From: a virus | Reading direction: 5' to 3' (one strand) | DNA: 64,000 bases | IMG/VR virus record: IMGVR_UViG_3300033489_000004 | Location: 1 to 64,000 of that record | Part shown: positions 1 through 64,000 of the stretch, one piece after another | How positions within the stretch are numbered: position 1 is the stretch's first letter | Layout: every line of letters starts with the position of its first letter | Translations under genes and position numbers: made by a program | The notes under the pieces: model-generated | Told to the model about the DNA's origin: nothing | Database searches by the model: none | Seen by the model: only the letters and a program-made list of their open reading frames with translations

Positions 1-985
1 AATATTCAATTACTTCTGTATATGTTACTTTATCTGTATTTTCATTTATTAAAGTTATGCTATATTCTATTAGTTCTATTACATTTACTTTTTCTATACT
101 TTCTGACAATAAATTAATTATAGGCTCAATAATTTCTGTAAAAGATATTGCACTTGTGTTTTCAGTTAATAAGGATAAAATATAGGTTAGTTCTTCTAAA
201 TAAATGGTAGTAACTATATTCTCTGTAAATAATGAAAAAAGATACTCAATAATTTCTTTTACTATTATTTTTTCAATGTTTTCAGAAAACAAGGATAAGC
301 TATATTCTACTATTTCAATATACTCCCCAACCATAGTATCTATATTTTCTAACAAAAGACTAAATAAATACTCGGCTACTTCTATATATTCTACATTATT
401 AATATTTTCAGTAAGAAAACTAATTGGATGTTCTAAACTCTCAATTAAAGATACCTTTTCAATGTTTTCAGGTATTAAAAATATTAAATATTCAGTAGAT
501 TCTTTTACTTCAATCTGATTAATATCTTCATTTATAAGACTTATAAGATATTCAAAATTTTCAATAAATAATATAATATCTTGATTTTCTGTAAAACAAG
601 AAAATAAATACTCCAAAGACTCAAAGACAATTACTTTCTCGATGCTTTCAGTAAATAAAACCAAAGGAAACTCTAAAACTTCTTTTAGCTCAACAGTATT
701 AACATTTTCATTAAGTAGAGAAATAGAATACTCCAAGCTTTCTATTAAAGAAACAATCTCTATGTTTTCACTTAAAAGAGCTATTAGATACTCTATCCCT
801 TCAGGATATTCCACACCACAACCATTTTCAGTAAGAAAAGCAATAGAATATTCAATTAATTCTTTAGCTTCAATCTTGTTGGTATTCTCATTAAGTTGTA
901 TTAGTGAAAGTTCTATTACTTCTTTTGCTTCTATACTGTCACTATTTTCTAATAAGCAGAGTACAGGATACTCTACTGTTTCATA
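1..985 (-). repeat. Degenerate ~60-nt (20-aa) coding tandem repeat, consensus approx ExxEYxxxLLxENxxxxxxx
   Basis: Units such as ESLEYSISLLNENVNTVELK / EVLEFPLVLFTESIEKVIVF / ESLEYLFSCFTENQDIIYFI. Confidence 0.8.
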
Positions 986-1759
986 ATAAGTTTCTCCTCC
1001 CGCCTCCGTATAAGTATGAATAACTTGAGGCCAAGCAGGGTAACTTAAAACCTCTTCCGCTCTTCCAACAGGAGAATTGGTAGGGGTTCCGTGATTTCCA
1101 TTACCCCTTCTATCAATTATAGTGCCAGCACCAGAAGCGGTTGCTCCGTCTGCAAAATCATCAAGCGGCCAATATGCCTTTAGATCCGCTGGTTGGATTT
1201 GTAGTGGTAAATATTTGATCTTCGAGGTGGCTAAAAAATTTAGTTCAGCATCCGTAAGGGCTCCTCTCCAGAATGCAACCTCAGAAATAACACCATTTAG
1301 CCATTTCCTGCCAGCCTCCGCCCACAAACCTTCTTTTCCAATACACCTTCCACCCTCACTGCTAGTTATACCACCTGATACAGATTGAGCCATACTATAT
1401 TTTGTTGTGCCCACAAAAGCACTAAAAGTATTATTGGGATTATCAAAACGAGCAGCCACAAAATGCCAAACACCATCGTTAATCACTTGTGTGCTGGAAA
1501 AATAAGCCGTACCAGAATTACTATCAAATCTCATTAAAGGTATGAAGTGTCCAGCCGATGTCACTGCCCCATTGTCCCCTATGCCCACAAAAAAAATAGG
1601 GGCTTCATTCGAAGTATTTCTCAGGCTAAAAATTGGCCCCACGGAATCCGTAGTTTTTACCCACGCCGTCACCGTTACGCTTTCTCCGCTGAGTATGTTC
1701 AAAGTAGAACCAGCACCCAGTGTGATATGATCGTCCGTTCCATCAAAATATATTGGCAT
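1..1759 (-). CDS. LamG/ConA-like jelly-roll domain virion protein with long acidic 20-aa-repeat C-terminus (partial, runs off window)
   Basis: Not in ORF track. ATG at 1759 overlaps upstream stop (TAATG). Translates MPIYFDGTDDHITLG...VTVTAWVKTT...INDGVWHFVAARFD...WLNGVISEVAFWRGALTDAE...AYWPLDD (LamG motifs) and stays open to base 1. Confidence 0.8.
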   Translation of the reverse strand, partial: MPIYFDGTDDHITLGAGSTLNILSGESVTVTAWVKTTDSVGPIFSLRNTSNEAPIFFVGIGDNGAVTSAGHFIPLMRFDSNSGTAYFSSTQVINDGVWHFVAARFDNPNNTFSAFVGTTKYSMAQSVSGGITSSEGGRCIGKEGLWAEAGRKWLNGVISEVAFWRGALTDAELNFLATSKIKYLPLQIQPADLKAYWPLDDFADGATASGAGTIIDRRGNGNHGTPTNSPVGRAEEVLSYPAWPQVIHTYTEAGGETYYETVEYPVLCLLENSDSIEAKEVIELSLIQLNENTNKIEAKELIEYSIAFLTENGCGVEYPEGIEYLIALLSENIEIVSLIESLEYSISLLNENVNTVELKEVLEFPLVLFTESIEKVIVFESLEYLFSCFTENQDIILFIENFEYLISLINEDINQIEVKESTEYLIFLIPENIEKVSLIESLEHPISFLTENINNVEYIEVAEYLFSLLLENIDTMVGEYIEIVEYSLSLFSENIEKIIVKEIIEYLFSLFTENIVTTIYLEELTYILSLLTENTSAISFTEIIEPIINLLSESIEKVNVIELIEYSITLINENTDKVTYTEVIEY

Positions 1760-2124
1760 TAAAAACTCACTTCCCTATAATCAGCTCTTGGATCATTTTT
1801 GCATCCCAGCCAGTCAGATATTTCTCCTTCAACAGGGCAAAAGTGGAGAGATACAACACCAGAAACACCAATAGGGATATTGTTTTTAATCCAGCTAAAT
1901 ACTGTTTCCGCTTTTGCGCTGCTTAAAAAAAGATAAGTGGCGTTGACTACTATTTTATTATCTTCATTTCTAGAAATACCAGCCTCCAAATTCTTCTTAT
2001 AAGCAGCATCCTCGTCTTTCCAAAGGTCAGAGGCAAAACTAAGGCGTGATAAAATAGTATCTCTGATCTGGATTGCTTTAGCTTCGGTATCAATTATTAA
2101 ACCAATTTGTAGTCTTCTGTGCAT
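1759..2124 (-). CDS. hypothetical protein (virion module)
   Basis: ORF track, translationally coupled to LamG gene. Confidence 0.6.
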   Translation of the reverse strand: MHRRLQIGLIIDTEAKAIQIRDTILSRLSFASDLWKDEDAAYKKNLEAGISRNEDNKIVVNATYLFLSSAKAETVFSWIKNNIPIGVSGVVSLHFCPVEGEISDWLGCKNDPRADYREVSF

Positions 2125-2132
2125 AATTCCTC

Positions 2133-2624
2133 TTAGGTTGTAGTGTATTCTAAGCTAATTGCTACTACTTCCAAATCCCCTACAACATTATCTGCACTCA
2201 CATCTCTATTGAGTTTGAATTTGAAATAATCACCGGCTGCTACCGAATCAGCATTTGTCTGAGTAATGCCGATCTCCTTCAAGTATCCTGCTGTCTGGTT
2301 ATTTGCTAATACAAGAGTTCCAGCATTAACTGTGTCATAACTATCAGTTACAATATCGGCAGCATCCTCTGGGGTAACCGCCATGATAGCCGTCTCAAAA
2401 GCAGCCGTTAGTGTCCCTGTTTGAGTTGATGCACAAGAGAATTGAATTTTGGCTACTAATCCAGAGGCATAATTTGCGGGCATACGAAATTGCCACAGAC
2501 ATGATTCATCAGTTGTATCATCAAATAGGAGTCGCCAGTTGCCTTCTGCTGCATCAATTACAGCAGGACTAGTTCCAGGTAACTTAGCAGCTTGTACTGG
2601 TAATATTATTGTCCCTGTTGCCAT
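2133..2624 (-). CDS. putative virion structural protein (beta-rich)
   Basis: Ala/Thr/Asp-rich 163 aa, RBS GGAAGGTG, structural context. Confidence 0.55.
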   Translation of the reverse strand: MATGTIILPVQAAKLPGTSPAVIDAAEGNWRLLFDDTTDESCLWQFRMPANYASGLVAKIQFSCASTQTGTLTAAFETAIMAVTPEDAADIVTDSYDTVNAGTLVLANNQTAGYLKEIGITQTNADSVAAGDYFKFKLNRDVSADNVVGDLEVVAISLEYTTT

Positions 2625-2769
2625 TTAATCACCTTCCTTGTTACTATTCAATTGACGAAGTTTGGTTAGTTCTTTCAATTATTCTCTACTTTCTTGCTAA
2701 ATAGTTGTTTTACATCTTAAAACATTCTTTTTCTTCTTTTCATCCCGTATAAACCCTAAACCATAAGTT

Positions 2770-3165
2770 TTACGCTGCTCTTATTTTTGGTGTAACCTTT
2801 AAAGAATCTCCATCATTAATTGTTCGTGCTGCTGCAAAACTTTGTACTGCAATTAAATCTCCACTTGTACCTGAAGCTACATCAGTAATAAATGCTCCAG
2901 TAATATCCCCCCAGTCACCACCACTTGCAGTAAAAGTTTGTTCTGCATAAGTCGCTAAATCATCAACTATTGACCAAGAACCTCGAGATAATGCTATTCT
3001 TGCATAACCACTGCCAGAAGGTTCGGTTAAATCAGCAAGGGCCTCTGTTTCTCCTGGTTCTGCAACATCTTGATAAAGTCCTAAATATAACGTTGTATCT
3101 ACTGGAGTAGCTCCCAATAAAATATCTAATACCCTATTTTCACCTGCATCTGTCCATTTAGCCAT
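2770..3165 (-). CDS. putative tail/fibre-associated structural protein
   Basis: LYLGLY...EPSGSGYARIA...FTASGGDWGDIT...RTINDGDSLKV pattern typical of a widespread small phage tail protein family. Confidence 0.6.
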   Translation of the reverse strand: MAKWTDAGENRVLDILLGATPVDTTLYLGLYQDVAEPGETEALADLTEPSGSGYARIALSRGSWSIVDDLATYAEQTFTASGGDWGDITGAFITDVASGTSGDLIAVQSFAAARTINDGDSLKVTPKIRAA

Positions 3166-3192
3166 TTTATTCTCCTTTCTTATTTATTATTG

Positions 3193-3597
3193 TTAGCCTA
3201 TAACTTCTATATAGTCTTTAAATATGCTGTCATCTTTTTGTAATTTATAAGCTAATATACTTATCAGTGCTTCATCATTAGGTTTTAGATAAACCCCACT
3301 TTCTTTTCCTTCTATTATATTAAATACAAAAATATTACTGAAGCTAATATTTTTAATTTTAATAAAAGCATGGCTGTTTTGTATAATATCCCCTATTTCA
3401 TAAAATTTATAACTATCCTCTATTTTAACTACATAGGTAGTATTGTTATTAAAAGATATTGTAGCTTTATACAAACCCCCACCAATTTCCAACATTGGTA
3501 TAATATTTTGTTCATCAATAGGATAAACAATTTCTGCATTAATTAACAGTCCTTCCTCTTTGTTTTTAGACTTATAAAAAATACTCCTAGAAACCAT
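3193..3597 (-). CDS. hypothetical protein
   Basis: ORF track, same strand as operon. Confidence 0.55.
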   Translation of the reverse strand: MVSRSIFYKSKNKEEGLLINAEIVYPIDEQNIIPMLEIGGGLYKATISFNNNTTYVVKIEDSYKFYEIGDIIQNSHAFIKIKNISFSNIFVFNIIEGKESGVYLKPNDEALISILAYKLQKDDSIFKDYIEVIG

Positions 3598-3609
3598 TTT
3601 TCCTTCGTT

Positions 3610-4032
3610 TTATAATACCTGTCCACCTTCTGAAATTTCATCTATTGCATCTCTAATTGCCTTTAAAGAATCTGTCCCAGAATCAAAACTTGTTCCTTGA
3701 ATATCTTCAACATCATCTATCAAATCAGTGATATCTTTTAGTTTAACTTTATACTTTATAACCTTAGCAAACTTTTTTTCTAATTCAACTAAACGATAAA
3801 CTTTAGCCGCCCAAATACCTTCTTCATCAGGAATAAAAGAATAGGCATAAACTCCTATAAATTCGGGGGTAGTCACTCCATCATCTTTTTCTATCATAGT
3901 AAATGGAGATCCAACTAGGATATCCCCATTTTCATCAAATATATCTACTTTACAGTCTATTTGACCAGACTGAAAATTTCCTGGTACATATAAAACTTCA
4001 ATAGACTCACCAACTTTATAATCTGGATTCAT
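3610..4032 (-). CDS. hypothetical virion protein (possible Ig-like fold)
   Basis: GVYAYSFIPDEEGIWAAKV beta-sandwich-like motif; RBS AAGGAG. Confidence 0.5.
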   Translation of the reverse strand: MNPDYKVGESIEVLYVPGNFQSGQIDCKVDIFDENGDILVGSPFTMIEKDDGVTTPEFIGVYAYSFIPDEEGIWAAKVYRLVELEKKFAKVIKYKVKLKDITDLIDDVEDIQGTSFDSGTDSLKAIRDAIDEISEGGQVL

Positions 4033-4165
4033 ATTGTCTCCTTTCTAAAATAGATTTTCCTTGGCCTTTTAATTCTCTAGCCTGCTGGCCTAAAACTATT
4101 TATATGCTACAATAGCTATATACCCGCCGTAGCTGTCTTGTTATCTAGAAGAATAAGCTCTTTCA

Positions 4166-5716
4166 TTATACAAAAGCTACTTCATGCTCAATTCCATCGC
4201 CGTCTTGAGCGTATATCTTATTATCACTCTTAAAATACAAAGCACCATAGTTCTCTATGGCTGTTGGCGTAGTTCGCTCAGCTAGATGCAGTGCCCCATC
4301 AGTTACTTTAATTGGCGCGCCTTCAAGTGATAGCGTGGTTGCATTAGTCCAAAGTGTGCCTGATTTAAGTTCGGTGACAATTGAATATGTGCTTCTTATT
4401 TCAATACCTTTTCCGTACCATTCCCAAATTATTAAAGGGGGTGTATTTCTTGTCCCTGTTAAGTGTAACCCGCGCATAAAATTAGATGGTGTAAAATTAG
4501 GACTGGTTCCACGAGATGTAAGACTAACAAAACTTCTGCTGTACACCTTAAACGTAGTTCCGTTTGTAATCGCACCGGAAAAATTTGGGGTTACATCAAT
4601 TCTGTTACTTGCCTTTACAGTCTTTATGATAACCCTGCGTTCACCAATATATGTTCCACTTGTTATCTCAACAATAAATCCATCAAAAAAACCACTATCA
4701 GCAAGACTGCCTATCTCTGTAGCTGTTATATAATCGACATCTCCTCCTGTAGCAGTTGCTGACAACTCTTCTGTGTCAGTACCTACCTCTATGCCTGATT
4801 TCAAACCGCTTGTTGCTGTATTCTTAAACAACAATGCGGGGTCTTGAATATTAGACGTAGCTAATACCTGGCTATCTTTGGTTAAATGACAATATTGTGC
4901 GTGGTCATCATCTGAAAGACCTGCAATACTTCCATGATCAATACTTGCTTGCGTAAAATGAATAGTGGAGTCTCCTATATGAGAATCTATTTGATCATGA
5001 GTATATGTTCCAATATTACTTAATGCTGTATGGTCAGATACCCCCCCAGCCAATTCCTGCCAAGCGGGAGTAGCTAAACCACTATTGTAAAAATATGCTT
5101 TTCCTTCATCAGACCGAATAAACAGTTGGTAATTTCCTGGAGTACCTGGAAAAGATGAATCGTTCTCAACAACAAATCCTTGTGTTTCAGACTTTCCAAA
5201 ATTAGCCCCTAAACAAGATAAATATCCGGCTTTAGTGATACTTGCTGTTGCCGTCGAAGCATCGCTAAGTATCCTAAAAGCTTTACCATCCGTTGTTATT
5301 CGAACATCAAAATCTTTATTCGTCTGTGGAAAGGCTGTTATATTTTCTGTAGTAGACGACATTGATAAACTACCAGCTGCAGTGCCCGTGCTGTCATAAA
5401 ATGAAATACTACTTGGAGTAAGATATAACGCATAGTTTCCATATGGATATACTGGTACTGCCCATCCAGTTGCATGTCTTATTAACATTATGGTTGGGTA
5501 TTCTTGCCCGCTTGTGGTAGCAGTTCGGACAAATATTAGCCCGCGATTAACATTACCAAACTTGGTAATATATTCACCGCTTGTTGCTGTATCATGCTTT
5601 ACAACAAAACTATTACCATCAAAACTTACATCCCGCTGTACACTTGACCAACCTTTTAACTGATTAACATTATGCTTTAAACTTGAGTGCAAAGAAAATA
5701 TGTTTTCCATTTGCAC
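4166..5716 (-). CDS. putative tail fibre protein
   Basis: 516 aa Gly/Ser/Thr-rich with fibre-type DHTALSNIGTYTHDQIDSHI and DHGSIAGLSDDDHAQY motifs. Confidence 0.65.
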   Translation of the reverse strand: MQMENIFSLHSSLKHNVNQLKGWSSVQRDVSFDGNSFVVKHDTATSGEYITKFGNVNRGLIFVRTATTSGQEYPTIMLIRHATGWAVPVYPYGNYALYLTPSSISFYDSTGTAAGSLSMSSTTENITAFPQTNKDFDVRITTDGKAFRILSDASTATASITKAGYLSCLGANFGKSETQGFVVENDSSFPGTPGNYQLFIRSDEGKAYFYNSGLATPAWQELAGGVSDHTALSNIGTYTHDQIDSHIGDSTIHFTQASIDHGSIAGLSDDDHAQYCHLTKDSQVLATSNIQDPALLFKNTATSGLKSGIEVGTDTEELSATATGGDVDYITATEIGSLADSGFFDGFIVEITSGTYIGERRVIIKTVKASNRIDVTPNFSGAITNGTTFKVYSRSFVSLTSRGTSPNFTPSNFMRGLHLTGTRNTPPLIIWEWYGKGIEIRSTYSIVTELKSGTLWTNATTLSLEGAPIKVTDGALHLAERTTPTAIENYGALYFKSDNKIYAQDGDGIEHEVAFV

Positions 5717-5725
5717 CGCCTTTCT

Positions 5726-6052
5726 TTAAATATTTATTTTTTCTTTCAATTTAGTTACTCTTCTATCAACAGGCAATTTTCTAGTATAAACTAAGTTTTT
5801 AAGAAATACAAAATCTTCATCCTCAAGATTAACAACTTTATCCTTAGCAGAATTATTCCATAATGTTATATTATCTTCTTGTCTAAGATTTATCTTCTTA
5901 GTCTCCTCTTTTGAAATTTCAATCCCCGCATCTAACAGATTAAATATAGTACGTTGATCTTTAAGACTAGCCATACCACTACCATCGCTCCCAGAAAATA
6001 ACAAATTTGTTAGTATTATCCTATCCCATACACCTAATTTTAATTCCTTCAT
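5726..6052 (-). CDS. hypothetical protein (possible fibre chaperone)
   Basis: ORF track, RBS AGGAGG, adjacent to fibre gene. Confidence 0.5.
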   Translation of the reverse strand: MKELKLGVWDRIILTNLLFSGSDGSGMASLKDQRTIFNLLDAGIEISKEETKKINLRQEDNITLWNNSAKDKVVNLEDEDFVFLKNLVYTRKLPVDRRVTKLKEKINI

Positions 6053-6074
6053 CCTAAATCCTCCTTATTAAACT

Positions 6075-6425
6075 TTATGATAATACCCTAGTTATACCTG
6101 CTAAATAGTGGTTAGGTGGTGTTCCTCCCCACGTGAATGTTTCCGTAACAGTATATCCAGTATGTACTGTAGCTGATGTATATACCGCCGTAGATATTCG
6201 TTCATTATCTGTACCACCCTCTAAAAAAGTATAGGTAATAACAACATCATCCGCTGCCATAATATTTTCTGATATTGTGATTTTCTTTCTAGTATTACTA
6301 TCGTGGTCTTTAAGCTCTACTGCACCTATTTGTAAATCTCCAGGATTTATCGTTACAGAAATAGCATCTATAGCATCCTTAATAGCCGAAAGCCACTCGG
6401 TAACTATACCTCTTATATCCGGCAT
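6075..6425 (-). CDS. hypothetical virion protein
   Basis: ORF track, RBS AGGAGG; GDLQIGAVELKD motif. Confidence 0.55.
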   Translation of the reverse strand: MPDIRGIVTEWLSAIKDAIDAISVTINPGDLQIGAVELKDHDSNTRKKITISENIMAADDVVITYTFLEGGTDNERISTAVYTSATVHTGYTVTETFTWGGTPPNHYLAGITRVLS

Positions 6426-6436
6426 TAAAACACCTC

Positions 6437-6862
6437 CTAAAGGTTAGTCTGGTTCTCTCTATCCAAGTCCACACCAAAATTTTTAAATAGTTTATTACTC
6501 AAATATTCCATAAGCCCTCTTTTTTGAGCTTTATCATAAAGCCGTCTAAGTGTAATTGGAGAATCAATCTCATCTATTCTTGCTTCTGCGTCTCTAATAG
6601 TTAAATTGACAAGCTCATCCACTTCTTTATCCGTCAAGTGGTTCGGATTATCCTCAAGTTCATTAGGTAAATCCCCTTTTCCAACAAAAACCAGATACCC
6701 GTGTTTAAAAATATTATCCTCCATTTGATCAAAATATCCCTCATCAGAAATATTAACTTTTTCTCCTGGGGAGGTCATTTTTGCACGTTCTGCTCCCCTA
6801 CTACCGATATCAATAATAGTAACATCCATATTACTTACGTTTAAAAATCTTAGTTTCCTCAT
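6437..6862 (-). CDS. hypothetical protein (head module)
   Basis: ORF track; would directly follow the capsid gene if the IscB element were absent. Confidence 0.55.
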   Translation of the reverse strand: MRKLRFLNVSNMDVTIIDIGSRGAERAKMTSPGEKVNISDEGYFDQMEDNIFKHGYLVFVGKGDLPNELEDNPNHLTDKEVDELVNLTIRDAEARIDEIDSPITLRRLYDKAQKRGLMEYLSNKLFKNFGVDLDRENQTNL

Positions 6863-6912
6863 TTAAAATCTCTCCTTTTTCCTTTTAAAAATTTAGTTCC
6901 TTAAGCTTTCCT

Positions 6913-8091
6913 TTAACTTCTACAATAAATCAATCCTTTAGGTCTCCACAATAGACTTGTCTTATTATAACTTACGGGAAAATTGTCATCAAAACTTGTT
7001 CTTAATGTTATACACCTAGATTTTAAACTTCTTATTGATCCCACTACAGTTCCCCTAGTTCTGTGTTTTGCTTTTATTATATCCATGTGCCTAAAACCAT
7101 TCTTTTCATTACAAGTCTTTGTTGGATTGTTTTCCCAAACTTTAGTCCTTTTTGGTTTTATTCTATAGGGTTTACAATAGTACTTATTTGCCCCAATCAT
7201 TGCAGAAGCGTCGTGATAATGCTCTTTCTCTAACCCTAATGCTTTCCTTGCTTTTGCTGTCATCCAACCATAGCAAACATCTACACTTTGAAATCTCTTT
7301 TTTAACTCGTTAAATAAATATTGTTTTCCCTGCTGCAAATGAGTTGGATACTTAAAATGTCTTGGTTTTTTGTCTAGTTTCCACCCCCCTTCGTGTAATT
7401 CCCTATGGCATTTTTTACATAGAGTAATCCCATTACTTATTCTATTAGTTCCACCATTAGACTTTAAAATAATGTGATGAGATTGTAATTCTTCTTTGCT
7501 AGCACAATTTTGACAAATATACTTATCTCGCCATAAAACTTTTTGTCTCCAGTTATTTCCTTCATACTCAGATAGTTGATATTCTTTTCCTATTAATTGG
7601 TATCCTCTACTCATTGAAGAAGTATCAAACTGCCCTTGTTCTATAATACATTCTGTAATATTTAATCTCTTCTTTAAATCATCAATTACTCTCAATATTG
7701 ATTCTTTCTTTTGCTTTATGGTTGGGGATATCCAACCTTTCTTGCCCCTATTCAAAAATCTTGCTTTCCTATGTCTTAGCTTTCTGTTTCTTCTAGTTCT
7801 TCGATATTGGGATCTTTGAAGCATTTTTCTATGTACGTCTTGTCTTAACTGGATTATCCCAGCAAAAACTATCTTGTTTTTATGGGCTACAGATATTCCA
7901 ACTTTTTTTGCTCCGTCATCAATTCCTACTTTAAATACACCTACTGGATTAACTACTTCTCTTTTTAATTGAATTGTAAATGGTTCAACTGAATATACTA
8001 TTGCCTTATTCCTTTTTAACAAAATTCTTGCTCTTGCTTCACAAGTAGGAAGTAAGGGCTTTCCTTTATTATCAATTACAAATACTGACAT
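6913..8091 (-). CDS. iscB: IscB RNA-guided endonuclease (IS200/IS605 OMEGA family)
   Basis: PLMP-like N-terminus (GKPLLPT..ARARILLK..PFTIQL), RuvC-I GIDDG, Arg-rich bridge helix RRTRRNRKLRHRKARFLNR, RuvC-II IIEQGQFD, HNH CQNC..HHI..GGTN..NGITLCKKCH, RuvC-III HYHDA. Confidence 0.95.
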   Translation of the reverse strand: MSVFVIDNKGKPLLPTCEARARILLKRNKAIVYSVEPFTIQLKREVVNPVGVFKVGIDDGAKKVGISVAHKNKIVFAGIIQLRQDVHRKMLQRSQYRRTRRNRKLRHRKARFLNRGKKGWISPTIKQKKESILRVIDDLKKRLNITECIIEQGQFDTSSMSRGYQLIGKEYQLSEYEGNNWRQKVLWRDKYICQNCASKEELQSHHIILKSNGGTNRISNGITLCKKCHRELHEGGWKLDKKPRHFKYPTHLQQGKQYLFNELKKRFQSVDVCYGWMTAKARKALGLEKEHYHDASAMIGANKYYCKPYRIKPKRTKVWENNPTKTCNEKNGFRHMDIIKAKHRTRGTVVGSIRSLKSRCITLRTSFDDNFPVSYNKTSLLWRPKGLIYCRS

Positions 8092-8312
8092 TTAAGTCAC
8101 CTTTCTAAAGAAGTTATTGTTATCCTCGGCAATGACCGTCTGTTGTCTGTTTAAGTTTCTTTGAGCTTTCTCAGAAACTATCAGAGCTTGAGACTGGATA
8201 AATCTCAAGGTAACTATCCTTTCGGATAAACAAAAGTCATAGTTGGTCACTTCACTTGCAATAGTAAGCTTACTTCCCAACTTAGCCTCAAAGCCTTAAT
8301 TAACTATTGCCC
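8092..8312 (-). ncRNA. omegaRNA (HEARO-like) scaffold of IscB
   Basis: Non-coding ~220 nt directly upstream of iscB. Opening stem GCAATAG/CTATTGC, CTTGAGA..CCAGTCTCAAGCTCTG hairpin and GTCATTGCCGAGG motif typical of HEARO/omegaRNAs. Confidence 0.85.
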
Positions 8313-8331
8313 GACTTTCCATATTCCTATT

Positions 8332-9270
8332 CTAAGTAATAGTCAGCTTATAAACCCTATCTTCATGAAGTAAAGCAACACCAACATCTCGGTGAATATG
8401 CAGATTGAAAACCAAAGTATCCGCATCTTTAGCTTCGTCTACTTCAAAATCCCCAACATAACCTGTTACAACGCCCAATTTCTTAGGTACTACAAAGATT
8501 ACACCTTCGGGAATAAGTTGCTGTTCATTTCTATCCTCAACACGATCTAAATAAACAATAGGCACACCCTGATAAGTGCCAAGGGAACCTTTCAAACGAA
8601 TCTCTGTAACCGCTTCCGGATCATATCCGTGGTCAAAATCACAAACAGTAGCCAAAGTAGAATATCTTCCTACAATAGCCTGCGCTCCACCACGATCAGA
8701 AACATAGCGTACAGCAGTCTTCAATGCAGTAGTAGCAGCAGACCCTGCTGCAATCCAACTACCACTAGCTAGAGTACCGGCACCCGTAGTAACTCCAGCC
8801 TGTACCGTAGTAAAGATGAAGTTACCCATAACATCCCTGGCAGATTCAAGAGCATCCGCCTGAAGTTCCGCTAAAGACCCAATTCTACCTGATCTCAAGT
8901 CACTCAGAAGTGCTTCTGGATTAACAGACAAAAGATCAGTAGTCAAATTAACCCATTCAGCTCTCCACTCTGTTCTCTGTGCATAACTACCATGAGCATG
9001 AAGAGTTCCACGCAAACCTTTCTTAGTTCTAAATCGAGGATCTTGACCAAGACCAAAAGTTTTAGTTACCCCCAAAAGCTGCGCAATATCTACCATATCA
9101 TATTTCTTAGTTATGTCTGAAACAACAATCTCAGCAATTTCCCTAAGCCCGTTTGGAGTTCTAGACATCCTTGCAATAGCTGCCTTATACTCCTCCTTCT
9201 GCTCTGGACTCCAACTTGCTTCAATCTTATTCGCCATATACTGTTTTACATTAATCTTTTCTTTAGACAA
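8332..9270 (-). CDS. major capsid protein (HK97-fold, predicted)
   Basis: 312 aa, follows protease/scaffold and decoration genes; GSLGTYQGVPIV and C-terminal DVGVALLHEDRVYKLTIT typical of HK97-like MCPs. Confidence 0.8.
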   Translation of the reverse strand: MSKEKINVKQYMANKIEASWSPEQKEEYKAAIARMSRTPNGLREIAEIVVSDITKKYDMVDIAQLLGVTKTFGLGQDPRFRTKKGLRGTLHAHGSYAQRTEWRAEWVNLTTDLLSVNPEALLSDLRSGRIGSLAELQADALESARDVMGNFIFTTVQAGVTTGAGTLASGSWIAAGSAATTALKTAVRYVSDRGGAQAIVGRYSTLATVCDFDHGYDPEAVTEIRLKGSLGTYQGVPIVYLDRVEDRNEQQLIPEGVIFVVPKKLGVVTGYVGDFEVDEAKDADTLVFNLHIHRDVGVALLHEDRVYKLTIT

Positions 9271-9287
9271 TTTAGTTCCCTCCTTTC

Positions 9288-9749
9288 CTACAGAACTTTA
9301 ATGATTAGTTTATTGTAATCTTTACCAACTACAACCGCCACAGGATCACCCACAGGAGTAGAATTATAGTTAGTAACAAGACCGGCATTACCAGAAGTAC
9401 CTATCTCAAGATAGTCTCCAATATCATAATCACCAATAGCGCCGACATACTGGTCAATTGAAATAGTAGAGCCTCTACCAATGCATACAAAACGCTCACC
9501 AGAAGTAATAGCCTCAATACTGTTACCAGCATAAAGCTGATTAACTTCGTTTCGACCATACTTCTTAGCAAAGTAAACATCATACTCTCCTGTACCAGAA
9601 GCCTTATTAGCAACAGCGGAACCAGCACTGTTTACAACTACAACAGCCATTCCCTGTTTCAAATCTGTGTTAGCTTTTACATCTCCACGTCTTGCTTCAG
9701 GCGATACAGCAATCATTTCGCAAAATCCGTCTTTCAAAGTATAAGACAT
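9288..9749 (-). CDS. putative head decoration/cement protein
   Basis: 153 aa Gly-rich, between scaffold and MCP; YDIGDYLEIGTSGNAG..PVAVV motif. Confidence 0.6.
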   Translation of the reverse strand: MSYTLKDGFCEMIAVSPEARRGDVKANTDLKQGMAVVVVNSAGSAVANKASGTGEYDVYFAKKYGRNEVNQLYAGNSIEAITSGERFVCIGRGSTISIDQYVGAIGDYDIGDYLEIGTSGNAGLVTNYNSTPVGDPVAVVVGKDYNKLIIKVL

Positions 9750-9768
9750 TTATATTCATCCTCCCTTC

Positions 9769-11013
9769 TTAATCTTCGTCTTTAATCTGAAGCATGTTTC
9801 TAACTAAATCAGCGTCCTTACTAGTCCCATGCTCATCGTCTGGTGTTTCCAAATCTAGCTTATTATGACTAGACTTCTCAACTTTCTTAGTAAACATAGC
9901 TTTTACGCCAGCATACTTCTCATCATCAAGAATATCCTCTCTAAGTTTTTCAGCTACTTCTGCAGTTACCGAGTCATTAAGCTTTTTAAGCTCTTCAACT
10001 CTACCATCAAACTTAGCCGTCTCCACCTCAGCCTTCTCCTGCTCATAAAGATCTACTTTCTTCTGAAGATCCTCCTTCTCAGCTTTAAGAGACTCAATAT
10101 CATCATTAACTTGAGAAATCTCTCCATCTTTTGTCTCTATCTCTGCTTTAAAGTCTTCAATTGACTTTTCCAAATCAACTTTTTCAGACGTAGCTGTCTC
10201 AAGATCAGACTCCAAAGAAGTATACTCCTTGCGTACAGAATCCTCCTTAGCAGCAACAAGCTCGTCCAGTTGTACCTTACTATAAGTTACCTCATTTTTT
10301 TCACCCATGTTTTCTGTATCCTCCTTTCCATTGTCCTCATTTTCATTTACAGAGGCTATTTCATGAACCCAAGCCTCACTATCTGCTGGCTTATGTCTTC
10401 CTCTGGCGGGGATAATACCTACCCCACAAAATTCCGGGTCTAAAATCCATCTAGTGACATCTGACATTCTTCTTGCTTTCAGATGCTCACAATAATGACC
10501 ATATGGATCTTCCGCATTTTCAGATTGTCTTGGAAATATTTTTTCACACTGACTACACATAACCCGCTGACCCATAGTTTCCATCGACAATCCTAATTGA
10601 CCTTTGTCAAAGTAATCAATTATTGAATTAGCGTACTTAATATCATGTGCTGTAGAGCACCAAATTACTCCAGTTATCTCTACATATACTTCATCACCTT
10701 CCTCTTTTAATTGACTATCAACAATAAAACCAATCTTCTCATCTTCATTGTGTAGCCAATTAACTGGTTTAAATATTGCATATTCGTACATTTTTTCTAG
10801 GTCCTCTAGTTTAAAGCCATCCCCATTGCCATTTCTAGCGTCCGCTGTGCAATATCTTCCACTAAGCCATAGTAAATCTTCGTCATTTTTAGACTTAGTA
10901 ATCGCGGATACAAACTCCTCAGCTTTCTCTGAAAGAATAGGTCTTTTTTTAAGAATAGTTGTTTCTGCTATAATATATAGTTTATCGCTGTCACTGACCA
11001 ACCAATTACCCAT
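9769..11013 (-). CDS. prohead protease-scaffold fusion
   Basis: RNGNGDGF, PVNWLH, LGLSME protease-like motifs followed by acidic coiled coil. Confidence 0.75.
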   Translation of the reverse strand: MGNWLVSDSDKLYIIAETTILKKRPILSEKAEEFVSAITKSKNDEDLLWLSGRYCTADARNGNGDGFKLEDLEKMYEYAIFKPVNWLHNEDEKIGFIVDSQLKEEGDEVYVEITGVIWCSTAHDIKYANSIIDYFDKGQLGLSMETMGQRVMCSQCEKIFPRQSENAEDPYGHYCEHLKARRMSDVTRWILDPEFCGVGIIPARGRHKPADSEAWVHEIASVNENEDNGKEDTENMGEKNEVTYSKVQLDELVAAKEDSVRKEYTSLESDLETATSEKVDLEKSIEDFKAEIETKDGEISQVNDDIESLKAEKEDLQKKVDLYEQEKAEVETAKFDGRVEELKKLNDSVTAEVAEKLREDILDDEKYAGVKAMFTKKVEKSSHNKLDLETPDDEHGTSKDADLVRNMLQIKDED

Positions 11014-11795
11014 TAACCTTCCTTTCCTCTTTTCCAGGGTGGGTTTTTGTCCATATCTTCTATATGCTTAGAAGCCAACCTTTTCATTCTTCCCCAAACT
11101 TTATTCCTATTACTTCCAGAATACCTCCCATAGTTCCTTGGCATCCCAAAATATCTTACCGCTGCTTTGGCCTTAGCCTCATCATCTATAGGATAATTAT
11201 AGTTAACTGGATCAGCAAACTTTCCATCTGGTACAGAAGCATACTGGCTTGGTTTTGTTACATGACCACCTTCAAGAATAGAAATTCCATACTTTTTACT
11301 TCTTGCTTGCTGTGCTTTATTTTCATCATCTGTAGCTACTGCAGTAATGGAATGAGAAATAAAATTACCTGGGTAAAATTCAGAAGCTATCGGCATAACA
11401 GAAGTTTTGCTGGTTACTTCTTCATTGGATAAGGTAATTATAATCTCATTTCCCGCTTTAGATAAAAAGGTTGGGGGCTCAGAATCAAAACGAAGATACA
11501 AACTACCCTCATCCCCACTAAGATCAACAGTATATTGGGTATTTCCGTCCGAATCTTCATAGCAGGAAAACCCTCTAACCTTAAACTGTAATATTTCTAA
11601 CTCTGCTTTCAATGTCCATTTACCCCCTTTCTTGGCATACTTGTTCTTGACTGCCCCCCAGCCAGCCATTCTTGCTTTATTCTCATCTTTAGTATCACTA
11701 TAGACTTTATTAAAAACCCCAATAAAAAGTTTTTGTGCTCCTGCAGGCAAATTCTTAACTGTACTTGGTATATTTTTAGGATAACTATATGGCAT
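11013..11795 (-). CDS. ChaB-domain plus DUF6582-like protein
   Basis: N-term IPSTVKNLPAGAQKLFIGVFN..ARMAGWGAVKNKY.K.GGKW (ChaB); C-term FADPVNYNYPIDD..AKAAVRYF. Confidence 0.75.
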   Translation of the reverse strand: MPYSYPKNIPSTVKNLPAGAQKLFIGVFNKVYSDTKDENKARMAGWGAVKNKYAKKGGKWTLKAELEILQFKVRGFSCYEDSDGNTQYTVDLSGDEGSLYLRFDSEPPTFLSKAGNEIIITLSNEEVTSKTSVMPIASEFYPGNFISHSITAVATDDENKAQQARSKKYGISILEGGHVTKPSQYASVPDGKFADPVNYNYPIDDEAKAKAAVRYFGMPRNYGRYSGSNRNKVWGRMKRLASKHIEDMDKNPPWKRGKEG

Positions 11796-11805
11796 AAAAT
11801 CCTCC

Positions 11806-12186
11806 TTACAAAATATTGGCTATTGCCTTAGGTACATAGGTTAAAGCAATTGGATATATGATTAACAAAAATATTGTCAATCCTATAGCAAATAACTTTA
11901 ACTTAAAATTCCAATCTTTGTCATTATCTTTATAGTCCTTTAACTCCTGAGCATTTTCGTCGGTTTTACAATTTACTAGTCGCATAGTTTCATTTATTTG
12001 TCCCACTAAAGCATTAGTGTTTTCGTTCATCTGTTGAATTAGCTTGTCAGTATGCTTTTCGGAAGTACTAGTTATACTTCCAATATGCTCCAGTAATTCT
12101 AACCTAAACTTACACATATTATCATAAAACTCTTTTTGAGTTACTCTTGTACCATCTTTTGGTTCAAAACAAGATGCATCTGACAT
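11806..12186 (-). CDS. membrane-anchored coiled-coil protein (possible holin-like)
   Basis: C-terminal hydrophobic helix LFAIGLTIFLLIIYPIALTYV. Confidence 0.45.
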   Translation of the reverse strand: MSDASCFEPKDGTRVTQKEFYDNMCKFRLELLEHIGSITSTSEKHTDKLIQQMNENTNALVGQINETMRLVNCKTDENAQELKDYKDNDKDWNFKLKLFAIGLTIFLLIIYPIALTYVPKAIANIL

Positions 12187-13868
12187 TACTTATCCTCTTT
12201 TTGTTTTTTCATTTTCTTTTCATATTTTTTGGCCGTTTCTTTTACTATTTCATCCAACACGGGATCTTCTTCTGCTTCTTCTTTAAAGTATCCCCCTAGT
12301 TTATCTTTTATCACATCATGGACTTCTTTTTTTCTAACCTCTGAATTAACTGCACTAATATAGTCATCAACAGACATATCTACAAGTTCCGCACTAGATT
12401 TAATCCCCCCGGTTTGTGGGCGACTAAACGGAAGCTGCGGTATATCCCAAATACCCTCCTCAGTATCCTTCTTTTCGGATTTCTTTAGTTCTTTTTCCTC
12501 CTCATAGTCTAGTCCCATAATTTCCATTGTAGTTCTCTTAGAAGGAAGACCTCTATCATAAAATAGTCCAACAAAAGCTTTCAAAAGATCATCAGTAGCC
12601 AAGCCGATTCTATTAGGCTTTATACTTGCAGATACTGGAAGACTATTTTCTTCTGCTATTTTTTCGTAAAGATTTTTTTCAAAAAAAGTAATAATATCTC
12701 GTCTATCAGCTATAATAACCTCACAAAATATCTTAACAAGTTTATCAATATCTCTTCTGCCTCTAGATAGAGTATTTTTAAATTCAAAACCAAGACCCTC
12801 ACGAATGTTGTCATTACATATCTGATACTTTTCTGTGTCCAAAAGAGCATCTGCATCAGGAGAGATTACTTCAACATTTAGTCTATGGTTCCAAACCAAT
12901 GTACAAGTTCTAGAAGGATTGGCTATCAAATTTTTAAGTCTTGTTACCTCATTTTTACCTTTTTGTCCGTCAGCGGGATGCTGATCCGTGCCTATTTTAA
13001 ACAAGTAAATCATATTAATAATACCATCAATAACAGCCATATCTGCTTCCATCAATTTCTTTTTGCGTTGAATCCAATCAAAACAGTTAGCCATTGGTGG
13101 TATAGCATATCTTTGGTAGTCTTGTCCCCTAAATTTAAAATGTGCAGAGACTTCAGGATTCAGTTTTAATACCCTATCACCATAATCAAGGGCGTTATCC
13201 TTTCGATAATTATACTTATTCTCCGGTTCCCACGTTCCTTCAAACGGGGGTTTTATCCAACCGGCATTTGCTTCTTTTAGGTTTTCCTCCGTATAATCAT
13301 GCATTGTCTTAGAGGAAATTCGCATACCTAGTTGTTTGTTGTACTTTAGTGTTGACCCCAAAACCCTACCATAACGAGGATCAATAAGAGACATTCCCGT
13401 AGGAAGTTTCATAAGTTTTTTAGATTTGGCCCCCCAAGGAACCTCTACCTCTTCCCAAAAGAAAATAGGGTACATGTTAGAATATATTAAAGCTCCAAGA
13501 TAAAACATACGAAGATTAGTTAATAAATTAAGCTTACTTGCGATATAGTCATAAAAATTCTTTACTATATTTGAACTGTCTCCTTTAGTTTTATGTTCAA
13601 GAGAATTAAATGCCATAGATATTTGGCTAGTAAAGCAATTCTGTACAACATTATCTGTAGTATAATAAGATCCAGCCAACTTCATCTTATCAAAAATACT
13701 AAGATCTTCAGCTCTCTGATACTCAGTAGGGTTAAAAGCATTTACTGTTTGAACTGTAGAAAGAGACATATCTTCTACAAATCCGCCCTCTACTTTTTCC
13801 CAGTCAGTTCTATCATCAACTGTCGGAATATCCGCAGATACTTTCTTTCTACTCTTTTTCTTCGCCAT
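12186..13868 (-). CDS. portal protein
   Basis: 560 aa between terminase and protease; RYAIPPM..EADMAVIDGIINMIYLFKIGTDQHPA motif of portal family. Confidence 0.75.
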   Translation of the reverse strand: MAKKKSRKKVSADIPTVDDRTDWEKVEGGFVEDMSLSTVQTVNAFNPTEYQRAEDLSIFDKMKLAGSYYTTDNVVQNCFTSQISMAFNSLEHKTKGDSSNIVKNFYDYIASKLNLLTNLRMFYLGALIYSNMYPIFFWEEVEVPWGAKSKKLMKLPTGMSLIDPRYGRVLGSTLKYNKQLGMRISSKTMHDYTEENLKEANAGWIKPPFEGTWEPENKYNYRKDNALDYGDRVLKLNPEVSAHFKFRGQDYQRYAIPPMANCFDWIQRKKKLMEADMAVIDGIINMIYLFKIGTDQHPADGQKGKNEVTRLKNLIANPSRTCTLVWNHRLNVEVISPDADALLDTEKYQICNDNIREGLGFEFKNTLSRGRRDIDKLVKIFCEVIIADRRDIITFFEKNLYEKIAEENSLPVSASIKPNRIGLATDDLLKAFVGLFYDRGLPSKRTTMEIMGLDYEEEKELKKSEKKDTEEGIWDIPQLPFSRPQTGGIKSSAELVDMSVDDYISAVNSEVRKKEVHDVIKDKLGGYFKEEAEEDPVLDEIVKETAKKYEKKMKKQKEDK

Positions 13869-14391
13869 TATACCTCACTCTATCCAATAGATATCCTAAT
13901 ACTTCCATAGGAATAACTACCAAATCTGGAAGTCTATTTATCCTCATGTCATTTCTTATTAGCCGCTGCTCTACTTCAGATAACTGCTCAATTGACCTAT
14001 TCTTAGGATTAAATATTCCCTTTAAGTCTTTTATTTTTATTTCCTGAGTTACATCTAGTCTTAAAAGAGGAAACTTATTAAAATCCTTTCCTCTTTGCAT
14101 AATCTTTAAAATATACTTTGTTAACCATTTAGGTAGTTTTTCTAGCTGTTTGTTTTCTCCTACCCAATTTAGAGAAACTACATCCATCTCTAATCCACAA
14201 ATGTGTCCCACCCTTCCACGCTTGCTTAAAGCGGGGGCAAACTTAGGGTCTGGGTCGTCGTGCTCTAATAGAAAATCCCCCGCCTGTCTTTCGCTTTCTT
14301 TCCAGTAATTTCTTTTAGTTGAAGAGGCATATTTTTTATGGGTTTTTTTAGAAACCCTTAATTTTTTGCTTGGTTTTGGCAAACTAGTCAT
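13849..14391 (-). CDS. PD-(D/E)xK nuclease, Holliday-resolvase-like
   Basis: WKESERQAGDFL..MDVVS..GENK motif. Confidence 0.55.
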   Translation of the reverse strand: MTSLPKPSKKLRVSKKTHKKYASSTKRNYWKESERQAGDFLLEHDDPDPKFAPALSKRGRVGHICGLEMDVVSLNWVGENKQLEKLPKWLTKYILKIMQRGKDFNKFPLLRLDVTQEIKIKDLKGIFNPKNRSIEQLSEVEQRLIRNDMRINRLPDLVVIPMEVLGYLLDRVRYNGEEKE

Positions 14392-14593
14392 TAATATCCC
14401 CCAAGTATTCCCCTATCTCTTCTTGGAAATCTAATTTATCCTTGTTCCTGTTATACCTAACCCTATCCTTAATATTAGTCAGGTTTTTTCCCTGCCAAGT
14501 TCTTCTAAGTTTTAATTCTCTTGTTTTTTCTTTATTAATTAAATGCTCCTGGTACTCCTCCACCATCAGACTCAACCCATCCTCCTTCTTCAT
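14384..14593 (-). CDS. hypothetical protein
   Basis: ORF track, overlapping start/stop junctions. Confidence 0.45.
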   Translation of the reverse strand: MKKEDGLSLMVEEYQEHLINKEKTRELKLRRTWQGKNLTNIKDRVRYNRNKDKLDFQEEIGEYLGDIND

Positions 14594-16106
14594 AATAGAA
14601 ATCTTCCTGTTCTAGTTTTCCAAGTCTATAATCCTCTCTTTGTAAAGCCATCATAGCTGCTGCGTACAATGTATGAGTTTTATAATTTGCATCCTTAACA
14701 ATATCAAACTTATTATTGCTAAGAGGTTTCATTTTCAGTCCCATCCAATCAGCAAGAATATCTACATCATAGGGGATTAAAAATTCTCTATGATCACACA
14801 TATTCTGAAGTATTTCTACAGATAGTTGCTTTATTGGTATATTTATTGGCTTATCATTAACATCTTTTGTTATTTCTTTTACTGACTTAAAGTTATAACC
14901 GGATAAAATAATATTACCTAAATTTTTATTATTTAATTTTTCCCAAATTGACCCTCCTCGTGCTGTTGCGTCACATGCCACACCAACAACATTATAAAAC
15001 TTACAAATAAACTCCACTATATCCGCTTGATCATCGTCAGTCACTCTTTCACAATGTACTCTACAGATTAGCTTGGTTCTATTTTTATTTGATTCTTCCG
15101 CCCAAATAAGAATTTCTGTGGGGTCAGCCCCATGATGACCAAAATCAACCCCTACCCAAACTCTCTTATACTTTAAGTGTATCTCTGGAAATCTAAGATA
15201 ATGACTAAAAGGCATATTTCTATTAATATCTTCATTTATTATTTGAATCTTACGATAATCTGCTGTATATTTAGGATCGTCTTTATCATAAGTACCATCT
15301 AGCCTTATTTTACCGTGATCTATACAAAAATCAAGTTTAGAAGGTAAGAAAAGAAGGTATTCAGCCGCTCCCGGCTCTGCTAAAATGTTTCTGATATATC
15401 CCGGAGCATTTCTACTTCCATAAAAAGCAATTTTTTCTCTTCTTTCTTTATCCCCCCAAGTATGCTTATACATAGCAGGGAAAGTTACCTTAGAAAACTC
15501 TGGACTTCTTGTAAAATTAAAAAACTCATTTCTTACTCCGTTTGGTACTCCCCAAGCCCTAATTTGCTTATCTTTAACTTCGTTAAGACATTCCCTTAAA
15601 TTGGCCCACCCCTCAGAAACGTAATCTTGACTTTCATCTGTTTCGATTGAATCTACATGAGAACCTTTACACCCATTACCTTTGGTTCCAGGTATTTTTC
15701 CTTCAATATAGGCTTTGTTAAAAAATTTTATTAAATAACAAGGCTTCCTTTTAATACTTTTGACAAGCTTTCTAGTAAATTTAATATCCATTATCTTATC
15801 AATTATTAGTTCCATCAAAGGATTAAGATGAACTTCCTGTGGTGCAGTTATTAACTTACCTTTTCCTGGCTTTCTAAAAAGCCACGTAAAACAAGACCTT
15901 TTAATTTTCTCTGTTTTTCCCACTGATCGACAACAACTAGCAACAGCCTGTGAAACATTATCATTATCATCAAAATAATATTGATAGTCATAAACTCGAT
16001 AAGGATTAACCCCATCTGGCTGTTTCCAAAGAAATTGAGGGGCATGAATATCACTAGTTAGTATTCTTAGTAGTGCTTTTTCACCTTTTGTTAGTGGCTG
16101 AAGCAT
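14535..16106 (-). CDS. terminase large subunit
   Basis: Walker A-like CRSVGKT, Walker B IETDE, GVPNG coupling motif, RNase H GVDFG and DATARG. Confidence 0.85.
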   Translation of the reverse strand: MLQPLTKGEKALLRILTSDIHAPQFLWKQPDGVNPYRVYDYQYYFDDNDNVSQAVASCCRSVGKTEKIKRSCFTWLFRKPGKGKLITAPQEVHLNPLMELIIDKIMDIKFTRKLVKSIKRKPCYLIKFFNKAYIEGKIPGTKGNGCKGSHVDSIETDESQDYVSEGWANLRECLNEVKDKQIRAWGVPNGVRNEFFNFTRSPEFSKVTFPAMYKHTWGDKERREKIAFYGSRNAPGYIRNILAEPGAAEYLLFLPSKLDFCIDHGKIRLDGTYDKDDPKYTADYRKIQIINEDINRNMPFSHYLRFPEIHLKYKRVWVGVDFGHHGADPTEILIWAEESNKNRTKLICRVHCERVTDDDQADIVEFICKFYNVVGVACDATARGGSIWEKLNNKNLGNIILSGYNFKSVKEITKDVNDKPINIPIKQLSVEILQNMCDHREFLIPYDVDILADWMGLKMKPLSNNKFDIVKDANYKTHTLYAAAMMALQREDYRLGKLEQEDFYYEEGGWVESDGGGVPGAFN

Positions 16107-16702
16107 TATTTATTCCCTTCTAACCACCAAGACTTTTGTTCTTCTAGAAGAGGTTTATCTATCTCTTCAAATTCTGCTATCAATTTTTCAAAGAGCACGA
16201 AAATATCCTCATCATTCGTAATATGCATTTTAAAACGTTCTTCTTGATCACAAACTTTTCTTAATCTTAAAATGGTTTTCATTTTTTTCATGTTTGAAAT
16301 AGATTTATCTGCCATTCTATCTATTGTCTCATTGTAAAGAAGTGCTCTAGTTTGTATTTCTTTTAAAAATTCAGCTATAGATTCTTTACCGGCATCTCTG
16401 TACTTTTTAGTAAGTCTTAACTGATCAGCACATTTGTTTATCTCAGCTGTGTTTTCCTTCACCATCTTGTTTACCTCTTTAATCTCCAGTATTTCATCAT
16501 CTTCCATATCAGAAAGCATATTCATATAACGAAAATTTAGAGTTTGAAGAAAAATCATCTGAGTTAAAATATCCGCATCAGTTGGATGCTCAGATTGAAA
16601 TTCTGAGTATTCACTAACCCTAGCATTAAAAAAGTCTACTTCCTCTTTGTCCCTTAAAGCCACAAAATTGCCATTTGGAGCTTTTACCCTTTTTCCTGCC
16701 AT
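16106..16702 (-). CDS. putative terminase small subunit
   Basis: Helical 198 aa immediately upstream of TerL with TAATG coupling. Confidence 0.55.
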   Translation of the reverse strand: MAGKRVKAPNGNFVALRDKEEVDFFNARVSEYSEFQSEHPTDADILTQMIFLQTLNFRYMNMLSDMEDDEILEIKEVNKMVKENTAEINKCADQLRLTKKYRDAGKESIAEFLKEIQTRALLYNETIDRMADKSISNMKKMKTILRLRKVCDQEERFKMHITNDEDIFVLFEKLIAEFEEIDKPLLEEQKSWWLEGNK

Positions 16703-16949
16703 AATAAAATTATCCTTTTCTCAGCATAAAAACTATCCTGGCCCCCTTTTTTCCCCACCGCTTGACTTTCCCCAAAGCCACCTACCTAGAGGCCAGGAAA
16801 ACCTTTTACTAATCATTTGACATACTTCAACAATTGGTTTACATTGCTAGAAATATTTTTTATTTGATAACAAATCTCCTATATACTATAATTTTTTGTC
16901 CTTCTATTCAAGTATAACATACCTATCTTCTTTATGTCGGAGTTTTTGC

Positions 16950-16978
16950 TTGACAACATTAATGATAAATGCTAAAAT
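16950..16978 (+). promoter_or_regulatory. sigma70/sigmaA promoter
   Basis: TTGACA-N17-TAAAAT with TG extension. Confidence 0.75.
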
Positions 16979-17464
16979 AGCAAAAGACTAAAAATATAGG
17001 GGTATATAACCTGGGGTTTAGGCTGAAGTCACAGTTCAGCACTTATTTTTGTAAATTTGCCATTACACCTGCATAGTAACATAAAACTTTAGCATTAACC
17101 AGGAGTTTAAAGTTTACCTAGAAATCAACAGGGATTTTAAGTTTAGCTACTGTTCAGATACCCCCAGGGGGTATGCTAGTTTTCTAGTTTTTTGATTTTT
17201 GCAAATTTTACTTTTTTATAGTTTACCTATTTTTACCTGGTGCTTTGTTTAATTTTTGTTGAAATTTTGCTGTTTGAAATCATAGTATATAAAATATACT
17301 AGAATAAAAGCTTACTAAAAGCTTTTATAGTTTATTGCTCTATAAGAGCAATATTATTAGTTTAAGAGTATATTTTTATTTATATATAATATATAAGAAA
17401 ATCGAATTATGTTTCTCAAACAATGACAAAAATAAAATGAATGCAACAAAACCTAAAACTAGGC

Positions 17465-17482
17465 TTGTGAAATTTTTCACAA
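17465..17482. promoter_or_regulatory. Palindromic Rex-type (also CRP-core) operator
   Basis: TTGTGAA-ATTT-TTCACAA, 8 bp upstream of a -35 element. Confidence 0.6.
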
Positions 17483-17490
17483 AATTATGC

Positions 17491-17519
17491 TTGACTTAAA
17501 AAACTATTTGTGTTATTTT
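17491..17519 (+). promoter_or_regulatory. sigma70/sigmaA promoter
   Basis: TTGACT-N17-TATTTT with TG extension. Confidence 0.6.
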
Positions 17520-17539
17520 AGTAAATGGAGGTGATAAAA

Positions 17540-17735
17540 ATGTTAATGCAGGAAAATTTAAAAAATTTAAAAAATCACTGCAAATTTAGCTTCTAAAGTA
17601 AATGGTCATCTTATTGAAGTTGGAGAAGACTATATTGTTATTGACCCAAGAAATTTAGAAGAAATAAAAGAAGTAATTGTTGGTAATAGTATGGCAGTAT
17701 GGGTGAGTAAAAAAGCTCTAACAGTTGACAAATAA
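17540..17735 (+). pseudogene. small frameshifted ORF (possible Sm-like/DUF2642-like fold)
   Basis: Strong RBS GGAGGTG plus ATG at 17540; frame breaks in A-run at ~17570; +1 frame reads ITANLASKVNGHLIEVGEDYIVIDP... Confidence 0.4.
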
Positions 17736-17753
17736 TTTTTGTTGTGTTATGAT
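17725..17753 (+). promoter_or_regulatory. sigma70/sigmaA promoter
   Basis: TTGACA-N17-TATGAT with TG extension. Confidence 0.75.
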
Positions 17754-17837
17754 TAATCATGAGAGGAAAGTTGGCAAAATAATGGGTGTCCCTAGAGGCA
17801 GAAAGCGAAAAGCTCTGCAAGTCTAGGTGGAACCAAC

Positions 17838-17918
17838 GGGGGTGTAGTGAAAAGGATTCACACTGGAGATATCTTAAAACAGAAACCAGAGGAGCAGGTT
17901 CAAGTCTTGTCACCCCAA
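17838..17918 (+). ncRNA. tRNA-like RNA with expanded (19-nt) anticodon loop
   Basis: Acceptor GGGGTG/CACCCC, D-arm GTGA/TCAC, stem CTGG/CCAG, T-arm GCAGG-TTCAAGT-CTTGT. Confidence 0.65.
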
Positions 17919-17960
17919 CTAACATGAAGCATATGGTATAATAGAGATAGAGGAGAAAAA

Positions 17961-18422
17961 ATGATTGATGTACCCGGGGAGTTTTTTATACAGCATAGGA
18001 AACTAAAAATTAAGAGATTAGACAATAATCTTCCTTTACCAAAAAAGGTATACCCTACAGATGCAGGTATTGATTTATATAGTGCAGTTAATCGGCATAT
18101 CTGTAAGGGGTTAATAGAAAAAATTTCTACGGGGATTTGTATTGAGTTGCCCGTTGGTTACTATGCTGAAGTAGTTCCTAGATCTGGTTTGGCTTCTGAA
18201 TATGGGATAACGTTAGTAAATTCCCCTGCGATAATTGACAACCATTTTCGGGGAGAAATAGTTCTTGTAGTAGTTGGCCTTATTGGGTGCTATGATATTA
18301 AAAGAGGAGATAGAATAGCCCAGCTAATAATTAGAAAGCAATATGACTTTGAAATACGGGAAGTGGACGAGCTAACAGCAACAGATAGAGGAAATAAGGG
18401 ATTAGGGAGTACTGGTGTATAA
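17961..18422 (+). CDS. dut: trimeric dUTPase
   Basis: DAGIDL, PRSGLA, IIDNHFRGEI, GDRIAQL, RGNKGLGSTG motifs. Confidence 0.95.
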   Translation: MIDVPGEFFIQHRKLKIKRLDNNLPLPKKVYPTDAGIDLYSAVNRHICKGLIEKISTGICIELPVGYYAEVVPRSGLASEYGITLVNSPAIIDNHFRGEIVLVVVGLIGCYDIKRGDRIAQLIIRKQYDFEIREVDELTATDRGNKGLGSTGV

Positions 18423-18438
18423 ATTTAAAGGTGGGGGG

Positions 18439-18537
18439 GCCAGTTCATATAAGGATATTGATGAAGTTATGGAAGCTCAAAAAGATCTTGTTAAGATAGA
18501 AGTAAAACTAACTCCACTAGCTGTAGTGAAAGGATAA
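18439..18537 (+). pseudogene. rtcB: C-terminal remnant of RtcB RNA ligase
   Basis: Frame reads ASSYKDIDEVMEAQKDLVKIEVKLTPLAVVKG*, matching the RtcB C-terminus (AYKDIxxVM...L.PL..iKG*); rest of gene absent. Confidence 0.75.
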
Positions 18538-18540
18538 ATA

Positions 18541-19995
18541 ATGAAATACTATTTTCCTGATTTAAATGAAACAATAAAAGATGCAACTAAAATACCTGGA
18601 AATAATGAGATAGATGTTTTTAATTTTATTATGGACGCAGCTAAGTATGCTTATAATCAAGGTATGTTTTGGATACCACATGAGCCTATTAGGTTTATAA
18701 TAATAGATAATAATGGTGGAGAATATCCATTTGATGTATGGCTTATTATGTGTTTTACACGACCTGTTTTTTCTTCTGTAGCAAGATGGGATATTGATAA
18801 TGATTAATATTTATGATAAAGTAAAAACTAAGGAAGAATAATGACATTAAGTAATAAAAAGCTTGGGATGTGGATATGCCCAAAATGTAAACTAAACTAT
18901 ATTAATAAACAAGTTAATTTAACTGAACAAGGTAAAGAATATATTGAATGTTTATCATGTCATAATTGTTTTGATTTTAGAGGAAGAAATACTACTAAGG
19001 AGGTTTGTGGTGAGAAAGAGGTTTAAACTAATTCAAACTATTTTGAGAGAGCTAAAAAGAAATAAGACAAAGCAAGTAGAAACTGGTATGGAAGGAAAAA
19101 CTATTTTTGGTAATTTTGATACAGATATGCCAGGAGTTGAAGATAAGGAAAAAGACAAAAATTGTAGGTGTGACGGAGGATGAAATGAATAAAAGATTGG
19201 CTGTATGCCAAACTGTAATTAGATGGTTTTTAACTTTACTACTCATCTATGCTATTTATTTAGAGGCAGGGTTTTTTACCTCTTTATTTGCTATATTAGT
19301 AGCAATAGAGATTGAGACTAATAACACTAAAATAAATCACAATTTTAAAGTTTTTTCAAGAGGTTTGAGGGGGGGTATATAAGATGCTAGGAGCTTTTTT
19401 AACTTTAATTGTTACTGCTGTTGTTGCTTATGCTTTAGTAGATGCTTTAAGGTTACTAGTAAGAAAAGATTTTTATTATCCAACTTTAGCCCTGATTTTT
19501 TCTATTTATAATGCTATTAGACTGCACGCTAATGTGTTTGCACTTTCAGGAGTAAAGTTTTATGGTACAAGTATAGAAGCATATATCCTTTCTGGTATTG
19601 TTGCTAGTCTTGGAGCAAAAGAAATTTATAGCCGTTTTGGAGATTTTGTAAAACCAAAAGATAAAGAGAATGAAGTAAGGAAGAGCAAAAATCCAAATAG
19701 AGGATTAGGGGTTTAAGATATGGCAACTTATTTTTATGGTTTTTGTGTTGGGGCCTATGAAGATTATTGTGAAATATTTTTCTATTCCCATGCAAAGTAC
19801 TCTCAAGAGAATTTTAGAGCTATTGCAATTGCAGCAATAGAAGATACAAAATCTTGGCATAAAATGACTTCTTTTTACTTGGGTGATATAGTGGATAGTG
19901 CAATAAAATTTATTGAAGATAACTATGATTTGATATGTGTAAATAAATTAGTTGAGAATAGCGATAATTTGATTGATCTTGATGAATTAGATTGA
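18541..19995 (+). other. cluster of small hypothetical ORFs (18541-18807, 18841-19026, ~19180-19382, 19384-19716 membrane/holin-like, 19720-19995)
   Basis: ORF track; 19384-19716 has three hydrophobic segments. Confidence 0.5.
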
Positions 19996-20021
19996 AAAAT
20001 GCAAAAGAAAGTGAATAGACT

Positions 20022-21932
20022 ATGCAAATACCTTTAAACAAAATTAAATATCATCATCTAACAACAAGCAAGCAAATAGATAAGTTACATAAACACATTA
20101 AAGATAATGTTAATAAGTTTGCTTTCGACACGGAAACAACTGGAGCAGATAAATTACATCGAGTTCATGTTAAGTTTACAAAGATGTTTGGGGCTTCTAT
20201 TTATTTTCCTTATCATGCTATTTGGATAGAGGGCCTTGATGAAGATAACAAGTTTACAAAACGAGTTATTGCATTTTTTAAAGATATTCTTGAAGATAAG
20301 AAAAAAATAAAGATTCTTCATAACGCTACTTTTGATATTAATGTTCTTTATAAGCACAACATTAATATGGAACTTCCTATTTGGGATACTAAAACTATGG
20401 CAAGAGAATATGATGAAAATGATTTGCGGGGTGGTCTTGCTCAGTATCGAATCAATACTAAAGAAAAAGGTCTTCCATTGAAGCCTTTGACTTGGAAATA
20501 TCTTGGGTGGAAGTATGATACCCTTGATTTTGATAAGATGGATATTAAAGAATATCCCCTTGAGGATAGGGTAGCTTATGGAGGTAACGATGTTATTGCT
20601 CCTTATTATCTAGCTGATTTTTATTATCCGGAATTGAAAAAACAAAATTTGTTGTATGTATTTAATGAGATAGAGCAGCCAAATATTTTAGCCACCGCCC
20701 ATATGAATCGCACAGGAATTGTTATTGATGCTCCTTATTTGATTAAAAAAGCAAAAGAAGTAAATGAAGATGTAGAAAAGATAGAAAATGAGATACAGAA
20801 GTTAGTGGGAGAAGCATTTAATCTCAGAAGTCCTGCACAGATGAGAAAAATACTATATGATAAATTAAAATACCCAATAAAGGGGCAAACTAAAGGAGGA
20901 GAATCTGGAGAAAAAAAGATATCTACTGGGACTCCAACTTTAAAACTAGTACAAGAGGACCTTATAAAAAAGGGTAAAGACACATCTCTTATAGATAAGA
21001 TACTTTTTTATCGTGCGGTTGATCAGATAAATAAAATGTATCTAAAGCCATTTCCAAAAAAACACTTAATGCCGGATGGAAGAATTTATCCGGCATATCC
21101 ACAAAACGAGACTGTTACCTCAAGAATGAAAAGCAGAAATCCAAATTTTCAAAATCTAAAGAAGGAAATGAAAGACCCAAAGCATCCTTTATACAAATAT
21201 TCTTTTATTATAAAGCATTCAGTTATAGCTCCCAAGGATTTTTGGATTGTTTCAGCAGATTATTCTCAGTTGGAATACCGACTTTTAGCACATCATTCTG
21301 AAGATAAGAAACTAATAGAGGGATATTGTTCTGGTGATTTAGATATTCATATTCTAGTTGCAGCAGATATGCTAGATATTGATTATGGTAGTGTAACAGA
21401 AGATGAAAGACAGGAGGGAAAGACCCTGAATTTTGGTACTGTTTATGGTCAAGGACCATATAACCTTTCTATAATGCTTAAATGTACTGAAGAAAAAGCA
21501 AAAGAAAAAATAGACTACTATTTTTCTAGGTTTCCCGGGGTAAAAAGTTTTATTGATAAAATACATAGAAATATCATTAGAAAAGGTTATGTTGTAACTT
21601 TTACAGGAAGACGAAGAAGAATACCAGAAGTTTACAGCAGTAACAGGTGGATTAGAGAAGCAGCTTTACGACAAAGTGTAAATTCAGTAATTCAAGGAGG
21701 AGCAACGGGGGATATAAATAAGATGGCATTAAATGATATTTATTTTAATCTTGTTGATGAGAAAAAGATATTTATGCCTGCGGATATTCATGACGAGATA
21801 CTTCTTTACGTTCATGATTCTATTGTAGATGAGGTAAAAGAAGAAATGACAGAAATTATGGAAAATGTTTGTAAGCTTAAAGTACCTCTTGTGGTGAAGG
21901 CGGAAAAGAAAAAACATTGGGTGGAGGCATAA
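20022..21932 (+). CDS. polA: family A DNA polymerase (3'-5' exonuclease plus polymerase, no 5' nuclease)
   Basis: FDTETTG, HNATFD, motif A SADYSQLEYR, motif B RQEGKTLNFGTVYG, motif C IHDEI. Confidence 0.95.
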   Translation: MQIPLNKIKYHHLTTSKQIDKLHKHIKDNVNKFAFDTETTGADKLHRVHVKFTKMFGASIYFPYHAIWIEGLDEDNKFTKRVIAFFKDILEDKKKIKILHNATFDINVLYKHNINMELPIWDTKTMAREYDENDLRGGLAQYRINTKEKGLPLKPLTWKYLGWKYDTLDFDKMDIKEYPLEDRVAYGGNDVIAPYYLADFYYPELKKQNLLYVFNEIEQPNILATAHMNRTGIVIDAPYLIKKAKEVNEDVEKIENEIQKLVGEAFNLRSPAQMRKILYDKLKYPIKGQTKGGESGEKKISTGTPTLKLVQEDLIKKGKDTSLIDKILFYRAVDQINKMYLKPFPKKHLMPDGRIYPAYPQNETVTSRMKSRNPNFQNLKKEMKDPKHPLYKYSFIIKHSVIAPKDFWIVSADYSQLEYRLLAHHSEDKKLIEGYCSGDLDIHILVAADMLDIDYGSVTEDERQEGKTLNFGTVYGQGPYNLSIMLKCTEEKAKEKIDYYFSRFPGVKSFIDKIHRNIIRKGYVVTFTGRRRRIPEVYSSNRWIREAALRQSVNSVIQGGATGDINKMALNDIYFNLVDEKKIFMPADIHDEILLYVHDSIVDEVKEEMTEIMENVCKLKVPLVVKAEKKKHWVEA

Positions 21933-22309
21933 TGGATTTTTTGGAAAGCTATGTGAAAATGTGTATGGAAGCTAAAGAAGTTCAAGATTTACATAAACGC
22001 TATTCAGAATGGATAACCTATGATAACCAAGAGTTTTTTGCAGCAAGAGATTATAAAGACTATGGTATAGTTTGTTTTTGGCTGCCTCGCCAAGACCAAC
22101 TTCAAGAATTGGTTGTTGATCCTGAAGGAGATCCGCCGGACGTATTTTCACTATTTAATATGTTCAATCATTGGCAGATGAATACAGTTCCTATGAAGGA
22201 AGCAACAGCAGAAAAACTTTGGCTTGCTTTTGTGATGTATTTCCGATTTTACAAGGTTTGGGACGATAAGGAAAATAAGTGGATTAAGGATACTGAAAAC
22301 TATTTATAG
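21932..22309 (+). CDS. conserved phage hypothetical protein
   Basis: WLPRQDQLQE..AEKLWLAFVM...KVWD motif; likely start ATG at 21932. Confidence 0.6.
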   Translation: MDFLESYVKMCMEAKEVQDLHKRYSEWITYDNQEFFAARDYKDYGIVCFWLPRQDQLQELVVDPEGDPPDVFSLFNMFNHWQMNTVPMKEATAEKLWLAFVMYFRFYKVWDDKENKWIKDTENYL

Positions 22310-22475
22310 GAGGAAAAGTGTCAGACATAAGATGTACTGATTGTGGAGGTCTAACAGATGATTTTTATTGTTTTGATTGTTATACTAGATTAGAAGAAGA
22401 AAAAGAAGATTTAGAGCAAAAGATAGAAAGCCTAGAAGCAATAATAATCAAATTAGAAAGTGAGTTGAGGGAATA

Positions 22476-23444
22476 ATGAGCAAAAACACAGTTTGTGATC
22501 CAGCAGAGATTTATATGGAGTCAAAAGAAAAATCAGAATGGCTTCCAAAGAATTTTGGTGTTAGTATGCTTGGAATGTGTGAAAGAAGTTCTATACTAAA
22601 GAAGGTACACGCCCCCCAGAAAAAAATGGATGCAAAGAAAAGAAGAAAACAACTTCTTAAATTTGCTTTGGCTGATTATATGGAAAATGATATTATTGAT
22701 TCCTGGTTCTACAAAGGAATTCTTGTATCTAATCAGTTGAAGGTAAATGAAGGATTACCAGAAGGCTGGGCCGGAAGGCTGGATGCTTGGATTAATAGAT
22801 GGGATGTTGGTTTTGAGATAGTAGAGATAAAAGCTTCTCATCCAAATATGTTTTCAATGTACCCACTAACAAAACCTAAACCATATAACAAATATCAATG
22901 TTTAGGATATATCTATGCCCTTAATAACTGGTTTATGAAATTAAATCCTCTTGGAGATTTGAAGACAAAAGATTTTATGTTTACTAGGGGTAGAGTTATC
23001 TATATGAATCGAGGAGGAGAAACTGAGCCTCTTCAGTTTACATTTGAATTTACTCAAGAGGATAGACTAGAGATTATTTCCATGATAAAATCTCTTAATA
23101 ATCATTTGAAAAACTACGAAAAATCAAAAGGAAAAGATCTTCCCCAGGTAATGGATAAAGAAATAAAAATTAGTAAGAAGAAAAAGAAAGTTAAAGATAA
23201 AAAAACAGGTAAGGAAAAAACGGTATCTACTATTGAAGCATATCTAGATTCTCATTGGTTGTGTGGAGATTTTTGTGATTTTTGTGATGTGTCATGTAAA
23301 CCAAGCTTAGAAAAAAATAAGTGCGGAGAATTTGATGAGAAAGGGGATTTTATTGTTCGTAAAGGTTATGAAGATTATAAGGAAATGGCCGCAGAAGCAA
23401 AAATTGAATATGATTCTTTACAAGAAGCTAAAAGTATGCTATAA
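22476..23444 (+). CDS. Cas4-like PD-(D/E)xK exonuclease (Fe-S cysteines)
   Basis: GMCER, GRLDA, EIKA, QCLGY, C-terminal CGDFCDFCDVSC; no CRISPR context. Confidence 0.75.
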   Translation: MSKNTVCDPAEIYMESKEKSEWLPKNFGVSMLGMCERSSILKKVHAPQKKMDAKKRRKQLLKFALADYMENDIIDSWFYKGILVSNQLKVNEGLPEGWAGRLDAWINRWDVGFEIVEIKASHPNMFSMYPLTKPKPYNKYQCLGYIYALNNWFMKLNPLGDLKTKDFMFTRGRVIYMNRGGETEPLQFTFEFTQEDRLEIISMIKSLNNHLKNYEKSKGKDLPQVMDKEIKISKKKKKVKDKKTGKEKTVSTIEAYLDSHWLCGDFCDFCDVSCKPSLEKNKCGEFDEKGDFIVRKGYEDYKEMAAEAKIEYDSLQEAKSML

Positions 23445-23445
23445 T
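23417..23445 (+). promoter_or_regulatory. sigma70/sigmaA promoter
   Basis: TTTACA-N17-TATAAT with TG extension, upstream of SSB-like gene. Confidence 0.65.
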
Positions 23446-23526
23446 AAATATAGGCATATATTTTTTAAGGGGGGATTGTCAATATATTAGAGAAAAAAGA
23501 GTATATTACTAAAGGAGGATTTTAGA

Positions 23527-24213
23527 ATGGCAGTTCGTAGAGGTGGATCATCCGGAGGAAGAAGGTCTGGTTCAAAATCAGAACCAAAGCCTATTACAGA
23601 AGAGGTATATGTAGTAAAGTCTAATGTTGTAGAGGTAGGAAATGGACAATTTGTAGGTCTTGAAGATGATGGAGGTACACAGTATTCGGTATGGGATAAT
23701 AAGGGAAATGAGGATGCTTTTGATACTGCTCAGGAAGCTGAAGGATGTGTTTGTAAACTTACTTATGTTATCAATAAACAGTATAGAAATGTTTCTGAAG
23801 TAGAAATCTTGGAGGAGGTAGATAAACCAGTAACTAGATCTGGAGCATCCGGTGGAGGTGTAGATAGTCCAGATAAACAAAATTCTATTGAAGCCCAGGC
23901 TTGTATGAAGTCAGCTATAGCTGCAGTAACGGAAAATCCAGATCTTTTCTTTGATGACTTAGAAAATCTTACCCAACCAGAACTTGTTTCTACTGTTGAG
24001 GAATTGGCTCTTGATTTAGCTGAAATTTTGGACAAGACTAAAAGCTTTCTTTCTGGAGAAGATATTGGTAGGCCAGTAGTAGAAGAGGAAGGTTCTTATG
24101 AGCCAGAGACAGAAAGAGGAGACACTATTCCAGAAGATGGTGGATATGAGGAGGAAGAAGTAAAGCCTAAAGCTACTCCAAGAAAAAGAGGTCCAGTAAA
24201 GAGAGGTAAGTAA
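23527..24213 (+). CDS. putative single-stranded DNA-binding protein
   Basis: OB-fold-like N-terminus, KQNSIEAQAC motif, acidic tail, replication context. Confidence 0.55.
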   Translation: MAVRRGGSSGGRRSGSKSEPKPITEEVYVVKSNVVEVGNGQFVGLEDDGGTQYSVWDNKGNEDAFDTAQEAEGCVCKLTYVINKQYRNVSEVEILEEVDKPVTRSGASGGGVDSPDKQNSIEAQACMKSAIAAVTENPDLFFDDLENLTQPELVSTVEELALDLAEILDKTKSFLSGEDIGRPVVEEEGSYEPETERGDTIPEDGGYEEEEVKPKATPRKRGPVKRGK

Positions 24214-24548
24214 TGTTGGTAACTAAAAAAGGTAAGCCCATTAATTATGACGAGTTTATTGTTCGTCTTCCTAAAAACTTGGCTGAAAAAACGAGTAAAC
24301 AACGAAGTTTAAACGGAATGATAATTTATATTAGGCCGATATACAAAAAAGGAAAGATAGTAAAGATGGTTCCCATAGGACATATTTATTGTACTAAGAA
24401 AACTTGTGATTTTATGTATGGTTCTTGCTCTGCTTGTAGAATCAACGCTACAACAAAAGCTGAGGAAATGCTAAAAAAAGACGATGTAACAGAGAGAGCA
24501 GAGTATATGGGATTAGTTATACCAGAAGGGGGAATATTAACACCGTAG
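24213..24548 (+). CDS. hypothetical Cys-containing protein
   Basis: ORF track, TAATG coupling. Confidence 0.55.
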   Translation: MLVTKKGKPINYDEFIVRLPKNLAEKTSKQRSLNGMIIYIRPIYKKGKIVKMVPIGHIYCTKKTCDFMYGSCSACRINATTKAEEMLKKDDVTERAEYMGLVIPEGGILTP

Positions 24549-24680
24549 GTTAGTTTGATAGGCATATAATAAAAAGGTATTTGTTCTACGAAGCCGATAA
24601 GTTGCTCATGGTGCAACGACCTATCCCGAAGTCGTAGGGAAACCAAAGGGATGCCTATCAAAATTTTAGAAAGGAAGCAG

Positions 24681-26912
24681 ATGAAATCATCTGAATTCAG
24701 ATATATTTTTAGTGGAAAACAGTCAGCTTATGCCTTACAGGTTGGTAGAAAGGAGCAGGCCGAGTTTGGAAGAAAATTAGAAATAGGAGATTATTATCCA
24801 ATAAGAAAACCGATAACAGTAAAAGTGTATGACAAACATTTCAATAAAGAGATAACTGCTGGTATATATGTAGTTGATGAAAACGATAAGTGTTCTTTTA
24901 CCGCTATTGATTTAGATGATAAGAATATTGATTACCTAAACTCTATTTTAAGTGCCTGTAATCAGATAGGGCTTACAGAAAATAATCTTCTCATAGAGTT
25001 TTCTGGTAGTAAAGGATACCATGTTTTTATTCCCTTCCAAAGAAGAATACTAGCTAAAAAAGCAAGAGCTTTAGGACTAATCATAAAAGAGTTATCCAAG
25101 ATAGGGTCTTTAGTTGAGGTTTTTCCCAAGCAGACCACCACAAACAAAAAGAAAGGATTTGGTAATTTAATAAAACTTCCACTAGGTAAGCATAAAGTTA
25201 GTAGAAAGTCTTCTTATTTTATGGATACCTCTTTTAATAGGGTTCCTGTTGATAAAATAAACGTAACTAAGGTAACTCAGGAAAAAGTAGATCAGATAAT
25301 AAAACAATATAGCTACATCCTTCCAGATGAAACCACAACTAAGAAAACAGGAGAAAGTCTTCTTTGTATTAAAGAAATGAGTAAAGGAGTTAAAAAAGGG
25401 TACAGAGATAACTCTGCTTTTACTCTTGCAGCTTATTTTAAACAGAATGGCGACCCTATTGGGCAAACTAAAGAAGATTGTACTAGACATCTTTTGGAGT
25501 GGAATAAGAAAAACAACCCTCCGATGCCTCATCATATTATTATAGACAAAATAGAAAGTGTATACTCTGGAGGATATTTTGTTCCTGGTTGTAACAGTGA
25601 TCAGTTATCCCCATTTTGTGACCATAGGTGCTGGAAACACCAAGTAATTTATGGAGATAAAGAAGAAGTAAATGAAAATGAGCTTTCTATTTATGATTGT
25701 ATACCAAGTAGGGGGGTAATCAAAGACTATATTGATTACGCTAGCGAAAGAAATGCCTCTCCTATAGAATATCATTTAATGACGATACTTTCTCTTTTAT
25801 CTGTAGTTGTGGGAGACAGTATTTGGTTTGATCTTTTTGACGATGGGGAAAAGATACCGAATATCTATATTTTGTTAATAGGGGGATCCGGTGTAGGTAA
25901 AGGATCAGCAATAAATATCGGAACTAGGATTCTAAGTAAAGTGTCTAATGGACTTCTTGTCCCACATGATTTTCTATCTAGAGAAGCTCTTATTGATAGC
26001 CTAGTTGCTTATCCTTCTGGTCTTCTTATTCTTGAAGAATTTTCTTCTTTGTTGGCTAAATCTAGAATGAGCAGATATGCTGGAATTTTGCAACTACTAA
26101 CCCAAATTTATGATAACCCGGAAAATTACAAAACCGTTTCTAAGGGGGAAGGGCCAAAGGAAATACATAAACCACAGATTTCTATTCTAGCCGCCACTAC
26201 TCCAGAATGGATAGCCAAAGATATTAAGTATGAAGATATATCTGGAGGTTTTCTTTGCAGATATCTTTTTATTAACGCTTCTACTATCCCAGATTTTAGG
26301 GGGGTAAAAGAAAAATCTGTAGAGCATATTAAAAAAGGTAGACGGATTGAAGAATTTTTATCCTCAGTGTTGGCTGTAGAAAATAGGGCAGAGGCTGATC
26401 TTTCAAAAGTTAAAGATGATATTAACCAGTTTTTATACGATAATGATTTGGACTTGGTTAATAGTTCTCAGGAGGATGTTCTTAGGGGATATTGGAATAG
26501 ACTAAAAATGTATATTATCAAACTAGCTATTCTATATCAGATATCTCTTAACAATTCTCATGTAATTGAAGGGGAAGCTTTTGACTTAGCCTATAACTTG
26601 ATATCCTATGCAAAAGACCAAGTAAAGTATATTCTTAAAAATGTTCTTATTATTGGAGATGACTATGCAGTTGCTTCTAGAGTAGCTAAATTAATTAAAA
26701 ACGCTGGAAGATGGGGAATCAAAAGAGGAAAATTACATAGAATTAGTGGAATCAATAACATGAGAAAGTTTGACGGCATTATAGATACTCTTGAAGATCA
26801 AGAAATAATTTTTCATCGCTATCTTGGGGGGAGTAAAAAGAAATCTAATATGCAGTTTTATGATGGAAAGTATCAAAAAATGTTCAATAATGGAGCTAAA
26901 GATGAACACTAG
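24681..26912 (+). CDS. AEP primase + PriCT + DUF3987-like helicase fusion
   Basis: IDLDD, FSGSKGYH, EVFPKQ..GNLIKLPLG (AEP), GYRDNSAF..WNKKNNPP (PriCT), GGSGVGKG, GGFLCR; likely start ATG 24681 after AAGGAAG. Confidence 0.85.
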   Translation: MKSSEFRYIFSGKQSAYALQVGRKEQAEFGRKLEIGDYYPIRKPITVKVYDKHFNKEITAGIYVVDENDKCSFTAIDLDDKNIDYLNSILSACNQIGLTENNLLIEFSGSKGYHVFIPFQRRILAKKARALGLIIKELSKIGSLVEVFPKQTTTNKKKGFGNLIKLPLGKHKVSRKSSYFMDTSFNRVPVDKINVTKVTQEKVDQIIKQYSYILPDETTTKKTGESLLCIKEMSKGVKKGYRDNSAFTLAAYFKQNGDPIGQTKEDCTRHLLEWNKKNNPPMPHHIIIDKIESVYSGGYFVPGCNSDQLSPFCDHRCWKHQVIYGDKEEVNENELSIYDCIPSRGVIKDYIDYASERNASPIEYHLMTILSLLSVVVGDSIWFDLFDDGEKIPNIYILLIGGSGVGKGSAINIGTRILSKVSNGLLVPHDFLSREALIDSLVAYPSGLLILEEFSSLLAKSRMSRYAGILQLLTQIYDNPENYKTVSKGEGPKEIHKPQISILAATTPEWIAKDIKYEDISGGFLCRYLFINASTIPDFRGVKEKSVEHIKKGRRIEEFLSSVLAVENRAEADLSKVKDDINQFLYDNDLDLVNSSQEDVLRGYWNRLKMYIIKLAILYQISLNNSHVIEGEAFDLAYNLISYAKDQVKYILKNVLIIGDDYAVASRVAKLIKNAGRWGIKRGKLHRISGINNMRKFDGIIDTLEDQEIIFHRYLGGSKKKSNMQFYDGKYQKMFNNGAKDEH

Positions 26913-27189
26913 ATTACATAACAACGACTCATTACTATACACAGGAGCTATGGCTGTATGGGATTGTTATTTTATTTCCAGTAGGCAGGAAAAAAAACAG
27001 TGTTCAGAAAATAAAAAGACATGCAATAAAACTGGCTGTTCTTACTATCTTAGAAATATTAATTCTTGTATTGGAATAAGAGAAAATGAAAGATGTGATG
27101 ACTGTATAATAAACAAAATTCCTGGACTTAAAAAATACTGCAACAAGTTAAAGAAGGAGGGAAAATGTCAAAAAAGAAGACGGGTATAG
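26902..27189 (+). CDS. Cys-rich hypothetical protein
   Basis: ORF track; likely internal start. Confidence 0.4.
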   Translation: MNTRLHNNDSLLYTGAMAVWDCYFISSRQEKKQCSENKKTCNKTGCSYYLRNINSCIGIRENERCDDCIINKIPGLKKYCNKLKKEGKCQKRRRV

Positions 27190-29480
27190 AGATAGATGAC
27201 TATGATAATATAGATAAAATGTGCAGTACTTTTAACGATTTCTACGGGGAGGGTGCTGCCACTGATGCAAACTACTCACATTCTGAGTATATTCCTACAG
27301 AAATCCTACCACTAGATTTAATGATACCCTATGGAGGTATTCCCCAGGGAAGAGTTGTAATGCTCAAAGCCCCTGAAGGAGCCGGGAAATGCCTGCATAA
27401 AGATACCTACTGCTTAACGGATAAAGGGATACAAACAGTAGAGGAAATTTTTGTGGAAAATGGGGTAAAATTAGAGCAAAAAGAAATTTTTGTTGAAAAG
27501 GAAATTTTGTTAGCAAATGAGGATAATAATTTAGAGAGAGTATCTCATTTTTATTCCAATGGTAAAGAAGATGTGGTAAAGGTTATTTCAAGTAATGGAC
27601 AGGAAATTGTAGGTACTCCCAACCATCCAATAAGGGTGATACATAAAGGAATGATTGTATGGAAAAAGTTAAAAGATATTACAACTGAAGATTATGTAGT
27701 AATAAGCAGAAATACAAAACAATTTGGCAAAAAAAATTCTCCTAGACTTGCTACATTATTGGGTTATCTTATTGCAGACGGCTATTTAGGATCAAAAAAT
27801 CTTATTGGGTTTACTAATAACGATGAAGAAATTTTGCAGGAGTTTGAAGATTTAGTTAGCGACTATATTCCAAAAGAGTTAGCTAAATATCCTAGAGGAA
27901 ATACTGTAGAAACTTCTATCTATAGTAAAAAATTACGTACACTGTTTTTTAACAAATATGGAATTGACTATGTATTAGCTAAGAATAAAACAGTTCCTAA
28001 ATTAGTCAGATTAGGAAATAGAAAAACACAGATAAATTTTATTCGTGCCTATATGGAGTTAGAATCTAGCATTAATACAAATAAAGGAGTAATAGAAGTA
28101 ACCTCGGCATCTAAAAAACTTCTTGAAGAAATTCAGTTAATGCTATTAAATATGGGGGTTATCTCTGTACTGTCTGCTAAAAAAGTTAAAAATTATCCTA
28201 ATAATGACTATTGGAGAATACTAATAAGCGGGGTAGAAGTAGATAAGTACTTAAATATTATCGGCTACAAAACTAAAAAAAGGTTGCTGGTAGTAAATAA
28301 ATTACGCCTAGTAGAAAGGAATACTAACATAGATTCTATACCGAAGTTAGCCACTTTATTGGAGGTATTAGATAACTGTCGGTTAAGTAATAAAAAGTCT
28401 ACGACTAGGATTATTTATGATTATAAAAAAGGAAATGCTGCTGTAACATATAGCAGATTAAAATTAATTATAGACGAATATAATCAACAGCAATTAACAA
28501 AAAAGGGAAAAAAAATAGTTCAGTATCTAGTAAATTTATACCAAAAAGGTTATTTCTATTCAAAAGTGAATAAAATTTCACACTCTAGGGATTTTACTTA
28601 TGATTTTACTTTACCAAACACACATACATTTATATCTAATGGGTTTATTAGCCACAATACTTCTTTACTTTTACATATAATAGGAGCTTTTCAGAGATCA
28701 AAAATTCTTAACAACAGGGAAACTTCTGGATATAGTGATTGTGAATTTAGATTTGATAAGAGTTATGCTAATCTATGTGGAACTAGCACTAAACCAGGAG
28801 AAGTTAGGTTGTTGCATGGATTATGGGGGGAGGCTAATTTAGAAATGGCCGAGCATTTAATGAGATCGGGCAAGCTAAAAATACTGGGGGTTGATAGTGT
28901 TCCTGCTTTAGTTCCGAGGGAAGAAGTAGAAGGAGCTATGGATGATGCTCAAGTAGGTCTTCAAGCTAGAATGATAGGAAAAGCTCTTAGAAAACTTATA
29001 CCTGTTGCTTACTCTACTGGCACTACAATAATATTCACTAATCAAATAAGAGAAAAAATAGGGGTAACCTGGGGCAGTAACGAGTCTCTGCCAGGGGGAC
29101 GCTCACTTCGGCACTACTCTGATTTGATTCTTGATATAAGAAAGGTGGATACTTTCACAAAAAATCCTACAATAAGAAATAAGGTTCGTACTATTAAATA
29201 CGGACAAAGATGTAAGATAAAAATAGCTAAAGGTCTAGGTGGGGAAGGTAGAGAGTGTTTTGTTAATCTTTACTATGGACAAGGTATCAATGAATATGCT
29301 AATATAGTAGATATAGTAGAAGATTATGGGATTTTTAAGAAGTCAGGACAAACCTATATGAGAAACAAAGAAAAGATAGGTACTTACAATACAGCTATGA
29401 AAAAACTAGAGGAAGATAGTAAGTTCAAGGAAGAGATAATAAAAGAAATATGGGAGGTTCATAACGAATATGGTATATAG
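27165..29480 (+). CDS. recA: RecA recombinase with intein
   Basis: GGIPQGRVV..PEGAGK|T, VDSVPALVPREEVEG, GLQARMIGKALRKL, FTNQIREKIG, PGGRSLRHYS. Confidence 0.95.
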   Translation: MSKKKTGIEIDDYDNIDKMCSTFNDFYGEGAATDANYSHSEYIPTEILPLDLMIPYGGIPQGRVVMLKAPEGAGKCLHKDTYCLTDKGIQTVEEIFVENGVKLEQKEIFVEKEILLANEDNNLERVSHFYSNGKEDVVKVISSNGQEIVGTPNHPIRVIHKGMIVWKKLKDITTEDYVVISRNTKQFGKKNSPRLATLLGYLIADGYLGSKNLIGFTNNDEEILQEFEDLVSDYIPKELAKYPRGNTVETSIYSKKLRTLFFNKYGIDYVLAKNKTVPKLVRLGNRKTQINFIRAYMELESSINTNKGVIEVTSASKKLLEEIQLMLLNMGVISVLSAKKVKNYPNNDYWRILISGVEVDKYLNIIGYKTKKRLLVVNKLRLVERNTNIDSIPKLATLLEVLDNCRLSNKKSTTRIIYDYKKGNAAVTYSRLKLIIDEYNQQQLTKKGKKIVQYLVNLYQKGYFYSKVNKISHSRDFTYDFTLPNTHTFISNGFISHNTSLLLHIIGAFQRSKILNNRETSGYSDCEFRFDKSYANLCGTSTKPGEVRLLHGLWGEANLEMAEHLMRSGKLKILGVDSVPALVPREEVEGAMDDAQVGLQARMIGKALRKLIPVAYSTGTTIIFTNQIREKIGVTWGSNESLPGGRSLRHYSDLILDIRKVDTFTKNPTIRNKVRTIKYGQRCKIKIAKGLGGEGRECFVNLYYGQGINEYANIVDIVEDYGIFKKSGQTYMRNKEKIGTYNTAMKKLEEDSKFKEEIIKEIWEVHNEYGI
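27390..28658 (+). mobile_element. LAGLIDADG intein (423 aa) in RecA Walker A
   Basis: Starts CLHKDT, ends FISHN followed by Thr; LLGYLIADG and FIRAYMELES blocks. Confidence 0.92.
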
Positions 29481-29625
29481 GATGATGGTATTTTTAACCT
29501 GTTTGTTTTTTATCAGTACAGGAATTTATGGAGCTATTCTAGGCGGGGGAATAAAAGTGGGCTTAGCGTCAGTTTTATTGGGGGTGGTAAATTTTCTACT
29601 ACTATATCATTAAGGAGAAATAACA

Positions 29626-30118
29626 ATGAATGAGGACAAGATGGTAACTGTTTGTGATAAGTGTTATCGAGTTAGTTGTTGGAAAGGAATATTTATGTGT
29701 CAAGAGGCTGACTTTGCTGAGACTATTGATTTACCCCTGTGGATACTTAGAAAACTAAATTTAGAGCACCCCAGCTATTGGGAAAGGGGGGAGAGAGTAC
29801 ACCATGAGTAAACCAGATGACTTTTCTGAAGAAATGGGAAAAAAGATAAAAGACGAAAATCAAAAAATAGCAGACATAACGCAATCCTTAGCTAATAAAG
29901 GTCTTAACATACAGGTACATCCTTTTAGTATGCTGGAAATGAGAGTATCTGCTATAATCAGACTTTTTATTGAAAAAGAAATCATAACAGGAGAAGAGTA
30001 TGCTTATAGGCTGGTTAAAACACGTCGGGAATACCTTGAGCAGGAGGTAGATAAGTTTAATCAGAAGGAAACTAATAAGCTTATAGTACCAAAAAGTGGT
30101 TTGATAAAGCCAGAATAG
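29626..30118 (+). other. two hypothetical ORFs (29626-29811, 29804-30118)
   Basis: ORF track, RBS and overlapping junction. Confidence 0.5.
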
Positions 30119-30124
30119 AGATTA

Positions 30125-30162
30125 CTACAATATATTGTATGAATTCCTACAATAGTTTGTAG
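30125..30162. promoter_or_regulatory. tandem NrdR-box-like palindromes
   Basis: CTACAATATATTGTAT (30125-30140) and CTACAATAGTTTGTAG (30147-30162) upstream of dCMP deaminase and nrdJ. Confidence 0.6.
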
Positions 30163-30175
30163 GGTTAGGATAATT

Positions 30176-30598
30176 ATGAGAATAGAAAAAATTGATTGGT
30201 ATTTTGATTTGTGTAAAACTATAAGTAAAAGAAGCACCTGTATAAGAAAACAAGTTGGTGCTATTATAGTAAGGGAAGGAAAAATTCTAACCACTGGATA
30301 TAATGGACCATCTTCTGGAGAGAATCATTGTATTGATATAGGTTACTGTCAAAGACCAAAAGAAGAGTGGGATGGAGTAAATTATGTTAACTGCAAAGCA
30401 ATTCATGCGGAGCAAAATGCAATACTTCAAGCAGCTAAATTTGGAATTACAATAAAAGGAGCTAATCTTTATTGTACTATAGAGCCTTGTGAAATATGTA
30501 AAAAATTAATTAAAGGCTCTGGGTTAAGGGGATATTACTATATAGACTCTGAAGGAGAAGTTAAAGAAAAAACGTACATTTACAATATAATGGAGTAA
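30176..30598 (+). CDS. dCMP deaminase
   Basis: RSTC..QVGA, TGYNG, HAEQNA, PCEIC. Confidence 0.93.
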   Translation: MRIEKIDWYFDLCKTISKRSTCIRKQVGAIIVREGKILTTGYNGPSSGENHCIDIGYCQRPKEEWDGVNYVNCKAIHAEQNAILQAAKFGITIKGANLYCTIEPCEICKKLIKGSGLRGYYYIDSEGEVKEKTYIYNIME

Positions 30599-30600
30599 TT

Positions 30601-33006
30601 ATGAATCTTAGTTCTAATGCTATTCATTTGTTAAAAGAAAGATACTGTAGTAATGGAGAAACACCGGAAGAAGTTTTTGATAGGGTAGCTAAGGCTTTAG
30701 CTGATAATGAATCTGATTATATGGAGTTTAAGTCTATAATGGAGAATTTAGAATTTTTGCCCAACTCCCCAGCACTTTTTGGGGCTGGGTTAAAGGGATG
30801 CTTAAAAGCCTGCTTTGTATTATCTGTGGATGACACACTCGAGAGTATTTTTGAAAATATTCATAAAACAGCTATTGTCTATAAATTTGGCGGGGGTGTA
30901 GGGTTTAATTTTTCTAAGCTTAGAGAAAAAGGGGCAAAAGTATCTAAAGGAGGAACTTCTTCTGGAATTTTAGCTTTTTTAAAAATATACAACGACATAA
31001 CAGAAGCGGTAAAACAAAGTGGGAAAAGACGTGGGGCTGGAATGGCTACTCTTAATTATGATCACCCGGACATACTAGATTTTATTACCGAAAAGTTAAA
31101 AGGCGGACTAAATAATTTTAATCTTTCTGTTATGGTTACTGATGAATTTATGGAAAAAGTTACTACAGAAGAAAGCATATTTTTACGCTCTGTCATAGAT
31201 AAAAATAAAATAGTGCAAAAAATTAAAGCAAAAGATTTATTTAGTTATATCTGTTTAGCCGCTTGGAAAAATGGAGACCCAGGGATTTTATTTTTTGATA
31301 GAATTAATCAAGATAATCCCTACGATGAAAAAATTATAGCAACAAATGTTTGTCAGCCTTTTGGTTCATTATTATTAGATAATGATAAACTATGTCCTAT
31401 CGAAATGCAAGGAAAAACTTGGCAATCATGGAAAACAGGGATCAAAGAAGTAATAGAACTGACATGTAACAATGGTTTGGTGTTAAAGTTTACTCCAGAC
31501 CATAAAATAATGCTAGAAGATGGGTCGTTTATTGAAGCTAGACATACTCTAGGTAAAAGTCTTTGTTGGGGGTTGGGAAATAGAAAAGCTAGTAAAATAG
31601 ATAAAAATAGTGTTATTAGGGGATTTTTATTTGGAGACGGTTTTAAATGTGGAAATGGGTATGGTGTATCAGTAAGACTTAATAAAGATAAAGAGACAGA
31701 AATTTATGGTAAGTTAATACAATTTGGTTTTTATGAGCAACGTTGCAAGTCTCTATATATTTCAAAGAAAAAAATTCCTTTTAGTATAGATTTTTTAAAT
31801 GCCCGGGTATTTAATAGAGATCTTCCTCAGGATATTCTATATGGAAATTCTACAGAAGTAGCGTCTTTTTTAAGGGGTTTATTTGAAGCCAATGGGAGTA
31901 TTAGTAGGCAGAGTCAAATTTGTTTAAAAGCAACAAATAAAAAAATGATCAAAAAAGTACAGTTACTATTAGCTTCTTTTGGAATACCCTCTTGGTTAAG
32001 TGTTAGAAAGCCTATGATAGTAAATTGGCCTAATGGAGAATACACATCAAAAGAATCTTATGATTTGCAGATAGCTCCGAGAAATACAGTACTATTTAAG
32101 GAAAAAATAGGCTTTGTAAGTAAGAAGAAAAACCAAAAAATAAGGCACTTTGAAAAGGAATACTGTGGAAAACTTAAAGTAATATCAATTAAATCACTAG
32201 GCAACAAAGATGTTTATGATTTTAAAATGTTAGGAAATTACCCATATAATTTTTGTCAGGGAATTATTGCACATAATTGCGCAGAACAACCACTTTTCCC
32301 TGGAGAATCTTGTTGTTTAGGGAGTATTAATTTAGTTAAATGTTTAAATAGCAAAAATAAGCTGTCTATAACTAAGTTAAGGAAGTTAACGAGAATAGGT
32401 ATAAAAATGCTCTTACAAATTAATAAGCATACAGTACTGCCCTTTGATGAGATGTATGTAGTACAGTCTAGGTATAATAGGATTGGTCTAGGTGTAATGG
32501 GGTTTGCTGATATGTTGATTAAGATGGGTGTTATGTATGATTCAGAAGAATCTTTAGAAATTATTCGTGTTATTGGAAAAGAAATACTAACAGTAGCAAA
32601 AAGATTATCCCCCTTATCTGCATCGGTACTCTCAATTGCACCCACAGGAAGCCTCTCAATACTTTCAGATTGTTCCTCTGGCATTGAACCACTATTTTCA
32701 AAAGAATATATAAGGCGGATAGGTATAGGAGATATAAAAGAAAAAAGAAACCATAGTAAATATCTTCGTACAGCCCATGAAATACTTCCAGAGTGGCATT
32801 TGCGCATTCAAGCAGAATGGCAAAAGTTTATTGATGCAGGGGTTAGTAAGACAGTTAATTTGCCTCAAGATGCTACCGTGGAGGATATACGCAATATATT
32901 TTTAACAGCCTGGAAGCTTGGCTGCAAGGGAGTTACTGTATATAGGGATACCGGAAAAGGGGTATATAAAAGAATTGGGTGTAATGATGAAGAATGTGTG
33001 CTTTAA
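30601..33006 (+). CDS. nrdJ: class II (B12-dependent) ribonucleotide reductase with intein
   Basis: FLPNSP, ACFVL, GGGVG, RRGAGM, NFNLSV, GDPG, TNV|CAEQ, CCLGSINL, IAPTGS, SSGIEP, KGVTVYR; no NrdB seen. Confidence 0.9.
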   Translation: MNLSSNAIHLLKERYCSNGETPEEVFDRVAKALADNESDYMEFKSIMENLEFLPNSPALFGAGLKGCLKACFVLSVDDTLESIFENIHKTAIVYKFGGGVGFNFSKLREKGAKVSKGGTSSGILAFLKIYNDITEAVKQSGKRRGAGMATLNYDHPDILDFITEKLKGGLNNFNLSVMVTDEFMEKVTTEESIFLRSVIDKNKIVQKIKAKDLFSYICLAAWKNGDPGILFFDRINQDNPYDEKIIATNVCQPFGSLLLDNDKLCPIEMQGKTWQSWKTGIKEVIELTCNNGLVLKFTPDHKIMLEDGSFIEARHTLGKSLCWGLGNRKASKIDKNSVIRGFLFGDGFKCGNGYGVSVRLNKDKETEIYGKLIQFGFYEQRCKSLYISKKKIPFSIDFLNARVFNRDLPQDILYGNSTEVASFLRGLFEANGSISRQSQICLKATNKKMIKKVQLLLASFGIPSWLSVRKPMIVNWPNGEYTSKESYDLQIAPRNTVLFKEKIGFVSKKKNQKIRHFEKEYCGKLKVISIKSLGNKDVYDFKMLGNYPYNFCQGIIAHNCAEQPLFPGESCCLGSINLVKCLNSKNKLSITKLRKLTRIGIKMLLQINKHTVLPFDEMYVVQSRYNRIGLGVMGFADMLIKMGVMYDSEESLEIIRVIGKEILTVAKRLSPLSASVLSIAPTGSLSILSDCSSGIEPLFSKEYIRRIGIGDIKEKRNHSKYLRTAHEILPEWHLRIQAEWQKFIDAGVSKTVNLPQDATVEDIRNIFLTAWKLGCKGVTVYRDTGKGVYKRIGCNDEECVL
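31351..32277 (+). mobile_element. LAGLIDADG intein (309 aa) at the RNR thiyl-radical Cys
   Basis: Starts CQPFGS, ends IIAHN followed by catalytic Cys; RGFLFGDG and LRGLFEANG blocks. Confidence 0.92.
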
Positions 33007-33227
33007 ACTTAAACCAATAGGAATACACACCAATTGGGAGGAAAACCTAACCACTAACGGATACAAAAAAGATGAAAAAGGCAATTTTGTAAGAGAATAT
33101 AAAAAAACCAAAGAAGTTTTTAGATATAGAGAGTGTAAAAAGATAATAGTATTAGAGCATAAGCTTAACGAAGAAGATACATGGATTCATATTAGGACAT
33201 TTAGAAAATAAAAGACAGGAAGACAAT

Positions 33228-34013
33228 ATGGAAAAGATGACAGAATCAACATTAACTAAAGCTATATTAGATCATTGGGCCTGGAAATCTTCTAGACCTC
33301 AGTATATAGTAGCTTTACAAGTAAATAATGGGGCTGGGTTTAACTATAGTAGACGCTTAGATGCTGTTGTATTTGATACCTGGCCCAGTACTGGTTTAGG
33401 TATTCATGGTTTGGAAATAAAAAGTACTAAGGCAGGTCTTAGAAACGAGCTTAGAGATACAAATAAGTTTTCTGATTTTGCTGCTTATCTGGATACCTTC
33501 TCTATAGTATGTCCACACGGAGTAGGTACTAAAGCCATGCTCCCGGATAAGTGGGGTCTTTATACTTCTAAGGATGGCAAAACTTTACATACTGTTAGGC
33601 GTCCTTTAATGTTACATGCCGAAGGTAAAAAACCTGTTAACCGTGAATTTATGGCATCTTTTGTTAGAGCTTTAGTTGATAGATCGTTGTCTAATGAATC
33701 TAAACGAGCTGAATACTCTAAAGGGTACGATAAGGCTAAACAGCAGTATGAATGGGAGCTTAAACTAGCTGAAGAAGGTAAAGAAAAGTATGCAAAAGTA
33801 TTAAAGGATTTTGAAAAAGCTAGTGGTATTGTTATTGATACTTGGTCTAATAATGGGTTAAAAGTTGGGGAAGCTGTTAAATTTGTACTTGAAGGTGGTC
33901 TATCAGATAAAATACGTTATGCACAAGATATGAAAAACTTAGGTAATAGTCTAATAAAATTTGCTGATGGGTTAGAAAAACTAAAAGAAAGGGTTAAGTT
34001 TACCAGATTTTAA
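33228..34013 (+). CDS. MmcB-like PD-(D/E)xK nuclease family protein
   Basis: RRLDAVVFDTWPS..GLEIKST..LRNEL...K..LPDKWGL. Confidence 0.65.
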   Translation: MEKMTESTLTKAILDHWAWKSSRPQYIVALQVNNGAGFNYSRRLDAVVFDTWPSTGLGIHGLEIKSTKAGLRNELRDTNKFSDFAAYLDTFSIVCPHGVGTKAMLPDKWGLYTSKDGKTLHTVRRPLMLHAEGKKPVNREFMASFVRALVDRSLSNESKRAEYSKGYDKAKQQYEWELKLAEEGKEKYAKVLKDFEKASGIVIDTWSNNGLKVGEAVKFVLEGGLSDKIRYAQDMKNLGNSLIKFADGLEKLKERVKFTRF

Positions 34014-34757
34014 TATTGGAGGAGTAAATGGGTATATGCCAAATTGCAAAAAAATACAAAAGCAAGTGTTGTGGGGCAGACGTAAAACTATACTGTCCCG
34101 ACGAGTTAAAAAAGACAGTGGCGGAGTTAGTTTGTGTTTTTGTTTGCTTAAAATGTGGTCGTAGGTGTATAGTTGAGTTAAAGGAGAAATAATGGGTGAT
34201 TTTTTAGTAGGAGATATAGAAGAAAAGATATCTCCTAGGGGTTGTGCTGGTTATAAGACTTGGACAGATTGGGGATATGAATTTGGTTGCCATTACGAAA
34301 CAACTATTGATTGTGATTACTGTAAATATGGGGGTGGGCGTAAAGACCCAGAAGCTAAGTGCAATCAACTGAAAGGAAACTAATGGATGATAGTTTACTA
34401 TACGCTATATTGCTAACTTATGAAACCAAGACTTCTTTGGAGCGTGCTAAGATTAAGGCTAAAAAGGGATTCAACTACATTTCTGATCTAAAAATAGCTA
34501 AGAGTATAGCTGAGGGAGCTTTGGACGAAATAGAAAACGCAATAATTAATACTGAGTTTAGCAGTATAAGAAAGGAAGAAGATGAGTAAACAATTAATTT
34601 GTAAGGTATGTAAAAGAAGGTTCAATACTAAAAAAGAGCTGCTACAGCACTATTGGATAGAGTTGGATTCTTTACAAAGTCAAATAGCTTTAGAATTAGA
34701 CAGTAATACGGATAATTAAAACTTATCAAATTTTTATTTTGAAAGGAGTGATGCCAA

Positions 34758-35838
34758 ATGTCTGATAAATTAAAGGTATTAATGATTAGCCCTCCGTGGT
34801 ATTCAATACCTATATCAGGCTATTAACGGGGGAATTGAAATTGTAATGGAACACCTTATTAATGGACTTGTGAAAAAAGGACATACTGTTACTATGATAG
34901 GATGTCCGGGGTCATATTTAGAGGGGGTTAAGATAGTTGAGTATCCAGATAATGTGATGGAAAAGGAAGGACAGGATAGGGTAGAAGCAGCAGAATCCTT
35001 TATTACTTCTTATTTGGACACAACTGATAGCAGTTCTAAAATTAATTTTGATCTTATACATAACCATATGGGGGGTGCCACAGCAACAAAACTAGTTAAT
35101 TCAACAAGTATCCCAGTTGTTACAACATTACATGGACAATATGTACCTAATGCATTTGATGAGCACACACAATCAGGAAGTTATGTGGCTATCAGCATGG
35201 ATCAATCACATAGATACCCACAAGACACTAATATTGTTGGGATGGTTTATAACTCTATTGATTTTAGTAAGTATTTAAAGTTTGCACAGGCTAGAAAATT
35301 TGATTATGTAACTAACATTAATAGATATAGCCCTCTTGATGAAAAAGGTTTTATGCCTACTTTGCGTATTGCCGAACATTTACCAAGCCAATTATTTATT
35401 CTCTCTATGTTTGTGCAACCCCAATTTAAAAATGATGAACTATATCATAAGATTAGAGATTCTGCTAATAGACTACCTAACGTTGTTTTGTTGGATGGTA
35501 TCACAGAGTGTGAAAAAATGCAGTTAGTTAGTAGAGCACGTGCTTTTGTATTTCCGTTACTTTGGCCGGAGCCTTTTGGATTAGCCCCCGTAGAAGCACA
35601 AGCATTGGGGACAATTCCAATAGTATACAACAATGGTAGTATGTCGGAGGTAGTTTCTGATGGTTATTCCGGTTATGTTATACCAAAAGAAGCAAGTATC
35701 ACAGAGTTTGCTAATAAAATTAAACTAGGATTAGATAAAATAGACCCAATGAATTGTATTAAATTTGTTACTGAAAAATTTTCTATAAGTAAAATGGCGG
35801 AAAATTATGAAGAAATTTATAGAAAAATACTTGGATAA
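34758..35838 (+). pseudogene. GT4 family glycosyltransferase with early frameshift
   Basis: ATG 34758 gives MSDKLKVLMISPPWYSIPISGY* and continues GGIEIVMEHL in +1 frame; C-terminal EPFGLAPVEAQALG motif. Confidence 0.8.
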
Positions 35839-36009
35839 AATGTCAATAGAAGGCATTGCAAAAATAATTAAACTATATTCGACATTTTTGCAGAATAAGT
35901 GAGTTTTGCCTAGGTTGATAAGTTATGTTTAGTTTGTTAAGTTTTGTCTAGATAGTAAAGTTAAGTAATTGGCCCAAAAATGGTCCAAGTCAAAGGAGAG
36001 TGTTTAGTT

Positions 36010-36417
36010 ATGTCAGAAGATAAGTCTATTTATGAAGAAAAAGCAGATGCTATTAGAGAAAGAAAAGATTTTTTTATTCGAGCAACGAATAGGGTTATTA
36101 ATTCCACGAATATATCAGATCGACAGGCTAAAAGTGCAAGTAGCCTTGTAGAATCAGAAATATATGAGATCGTTGGGGAGGTGCTAGGAAAATTACAAGA
36201 CTATTTAAAACAAGAGATAGAGAAGCAAGAATATTTTAATCTTATTGTCAATACCTTCAAGTTCTATAGTGGAAGAATTTTGACAATTATAGAAGCATTA
36301 GGCTTAGAAAAAGAAAAACCTGTTAAAGATGTTATACTATCTAAAATATGGAAATATTGTGATGAGATGATTTATGCAGCAATTGAGGGACATAATTTTA
36401 AAAAGAATCCTTTTTAA
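36010..36417 (+). CDS. hypothetical protein flanked by 14-bp inverted repeats
   Basis: RBS AAGGAG plus ATG at 36010. Confidence 0.6.
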   Translation: MSEDKSIYEEKADAIRERKDFFIRATNRVINSTNISDRQAKSASSLVESEIYEIVGEVLGKLQDYLKQEIEKQEYFNLIVNTFKFYSGRILTIIEALGLEKEKPVKDVILSKIWKYCDEMIYAAIEGHNFKKNPF

Positions 36418-36450
36418 GTTATAAGTTTTAAACTATCTAGACAAATAAAT

Positions 36451-36479
36451 AAGCCCCTAAATTAATAGGGGCTTTTCTT
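36451..36479. terminator. bidirectional intrinsic terminator
   Basis: AAGCCCCTA-aattaa-TAGGGGCTT-TTCTT at the convergence of + and - gene blocks. Confidence 0.8.
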
Positions 36480-36501
36480 ATTAAACTAAAGGTAAATACA
36501 G

Positions 36502-36987
36502 TTATTTTAGAGTTAATTCAAGGTTTTCCAGGTTATCTTGAGGCTTCTTTAAGTCTTTTATTTTGACTTTATATCCTTCGGGGATTTCCCCGCACAAAAC
36601 AAACCAAGTAAGATCCTTTAAAGGCACCCACACAGTCTTGTAATTACTCTTCACTTTTTTAACACTAATATCCACTTTGGCAGTTTTTACCAAGACTATA
36701 TCGTTTACAGCCTTTCTTTCTCCATAAGTATCCGCTTTTTTTGGTTTTTTTAGTTTTAGCTGGCCTATTTTATCCATAACTCTTTTTTCAGTCATACCAA
36801 GAATATCCCCGATATCCGGTATACTTAATGTAGTAGTCTTTCTAAGCCGTTTTAGGTTATCTACATCTTCTTCTGACCAGGGCTTACCGTGAGGGGGATT
36901 ACAGGATTTACAAATAAGGGGTTTCTTAGCTCTTTTTATTGATTTTACTCTATAGAATTTTTTACAGATAGTGCACTGTACTTTCAT
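36502..36987 (-). CDS. Zn-finger/HTH protein with degenerate HNH-like C-terminus
   Basis: CTIC..CKSC, PWSEEDVDNL..IPDIGDILG, GEIPEGYKV...NLENLEL. Confidence 0.5.
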   Translation of the reverse strand: MKVQCTICKKFYRVKSIKRAKKPLICKSCNPPHGKPWSEEDVDNLKRLRKTTTLSIPDIGDILGMTEKRVMDKIGQLKLKKPKKADTYGERKAVNDIVLVKTAKVDISVKKVKSNYKTVWVPLKDLTWFVLCGEIPEGYKVKIKDLKKPQDNLENLELTLK

Positions 36988-37019
36988 TTTTATTTTACTC
37001 CAAAAGAAAGTTTTCTTTT

Positions 37020-37241
37020 TTATTTTGCTGTTTTATATGTAAAACTCTCTAATGTGGCTATACTAGATACTGGGTAGGTAAATAAAGCAGTAGAATCTTC
37101 TTCAATTTCTCTAAGTGTAAAAAAGCCTCTAGTTGGATAGTTCCACCTAATGTTTTTGTAGGGAACTTCATAAGCAAATCTGTCATCAGGCCAATTTTTT
37201 AAAAATATTCTAACTAACTGATTTCTTTTAATTTTTACCAT
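37020..37241 (-). CDS. hypothetical protein
   Basis: ORF track, RBS AAGGAG. Confidence 0.5.
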   Translation of the reverse strand: MVKIKRNQLVRIFLKNWPDDRFAYEVPYKNIRWNYPTRGFFTLREIEEDSTALFTYPVSSIATLESFTYKTAK

Positions 37242-37449
37242 TAATTTCTCCTTTTTAAGTATAATATCTATTTTTATTACAGTTATGGATATAAATTTTT
37301 TAATCCCTGTAAATCTTGTATTACAATACCTATTTTTATTCCCTTTGTTGTAGAATAGCTTTTTGTGTAGAAAAGTTCTTTTATTTTACATTTTTTGTAA
37401 AAATTTATATTCACCCTAGAAATATTGAATTTATATGTTTCACCTTATT

Positions 37450-37526
37450 TGGGGTGAACGGAGGAACTTGAATCCTCTTCAGTCCAGGGCCACAACCTGG
37501 TGCTTTACCATATAAGCTACGCTCAC
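37450..37526 (-). tRNA. tRNA-His(GTG)
   Basis: GTGAGCG..CCAGG-TT-GTG-GC-CCTGG..TTCAAGT..CGTTCACCCCA, encoded CCA. Confidence 0.9.
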
Positions 37527-37528
37527 AG

Positions 37529-37601
37529 TCGGATAGGCAGGAATCGAACCTGCAGCAACCTGGCCCCAAACCAGGGACTCCACCACCTGAGCTACTATCC
37601 G
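37529..37601 (-). tRNA. tRNA-Pro(TGG)
   Basis: CGGATAG..CCTGG-TT-TGG-GG-CCAGG..GGTTCGATTCC..CTATCCGA. Confidence 0.9.
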
Positions 37602-37602
37602 G

Positions 37603-37684
37603 TGCCGGGGGAGGGAGTCGAACCCTCACAGCCTAAGACCACCGGATTTTAAGTCCAGCGTGTATACCGTTCCACCACCCCGGC
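37603..37684 (-). tRNA. tRNA-Leu(TAA)
   Basis: GCCGGGG..CTGGA-CT-TAA-AA-TCCGG, long variable arm, GGTTCGACTCC..CCCCGGCA. Confidence 0.92.
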
Positions 37685-37687
37685 TAA

Positions 37688-37793
37688 GGAAATAGGTACA
37701 GTTTTATTGGTGCTCGTGACAATCATTGTACTACCTGATACCACAGACGCCAGCTACTCGTTTCTGCACACCGTCAGGACTATTCTATTTCCC
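37688..37793 (-). ncRNA. unassigned structured RNA inside tRNA array
   Basis: Closing stem GGAAATAG/CTATTTCC with two internal arms (CCTGA/TCAGG; GTACA/TGTAC). Confidence 0.55.
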
Positions 37794-37795
37794 TG

Positions 37796-37867
37796 TGCTG
37801 CTAAGGAGAATCGAACTCCTGTCTTTGGCTTGAAGGGCCAATATCCTAACCACTAGACGATAGCGGC
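37796..37867 (-). tRNA. tRNA-Glu(TTC), atypical (C33, C3:A70)
   Basis: TCGTCTAGTGGTTAGGA D-arm of Glu type; TTGGC-CCTTCAA-GCCAA; GGAGTTCGATTCTCC. Confidence 0.8.
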
Positions 37868-38088
37868 TTTTTATTCCACCACGCTTTTTTAATTAATTCT
37901 TTTGGGTCTACTCTTCTAGCTCCTTCGGCTATAGCTTCATACACTTTCTTTTTTGTTGTTAAATCATAATGGGGGTGTTTTCCGTTTTGATACCAGGATT
38001 TTTTTAGCTTTATTATCTTAGCAAACTCGTGTAACTCTTTTTCGCTATTTGAGCTAATTAAATGTCCATTCTTGTCTACTAGTATCAT
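37846..38088 (-). CDS. DUF4031-like protein
   Basis: HLIS..ELHEFA..I.LK.SWYQ...HPHYDLT...AIAEGA. Confidence 0.75.
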   Translation of the reverse strand: MILVDKNGHLISSNSEKELHEFAKIIKLKKSWYQNGKHPHYDLTTKKKVYEAIAEGARRVDPKELIKKAWWNKKPLSSSG

Positions 38089-38154
38089 ATTACCTATTTT
38101 CTGTTTAATCGCCTGTATGAATGAAAACGCATATCTATAGGCCCTTTTAAAACA

Positions 38155-41100
38155 TTAGAAAGTTATTCTTTCCCCTATACTTTTTCTTATATATCCCTCT
38201 GGTTCATTTTTCCCATTTCTATACGGATAAAATGGACAAGAATTATCTGGACAATTTTTTCTTACAGAAGGGGAACCTCCACAGCACCAGGTACAAAATT
38301 CTTTCATAGCTAATGCTTTTGTAAAGATTTTTTTACCTGTATAGCCTTTTGTATTCTTTTTTCCTGTTCTGTAAACAAAAATTGTACAATCTGTTCCTTG
38401 GCAATTAAGTATCAATTTAGAGTTTCCACTACATTCTGAGCATAAAAGATGAATAGATTGATATCTTGAATAAGGTTTATCCCCCGCATACTTTTTTCTA
38501 CTGTGTTTTTTATGCCCTTTTTGAAAAGCCATTATTACTATCCTTCCACATTAATTGATATCCAGTTATTACATTGAATACAGGTATTATGGATTTCAAA
38601 ACTTTTTCCTTCTGATTTATATTGATATATTGTTCTTTTTTCTAGTGTGCAATCAAAGTCTTTTGTTTGAAAATAGTTAAGTGGTTGAGCTTCTCCACAA
38701 AAGGGGCAATATAAAACAGTATCTACTGTATCAAACATTCCCATTAAATTACTCCTTTCTATTTAAATATACTATTGAAAAGTAGTCAAACATAACTAAT
38801 GAATACTAATGCCCATATACCATTTGCTAGATGCTGTATTGCACGGGATATTTCAATTAAAGCTTTTGCTTCAGTCATTATATTTCCCCCATTACTCGCT
38901 CGCCCACACAAACAATATCTACAAAATCGGATGCGGAAATAATAATTTCTTTATTGTCTTTTGTAGTTAGTTTCATTACCCCTTTTTCAGGGATATTCAA
39001 AGAAATCCTTTTTATTTCTATATCAATTTCTTTATTTTTATTCAGTATTCTTACTATCATTCTTTATTCCTCCAGATTTCTCCAGTATTTGTAATAATCT
39101 CTATATCATAAGGGGAGGGGTTTTGTAATTCTATGGATTTTATTTCTCTACTTATTTCTTCTACTACTATGTCAACATCCTTTTTTACTGTTTCCCAGGT
39201 TGTTCTGTTTTTTGTATGGTAGTGTAAGGATTCGTGGTATTCTTCATGGAACCCAAAATTTTTTAGGTGGTTTTTTAAACCCACAGAATTTACACAGACT
39301 ATTTTTGCACTTTTGCCAAGAGTATTAAAATAAAAAAATACACGAAAACCAAGGTTTTTATTACTTATCATTTTTACTTCCTCCTTCTACTATGGGTATG
39401 TTGAGTTATCCACTTACCTTCTCGGTGGCTACAAACCACCCAAATAACTAAACAAATAATAATTGCAATCATCTTTACCTCCTAATACTATTATAACATA
39501 CTTTACGCTTTTTGTAACTATTTTATTACGCACCGCGTAACCTAAATCATTTAGAGCGTAGCTCGTCGGCGACTACCTAAAAACCCCAGCTAGAAAGCTT
39601 GATAATTTACTTGCCAACCAATCTATAACACAAAGTAAATCAAACAAAACAACTAACGGCCAGATAAAAACAAAAAATCCAGAATCTAAATAGTCTTCTA
39701 CATAGTAAGGATCTCTAAAAATCCCAACAATAAAATAAATATAGCGCCTAATCCTCCTCTAAATCTAATCCCCTAGCTAACTTAGCACACGCTATTTGAA
39801 AAACACAACACATACAAGTACTAACTTCAGCTTCTTGACAAGCGGCAAACCAAAAATCTAGGGCATCCCTCTCTCTTTCAGTTATCTTGATAACCCAATT
39901 TTTTTCAACTTCCATTTTTTCTTATCCTCCTTTCCCATAAAAAGGGCAGTATAAAATATCACTTACTCTATCATACATTCCTATTATTTACAAACCCCCT
40001 TATTAATACAGTTATTTAGGATATGATCACTACAGTTACTACAAAGGGCAAGATCTTTTTTATAGTGGGGATTATCTGTAAGTTTGTCTTGATATTTGAA
40101 TGTAACAGTAACACAAACCCGTTCAAAAAACTCCCCACACTTGTCACAACGAAATCCTTTAGGCATTTTGATTACTCCTTTCCTTTATAATATTTTACTT
40201 TGTTATTATAGTCAATACACACACCTAAACAGTTTTCTCTACAAATTTTATCCTTCATAGAGTCATGGTCTTTAAACCATTCTTTTATTTTCAGTTATGT
40301 GGTAATTCTTAACAATTGCCCCCTCTAAAAAATGGTTTTCGTCGATATCTACCTAAATAGCCCCCCAATTTACGGCCACACCAACCAATACCACAAACAA
40401 TTAACCAAGGGACTGCAAAAGCCCAAAAAGCAGTAAGAAATATTACAGTCATTCCAAGATCAAAATTAGAGTAATTTTCTTCTTCATTAAGCATTACTGC
40501 AAGCATACCAATTAAAAACCCCGCTACCAAATAAAGAGTTAAACCAAAATACCCCATTAGTTCTCCTTTATATTAGCTTACTTAATAGTCCCACACACAG
40601 GATCAAGAACATAAAATCGACCACCATAAAAATAATACTACGTAGAAGAGATATCAAAAAAAGACACATTCTATCATTCTGACTATTTAATTGAGTACTC
40701 CAGGCCCACGTTCCTAAAAATAATATAAGGGTTAGCATTAAATTTTCTCCTTTTTATTTAATACTACCACAAATATCTTTATTAATCAAGGTATTTTTAC
40801 ATTTAATAGGGGGTTTTTTAACATTTAAAATACAGTTTTTTCATAAGATAGGTCTGTACACCTAAAGTGTGCTGAGAGACCTATTTCCCCTGGTTATGTC
40901 TATGATAGGGGGTACATCTAATAGCTAGTGCAATATAATTAAGCATTATAATGCATCTGACCTGGTCTTTAACAAGCTGGACTATGAAAATCGAAACCTT
41001 GACACTATTAATGTAACAGTTCTACTGTCATATAGCAATCTTCTCAGCCTACATAGCCTCAGACTTAATGATCTTGATTCTAAGCTACCTTTGTTCTTGC

Positions 41101-42236
41101 CTTGGTATTACCCTACCTGTTTAGTATTCTCTCTTCTCTTGTTATTAGTGTTGGCCGGTTTCATGTGAAACCAAGAGATTCCCGGATATCATACTGTCCG
41201 AGAGTCTCTAATATTGATTCTGACAGGCTTTTATATATCCCCGGTATATTACCCTTAAGGGCAAAGAAAAAGACCCTCAAAGCTAACTCTAAGGGTCTTG
41301 ATTGTTCGTCGTGCTTTGCCTCTATCTGTATGGGTCTCCCCCTGCCTCAAGAATATCAGCGCAACACTCGCAAAGTATATACATTTTCGACCTCCTAACT
41401 GTTCGCGATTTTCCTAATAATGTTGATACTGTCGGCAACATTATAGGTCTGTTTTTCATTGATCTTGGTTATGTGAATATTCCAGGTTTTGAGTTTGTGT
41501 GCTCCAATGTCCTTCGCCGTATTGTCATTCTTTGCGATTACCAGGCAAGATCTGCTCTGCTGATTGTTGTCAATCACTCGATAGAGATCCATTTTTCATC
41601 CTCTCTTAATTATGGTGCTGTTGTTCGTTCGCTATCTGAGATGATACTATACGTGTTCGACCCCCCCCAATATTTCGTGTAGTCCGTATTCTTTTACGAC
41701 TAAGCTCCCTCGGACATTCGCCGATACTCTCACCTGAAACCCAAATTCTGACAGTTCGATAATGTAGTTCGGCTGCGGTAGCAACTTTTGGTGGATGATC
41801 TTTTGTGCTTTAATTCTTTCTTCTTGTGTCATGATTCAAACCTCCTAAAGATTTTTGTCAATTACTAATTCACAGGTTTCCCCGCAGATTTTTTTGTGCT
41901 TACAATCGGAGCAGCATGAATCTAGGCAGTCGTCGTACCGGCAGTCCAGCATTCCCGGATGCTGACAATCTAGACAACCGGGAAAATCTTCCGAGGGTAT
42001 GACATACTGACAAAGCTTTTTTACTTTTGCTTGCCGTTTTGCTTTTGTGCTTTCCATTGTTACCTCCTTTTCATTTCTTTACTTAGTTGTTCATTTGCGA
42101 TTTGGAGTTCTTTCAAATAGTTGTTTGGATCGACTTCCACCGCCCGCAGTTTGCCATTGACGATAGTTACCACCTGTGATCTTCTAGTTCCCTTTTCTAG
42201 ACTTTTGATGTATTCCTTGTCAAGTTTGACTGCCAT
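38155..42236 (-). other. cluster of small minus-strand hypothetical ORFs, several Cys-rich or membrane (38155-38532, 38538-38744, 38878-39060, 39057-39371, 39984-40166, 40309-40557, 41395-41592, 41647-41832, 41845-42057, 42060-42236)
   Basis: ORF track; most have AGGAG-type RBS. Confidence 0.55.
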
Positions 42237-42256
42237 TTTCTTTCCTCCTAGTATAT

Positions 42257-42284
42257 ACATCGGTCTATGATCAGAAAAACTTTA
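42257..42284 (-). promoter_or_regulatory. sigma-28-type promoter P1
   Basis: TAAA-gtttttctgatcatag-ACCGATGT (N16), upstream of RBS and ATG 42236. Confidence 0.7.
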
Positions 42285-42555
42285 GCCCTGTATATAGTAT
42301 TCGACGCTGGTCTTCCATTTACCTTTATTTTTCCGGGCTTTTGTCTTAATACTTCTTGTGTTTTGATTATCTCAGCATACTATATATTGTGTATATTTTA
42401 CCAGGCTTTGCCCTGTTTTGTTCAATACCTGCTAGATGAGTCGTTGAGAGCAACTCTAAGAGGTTTTTATGGTATGCTTAATGGTTTAGTATTCAAGGTA
42501 GATTTTCAAGGGCTTAAATCGCAAATAAGAGCCTCAAAATTTTTGGTTTTAACTA

Positions 42556-42583
42556 TTAAGTTTTGCCCGGAAAATGTCGATAA
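42556..42583 (+). promoter_or_regulatory. sigma-28-type promoter P2
   Basis: TTAA-gttttgcccggaaaat-GTCGATAA (N16). Confidence 0.6.
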
Positions 42584-42757
42584 TATATTTATATGTCAAA
42601 ATACCTTGGAGGTCAATTTGAGCTTGTCAGCAGAGGATAATTTGTCTATTTGTGCAAATAAATATTTGGGCTTTCAGCTAGGTAAGCTTTAGCCCAAGTT
42701 CAGGTAGGCAAGCAACCAGAACAGAACTGAACAGGAATTCAAAAAGTTTCTAAAATG

Positions 42758-42798
42758 AAAAAAGGACCGATTTTTTATTTTCGGTCCCTTCTTCTTTT
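42758..42798. terminator. bidirectional intrinsic terminator
   Basis: A-run, GGACCGA-loop-TCGGTCC, T-rich tail. Confidence 0.65.
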
Positions 42799-42821
42799 CT
42801 CCACGAGGCGGTACAACTTTT

Positions 42822-43828
42822 CTAAAAATTTTGGTTAACTGTATATTGAGCCAACAACAGATTATTTAATGTATCTTTGTCAAAATCTTTTTTCTTCAAA
42901 TTCCTATCAATTGCATCTCTTAATTGACGTCTAATAAAATATAGATCGTCAATTTTTACCGGCTTAAAATTTTCGTACATCTTTTCATTATTTAATGTAA
43001 TTGTAACATCTTTTACTATCTCTATTGCTTCTTCAAAGTCATCCCCATCTATATTAGTTACTAGTTCTTTATCAAAACCATTTGTTACACACTTAAAATT
43101 CTTTTCACTCATTTTAACTCCTTTTTTCGTATCGTTGACAACTATTTACATAAAAAGATTCATCTTGATATGTTTTGGCCGTTATACAATTCTTTTTATG
43201 CTTACAATCATAAGAAGGAAAAATTAACTATTTCTTGTCAAATCTTCTTGGGCTTCCTTGCAAACTCCCCATAGCTCCTGATAATCTGCTATTGCGACTG
43301 CCCATTGCAAAAGATCAGTTCGCAAGCTTGCGTTTTCAATTCCCTGAAAAACTTGATCTTCTACGTATTTTTGAATTTCTTTAGCTGATTTGAATTGTAG
43401 CCAATGATTATAAGTTGTCTCATCATTTGTTAGCCAAAGATTAGTCAGCCATGTTGCCTTGTCTTTGTAACCATTATACTCTTTACACATTTTCAAACTC
43501 CTTTTCTATCGGCTTTTTACTTCTTAATAGTATTATCGGCAAATTAAGCAAAAACCTTTAGACTATTATAAATCTCATTTCTGGTAAGCTCTCCAGAATC
43601 TAACTTTTTCAAAAGTTCTTTTGCTTCTTTTCTTTTGCAAGGTATAGAGGAAAGAATTCTGCTTTCCTTGCTTATAAATTCTGGTAATGTCAATAAAGCT
43701 TTACAATATATCGGCATAGCTAAAAAATCAATATTGTGCTTCTTTTTGAATTCATCCTGCAATTTTGCATGGTTATTATACCACGTTGTTTCTTTTTTGT
43801 ATGTTGTTTGGCTTATATCTCTTCCCAT
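42822..43828 (-). other. three early-type hypothetical ORFs (42822-43112, 43224-43490, 43544-43828)
   Basis: ORF track, each with AAGGAG RBS; 43224 ORF has YNGY..ATWLTNLWLTNDE motif common in phage early proteins. Confidence 0.65.
43533..43560 (-). promoter_or_regulatory. sigma-28-type promoter P3
   Basis: TAAA-ggtttttgcttaattt-GCCGATAA (N16), perfect consensus. Confidence 0.85.
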
Positions 43829-43848
43829 TTTTTACTCCTTTATTTTAG

Positions 43849-43876
43849 TTATCGACACAAACAAGGAAAATCTTTA
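43849..43876 (-). promoter_or_regulatory. sigma-28-type promoter P4
   Basis: TAAA-gattttccttgtttgt-GTCGATAA (N16). Confidence 0.8.
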
Positions 43877-43909
43877 ACATTATTTTAAACAAATTTTTTC
43901 AGAAAAGAC

Positions 43910-43936
43910 TAAAGTTTTTTGAGATTTTGTCGATGT
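43910..43936 (+). promoter_or_regulatory. sigma-28-type promoter P5
   Basis: TAAA-gttttttgagatttt-GTCGATGT (N15). Confidence 0.6.
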
Positions 43937-43977
43937 ATCTTTATAATTTTAGTCAAAATCTAATCTTAGAGTAACGT

Positions 43978-44005
43978 TAAAGATTTTTACTGGTTATGCC
44001 GATAA
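43978..44005 (+). promoter_or_regulatory. sigma-28-type promoter P6
   Basis: TAAA-gatttttactggttat-GCCGATAA (N16), perfect consensus. Confidence 0.85.
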
Positions 44006-44036
44006 TAAAAATAATACAATATAATCAGGAGTTATA

Positions 44037-44363
44037 ATGCAAGAAAAAAGCTGTGAAAACTGTTATAGAAGGTACTGCTTGCACAAAAACAAATTTGTGC
44101 TTTCATGCAGTGACCATTTACCAGAATACAGAACCAAAATAGAAAAGCCAGGAATAAGAGAACGGCAGTTTTCAATAATTCAAAAAATATTAGAGAATAG
44201 TTCAGAAATTACCTTTTCGGATTTAACAGCCTTAGTTAACCGAGAAGTAAAAACATGCAGGCAAACAGTAAGCAAGCTAGCTCAGGATATCGGGCAGGTA
44301 ACGGGGCATAAAAAGCAGGGACATGTCTTGAAAAAACGTCCTATATATGATAGAATTAAATAG
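44037..44363 (+). CDS. putative winged-helix regulator (ArgR-N-like) with Cys-rich N-terminus
   Basis: RERQFSIIQKILENSSEITFSDLTALVNREVKTCRQTVSKLAQDIG. Confidence 0.5.
   Translation: MQEKSCENCYRRYCLHKNKFVLSCSDHLPEYRTKIEKPGIRERQFSIIQKILENSSEITFSDLTALVNREVKTCRQTVSKLAQDIGQVTGHKKQGHVLKKRPIYDRIK
44328..44356 (+). promoter_or_regulatory. sigma70/sigmaA promoter
   Basis: TTGAAA-N17-TAGAAT with TG extension. Confidence 0.6.
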
Positions 44364-44613
44364 AAATGCCAAGTGATTTTTAACAAACTAAACAGGACTT
44401 AACAAGTAAACAAAAGTTAAAAAACGGAAAAGGAAAAATCAAATGAAACTAGGATATATTAAAGTAAGGAAAACCAAAAAGGGATACAAAGCAAAATTAT
44501 TGAACGGCAAACCTATTATGAAAAATCATTTTGAAGAATTGCCGGGTTTTGTAAATCAAAAATTTGCAAGACGGTATGTGGAAAGTCACTGGGAACTACT
44601 GAAAGAGTATAAC

Positions 44614-44641
44614 TAAAGCTTTTTGCTGAACTTGCCGATAA
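44614..44641 (+). promoter_or_regulatory. sigma-28-type promoter P7
   Basis: TAAA-gctttttgctgaactt-GCCGATAA (N16), perfect consensus. Confidence 0.85.
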
Positions 44642-44674
44642 TAGAATTAAGAAGCAAATAAGGGGGAAGTAAAA

Positions 44675-45046
44675 ATGGAATTAGCATTTAATATTTTAAA
44701 GGGGGAAGTATTAACAGATATTACTATATCTGAAGATAAAGAAGAAATATTTTTTGAGACAATAGAAGGGGAATGTTTCAAACTATGCCATCTCCAAAAC
44801 TGATGTGAGTCTGTTACCGTAGAAGATATCTGCGGAAATTTAGATGACTTAATTGGAGAGCCTATTCTCCTTGCAGAAATGGCCACTACCCAGACTAATC
44901 CAGAAGGAATAAGTAAAGAATATCAAGATAGCTTTACTTGGACATTTTATAAATTATCAACAAATAAAGGATCAATTACCATAAGATGGTATGGAGAATC
45001 AAACGGATGTTATTCAGAAGAAGTAGATTTTGTACAAGTAAAATAG
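44675..45046 (+). pseudogene. paralog of 50851-51210 with in-frame TGA at a Cys position (pseudogene or selenoprotein)
   Basis: [55 protein letters not shown]; TGA at 44801-44803. Confidence 0.75.
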
Positions 45047-45057
45047 AAGGAGTAAAA

Positions 45058-46370
45058 ATGAGTTTAGCAAAGGAACTAGACGGAGCACGACTTGTTAAGT
45101 ACGACGATCAACTTGATGCTGTAATTGTTTGGTTCGGCGGGAGCGGTATAACAGCCTATACTTCAGAAGGAAAAGAGTTTGCTTTCTGGAATTTACATTC
45201 TGATAAAGATTTTCCAACACAAGAAGAAGTAGAAACAAATATTGCTAGGCATATCAAAAACCAGGACTATTTAGAATTGTACTCATGGGAAGGAGCTTAT
45301 TAGAATGGCTATAGTAAAAAGTGTAGGTGTATTTGGTGGACCTCTTGGAAGTTATGGTTTTAGAAGGGGTAAGTGGTTGGCGGCACTAGAGGACGGAACA
45401 AAATTTGAGTTTTTCGCTTCTATCAGCCACAGCTTAGATTTGTGGATGCAAGAAAAAATGCTAATAGAGAATGCACAAGCAAAACTAGATAAGGAAGTAG
45501 GTTGATTATGGGTCTTTCAATGGAAGAAGTAAAGGCAAAGAATCTATATAGAGGAGATGCTTTAAAATAGATAAAGTAATACGAATAGGAACAATTCCCT
45601 ATGGAGACAGTAGAAAAAGTATCTACTGTAAAATTAAGTTTACAGACGGAAAACTTAGTATTTCCGGTGCAGTAGACCCTAGATCGAATAATACCACAAT
45701 TACCTGTGGACAAATTCAGAGCATAATACAAATAGCTTTAACTAATCAAGATATCCAGTATGCCAAAGACTGGAACAATGAGCTTGTTGTGGCTTTTCTT
45801 AGCGTTTGGAATCGCTGGCACCCAAAAGATATAAGTATAAGTTCAGTTACTTGGAAGTGTAAAAATAAAATCAGTATGTGGGCATAAAGGAGGAAAATAA
45901 AATGGATCTTAAAGACTTACCAAAAGAATCTCAGTGCTATGACTGCAAACATCAAAGGAACTGTATATCAGCTACAATGTATCAAGATGAAGGATTTTAC
46001 TTTAATTCCTGCCAGAGGTATGAGACATCCGGCGAGCACCAGTTATTTATCGGCTCATTGCATGACGCACAAGCTCATTGTAAATGTGGATGGCGTTATG
46101 CTGTTTCCGGTTCGCGAACCAAGGATGAAATAATGGTAGAGTACCTAAAGCACATAGGAGAATACTATGAGCAAAAATGATTATTCTGTGACTGTGGGCG
46201 ATTGGTTTTATAGTGAAAAAGACGGCAGTTATTATCACTTTTGCCCAAAATGCAAGACGTATAAGAAATGTGTATCAATAACTGATATAGAAGAATCTAG
46301 GCATTACCTAGAATGTAAGCATTCTGTAGTTGTGAGTATACTAACAGGTAACACTGTAAAGGAGAAGTAA
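45058..46370 (+). other. small hypothetical ORFs (45058-45303, 45305-45505, start-less 45567-45887, 45902-46180, 46167-46370)
   Basis: ORF track plus manual translation. Confidence 0.5.
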
Positions 46371-46372
46371 TA

Positions 46373-47728
46373 ATGGATAAGCCTGTATGTTTTACAGCCA
46401 GCAAGAAGGATTTACAAACAGCTATCTCCAAGGTAAAGTATGGGATTAACAAAAAAACTCCTTTGCCTATCCTTGGAGGTTACTTGTTTGAGGTCAGCGG
46501 TGAGCAAGTCACTGTGAGGTCAACTGATTTAGAGGTTGAGATAGAAACCAGCGTAGAAAATGCACAGCTAAGTTCTGATTATCTTCCTGGAGGACGTTTT
46601 GCAGTTGATGCACGAACGCTTGAGAAGATTTTGAAGACACTGCCCAACGAAGAAATAGAATTGCATTATTGTGCTGAAGAAGAAGATTCTTGGAGTCTTG
46701 GAATTTCTACGAAGGATACAGCATTGCATATTTCTACTCTTAATGCCGAAGATTTTCCACCTAGCTTGGCACTAGAAAAAATAGATTTTCAAGCTGTTGT
46801 AACCGAACTAGCTTTAGTCGCCGCACTAACCAGAGTTCTTCCGGCTGTTAGCACAGATGATACACGACAAGTTTTAACCAATGTTTTGCTCAAGTACAAG
46901 GATATGCACATGCACTTAGTGGCTACAGACAGCTATCGACTTGCACAAGATCAGATAGAAACATATGAGGCTGAAGTATTCACGAACAGGAAACCAGTTG
47001 TGCTTGTTCCAGCATATGCTGTTAGAAAGTTGTTAAAAATCATGGGCAAAGAGGGTGAAGTTCTGATTAAAATAGACTTGGGTGTAACTGGAAGGATAGA
47101 ATTTATCGCTCAAGATGCACGGATGGTAGCAAGACTAGCAGAAGGAGAATTCCCGAAGTACGAACAGCTCTTGCCAGAGTTTTACTATCTGGATGTGCTA
47201 GTCGATAGGCAAGCATTACTGTCCGCTGTCGAACGAGCAAGTGCAATATTGGAAACACCAAGAGCAAATTCTTATAGTGAAAATCCTTACTTTGTTCAAC
47301 TTGAAACTGGAGGCACGAAACTGTATTACCCATTGACCATTACAGCGAAGCAAGAGGATAATACAGTTGTAGAAGAAGTCAAAGCCATCGTAGAAGTGAA
47401 TTCTCGACTTGCAAAAGAAACAGCCAAAGAAGAAGCTAACTTGCTAAAGTTGGAAAAAAAGTACTCGGCTACAATCGAAGATGATACAGATTTGCTAGTT
47501 GGGTTAGAAATGTCTATGTCTAGATCAAAAAGTAATATTTTGAAAATGAAAGCTATTCAAGATAAAAGTGTCTGTATAGGTTTCAATCCAGATTTTCTAC
47601 TTGACGGTCTAAAGGCACTTGAAGGGGATACAATTTCGCTACAACTAATGTCAGCGGAAAATCCTGCCCTGTTGGAATCGACTACAAACTATTCATATCT
47701 GTTAATGCCTGTAAGATTAGGAGGATAA
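46373..47728 (+). CDS. dnaN: DNA polymerase III beta sliding clamp with extra insertion
   Basis: PILGGYL, STDLE, AEDFP, AVSTDDTRQVLT, VATDSYRLA, RLAEGEFPKYEQL, IGFNPDFLLDGL, YLLMPVR. Confidence 0.93.
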   Translation: MDKPVCFTASKKDLQTAISKVKYGINKKTPLPILGGYLFEVSGEQVTVRSTDLEVEIETSVENAQLSSDYLPGGRFAVDARTLEKILKTLPNEEIELHYCAEEEDSWSLGISTKDTALHISTLNAEDFPPSLALEKIDFQAVVTELALVAALTRVLPAVSTDDTRQVLTNVLLKYKDMHMHLVATDSYRLAQDQIETYEAEVFTNRKPVVLVPAYAVRKLLKIMGKEGEVLIKIDLGVTGRIEFIAQDARMVARLAEGEFPKYEQLLPEFYYLDVLVDRQALLSAVERASAILETPRANSYSENPYFVQLETGGTKLYYPLTITAKQEDNTVVEEVKAIVEVNSRLAKETAKEEANLLKLEKKYSATIEDDTDLLVGLEMSMSRSKSNILKMKAIQDKSVCIGFNPDFLLDGLKALEGDTISLQLMSAENPALLESTTNYSYLLMPVRLGG

Positions 47729-47913
47729 AAATGTTAGGAATTATGATCTTGATTGGATGGCATGTGTTTTGTATCGGTATAGCAATAGCTCTTTGGAGTC
47801 AACTAAACAGAAAAGAGGAATAATGACTAAGAAGAAAACAAGCAGACTAAAAAAGCAAAGAGATTTTTCAATTAAAAAGGTGTAAGAGTACGCTAAAGCA
47901 AAGGAGCTAGTAA

Positions 47914-50493
47914 ATGCCTAGTGAATTAGTAACAAATAAGCGGTATAGCAAGATATTACATCTGGAGTGTTTGCAGCGGGTGTATTTTGAAAAATTGGCC
48001 GGTTACTCTAAAGGATTGAAAGACGTGTTGGCAAAGTCTGAACGAGAGTTACCAGACCGACAAGAGCGGTTAGCGCGTTTTCCACAAGTGATAGATGACG
48101 TAACAGCCGATTTAAGAGAAGTTACAACCAAATTAAACCTTTGTATTGATTTATATTTGAGAGAAGGTTAAAATGTGTACTGTAAGAGTTTCTGGTATTA
48201 AAAACAGTAGCTTTAGTCAAAAAGATATTGAAAAAATAGTAGCCAAGGTAGAAAAATATTTAGGCTGTAATTTGCTTGAAGTTACTGTTGTATTTTATGC
48301 CAACCGGGGTTTTTTTGGTCGGTATACTAAACACATAAATATAGTTGAACTTACACCAGAGAAAATTAAAAAACTCAGTAAAACTAACATACAAAAAGGA
48401 TTTGGACCAAGCGAAAAGGTGGTTTTAGCACATGAGGTAGTTCATGCAATACAACATCAAAAGGAAGTACTCGGTTCTCCAGTATGCTATAAGGGAAATT
48501 TAGTTGAATATTATGAAGATAGTGGGGAATTTGAAGCTCAAGACACAGCAATTATTTTGTTTGGAACAAAAGAGGAAAAAGAAATATGGAAAACCGAGAT
48601 AAAGGATAAATTATGCCTAAAGTAACCAATTTTGAAACCATTGTTCTATTTGATTAGTTACAAGAAAAAAGAAACCCCGAGAAAGGAAAAACATGGATAT
48701 CAAAAGCTATGGGAGAAAGACAATGGATAATAAGGTAAAAGAGGCTGTAGAAAGGTATCAATGTTCTGGTTGTGTAACTGGATCTGATACTACCTGTTAT
48801 TTACATGCGGATGATTTAGGATGTGTTTATCATGTCGTAGGAACTAGCCTATTAGGAGTAGGGAATTTTTATCTTGGAATGCCTCGCGGTTTTGATAGAC
48901 TGGGGATGGCAAAAACACCTATTCAAATATTTAAAACATTAAAATATGGGTGGAAATACGGTAAATTTAATGCTCCTGTTTGGAAGTACTTAGATAACTA
49001 CGGTAATACCCTAGTTAGAGGAATTATGCCCAGGTTAAATCTACCTTTTTTGCACATTTTCTTAGGGGATTTTATGAAAGATATTGACTGTATAGAAATA
49101 ACAGCAAAAGATATGGAGGAGATGGATTAATGTATAAAGATTTAGATGGTAAGTTTTGTTCAGAAAATAAGGTGCTTGGGTATGATAGTATACATACTCC
49201 AATTAGAGCGGGCTATCAAGGTTATGTATCCTATGATAAAGATTTTCCTAATCATTTTATTGCTGGAACATCTTTACCAGAAAAGGGAAGTTTAATATTT
49301 CAAATATCTTTTTATGCTAAGTCTGGCAAGCAAGCAATAAGCGGAATTCAATATCTTACCAGTTTAGCAAGAAAGCATAGTCCTTGGAATAAAGCTAGTC
49401 AAATCCCAAGAGAAAGGATAAATAATGTACTCTAAAGACTTTGTATTGAGTTGCCCCGGTGTATACTGGAAAATGGAAAAAGGTCAGTATTATATGGTAA
49501 CATCTCTAAGTAGGATCGGTATAGTTTACAGGGCGGATTGTTGAAAAACATAGGAGGAATAATGATTGATTGGAATAGCTTTATTGCCGGTGTAACTATA
49601 GGTATTTCTATAGCAGCTATTATGTTTAACATAATAAGGTGGAGGTTAAGATGAGTTATAGCTATGAGGAGATAAAAGACAAAAAGTATCTACCTGGGAT
49701 AATATGTCCCCATACACCATAGGTATACAAACATGAAAAATGATTATATAGTAATAGAAGAGATATTAAACAGAAAGTTTGGTAGAAAGGTCTGTTATGC
49801 TTGTGGTAATATCCAGGAGCACAGGTTAATCTTTTGTCGTATTTGTGGCCGGAAATTTGGGTGGACACATCCCGAATGGACAGTACTGGAAGCAATAAAA
49901 ATAATTGAAAACAGTAATGGTACAAGTGGCATAACTATGGATTTCTTTTATAATATTCAATATGACAGGTATCTAAAAGCAGTAACGACCCAAGATTTTT
50001 ATAGGGGATATGTAACAGCAAGAATAACCTAGGGTAGTTTAAAATTAATTTTTGGTAACTAGTAAAAATGTCAGTATCAAATTAAACAAAATTAAAGAAA
50101 GGTACAGTTGGTAGCCTAATGGAATATAATTATGAAGAAGCAAAAGACAAGTATAGAGACCCAGTATTTAGACTTCTAAAGCAGGGGGTATCTACAAAAA
50201 CTATAGCTTTTAGTCTTTCTTTGCCGGAAATAATAGTAGAGGAGTTAGCAAATGAATATTATGTTGAACTTTTACTAGAAGCTAAGAAAAAAGGAAAGCC
50301 AGAAATAATGGGAGGGTTTTTATCAAGAAACTATAACCAAGATTTTTTTCTTGAAAAAGACTATGTTCAGTTAACAAACGACGCAAAAGAACTATTTGAA
50401 TTATGCAATGGAAAGGAACCAACAGAAGAAGAAATAAAAGTAGAAGCAAAAAAAGGTGTTGCAAGATTAGAAGAATATTTGAAAGAAGTATAA
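47914..50493 (+). other. hypothetical ORFs (47914-48171, 48723-49130, 49130-49435, 49733-50032, 50119-50493 HTH-like)
   Basis: ORF track. Confidence 0.5.
48173..48625 (+). CDS. HEXXH zinc-metallopeptidase-like protein
   Basis: LAHEVVHAIQH...EFEA; paralog of 63256-63714. Confidence 0.6.
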   Translation: MCTVRVSGIKNSSFSQKDIEKIVAKVEKYLGCNLLEVTVVFYANRGFFGRYTKHINIVELTPEKIKKLSKTNIQKGFGPSEKVVLAHEVVHAIQHQKEVLGSPVCYKGNLVEYYEDSGEFEAQDTAIILFGTKEEKEIWKTEIKDKLCLK

Positions 50494-50850
50494 AATGAAA
50501 TTAATCATAAAAGTGCATAGTCCTGTTAGGGTGTTTACTAGTATAGTCGCCGACAACCCAAAACCTGATGAGGTAGGTTCAGAGAAATTCTTGATAAGGA
50601 TTTAACAAACCTTCACTTTAATCTAGCAGACAACGCTACAGTGTTTTTTCAAAAAGGCTTATTAGAAAATTCGGCTATAGAAATAATAGAGGAGAATTAA
50701 AATGAAAAAACAAGTAGGTAGTTTAGAATTTTTTATCTTTTTTCGTCCAACAGGATATTTTTTTCTAAGGAAGGGGTACCGTGTTTATAGGTTGAAAAAA
50801 GGATCTTTAATAGATATTGGTGCCATTACTATTGGATACGAGGTAAAACA

Positions 50851-51210
50851 ATGAAAAAATTTGAAGATTTGGTTGGCAAGGTTCTCTCAAACGTGGAGAA
50901 TAATTCAGATGAAATTATTTTCACGCTCGAAACAGGTGAGAAATACAAACTCTATCACAACCAAGATTGTTGTGAGTCTGTTTCTGTCGAAGATGTCATT
51001 GGTGATTTGAATGTTTTGATTGGTTCGCCTATCCTCATGGCGGAAGAAGCATCACAGTCAGAAAATCCCGAAGGCCTCTCTATAGAAGACCAACGGAGTT
51101 TTACTTGGACATTCTATAAATTGGCAACAATCAAGGGGTATGTCACAATCCGCTGGTATGGCGAAAGTAATGGCTATTACAGTGAGTCTGTTGATTGGGG
51201 CGTTGCCTAA
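50851..51210 (+). CDS. conserved phage protein (HxQDCCE...WTFY...[12 protein letters not shown] family)
   Basis: Motif-rich 119 aa; intact paralog of 44675-45046. Confidence 0.75.
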
Positions 51211-51685
51211 CCACGTGGAGACATTATTATTGGGTTAGAAAGGAAAATGAGATGACAAAACGAAAGAAAACTAAAATAAAAATAGAAACCTACTTTAATC
51301 TATATATTTGTGCCCCGACCCTAAAAGAAGCTATAGCAGAGTTGAAAAAAGCAGTAGAAACTGCTAAGATTAAGATAACGGCTTTAAAGGATTTTGTTAG
51401 AGTAAATGACATACACTACTATTTTGATGTAGGGGTGAGAAATGAAAAATCATAACTGGGTAGTTTCATTTATTGATAAAAAAGAAATAGTAATATCTGC
51501 TGGAACAGCCATAGAGGCTAAGATATTAGCTCAAGCGGAGAGAATAAACCTGGGGGAAACCTTCTGTGTAAATAAGGTTGAATTGGGGGAGGGCTAATGG
51601 ACTTACAATGGTTTGTTGACGTATTACAGACTGTCTGTATAATAGGAGTATTTGTTTTGGTGTGCATTCAAATAAAGGATAAGTA

Positions 51686-51916
51686 ATGAGAAAAGCCCCT
51701 AGATTTTTGGTTAACCAGGATTTTGAAAATGCAATAAGAGACAATGAAAGATTCCGAATAATTGACATAGGACTATGGAAAGAAGCCGGTTTCACAGAAG
51801 AAGAGATATCAAATTTGTTGGTGGTTAGTCAGTCTGAGGTAAGAAGATGTATCAGAAAAGTTAAAAATCTAGTGGGAAAAGGTAGTGTAAAAGACCTGTT
51901 GACAAACCTAAAATAG
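51686..51916 (+). CDS. stand-alone sigma region-4-like HTH protein
   Basis: GFTEEEISNLLVVSQSEVRRCIRK. Confidence 0.5.
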   Translation: MRKAPRFLVNQDFENAIRDNERFRIIDIGLWKEAGFTEEEISNLLVVSQSEVRRCIRKVKNLVGKGSVKDLLTNLK

Positions 51917-51927
51917 TGTGCTAGAAT
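51899..51927 (+). promoter_or_regulatory. sigma70/sigmaA promoter
   Basis: TTGACA-N17-TAGAAT with TG extension. Confidence 0.75.
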
Positions 51928-51947
51928 AAAAAAAGAGGTAATTAGGA

Positions 51948-53017
51948 ATGGCAAAATCAAAATATGGTACGCTGGTTGTATATCAAGATGTAAACGAAGT
52001 TATTATTTGCCGCCTGGAAGATGAAAAACAGATGGTCAAAGAGTATTTTACAGAGGGGGGTAGGGTTTTAGAGGAGTATGATAAAACTGAAATAAATGAT
52101 GCTGTGCCAGTATGTTCTAAGGTACTGCTATTTTAGGGAGGAACTATGAGTACTGACGACGGTATTTATATAGCTAAGTTTCTAGATGGTTTTCGAGTAA
52201 CATATTCTCAAGCAATACGTAATATAGACTATTATCCCGAAGGAAGTAAAGAACGAAAGGAGGAACTAAAACGGTACTTTAAATATAGCCCTATATTTGA
52301 AACTGTGGGAAGAGCCGAAAGATTTGCACGTTTCTTAAAACATAAAGAAACAACCGCTTACTGTAAGAATCCGGAATATGGTATAAGTTATATTGGAGAG
52401 TATGAAAGTTGGGAATAAAACAAAATAACTGATAATGTTAGATAAAGTAGGTGCATTGAAAGTGTTCTATAAGAATATGTCCTGGAAAGCTTGGAGTGCC
52501 GGAGTAAGCTATGTTAAAAAAGTAGTTAACAAAGCTAAAGGAGAGCAAGATGAAGATTAGAGATTTAAAGCATGGACAAAGCTGTACCTGTGTTATTGAC
52601 GAAACTTGGGTTGATGATGCTAGAATATCTATTAATGGCCTTAAAGTATTTATTTGCCAAAATGTTATACGAGGAGTAATGGCAACAGACCAATTAGGCT
52701 ATGAGTATGGTTGGATGATTGGTCATGTTGATGATGGGGATTTAGAAGAAGTTATAGCCTCTTGGGGTGTAACGGACTTTAAGCTTGTAGAAGACGAAAA
52801 ACCTACAACTACAGCAGGACTTGATTTTATACGAGGGAATATTTCTGCGGCAACAACCCCGTTAAAAACAAGTGTATTTGATCTTGGAATGGGTAATAGA
52901 CTAGAAATAACTAAACCTAAAATCAAAATAATTAATAAGTATACAAAAACAGAAAATAGTCTATCTGATAGTGAGATAATAGCCCTTCGAGACGTTTTAA
53001 ATAGGCTATTTTCATAA
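51948..53017 (+). other. hypothetical ORFs (51948-52136, 52146-52418, 52550-53017)
   Basis: ORF track with RBS. Confidence 0.55.
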
Positions 53018-53079
53018 GGTGATTATATGTTTGTAATTGAAAAATACTATAAACCAATAAAAAAAGTTTACTCAAAAAT

Positions 53080-53107
53080 TAAAGTTTAAGACAAAAAATG
53101 CCGATAA
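53080..53107 (+). promoter_or_regulatory. sigma-28-type promoter P8
   Basis: TAAA-gtttaagacaaaaaat-GCCGATAA (N16), 7 nt before tRNA-Leu. Confidence 0.85.
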
Positions 53108-53114
53108 TAGAGTT

Positions 53115-53199
53115 GTCCCAGTGTTGTAATTTGGTAGCTGAGCAGGACTTAAAATTCTGTGGCCATAAGGTCGTGCTGGTTCGAGTCCAGCCTGGGACA
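53115..53199 (+). tRNA. tRNA-Leu(TAA), second divergent copy
   Basis: GTCCCAG/CTGGGAC acceptor, CAGGA-CT-TAA-AA-TTCTG, variable arm GGCC-ATAA-GGTC, GCTGG-TTCGAGT-CCAGC. Confidence 0.88.
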
Positions 53200-53356
53200 C
53201 GAAAGGAGAAACAACAATGAATATGAGTATTAGTTTATTTGGTTCTGGTGGATATTTTCATATTTGGATATCCTTTAGAAAACAAATTGTTCTATCTATT
53301 ACTATAGATTCTTTGTTTGTGGAACTAGTAGTATTTAATAAAAAAGTAGTAGAAAA

Positions 53357-55090
53357 ATGGTTTTAAAAGACAGAGAAATTCTTTATGATGAAGACGCGAT
53401 ATTAGCAGATAGGATTATTTCTGTTATTGAGCTAAGAAAACGTTGGATAACAGTAAAGTTTCCTTGGGACTATACTATATACGCTAAAGTGTCTTCTCTA
53501 CCGGTGCGCCAATGGGATAAAGCTAATAAAGTATGGAAAATTCCCTGTGAACTATCCTCAATTAATCTCCTGCTTGATTATCTGAAAGATTTTCCTATTT
53601 CTGGAAGCTTCGTTAAGCTATATGAGGAATTATTGACAAAAGAAGCTAAACTAGCTACACAAAAAGAAAAACTAGCAAATACTCAAAATAATCTGTCTAC
53701 TAAACTCAATATTGATTTGAAACTAGCCCTTTTTCCTTTTCAAAAAGCCGGGGTTAGCGCAATTAATGTAGCTGATGGTAAAGTATTACTAGCTGATGAA
53801 CAAGGTATTGGCAAAACATGTCAAGCCATTGCTTATTGTCACCAGCATAATCTGAAGACTCTTGTAGTATGTCCGGCTTTTCTTCGCTATGTTTGGGACG
53901 GGGAAATAAAGAAATTTACTAATAGAAGCGTAAAGCTTTTGGATAAAGAAAATGTTAAAAATCAAACAGACTTTACGGTTGTGAGTTATACAAGTTTAAA
54001 GAAGTATACAAAAGAATTACTGAAGCAGAATTTTGACTGTGTTATACTGGATGAGGCAACCCATATAAAAAATCCCCGCGCCGCCAGAACTAAAGAAACC
54101 CACAAACTAAAAACAATAGATAAAAGATTAGTTCTTACAGGAACCCCGGCTTTAAATAGACCTGCTGAATTATTTAGTCTTCTTAATTTTATAGATAAGG
54201 ATAAGTGGAGTTCTTTTTGGGAGTTTGCAGCTAAGTACTGTGATTTGAAATTAGTAGAGTTTGATAAAAAGGATGGCAGCCATGTTAAATTTTGGGACTA
54301 TAACGGGGCCTCTAATCTAAAGGAATTACACGAGGAACTATCTACTGTAATGATTAGAAGAAAAAAAGAAGATGTCTTGCCGGATCTTCCAGAAAAGCTT
54401 ATATCGGATATTTATTTGGATCTTCCCCCAGAGGGAATAAAAGAGTATAATCAAGCCTATGATGATTTTATAGGTTATCTAAAAGAGCAGGGAAAATTGC
54501 CTTCAGATGAGCGAGATTCTACAGCTATTCATCTTACTAAGCTAACTACTCTGAAACAGATATTGTCAAACTATAAACTAGAGTTTGTAGAAGAGTTTAT
54601 TGAAGAATTGGGGGATTCTAAGGCACTAATATTCTCTCAGTACCTAGCTCCATTATATGCTCTTCAAAAGCAATATAAGGATTCCTCTGTAACCATTACA
54701 GGAAAAGACTCTGATAAGATTAGAGATATGCGGGTTAGGCAATTTCAAAATGATGAAAGGATTAGATTGTTTTTAGGGAGCATCAAGGCTTCCGGTATGG
54801 GTATTACACTTACAGCAGCAGATAAAGTCCTGTTTATTAATCTATTATGGACTCCAGCGGATCACGACCAGGCGATGGACAGATGCCACAGAATAGGGTC
54901 AAAGAACTGCATAAATGCCTATTTCCCGGTATTTCGGGGAACTATCGAGGAGGATATATTGGAAATCCTTAACGAAAAAAGAAAAGTAATCTCCCAAATA
55001 CTTGGAGAAGAAGACAATAGAAAACTCCGAAAGGATGTCTATAAAAAGTTTATTAGTAAGGTTAAGAAAAGAGAGAAGATTACAGAATGA
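53357..55090 (+). CDS. SNF2-family (HARP/SMARCAL1-like) helicase
   Basis: LADEQGIGKT, ILDEATHIKN, LTGTPALNRP, GITLTAA, QAMDRCHRIG. Confidence 0.92.
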   Translation: MVLKDREILYDEDAILADRIISVIELRKRWITVKFPWDYTIYAKVSSLPVRQWDKANKVWKIPCELSSINLLLDYLKDFPISGSFVKLYEELLTKEAKLATQKEKLANTQNNLSTKLNIDLKLALFPFQKAGVSAINVADGKVLLADEQGIGKTCQAIAYCHQHNLKTLVVCPAFLRYVWDGEIKKFTNRSVKLLDKENVKNQTDFTVVSYTSLKKYTKELLKQNFDCVILDEATHIKNPRAARTKETHKLKTIDKRLVLTGTPALNRPAELFSLLNFIDKDKWSSFWEFAAKYCDLKLVEFDKKDGSHVKFWDYNGASNLKELHEELSTVMIRRKKEDVLPDLPEKLISDIYLDLPPEGIKEYNQAYDDFIGYLKEQGKLPSDERDSTAIHLTKLTTLKQILSNYKLEFVEEFIEELGDSKALIFSQYLAPLYALQKQYKDSSVTITGKDSDKIRDMRVRQFQNDERIRLFLGSIKASGMGITLTAADKVLFINLLWTPADHDQAMDRCHRIGSKNCINAYFPVFRGTIEEDILEILNEKRKVISQILGEEDNRKLRKDVYKKFISKVKKREKITE

Positions 55091-55425
55091 GCTTAAAACT
55101 TCTTGGTAGGGACGAAAAAGGTAGAAAAAGATATACTGATAAATGTGGGTATGTTAAAGTAAGAATTCAAACAGGTAGGACAAAAATAAATATAAGGGGT
55201 CAAGTGAGAAAGATAACTAAATTAAGATTTGAGCATAAGCTAGTAATTGAGGAAGCTTTAGGTATTGAGCTTCCTTCTTATACGTCTATTCACCATAAAG
55301 GTATTAAATATCCCATCGGTAGTCGGAAAAATAAGCAAGACAATAGGCTTATCAATTTAAAAATTTACTACAAAGATGACCATTATAAAAAAGAGCACCA
55401 GCTTGAAAAGATAGGCACTAAGTAG
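55087..55425 (+). CDS. HNH homing-endonuclease-like protein
   Basis: GYVKV..EHKLVIE..IHHKG...KQDNRLINL. Confidence 0.75.
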   Translation: MSLKLLGRDEKGRKRYTDKCGYVKVRIQTGRTKINIRGQVRKITKLRFEHKLVIEEALGIELPSYTSIHHKGIKYPIGSRKNKQDNRLINLKIYYKDDHYKKEHQLEKIGTK

Positions 55426-55431
55426 TATAAT
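55403..55431 (+). promoter_or_regulatory. sigma70/sigmaA promoter
   Basis: TTGAAA-N17-TATAAT. Confidence 0.65.
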
Positions 55432-55461
55432 AGTATTAGAAGTTAAAAAATAGGAGGTATA

Positions 55462-56088
55462 ATGTACAAATTTCTTAAAACAGGAATGAAAAGCAGTTTT
55501 GGAAATCAGGTTTGGAAAAAGAATATTTGGTATACAATTGACGGCCCATTGTCAATTTGTAACAAAGGATTTCATTGTAGTAAAGAAATTCAACAGGCAT
55601 TTTCTTGGGTGCAAGGAAGGTATCTTTGTATTGTAGAGGTTAGAGGAGATAGCATTATTCACAAGGATAAGCAGTGCTGGTCTGAAATGAGGGTTACAGA
55701 AGCCTATCCTTGGAAAAAGAAAGACTCTGTAGCCATAGCTATCTATGCTGCTGAATTAGTTATTGATAATTTTGAAACGGAATACCCAAACGATAATAGA
55801 CCAAGAAAAGCCATAGAAGCAGCAAAGGCATACTTGAAAAATCCTTGTAAAAGAACCAAGGATGCTGCTGCTGATGCTGCTGATGCTGCTCATGCTGCTG
55901 CTGATGCTGCTCATGCTGCTGCTCGTGCTGCTGCTTGGTCTATTGCTAGATCTGCTGAGTCTGCTGCTTGGTCTGCTTGGTCTGCTTGGTCTATTGCTAG
56001 ATCTGCTGCTAGATCTGCTGAAGTACTGCAGCAAATTGAGGGGTGGTTTCAAAATTGGCTACAAGAGAAAAGAGCTAAAAATGTATAG
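55462..56088 (+). CDS. phage protein with Imm5-like helical domain and Ala-rich repeats
   Basis: CNKGFHCS; YPNDNRPRKAIEAAKAY followed by AAADAADAAH.. tract. Confidence 0.65.
   Translation: MYKFLKTGMKSSFGNQVWKKNIWYTIDGPLSICNKGFHCSKEIQQAFSWVQGRYLCIVEVRGDSIIHKDKQCWSEMRVTEAYPWKKKDSVAIAIYAAELVIDNFETEYPNDNRPRKAIEAAKAYLKNPCKRTKDAAADAADAAHAAADAAHAAARAAAWSIARSAESAAWSAWSAWSIARSAARSAEVLQQIEGWFQNWLQEKRAKNV
55861..56020 (+). repeat. low-complexity GCT-based coding repeat
   Basis: gatgctgctgctgatgctgct...; tctgcttgg x3; tctattgctagatctgctg x2. Confidence 0.85.
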
Positions 56089-56130
56089 CTTTTATAGAGG
56101 ATCTAAAATAGTATTAGGAGGATAAAATAA

Positions 56131-56421
56131 ATGGTCTCTTCGTTTCATCGAGGGCATAAAACAATAACAGGCAAAGATCTAAGGTGGAGATATGCCGACA
56201 CAGAAAGATTAGTCCCTATTAATCCTTCAAAAGAAAGGCCCTGTAAACTATGTGGCAAAAAGCCAACTAGGGGTGGTGATGATTGGTGTCTTGGACATCT
56301 TCCAGGAGTTTTGTTTGCTTGTTGTGGTCATGGTGTTGAAGAAGGCTATATTCTTTTTGAAAACGGCATAAGAATAAGCGGAAAGTTTACAGTAGAAAGA
56401 TTTAATAAAAGGCGTAAGTAA
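56131..56421 (+). CDS. conserved phage hypothetical protein
   Basis: RPCKLCG..DWCLGHLPGVLFACCGHG motif. Confidence 0.65.
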   Translation: MVSSFHRGHKTITGKDLRWRYADTERLVPINPSKERPCKLCGKKPTRGGDDWCLGHLPGVLFACCGHGVEEGYILFENGIRISGKFTVERFNKRRK

Positions 56422-57191
56422 TGAATCTTAAAGAAGAATTTCTAAATGAATTGAAAGTTATTGGTTTTTCAAGATATACGACAATTAACTATAGTTCAGA
56501 TATTTCCAAACTGGAAAAAAACGGACTAGAAAATATTGAATATAACAATCTACGAAATATTGTATTAGAGACATTAGGAAATATTCCCAATCTTCGCTCA
56601 AGATCAAGAGCATTAAGTTGCTATAAATCCTTTTCTCGGTGGCTATATGACAACGAATATACGGATAAAGACACTTTAAAGTCCCTAAAGTCAATCAAAG
56701 TACCTAAAGTCCTTTTAAAAATTCCTAAAATTCAAAAAAGACCTATTCATAGTGAGTTTAAAAGCAAAAATTCGTTATATCAGACAATTATTGACACTCT
56801 AGAGCAGACAGGGGTGCGAGTAGGGGAATTGAGTCGATTAACTTTAGGAAATCTTAAAGAAGAAAGTATTATTGTATTCGGTAAAGGTTCTAAGGAAAGA
56901 GAAATACCTTGCAATAAAAAATTAGTCCTAGACATTCAAAGGGAATTGGGGATACATAAGCATTTTCCCTCTACTTCACAAATATTTAGGATCGTTAAGA
57001 AATATCTAGGGGTATCGCCGCATAAGCTACGCCACAATTTTGCCAAAAAATTAGCTGCTTCTGGGGCTAATGGTTTTACTATAATGCAACTGCTTGGGCA
57101 TAGCTCAATTTCAACCTCTCAGATTTATATAAATCTTGCAAATGATAAAAGCCTAAAGAAAGCTGTTGAAAAAGCTAATGAGAGAACGTAG
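56421..57191 (+). CDS. XerC/D-like tyrosine recombinase
   Basis: TGVRVGEL, GKGSKER, PHKLRHNFA, LLGHSSISTSQIY. Confidence 0.9.
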   Translation: MNLKEEFLNELKVIGFSRYTTINYSSDISKLEKNGLENIEYNNLRNIVLETLGNIPNLRSRSRALSCYKSFSRWLYDNEYTDKDTLKSLKSIKVPKVLLKIPKIQKRPIHSEFKSKNSLYQTIIDTLEQTGVRVGELSRLTLGNLKEESIIVFGKGSKEREIPCNKKLVLDIQRELGIHKHFPSTSQIFRIVKKYLGVSPHKLRHNFAKKLAASGANGFTIMQLLGHSSISTSQIYINLANDKSLKKAVEKANERT

Positions 57192-57386
57192 TTACTCAAA
57201 GAATAAAAAATGTGTTGATTGTAATAAACTAATTAGTAATAAATCTACTCGATGCAATAGATGTAGTACAATATTTTGCTATAGTAGAATAAAAACAGAG
57301 TATAAAAATAAAGATTGGCTTTATCAAAAATATATAACAGAAAAAAGACAATTGAAAGCATAGCAAAAGAGTTATAAGGAAGAATA

Positions 57387-58391
57387 ATGCTTAATCTTGA
57401 TAAGTTAAAAGAAAAGTTTAATAGTTTAAGCGGAAACTATTCTTTTCAAACCAATAAGTTGAGACCCAAGGATTTTGATTCATATATCGGAAATTCTAAT
57501 GCCAAGAATCTAGTACAGATGACTCTATTATCTTGTCAAAAACAAAATAAGCCGTTCCCCCACGTTTTAATTGCAGGGCAGTCGGGGACAGGAAAAACAT
57601 CCTTGGCTATGCTTATAGCCGCATACCAGAAAGGTTCTATAATTGATTGTCAGATGCCCGTGAATTATGACGAATGGGTTGCTTCTATAGTTAGAATCCC
57701 TGCTCGGTATCCTGGCGACGGTTTTTCTGTACTAATAGCTGATGAGATCCACTTACAATCCCGAAAACAGCCAGAAACACTTTATTCTATACTAGAAGAA
57801 AATTTTATCATTATTAATGGGGAAAGATGTTATGTTCCTTCATTTACTGCGGTCGGGTGTACTACTGAAATAGGGGAGATAACCCCCCCGCTTAGAAATA
57901 GGTTTTCTTTACTTATACAATTAGATAAGCTAACCCTAGAAGACATGAAAAAAGTAACCTTGCAAGGAGCAAATAAATATGATATTGATATTACAGATAA
58001 AGCAGTTGAGCTGATAGCTAGGGTTAGTAATAGTATACCTAGAGATTGTAATAGCTATTTAACGCACTGCCTAAATCTTTCAAAGGCATTAGAATCAAAT
58101 AGTATAGATGAAGAAACAGTTCAAACAGTATTTTCTCTCTTAAAAGTAAATGAAGATGGGATAGATCTTTCCTGTATTAACTATTTGAAAATCTTGCGAG
58201 ATGTTTTCAAAATGGAAAAGACAGGGATTCGTACTATAGCAGCTACCATAGGGGAAAATCCTGCCACTATCGAGCTAATAATAGAGCCAAAGCTACTGAA
58301 TTTGGGCTTGATTGTTAAAACTCCTCGTGGTAGAATGCTAGTAGACAAGGGATTAGATTATCTTGAGTCTGATAAAGTAAAGGAGATTTAA
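57387..58391 (+). CDS. ruvB: Holliday junction branch-migration ATPase RuvB
   Basis: LRPKDFDSYIG, GQSGTGKT, ADEIH, PLRNRF, IEPKLL..TPRGR. Confidence 0.9.
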   Translation: MLNLDKLKEKFNSLSGNYSFQTNKLRPKDFDSYIGNSNAKNLVQMTLLSCQKQNKPFPHVLIAGQSGTGKTSLAMLIAAYQKGSIIDCQMPVNYDEWVASIVRIPARYPGDGFSVLIADEIHLQSRKQPETLYSILEENFIIINGERCYVPSFTAVGCTTEIGEITPPLRNRFSLLIQLDKLTLEDMKKVTLQGANKYDIDITDKAVELIARVSNSIPRDCNSYLTHCLNLSKALESNSIDEETVQTVFSLLKVNEDGIDLSCINYLKILRDVFKMEKTGIRTIAATIGENPATIELIIEPKLLNLGLIVKTPRGRMLVDKGLDYLESDKVKEI

Positions 58392-58587
58392 TGATTAGAG
58401 AATTAGCTGTTTATGAAGTAACAATAGAATACAATAACCATTTGTCTCCAACTATAACGGAAACAATATCCGGGGACAGTATTACAGCAGCTGAGGGTGT
58501 GTTAAACTATTATTCTAATCTTAAAGATTAGATTGATAAAGTAAGTGTAAAATATGTTAAGAGAATCTATAAGGAGAGTGTTTAGTT

Positions 58588-59143
58588 ATGTCAGGGTGGA
58601 TGGATAATGCTGTGGTAGGATCTATTGCAAGACAGTACAACTATTCTACGGGTTTTAGTGCCTTAGCTATAGAAGAAAAGAAAATGGCTACCACACTAGA
58701 AAATAGAGCTGTAGCTGATGGTCAGGTGTATAAACCATTAGGATCTCTTGATCAAATAGAAGTTAAGTATATGTTTGATGGGAATTTTACAGCTTGTATT
58801 GTACTTGACCAAGGTAAAGAATCTGTAGGAATTGCAAAAAGAGCTGCGAGCCTGGACAATTATAATAAAGAAACTGGTAAAAAGGTGGCTTTCAGGAGCG
58901 CAGTAAACCATCTTTTGGGTGTTAGTAATAAATACACTAGACAGCATAGTTCTAGGAAATACTATGGATAAAAAGGGTTCCGATTGTGTTGGTATTTGGA
59001 TAAATGGATCTAGGATAACTTGTCCTAACTGTTACACAATAGTAGAACCAACACAACAACATATAGCAAAATGCCCCAATTGTCTAATAAGTTATGAGGG
59101 ACAAAACTTGAAAAACTTATGTGATAAAAGGATATCCAAATGA
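58588..59143 (+). other. hypothetical ORFs (58588-58971 Gp49/DUF2829-like, 58964-59143 Zn-ribbon)
   Basis: ORF track; FTACIV..SVGIA..DNYNKETGKKVAF motif. Confidence 0.5.
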
Positions 59144-59282
59144 GTTATATAAATAGTTTTCTATCCCTGCGCTGCTCATGCGCCAGGCGTTCGGCACACA
59201 GAGAGAAAAGGAGTAGGGGATGAGACAAATGAAGCATAGAGCTCTTGTCGTTCCCCTCAGACAACTTTCTGAGTCACAAATG

Positions 59283-59394
59283 ATCCCGTTCGGTAATCTT
59301 TGAAGCAAAAAGACTTGCGTTCGCCAAAATATTACCGCACGGTAAGTTATTGCTTGACAGGCACTCAATAGTGTGATATATTCCCTATCGGTAA
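59283..59394 (+). promoter_or_regulatory. sigma70 promoter with three operator palindromes
   Basis: TTGACA(59354)-N17-TATATT; ATCCCGTTCGGTAA, TTACCGCACGGTAA, TTCCCTATCGGTAA at exact 49-bp spacing. Confidence 0.8.
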
Positions 59395-59395
59395 C

Positions 59396-59644
59396 ATGAA
59401 TACTAAAAATCCAGAGCAGCTTGGCGCTGCTATTCGCGCAAGGCGCAGACAGTTGAAGGTTACCCAGAAGGATCTGGCGATGACCTGTGGTACGGGTTTG
59501 CGCTTCATTATTGACCTTGAGAAGGGCAAGCCAACCTGCCAAATCGGAAAAATCCTACAGGTTCTCCAAGCCCTGGGGCTCAAGCTCCAGATTGTTAGCC
59601 CTGGCGTTGACACCGGCCAAGGCGAGAAGTCATGGATAAATTGA
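59396..59644 (+). CDS. hipB: HipB-like XRE/HTH antitoxin (y4mF family)
   Basis: LGAAIRARRRQLKVTQKDLAMTCGTGLRFIIDLEKGKPTCQIGKILQVLQALGL. Confidence 0.88.
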   Translation: MNTKNPEQLGAAIRARRRQLKVTQKDLAMTCGTGLRFIIDLEKGKPTCQIGKILQVLQALGLKLQIVSPGVDTGQGEKSWIN

Positions 59645-60060
59645 TCGTTTATCTGAATGCCGAGAGGGTCGGAAGCCTCGAACAAGACGATAGTGGCTTG
59701 CTGCAATTCTCCTACGATCAGACATGGCTTGAAAAGCCGAGTGCCATGCCTCTCTCTCGTTCACTACCTCTCCAAAGCGAGGTGTTCTCGGGGAAAAAGG
59801 CCAGGCCTTTCTTTGCCGGCATACTACCCGAAGAGGGACCACGAAAAAAGATAGCAGAGATCCTCGGAATCAGTGACGCAAATGACTTTGCAATGTTGGA
59901 GAGGATAGGAGGTGTTATAATGAAAGATATACTAGAGTATCCTTGTGGGTTAAGTGGGGTGGATGCAGTAGATTGTGAAATAATATACAGCAAGTGTGGT
60001 ATCTGTTGTGCTGAGTGTGAAGGACCCTGTGATGAAATCTGTGAAGAATGTAAATTATAA
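59632..60060 (+). CDS. HipA N-terminal domain only, fused in frame to a Cys-rich phage peptide (59920-60060)
   Basis: VGSL..FSYDQTWL..PLSRSLPL..PFFAGILPEE..NDFAMLERIGG, then no kinase domain. Confidence 0.8.
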   Translation: MDKLIVYLNAERVGSLEQDDSGLLQFSYDQTWLEKPSAMPLSRSLPLQSEVFSGKKARPFFAGILPEEGPRKKIAEILGISDANDFAMLERIGGVIMKDILEYPCGLSGVDAVDCEIIYSKCGICCAECEGPCDEICEECKL

Positions 60061-60072
60061 AAAGGAGTAGTA

Positions 60073-61297
60073 ATGGAGACTAAAAATGCTAAGATTACAG
60101 GTACTATGTTAGGAATAGAAGATCATGGAATATTTACTTGTTTTATTTGTCTAGAATATGGGGGTAGTGGTCAGGGTTTTGGGGGACATGCTTTAGACGA
60201 ATATGATAAAGAAGCAGATACTCGTATTGGTGTGTCTGGAGGAATAGAGTATATCAGAAAAGTTTTAGAAGTAATAGAAGTAGATTCTTGGGAAGAGTTA
60301 AAAGGAAAATACTGTAGAGTAATAGTGGATAATTTTAAAGTATACTCAATAGGGAATATCACTAAAGAAAAATGGTTTGATCCACAAAAGGACATAAACT
60401 GGAAGGATTAAGTTGAAAATGGTAGAATACTATGATTAAGTGTACTCAGTTAGATAATAAAACTTGTGGCCGGTATCCTTGTGAATATGGACATACCCGC
60501 TGTTGTTATTATTGTTCTAGATTAGTAACATGTTTTGCCAGAGATAATGGATGGAAACTTTGTAATAAGATCTATAAGATATTAGCTAGTAACATTTCTA
60601 TTGGAATAAAGGTAAAGGGTGAGTGCAGTCTATGTAAAGAAGGTTTTGATAGTAACCAGAGTCTCATAAAGCATTTAAAATCTAAAAGACACATCACAAA
60701 GGTATTGAAAGAAATTGAAAATGGTTAAAATAAAAGGTTGGCTATTGAATGAGTTATTACTGATAATGCCGGGTTTAATATTAGGAACTATTTTTTGTGT
60801 GGCTATTATTAATTTTGCTGTATTATTAGCTACAGAAAATAAGCCTAAACCTAAAAAAGAGGAAACAAAAATACGGCAACTTCAAAAAGAAATAGAATAT
60901 CAAAATAAAGTTAACTATAATCTTCAATGGAAGTATGTTGATTTACAACATCAAAAAGATACGGTAGAATTGTACTTGTGGCAATATGGTACGAATCAAA
61001 TTACCAAAGAAGAACTAGCTGCAAAAATAGAGGCCATAGAACCTAGAAGTTTCTTATTAAAGATTAAAAAACACAAATTAAGCTGGGAGAAATAATGAAA
61101 GGAGCATTAACATTATGTGTTTAGAATATATAGGTGGTTTGTTAAGACACTGTTTTAATTGTATACAGAGTGAAAATAAAGAGAAACTTCCTAATAGTAT
61201 AGATAAAGCTAAAATAATTCACCGACTAAACGGAAGTGAGTGTGCTGTTATAACAAAATACTATCTTGATAAAGAAAATCTAAAGAAGCATAGATGA
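60073..61297 (+). other. hypothetical ORFs (60073-60411, 60432-60728 Cys-rich/C2H2, 60721-61095 membrane-anchored, 61115-61297)
   Basis: ORF track. Confidence 0.55.
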
Positions 61298-61956
61298 AAA
61301 TGAATAGCATAAAACTGTGTGTCCGCGATTTAAGCGACTGTATTGAGTTTCCAATATGGCCGGTGGAACCAGAAAAGAATCAGGAGATAAGAGGTCATAT
61401 CTGTTTTCCACCAAGAGGAAGAAGCCACGACTTAGTTTATGTTGAAGGACAAATGGCAAGACTAATAGATATAGGAATAAAGGAAATAACTATACATACC
61501 GCAGGAATTAATCTAACAAAGCTAGTAGAAATCGCTGATTTTGCAAACTATCAAAGAATAGCTCTTAATATTGAAAATCGAAGAGATGGAAGGACAAGCA
61601 GAATAAAGAATTTAGAAAAAATTCTTTGGGCTACCGAGGCTGGCCTAACGCTAGACGTGGGGCATACAGAAGCCAACGGAAATACCGAAGAATATATCAG
61701 AGAATTTGGAGACCTAATCAGAAACGCTCATCTATATAGAATTGAAACAGCTAAAGGACATCAACCTTTTGAGGATTATGCTGATTTCAAAGAGTTAGCT
61801 AAAAAGCTATTCTTTCTTGAAAACCTTAACTGGGTAGTAGTTGAAGTAAATCAAGTAAACCAAATAGTTAAGTGGTGGGAAAGATCTCTTAAAGAGCTTG
61901 AAAAAATACAAAAAGACGCAATAAATGACGCTGGAACTTATCTTGAGGATATGTAA
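61294..61956 (+). CDS. TIM-barrel sugar isomerase/AP-endonuclease-2-like protein
   Basis: ITIHT, LNIEN, LTLDVGH, AHLY, GHQP, VVVE. Confidence 0.7.
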   Translation: MKMNSIKLCVRDLSDCIEFPIWPVEPEKNQEIRGHICFPPRGRSHDLVYVEGQMARLIDIGIKEITIHTAGINLTKLVEIADFANYQRIALNIENRRDGRTSRIKNLEKILWATEAGLTLDVGHTEANGNTEEYIREFGDLIRNAHLYRIETAKGHQPFEDYADFKELAKKLFFLENLNWVVVEVNQVNQIVKWWERSLKELEKIQKDAINDAGTYLEDM

Positions 61957-62168
61957 TGAAAAAGATAAAGTGTACCTACCGTAATTCTATTTCGCCTTAC
62001 TACTGTACTCTAAGTAAAGGTGAATATAGAGAAAATATAAACTATTTTTGTCCGATACGAGAGAATAACTGCTGTATACTGTGTGTTTATCAATTAAGAT
62101 GTCCAGATATTTGTAGGAAAGCTGAAAAGGAAATATAGTATGAGCATTCTGATAGTTGGGGATAAGAA

Positions 62169-62669
62169 ATGGGAAAATTAATCAAAATAAATAGAAGTTG
62201 GTTATATCAAAAATATATCGTTGAAAAATTATCCACATATAAAATAGCAAAACTATGTTCTTGTAGCAGCACAACAATAGCCAATAAACTTAATGAATTT
62301 AATATCCTTATTCGTTCTACTAATGTAAAAGAAAATAATGGTAAATGGCAAGGGGGTAAATATTTAACTGGCAAAGGATACATTAGAGTTAAAGAATATA
62401 ACCATCCTTTTACTGCTAGCTATAGCTATATTTTAGAACACCGTTTAGTAATAGAAAGGTATCTAAGAGAGATGTGCCCCAATCATCCAGCTTTAATAGA
62501 AATTAACGGAGAAAAATATCTTAACCCTAAATGGATAGTTCACCATAAAGGAACTAGATACCCCTTGGGCAGTATTGAAAATAAGCAAGATAATAAAATA
62601 GATAACTTAGGGATATATAAATCTAGTGGATTACATACTAAATATCACCACAGTATAAGGAGATATTAA
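62169..62669 (+). CDS. HTH-HNH homing endonuclease
   Basis: WLYQKYIVEKLSTYKIA, NGKWQGG, GYIRV, YILEHRLVIE, VHHKG..KQDNKIDNL. Confidence 0.8.
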   Translation: MGKLIKINRSWLYQKYIVEKLSTYKIAKLCSCSSTTIANKLNEFNILIRSTNVKENNGKWQGGKYLTGKGYIRVKEYNHPFTASYSYILEHRLVIERYLREMCPNHPALIEINGEKYLNPKWIVHHKGTRYPLGSIENKQDNKIDNLGIYKSSGLHTKYHHSIRRY

Positions 62670-63245
62670 ATGAGTATTCTTGTTATCGGAGACTGTCACG
62701 CAAAAATAGCAGCTTATTTTAGTATAGTCAAAGACTACGATAGGACTATTCAGGTAGGGGATTTTGGGTTTGCTCCCGCCCATAACTGGCATCTGAATAC
62801 CCTAGATCCTACTAAACATAAGGTAAACTTTGGTAATCATGATGATCCAGCATTTTTAAAATCTCCCCATAGTTGTGGCGACTTTAGTTTCTTTGGGGAT
62901 ATTATGACTATTAGAGGGGCCTATTCTATCGACAAAGCTTGGCGAATTGAGGGGTTTAGCTGGTGGACGGAAGAAGAAATGAATTATGAAGAAATGCAGA
63001 AATGTATTGATGTTTATCTGGAAGCAAAACCAAGGGTAATAGTTAGCCACGACTGCCCTGAAACCACAAGAAAGATAATGTTTAATATCCAAAATAAGAC
63101 TAAGACTTCTACTGGACTTGAGCATATGTTTTCTATGCATCAGCCTAAGCTATGGATATTTGGACACCACCATGTTAGCAGAGATGTAGTTATCAATAAA
63201 ACTAGGTTTATTTGTCTAAATGAATTAGAGCCATTTTTGATTTAA
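62670..63245 (+). CDS. calcineurin-like metallophosphoesterase
   Basis: GDCH, GDFG, GNHD, SHDCP, FGHHH. Confidence 0.9.
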   Translation: MSILVIGDCHAKIAAYFSIVKDYDRTIQVGDFGFAPAHNWHLNTLDPTKHKVNFGNHDDPAFLKSPHSCGDFSFFGDIMTIRGAYSIDKAWRIEGFSWWTEEEMNYEEMQKCIDVYLEAKPRVIVSHDCPETTRKIMFNIQNKTKTSTGLEHMFSMHQPKLWIFGHHHVSRDVVINKTRFICLNELEPFLI

Positions 63246-63255
63246 AGAAGGAATA

Positions 63256-63714
63256 ATGAAAAACCTTAAACTTAAAAATAATAGAAAATACAGTATTAAA
63301 AGAAAAGAAGTTATTGAAGTAATTAATAGAGTATATAAAGAGGAAGGTCTTGGGTATCTTCTTTATGAATACCCTTTAATTATTGAATTTGGCAAATCTC
63401 CTACTACCAATACCTTAGATTGGAATAGAAAAAATAGCCCAATAGAAATTTGCCATCTAGCGGGTAATAAAAAGACATGGAAAAAAACTCTTGTACATGA
63501 GCTATACCATTGGATGGATTTTAAAGCTCATGGGAAATGGGATACTAGACAATATATTAAACATATTAATGGACCCCTGCATAAATACTTTTCTAATTTC
63601 CATGAATTTTCTGCAGAAGATTTAGCTATCCGATTATTTGGAGATCAAGATGATAAAGTACGGTGGAGTAAGATTAAAAATGAAGTAAGAAAAAAACCTA
63701 AGCTTTATAATTAA
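63256..63714 (+). CDS. HEXXH zinc-metallopeptidase-like protein
   Basis: LVHELYHWMDF...HEFSAE. Confidence 0.6.
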   Translation: MKNLKLKNNRKYSIKRKEVIEVINRVYKEEGLGYLLYEYPLIIEFGKSPTTNTLDWNRKNSPIEICHLAGNKKTWKKTLVHELYHWMDFKAHGKWDTRQYIKHINGPLHKYFSNFHEFSAEDLAIRLFGDQDDKVRWSKIKNEVRKKPKLYN

Positions 63715-63721
63715 CCTAATC

Positions 63722-63994
63722 TTAATCTTTGTAAATACTAAAGTACCAATAATACTCAGGAAACCTGTCTGTTAGTAGTTTATTAACTTCTTTAATAGAA
63801 AGCCCACTTTCTCCAGGATAATAAATAGTCCATTTATCTATGGTTCCCCTTCTAGACCCGCCAATTTTTTCTTTAAGGTATTCTATAATCATTCCTATCA
63901 TTTGCTCTCTTATCTCATCTGTTTTCTTTATATATTCTAGTTTTGTTTCTTTCAAAGACATTAGTTCTTTTTCCCAAGGAGTATTAAGTAGCAT
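63722..63994 (-). CDS. hypothetical protein (may extend beyond window)
   Basis: ORF track; convergent with + block. Confidence 0.45.
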   Translation of the reverse strand: MLLNTPWEKELMSLKETKLEYIKKTDEIREQMIGMIIEYLKEKIGGSRRGTIDKWTIYYPGESGLSIKEVNKLLTDRFPEYYWYFSIYKD

Positions 63995-64000
63995 TTTTTC

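Follow-up and report, generated by a model that had tools for sequence, protein, structure and literature searches.

Putative sigma-28-type promoters clustered at the divergence point of a large uncultured soil phage genome

Analysis of an uncultured soil phage revealed eight sites that, judged from their sequence, we infer to be sigma-28 (FliA/SigD/WhiG) promoters and that would constitute a second promoter class beside the sigma-A promoters of the phage. The window analyzed comprises 64,000 nucleotides, positions 1 to 64,000 of IMG/VR record IMGVR_UViG_3300033489_000004, which is 103,402 bp long and represents a genome of ~104 kb. The stretch is matched only by DNA runs from soil metagenomes and by no RNA run.

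Motif, enrichment and placement of the sites

The first-pass annotation had described eight copies of a two-box pattern, and every coordinate and strand given for them proved correct (Table 1). The four copies it regarded as perfect are indeed exact instances of TAAA-N16-GCCGATAA (43533-, 43978+, 44614+ and 53080+). Its pattern was scanned as a regular expression over the whole 103,402-bp record and over 200 dinucleotide shuffles, and was clearly enriched, with nine matches, whereas the shuffles averaged 0.235 and never exceeded 2. The ninth match, 1535(+), has neither an RBS nor a start codon downstream and is probably due to chance. GCCGATAA alone gave 7 matches against 0.78 in shuffled sequence. 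An independently published sigma-28 consensus, TAAAGWWY-N11/12-RYCGAWRN (PMC8762339), yielded 5 exact matches against 0.05 in the shuffles, all five being among the annotated sites, and 15 matches against 3.2 when at most one mismatch was allowed.

The phage sites contain the two boxes of the FliA consensus, TAAAGTTT-N11-GCCGATAA (PMC7286023), and the consensus of 13 sites reads tTAAAG.TTTt-(spacer)-TG(c/t)CGATAAta. The -35 box is TAAAG at seven of the eight sites and TTAAG at the other; the full TAAAGWWY is present at five, while three are one position off, at position 2 for 42556 and at position 6 for 43533 and 44614. RYCGAWRN fits the -10 box of all eight sites, four of which carry GCCGATAA, and CGAT remains invariant when the sites of the relative are included, 16 in all. 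Seven sites have a spacer of N12 between the boxes and one has N11, within the published range of N11/12; the N12 spacing is one nucleotide longer than the E. coli consensus.

All eight sites lie upstream of a transcription unit and are oriented toward it. The distance to an RBS-led start codon, previously put at 15–45 nt, measured 20–43 nt at six sites. The sites are located where the two arms of the genome diverge, and the GC skew switches sign at ~44 kb. In contrast, the statement that the spacers are unrelated and that no duplication is involved did not hold, since 43533(-) is 87% similar to 44614(+) across 46 nt, and 43849(-) is 78% similar to 43978(+) across 49 nt. Duplication thus accounts for some of the copies, so that the eight sites are not fully independent.

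Table 1. Features of the sites and of neighboring genes (positions in the window; promoters and terminators are predicted; distance is from the end of the -10 box to the RBS-led start, in nt)
Feature	Position	Strand	Distance	Remarks
Terminator-like hairpin closing leftward unit	41270..41299	-		13-bp stem, then T run
58-aa ORFan, first gene of leftward unit	42060..42236	-		No family found
Sigma-28-type promoter TAAAGTTT-N12-ACCGATGT	42257..42284	-	20	Exact match to published consensus
Sigma-28-type promoter TTAAGTTT-N12-GTCGATAA	42556..42583	+	35	One consensus mismatch
Hairpin GGACCGA...TCGGTCC	42764..42787	both		T runs on both strands
DUF7249 protein, 88 aa	43224..43490	-		Pfam PF23907, E 8e-07; phrog_871
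Sigma-28-type promoter TAAAGGTT-N12-GCCGATAA	43533..43560	-	43	Before DUF7249 gene
94-aa ORFan	43544..43828	-		Behind promoter 43849(-)
Sigma-28-type promoter TAAAGATT-N12-GTCGATAA	43849..43876	-	20	Exact consensus match
Composite promoter	43910..43947	+		Sigma-28-type TAAAGTTT-N11-GTCGATGT (43910-43936) interleaved with sigma-A TTGAGA-N17-TATAAT (43919-43947)
Sigma-28-type promoter TAAAGATT-N12-GCCGATAA	43978..44005	+	31	Exact consensus match; before 108-aa gene
108-aa protein	44037..44363	+		First rightward gene; conserved, Cys-rich, helix-turn-helix-like C-terminal part
Sigma-28-type promoter TAAAGCTT-N12-GCCGATAA	44614..44641	+	33	Before DUF7448 gene; operon runs into DnaN
DUF7448 gene	44675..45046	+		One in-frame TGA; Pfam PF24240 full-length, E 7e-21, with TGA read through
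DnaN, DNA polymerase III beta clamp	46373..47728	+		Three DnaN Pfam domains; downstream in rightward block
Sigma-28-type promoter TAAAGTTT-N12-GCCGATAA	53080..53107	+		Exact consensus match
tRNA-Leu(UAA)	53115..53200	+		ARAGORN
Integrase-like recombinase	56421..57191			

A metagenome scan identified the sole known relative (L112/L113), which covers 20 kb of a 73-kb metagenome contig and has a protein identity of 54–81% to the phage. Eight sigma-28-type sites are present in these 20 kb, each of them before an RBS and an ATG. The DNA of the relative is otherwise diverged. Around 44614 only the promoter still aligns; in its orthologs at L112 10515 and L113 976, both boxes are retained and the only differences are at position 6 and in the spacer. 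In addition, the 28-mer at 43849(-) recurs unchanged at L112 9945, in the opposite orientation, before the gene for the 108-aa protein. Megablast revealed no close relatives among GenBank phages, and neither DnaN nor the 108-aa protein, used as queries, retrieved any from IMG/VR. The motif is absent from Amboise, Stills and Basilisk, which are distant cultured relatives based on the capsid protein, and from two IMG/VR relatives with 44–45% identical terminase. What looked like sigma-28 sites scattered over five further IMG/VR records proved to be a coding repeat (protein motif KVF..YADK) and was discarded. The earlier assignment of the sites to the FliA/SigD consensus was upheld, with motif, enrichment, placement and conservation in the relative pointing to a real promoter class.

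Transcription units at the divergence point

The candidate promoters would start three short leftward ORFan units as well as a rightward transcript of ~200 nt. Promoter 42257(-) is followed by AGGAGG and an ATG, and heads a leftward unit extending from 42236 to ~41300. The N-terminus of the first product of this unit (..KLDKEYIKSLEK..) appears similar, by eye and unaligned, to that of an L112 product (..VDKQYIRSLEK..), the gene of which also lies behind a sigma-28-type site (L112 9642). Promoter 42556(+) heads the putative ~200-nt transcript, which contains a 24-codon ORF or is a small RNA, and which would end at the hairpin at 42764-42787, a likely two-way terminator between convergent units. 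No Rfam families were found in the region 40500-46500. The small, early-type genes at the divergence point, proposed in the first-pass annotation as host-takeover genes, are mostly ORFans that matched no family.

On the rightward side, the sites are predicted to start a block that begins with the 108-aa Cys-rich/HTH protein and whose units continue into DnaN, the clamp loader and the helicase. The gene of the 108-aa protein is located behind promoters of both classes, sigma-A and sigma-28-type, with site 43910+ lying ~100 nt before its start. Only four homologs of this protein were found in two very large protein collections, two of them remote and added by a further search. It matched no Pfam family, no PDB sequence and no sigma factor; its PHROG match was marginal (E 0.006) and its AlphaFold model poor (pLDDT 56). 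Furthermore, site 53080+ would start a leaderless tRNA-Leu, the 5′ end of which lies 7–8 nt past the -10 box, at the start position expected for sigma-28.

Sigma factors that may read the sites

The phage also has a handful of consensus sigma-A promoters with near-perfect TTGACA/TATAAT boxes, including those at 16950, 43919 and 51899. Because these are present, one of them overlapping site 43910, the phage is not wholly dependent on the sigma-28-type class. An 8-mer count of the intergenic regions showed no further promoter class. A 228-aa protein encoded in a sigma-A-led module was considered and is not sigma-like.

Given that no phage sigma factor was found and that the record is probably nearly complete, we favor, with modest confidence, the reading that the sites are most likely recognized by the host core enzyme carrying a host sigma-28-family factor. 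Expression of the genes behind them would then follow the activity of the host factor. A search of all six frames of the 103,402 bp with five sigma models (PF04542, PF04545, PF08281, TIGR02937 and TIGR02479) identified no sigma-70-family gene, and tblastn with E. coli FliA over the 103 kb returned nothing. The first-pass annotation had suggested, as an alternative, a phage sigma factor outside the window, and the remaining 39 kb contain no sigma-70-family gene. The only weak match was an HNH/HTH endonuclease. None of the large ORFs of the record appeared to encode an RNA polymerase, and FlgM was likewise not found in the phage.

A phage-encoded sigma-28-type factor, located in unsequenced DNA or too diverged to be recognized, appears unlikely; it would make the sites a middle class that the phage itself turns on, with no link to host motility. 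In favor of such a factor, the record is linear, lacks end repeats and is rated 57% complete, and an overlay of contigs on its left end showed that they extend at least 393 nt past this end with no join to the right end. Group-3 sigma factors encoded by phages are known, with FliA/SigF-like sigma genes occurring in GenBank phages (see also PMC9429907), and the combination of sigma-A and sigma-28-type promoters on the first rightward gene is a layout that would suit a self-reinforcing regulator. However, that gene encodes only 108 aa, too few for such a factor, and its product matches no sigma; moreover, the two-box specificity of sigma-28 should need regions 2 and 4, so that a factor of this kind should be detectable. 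The missing part of the genome is also probably small and the record close to the whole genome, based on the gene order: the left end carries head genes and the right end the tape measure gene, all on one strand, and the structural module runs on across the ends of the record. A second assembly measures 105,710 bp. The completeness figure of 57% is unreliable in this clade, since a relative with terminal repeats is still rated 50% complete.

We consider it improbable that the sites are weak or atypical sigma-A promoters with a GATAAT -10 box, or dual sigma-A/sigma-28 promoters. GCCGATAAT does contain GATAAT, as found at 10 of 16 sites, and some sigma-A recognition is possible; site 43910 is interleaved with a sigma-A promoter, and other IMG/VR phage contigs have the same interleaving (TAAAGTTTTT..TTGACA..GCCGATAA..TATAAT). 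Nevertheless, the invariant core is CGAT rather than GATAAT, with CGATGT and CGATAT each found at two sites and GATAAC at one. As a -35 box, TAAAGN would fit TTGACA at only three of six positions with no TGn extension, whereas the real sigma-A promoters of this phage are near-perfect. G(C/T)C and TAAAG, both conserved, are characteristic of sigma-28.

Still less probable is that the divergent region is of the immunity type and the two-box element an operator for a phage DNA-binding protein, e.g., the HTH protein of 108 aa. The cluster does occupy a divergent control region adjoining an HTH-like protein, and the phage encodes an integrase-like recombinase, but the element is asymmetric, always faces a gene and is separated from the RBS by a distance typical of promoters. 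Most units lack any other promoter, and one copy has the precise position required for the leaderless tRNA. In addition, it would have to be a coincidence that the two boxes and their spacing all match sigma-28. Chance matches in AT-rich DNA, for which the extra match at 1535(+) without a gene and the many IMG/VR pattern matches that are coding repeats could speak, are already refuted by the 40- to 100-fold excess over shuffles, the clustering, the orientation and the conservation in the relative.

As to the host that would supply a sigma-28-family factor, our guess at the phylum is Bacillota, based on the YonB/SPbeta-type capsid protein, the Shine-Dalgarno-led genes and the TG-extended sigma-A promoters. 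A hipB-hipA' fragment has ~91% DNA identity to genomes of many phyla and thus does not point to a particular host. Cellular DnaN proteins are ~30% identical at best. With regard to the possible flagellotropism raised in the first-pass annotation, no informative family was found for the tail and fiber proteins. Flagellar assembly is bistable in Bacillus populations. We raise tentatively, as a rather doubtful extension of the host-sigma reading, that the phage has given the host flagellar sigma its control region, clamp/helicase block and tRNA, in which case infection or the lysis-lysogeny choice would proceed only in the motile subpopulation.

Comparison with known systems

The timing of phage gene expression is commonly attributed to the housekeeping sigma of the host together with phage-made sigmas, polymerases or appropriators. 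If the host-sigma reading is true, the outcome of infection would be tied to host behavior via a cell-state sigma, with no phage regulator, and non-motile cells or chains would be predicted to be a refuge from infection.

The sites resemble the class 3 flagellar and chemotaxis promoters of E. coli and Pseudomonas (FliA), B. subtilis (SigD) and Chlamydia (sigma-28) in the boxes TAAAG(T)TT and G(C/T)CGATAA and in a spacing within N11/12. Class 3 promoters precede flagellar genes, whereas the putative phage promoters are found ahead of ORFans, a tRNA and a clamp/helicase block. The architecture of site 43910 is that of the interleaved sigma-A/sigma-28-like promoters of other IMG/VR phages, consisting of TAAAGTTTT, a -35 hexamer, a CGAT box in the spacer and TATAAT; in contrast to those phages, seven of the eight sites here stand alone, with no sigma-A boxes. 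By protein comparison the phages with interleaved promoters, two of which have diverged sigma-like ORFs, are unrelated to this one.

Phage sigma cascades, such as SPO1 gp28 and gp33/34 and the SigF/G-like sigmas of Bacillus phages (PMC13401047 and PMC9429907), likewise provide a second, non-sigma-A promoter class for a block of phage genes. Here, by comparison, no sigma gene was found, and the motif is a host-type sigma-28 consensus instead of a phage-specific one.

Among the papers covered by our search, only single sigma-28-dependent prophage genes are described, e.g., flxA of the Qin cryptic prophage in E. coli K-12, whose promoter is TAAAGATT-N11-GCCGATAG and whose expression drops 28-fold in a fliA deletion (PMC1935009). 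The likeness lies in a sigma-28 promoter on phage-derived DNA, ~24 nt before an RBS-led ATG. However, flxA stands by itself as an accessory gene in a defective prophage and is expressed with the host regulon, while in the phage described here at least eight putative promoters would organize a divergent control region and replication genes in an intact large phage.

Position and motif of the sigma-28-type sites

The first-pass annotation had described eight sites of the pattern T(A/T)AAG-N14/15-(G/A)(C/T)CGAT(AA/GT), resembling promoters of the flagellar sigma-28 class (FliA/SigD/WhiG). Its coordinates were right for all eight, as was its count of four exact copies of TAAA-N16-GCCGATAA. The pattern matches nine times in the whole record, compared with a mean of 0.235 matches in 200 dinucleotide-preserving shuffles; the ninth match, at 1535, is not followed by a gene. 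Since the pattern was derived from these same sites, the test was repeated with the sigma-28 consensus from functional work, TAAAGWWY-N11/12-RYCGAWRN (PMC8762339, quoting Yu et al. 2006), which gave 5 exact matches versus 0.05 in shuffles. All five belong to the eight sites, and the remaining three are one position off this consensus. Alignment of 13 sites from the phage and a relative on the -10 box yielded tTAAAG.TTTt-(spacer)-TG(c/t)CGATAAta, which contains both boxes of the FliA consensus, TAAAGTTT-N11-GCCGATAA (PMC7286023), with one additional spacer base in most copies.

Each of the eight sites faces a gene. The proposal that most lie 15-45 nt before an RBS-led ATG stood for six sites, at which 20-43 nt separate the end of the -10 box from an RBS-led start codon. 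Site 43910 lies upstream of 43978, ahead of the same gene, and at site 53080 the -10 box ends 7 nt 5' of a tRNA-Leu, so that the expected start point is the 5' end of this tRNA, one of two tRNA-Leu(UAA) genes in the window. The spacers had been considered unrelated and duplication dismissed; instead, 43533(-) shows 87% similarity to 44614(+) across 46 nt and 43849(-) shows 78% to 43978(+) across 49 nt, and some of the eight copies are duplicates of one another.

Genome setting and conservation in relatives

The parent IMG/VR record comprises 103,402 bp with 34.5% G+C, and its first 64 kb form the window. The sign of its GC skew flips at about 44 kb, which places the site cluster at the divergence of two transcription arms.

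Features of the phage record, by position
Feature	Position	Strand
Packaging and head genes: large terminase, portal, YonB/SPbeta-type major capsid protein	1.8-16.7 kb	minus
Near-perfect sigma-A promoters, several TG-extended	16950, 43919, 51899	plus
Near-perfect sigma-A promoters, several TG-extended	39518, 40215, 71004, 91841	minus
Replication and nucleotide block: dUTPase, PolA-type polymerase, primase-helicase, intein-bearing RecA, ribonucleotide reductase	18-36 kb	plus
RecA/UvsX-type recombinase split by an intein with LAGLIDADG endonuclease domain	27165-29480	plus
Small ORFan genes and four tRNAs	36.5-43.8 kb	minus
tRNA-Leu(UAA)	37601-37684	minus
Sigma-28-type sites	42257, 43533, 43849	minus
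Sigma-28-type sites	42556, 43910, 43978, 44614, 53080	plus
Stretch of about 270 nt without convincing ORF, between divergent sigma-28-type promoters	42285-42555	
Block with DnaN, helicase, integrase-like recombinase, clamp loader	from 44.0 kb	plus
Gene of the 108-aa protein	44037-44363	plus
DUF7448 gene, one in-frame TGA	44675-45046	plus
tRNA-Leu(UAA), 86 nt, anticodon at position 36, directly behind a sigma-28-type promoter	53115-53200	plus
Tyrosine recombinase/integrase-like protein, 256 aa, within the replication block	56421-57191	plus
hipB and hipA N-terminal fragment, about 48% G+C	59186-59912	
Endolysin, glycosyltransferases, tail proteins; tape measure at extreme end	63.7-103.2 kb	minus

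The lineage of this phage is rare. Two very large protein collections contained four homologues in all of the 108-aa protein, the Cys-rich, HTH-like product of the first rightward gene; for DnaN a single relative was found, at 54% identity, and for the large terminase there were three, at 43-63%. One metagenome scan returned L112 (20.3 kb of a relative's 73-kb contig) and L113 (a 1-kb contig). IMG/VR record G011 (locus L157) is a 69,331-bp relative with a 45% identical terminase and direct terminal repeats.

The window between 34.6 and 47.7 kb aligns patchily with L112, at 65-90% DNA identity. L112 carries eight sigma-28-type sites, including one divergent pair, all ahead of an RBS and start codon. 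Among site 44614, L112 10515 and L113 976, alignable DNA is limited to about 65 nt around the promoter, with changes in the spacer and in the sixth base of the -35 box, the boxes being otherwise unchanged. The 28-mer of site 43849(-) is identical in L112, in reverse orientation and ahead of the gene for the 108-aa protein. It belongs to a 95-nt segment (window 43840-43934, L112 9888-9981) that is 90.5% identical and inverted; the same promoter therefore precedes a leftward gene in one phage and the rightward gene of the 108-aa protein in the other. The comparison with L112 and L113 thus indicates that promoters were retained, relocated and copied while flanks and downstream genes diverged, the picture that would be expected of a functional promoter class. 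The ORF-poor stretch between divergent sites matched no Rfam family and is partially conserved (42451-42542 versus L112 9514-9605, 76% identity).

Sigma-A promoter 43919 is interleaved with site 43910, making the gene of the 108-aa protein readable by both predicted promoter classes; on these predictions the phage would not be blind without sigma-28. An early regulatory role is possible for the 108-aa protein. For the TG-extended sigma-A promoters at 16950, 71004 and 91841 the next ORF is 350-400 nt away, and they may lead non-coding RNAs. With its TGA read through, the DUF7448 gene aligns with the full-length Pfam model (E 7e-21); genome-wide recoding is not indicated, because TGA terminates 21 of 176 ORFs elsewhere. 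Given the tyrosine recombinase, the phage may be temperate, or the enzyme may be used for dimer resolution.

Candidate readers of the sites and the host

A sigma-28-like gene of the phage's own, outside the window, had been offered as an alternative. No sigma-70-family gene was found in the full 103,402-bp record in six frames using models of regions 2, 4 and 4_2, the general TIGR02937 and FliA/WhiG, and tblastn with E. coli FliA gave no match to it. The only sigma-model match, a weak region-4 one, is part of an HNH/HTH homing endonuclease. FlgM was likewise not found in the record, and none of the large ORFs was recognised as an RNA polymerase. Any factor that recognises exactly the two sigma-28 boxes would be expected to be homologous to sigma-28; as the phage seemingly lacks such a factor, the most probable reader is that of the host, and we give a host sigma-28-type factor slightly better than an even chance on this sequence evidence.

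The stated completeness of 57% leaves room for a sigma gene in unsequenced phage DNA, but we consider a reader of that origin rather improbable, as three points argue for a nearly complete record. The tape measure, at the right end, lies on the strand that carries the left-end head genes, as if one structural module ran across the ends; this phage was also assembled a second time, at 105,710 bp; and the relative G011, which ought to be complete given its direct terminal repeats, received a rating of just 50%, so that such ratings seem unreliable in this clade. At the left end, at least 393 nt are missing. The housekeeping sigma is unlikely to read the sites through GATAAT, since their invariant core is CGAT and their -35 box is unlike TTGACA. 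Operators for a phage protein fit poorly with the asymmetry of the sites, their fixed promoter distance and the tRNA-Leu case.

The DNA comes from soil metagenomes. The capsid type, its nearest cultured relatives (Bacillus and Clostridium phages, 24-26% identity), strong Shine-Dalgarno sites and TG-extended sigma-A promoters weakly suggest a Bacillota host. The hipB-hipA' fragment shares 81-92% DNA identity with Omnitrophota, Desulfobacterota, Syntrophales, Spirochaetota and other genomes and represents a promiscuous toxin-antitoxin module that the phage has captured; its matches at ~91% DNA identity in many phyla indicate no host. Behind the sigma-28-type sites stand ORFan genes, replication genes and a tRNA gene; the earlier suggestions of motility gating, of flagellotropism and of early, host-takeover genes are conjecture.

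Occurrence in other phages and precedents

The strict pattern TAAAGNTTTT-N10/11-GCCGATAA matched 109 stretches in IMG/VR (58 distinct sequences), compared with 11 stretches for the reversed control. About 20 of the 58 resemble coding repeats, about 23 stand ahead of an RBS and start codon, and 11 are interleaved with sigma-A boxes. Twelve loci on unrelated phage contigs (L005, L006, L019, L021, L038, L052, L085, L086, L089, L096, L097, L109) show the interleaved form TAAAGTTTTT-N2-3-TTGACA-N2-GCCGATAA-N6-TATAAT ahead of an RBS and ATG; two interleaved-promoter records, G006 and G007, encode diverged sigma-like ORFs of 167 and 212 aa. Matches in five further records (G001-G005) are conserved coding DNA for a KVF..YADK motif in repeated paralogues, and another coding match is a 28-mer common to about 20 short contigs; such coding matches give false positives when a scan relies on the motif alone.

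The sites belong to a promoter type already known, here in an unusual role. This observation is well supported, and the identity of the reading sigma carries the separate likelihoods assigned to host and phage factors. The literature searched described no phage with a programme resting on sigma-28 promoters. Phage-encoded group-3 sigmas are already known (PMC9429907). The nearest precedent is flxA of the Qin cryptic prophage, whose promoter reads TAAAGATT-N11-GCCGATAG and whose expression is 28-fold lower without fliA (PMC1935009).

Follow-up and report, generated by a model that had tools for sequence, protein, structure and literature searches.

Does a large phage that carries an intact hipB gene next to a hipA gene without its kinase part hold an orphan antitoxin against Hip kinases, or a stray piece of bacterial DNA? 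The locus lies in an IMG/VR virus record of 103,402 bp (CheckV completeness estimate 57%), the first 64 kb of which are the stretch of DNA analysed here, referred to below as the window. This record has a G+C content of 34.5% and encodes capsid, tail and replication genes. The original prediction had described a captured segment with its own promoter, a HipB-like protein and a HipS-like N-terminal piece of HipA, and had proposed that the two proteins form an antitoxin pair against Hip kinase defence. In our analysis the segment proved to be foreign and recently acquired, with hipB intact and hipA reduced to a stub that lacks the kinase, and the features described earlier were all present at their stated positions. 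The function ascribed to this segment has to be divided, however. An anti-defence role is plausible for the HipB half on the lines of evidence discussed below, and unlikely for the HipA stub.

The predicted segment of about 750 bp and about 50% G+C is well delimited (Table 1). Its G+C content is 0.499 at 59164-59912, compared with 0.348 in the left flank, 0.320 in the right flank and 0.344 in the window, and this is the top G+C stretch across the entire 103-kb record. The second and sole other G+C peak, at 37.4 kb, is explained by clustered minus-strand tRNA genes (His, Pro, Leu-UAA, Glu) at 37450-37867; an additional tRNA-Leu(UAA) is encoded on the plus strand at 53115-53200. The insert is located within a plus-strand series of small ORFs, several of them Cys-rich, with a helicase, a XerC/D-like recombinase and a RuvB-like ATPase encoded upstream. 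The small Cys-rich ORFs are clustered at 58919-61297. Besides the one affected by the insert, they comprise a zinc ribbon ORF (CPNC..CPNC; 58964-59143), an ORF of 98 aa that includes a C2H2 zinc finger (60432-60728) and one of 60 aa that contains Cys (61115-61297). Farther upstream, at 56421-58391, a 256-aa XerC/D-like tyrosine recombinase that scores below all curated cut-offs is followed by the RuvB-like ATPase (201 bits, cut-off 282), an uncommon pairing in a large phage.

Table 1. Features of the captured segment and of its junctions with phage DNA (positions in the window).
Feature	Position	Strand	Remarks
Interrupted native phage ORF	59140..59223	+	ATG overlaps stop of upstream zinc-ribbon ORF (ATGA)
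Left junction zone	59160..59188		About 25 G+C-rich nt, no donor match
Stretch homologous to bacterial hipBA cassettes	59186..59912	+	95.3% identical to L041; 91% to L013 and L011
GTTCGGC, integron R' core, 5' boundary (G/TT) of donor hipBA cassette	59189..59195	+	
Three 19-nt operator-like boxes (..CCG-N-CGGTAA)	59278..59394	+	Starts at 59278, 59327 and 59376; 49-nt spacing
Sigma-70-type promoter, TTGACA-17-TATATT with TG extension	59354..59382	+	11 of 12 consensus positions; conserved in donors
hipB, intact, 82 aa	59396..59644	+	Matches to TIGR03070 couple_hipB and HTH_3
hipA codons 1-93 (N-subdomain 1 minus last strand)	59632..59912	+	Kinase part absent
Right junction	59907..59913	+	hipA-derived AGGAGG (..IGG codons) abuts phage DNA at 59912/59913
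Native 46-aa Cys-rich phage mini-gene (CGICCAEC peptide)	59920..60060	+	Stand-alone, or tail of 142-aa fusion

Both ends of the segment could be placed by comparison with bacterial DNA. On the left, the insert interrupts an AT-rich ORF, as had been claimed: about 8 native codons (MSYINSF..) are followed by meaningless sequence that runs through the insert to a TGA at 59221-59223. None of the donors matches the phage upstream of 59186-59190. The G+C-rich left junction zone occupies the position at which the donors have the 3' arm of the attC of the preceding cassette; a significant hairpin was looked for in this putative remnant, and none formed. On the right, 65 of about 90 BLAST matches to donors stop at 59912, immediately 3' of AGGAGG. 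Past this point the donors read ..AGGAGG-CGAGTGCGCTGG (..IGGECAGA) and the phage reads TGTTATAATG. The motif TGTTATAAT at the junction was considered as a recurrent phage promoter and rejected, with 4 copies found vs 4.7 expected. An Rfam search gave no match. The cassette leader also contains a 27-codon ORF with a good ribosome-binding site (59221-59304), which is present in the donor loci L013, L041, L060 and L066 and precisely deleted in L014 and L048.

An abrupt step in G+C at both ends of an insert may also arise when bacterial reads are wrongly joined into a phage contig, and the exact pattern at the right junction had no match in other viral or metagenome contigs, a collection from which records nearly identical to the window may have been withheld. 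Such a chimera would require two false joins 750 bp apart, however, each with a few shared bases at most and no long shared k-mers, and the phage DNA on both sides has the same orientation and gene order. In addition, the exact 142-aa fusion protein that spans the right junction is recorded by JGI/IMG, Logan and ENA, and it occurs on two contigs of different length, the longest of which has 105,710 nt vs 103,402 for this record. This recurrence in three sources largely removes the worry about chimeric assembly that accompanied the original prediction. We regard an assembly artefact as extremely improbable and are highly confident that the segment is a real capture.

The bacterial relatives of the segment reveal what was captured. 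Hundreds of full-length HipA kinases of 418 aa share 95-98% identity with the stub at their N-termini, and HipB is 97-99% identical to the 79-aa HipB of intact modules. Thus, the donor hipA does run on into a kinase, a point that the original prediction had raised. The best donor at the DNA level, L041, is 95.3% identical over 726 nt (59189-59914). Donor sequences stem from metagenomes and MAGs and are affiliated with Omnitrophota, Desulfobacterota, Syntrophales, Dehalococcoidia, Neomarinimicrobiota, Lentisphaerota, Spirochaetota, Fibrobacterota and Verrucomicrobiota. In these organisms the module begins G/TTCGGCACACAG.. (the slash marks the boundary) and is preceded by unrelated imperfect palindromes. 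At the other end, the hipA stop overlaps GCCGAAC (R''), the reverse complement of GTTCGGC, in 24 of 38 distinct full-length donors. The 3' site is 58-70 nt long, contains a GGATTCAGCCG...CGGCTGATCC stem (L''/L') with one extra-helical T, and ends in GTTRRRY; beyond it, the flanks differ between genomes. This arrangement is the R''-L''-L'-R' architecture of integron attC sites. Integron integrases (TIGR02249; 441, 404 and 369 bits, cut-off 265) were found in two of five donor genomes vs none of 14 controls, counted at the level of genomes. Because of the G/TTCGGC boundary, the attC architecture and the integrases in donor genomes, the hipBA family with a 418-aa HipA and a 79-aa HipB is, judged by its sequence, an integron gene cassette. 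The cassette is common to about ten phyla of bacteria from anoxic habitats at 85-98% protein identity, and its nature as an integron cassette accounts for this near-identity across phyla. A cassette so promiscuous cannot name the host of the phage. The earlier suggestion that the segment points to the host or a donor lineage therefore holds only weakly. Many copies of the cassette (donor loci L011-L089, for example L055, L060 and L041) carry a decayed hipA of 116-336 aa beside an intact hipB. In PADLOC, the donor kinase matched a candidate family weakly (best E 2e-9, 35 bits), and no defence model beyond a generic HTH was found for HipB or the stub.

The phage copy contains no complete cassette, as its left end lies about 25 nt inside the previous attC and its right end inside hipA. 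We considered that the phage recombinase might have acted as an integron integrase, and rejected this because the enzyme is XerC/D-like (52.7 bits on TIGR02249, cut-off 265) and the junctions are not at G/TT. With neither junction at a cassette boundary and a phage recombinase that is not an IntI, the capture was evidently an illegitimate recombination with an integrated array. The AGGAGG shared at the right junction may plausibly have served as microhomology. Over 583 aligned nt, the phage copy has two private bases compared with 48 distinct donors; one of them, at 59635, both exchanges TGA for TGG and changes HipA residue 2 from N to D. One of the two replaces G/C by A/T and the other does the reverse, so there is no drift toward A+T. 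Since only two private substitutions have accumulated and the composition has not ameliorated toward that of the phage, the capture is evidently recent. For the same reason the intactness of the ORFs is uninformative, and the amelioration test over the 583 nt yielded no signal of residence time or selection.

The regulatory region and hipB were captured in full. The promoter claimed for the segment is a near-consensus site and the best match in the region. It is accompanied by three operator-like boxes, the second of which is the palindrome TTACCG-CA-CGGTAA, while the third overlaps the -10 element. Operator-like boxes were not found elsewhere in the 103-kb record. Upstream of hipB, no plus-strand terminator was found between the phage genes and hipB, and therefore read-through transcription from upstream is possible. 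HipB would thus carry its own autoregulated promoter and could also be transcribed from the phage genes in front of it. The predicted HTH protein is intact and reaches 78.6 bits on TIGR03070 couple_hipB, above the curated cut-off of 71.65, which places it in the Xre-type HTH family; on HTH_3 it scores 25.9 (cut-off 23). The 3' end of hipB overlaps the ATG of hipA (59632). Here the private substitution at 59635 has turned the donor stop codon into TGG and adds W-I-N to the usual 79 aa. Read-through HipB variants of 82 aa also exist in bacteria, with other endings. In E. coli, the C-terminal tail of HipB is a Lon degradation tag and ends in Trp (PMC3376134).

What remains of hipA is the N-terminal part only, as the original prediction had stated in describing its first ~93 aa. 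Residues 1-93 match positions 1-90 of 99 of Pfam Couple_hipA (PF13657; E 4.6e-22) as well as TIGR03071 (E 5.4e-25), and they align with residues 1-94 of E. coli HipA. The HipA_C kinase core (PF07804) is absent from the fusion ORF, and a search for the kinase domain over the whole 103-kb record found none. The fusion ORF (59632-60060) encodes 142 aa and joins the 93-residue HipA N-terminus to a 46-aa Cys-rich phage peptide, with two codons between the parts. Its frame is preserved, for which the chance is one in three. The observation that the hipA codons for ERIGG double as an AGGAGG ribosome-binding site of the Cys-rich ORF, in frame with it, proved correct: the motif lies 7 nt before the ATG. 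Reading frame and a length of 753 nt would also be compatible with the insert having simply split a longer native gene (MSYINSF..VIMKDIL..). The sole homologue of the Cys-rich part, the 41-aa protein P0242 (68-70% identical), starts as a stand-alone protein, however, and because this homologue exists the Cys-rich ORF appears to be a genuine mini-gene of its own. As the ideal ribosome-binding site has been kept, the Cys-rich protein is probably still made alone.

Could the stub be an antitoxin in its own right? In HipBST, HipS is the antitoxin (PMC6581861, PMC10627512), and the region equivalent to HipS is covered, with residues 6-86 of the fragment aligning to HipS 7-81 of 103. An AlphaFold2 model of the 142-aa fusion is confident for residues 1-60 alone, and this part matches the structures of the HipA N-subdomain and of HipS. 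According to this reading HipB and the HipA N-domain would form an antitoxin pair, the stub blocking a HipT or HipA kinase like HipS does, or acting as a dominant negative through the dimer interface, because the N-subdomain takes part in HipA-HipA dimerisation (PMC6581861). Several properties of the stub speak against this. It is most closely related to unsplit kinases of 418 aa, where N-subdomain 1 belongs to the enzyme rather than inhibiting it and the binding site of the domain is occupied in cis. Extrapolated from the alignment, the stub ends about 15 residues short of HipS, near HipS residue 88, and by the same extrapolation it lacks the fifth strand of the fold, which in HipS consists of residues 95-102 (PMC10627512). 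HipS blocks HipT via Trp65, which sits in a motif unlike that of HipA, and Trp is absent from the stub beyond W32, although some HipS proteins have Pro at the Trp65 site (PMC10627512). From residue 72 onward, moreover, the model has pLDDT values under 50. The HipS-like half of the original prediction is thus not upheld, and the antitoxin pair is quite improbable. A dominant-negative action through the dimer interface is conceivable, but the truncation point coincides with the DNA junction rather than with a domain boundary and therefore looks like an accident rather than a design. In all likelihood the stub is a mere by-product of the removal of the toxin. If it binds HipB, it could even titrate this protein rather than help it.

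Another possible consequence of the insertion is regulatory. A strong, HipB-repressed promoter with 11 of 12 consensus positions is now placed in front of the Cys-rich ORF and the downstream phage genes, no terminator precedes the downstream plus-strand genes, and the distance from AGGAGG to the Cys-rich ORF is ideal. Genes of the region already share one orientation, however, and are presumably read through from upstream, operator boxes are lacking elsewhere in the genome, and comparative support is absent. It is highly improbable that such a side effect is what the insert contributes.

Comparison with known systems helps to define the remaining part. The closest resemblance is to hipBA of E. 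coli K-12 (Y4mF/couple_hipB), which shares the Xre-type HTH HipB above the TIGR03070 cut-off, the start/stop overlap of hipB and hipA, a promoter with repeated palindromic operators, and the alignment of the 93 aa with E. coli HipA. In contrast to hipBA, the phage copy has no kinase core, stops at codon 93 into phage DNA, and resides in a phage and derives from an integron cassette instead of a fixed chromosomal locus. In the hipBST operons of E. coli O127 and Legionella, hipB likewise precedes a short ORF with homology to N-subdomain 1 of HipA, and the confident part of the predicted fold matches HipS structures. However, no hipT occurs in the record, the short ORF is a truncated unsplit hipA with 98% identity to kinases of 418 aa, the last strand is missing and so, it appears, is the Trp motif specific to HipS, and HipB of hipBST is a regulator and not an antitoxin. 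Integron toxin-antitoxin cassettes share with the donor a cassette boundary, an attC and an own promoter typical of chromosomal integrons, but the piece in the phage does not amount to a cassette, since it lacks a complete attC and an integron integrase cannot mobilise it. Finally, the antitoxin half without its toxin in a phage resembles the phage orphan antitoxins, such as the DarG-like proteins of T4-like phages and chimalliviruses. Those are conserved genes with shown activity, whereas a single capture that looks only days old, with bacterial G+C, promoter and toxin stub, is found here. T4 Dmd is a phage-encoded orphan antitoxin used as counter-defence. For HipB as a phage orphan antitoxin, no case was found in the literature searched.

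Based on these comparisons, we propose the following explanation. A 749-bp piece of a bacterial integron array was inserted very recently among the small accessory ORFs of a large AT-rich phage. This piece extends from the last ~25 nt of one attC across the 5' boundary, the leader, the promoter with its operators and hipB to codon 93 of the 418-codon hipA. What remained is an intact, self-repressing HipB that can act as an HTH antitoxin and repressor, and a kinase-less stub fused to the 46-aa phage protein, which should still be translatable from its own ATG by means of the hipA-derived AGGAGG. The sequence comparisons show the origin of the piece, its limits, its intactness and its recency; from the arrangement we infer expression of HipB, neutralisation of a kinase and a benefit for the phage. 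HipB would be the sole part likely to act. Made from its own promoter or by upstream read-through, it would top up the antitoxin in infected cells while host gene expression is shut off, and a cognate integron-borne HipA kinase, 95-99% identical, would thereby be kept silent. This would be an orphan-antitoxin counter-measure. In the hipBA module of E. coli, HipB both neutralises the kinase and represses its own operon; the protein is Lon-labile, so that HipA is set free once HipB is no longer made (PMC3376134). Validation as phage defence exists for a HipA-family kinase system (PMC13092281), and orphan antitoxins against DarTG occur in phages (PMC11257639). Because HipB is unstable, Hip-type defence has been validated and orphan antitoxins against DarTG are known, a phage HipB with 95-99% identity to the HipB of cassettes in circulation is a credible counter-measure. 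On the other side there is a single instance, with no signal of conservation or selection. We therefore hold the explanation as a whole tentatively, at somewhat short of an even chance, and the same holds for the narrower statement that HipB is functionally useful to the phage. A stronger version, in which the phage raided an integron cassette for its antitoxin, and HipB, possibly together with the stub on the HipA dimer interface, disarms integron-borne HipA kinases that would abort infection, is unlikely.

Alternatively, the segment may be a neutral passenger, an accidental piece of host DNA that is tolerated since its toxin is truncated, confers no benefit and will be lost again. A very recent capture without amelioration, the disruption of the start of a native ORF by the insert and the lack of any relative found to carry it would all fit such a passenger, a truncated hipA beside an intact hipB is also a common decay state of the bacterial copies, and PADLOC offers no model that links the cassette with defence. 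Phage genomes seldom keep useless DNA, however, and it would be a suspicious coincidence that the piece comprises exactly the promoter, the operators and the whole antitoxin but no active part of the toxin. In addition, several pipelines assembled the genotype with the insert, which suggests that it is the major haplotype. A passenger is a possibility to be taken seriously, although we doubt it.

Searches for relatives of this phage were extended to several markers. Megablast against phages revealed neither an insert-free nor an insert-bearing relative. Viral contigs found via the 112-aa neighbour protein had ~45% identity and no synteny, those found via the RuvB-like gene had 23% identity and none was syntenic, and an alignment of the Cys-rich ORF recovered none. 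A HipA N-domain was detected in one of 50,697 deposited phage records, where the gene is full length (443 aa), and no close relative of the stub was found among IMG/VR contigs. Five IMG/VR contigs carry relatives of HipB with 68-75% identity; their G+C content is 60-65%, and at least three are lambda-like. Two of them have a complete hipBA, and in two others, which are identical over ~5 kb, a PD-(D/E)XK/REase-ARP nuclease replaces hipA. In the fifth, L101, hipA homology stops at residue 121, within the final 127 nt of the contig, and is therefore ambiguous. Its locus (2959-3682) consists of hipB and a 141-aa ORF, and L101 is 89.5% identical to L097 up to the point of divergence. Two readings fit, namely another viral hip locus without the kinase, or an artefact of the contig end. 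In the related lambda-like contigs L097, L098 and L099 (65% G+C), a slot between the portal and terminase genes holds the hipB-like HTH, with a full hipA behind it in L097 and a 324-aa REase-ARP / PD-(D/E)XK nuclease in L098 and L099. Here the same predicted repressor is paired with swapped effectors. On present data, a kinase-less hip locus in a phage is unique to the record studied here.

This find may represent a phage-borne orphan antitoxin. Independent of the phage, the cassette status of the hipBA family is useful by itself for surveys of integrons and of toxin-antitoxin systems. Even if it has no function, the segment records cleanly, and in a form that can be dated, how genes passed from an integron array into a large phage of virulent appearance; both junctions are known to within a few bases, and it was the recombination that eliminated the toxin. 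If HipB works, orphan-antitoxin counter-defence, so far shown for DarTG and a few others, would extend to Hip kinases, the HipA family having been validated as phage defence only recently, and integron toxin-antitoxin cassettes would be tied to phage pressure. If, moreover, the segment does disarm HipA kinases that would abort infection, it would rank as the first counter-measure to Hip kinases and as direct evidence that phages sample integron toxin-antitoxin cassettes and that these serve in phage defence.
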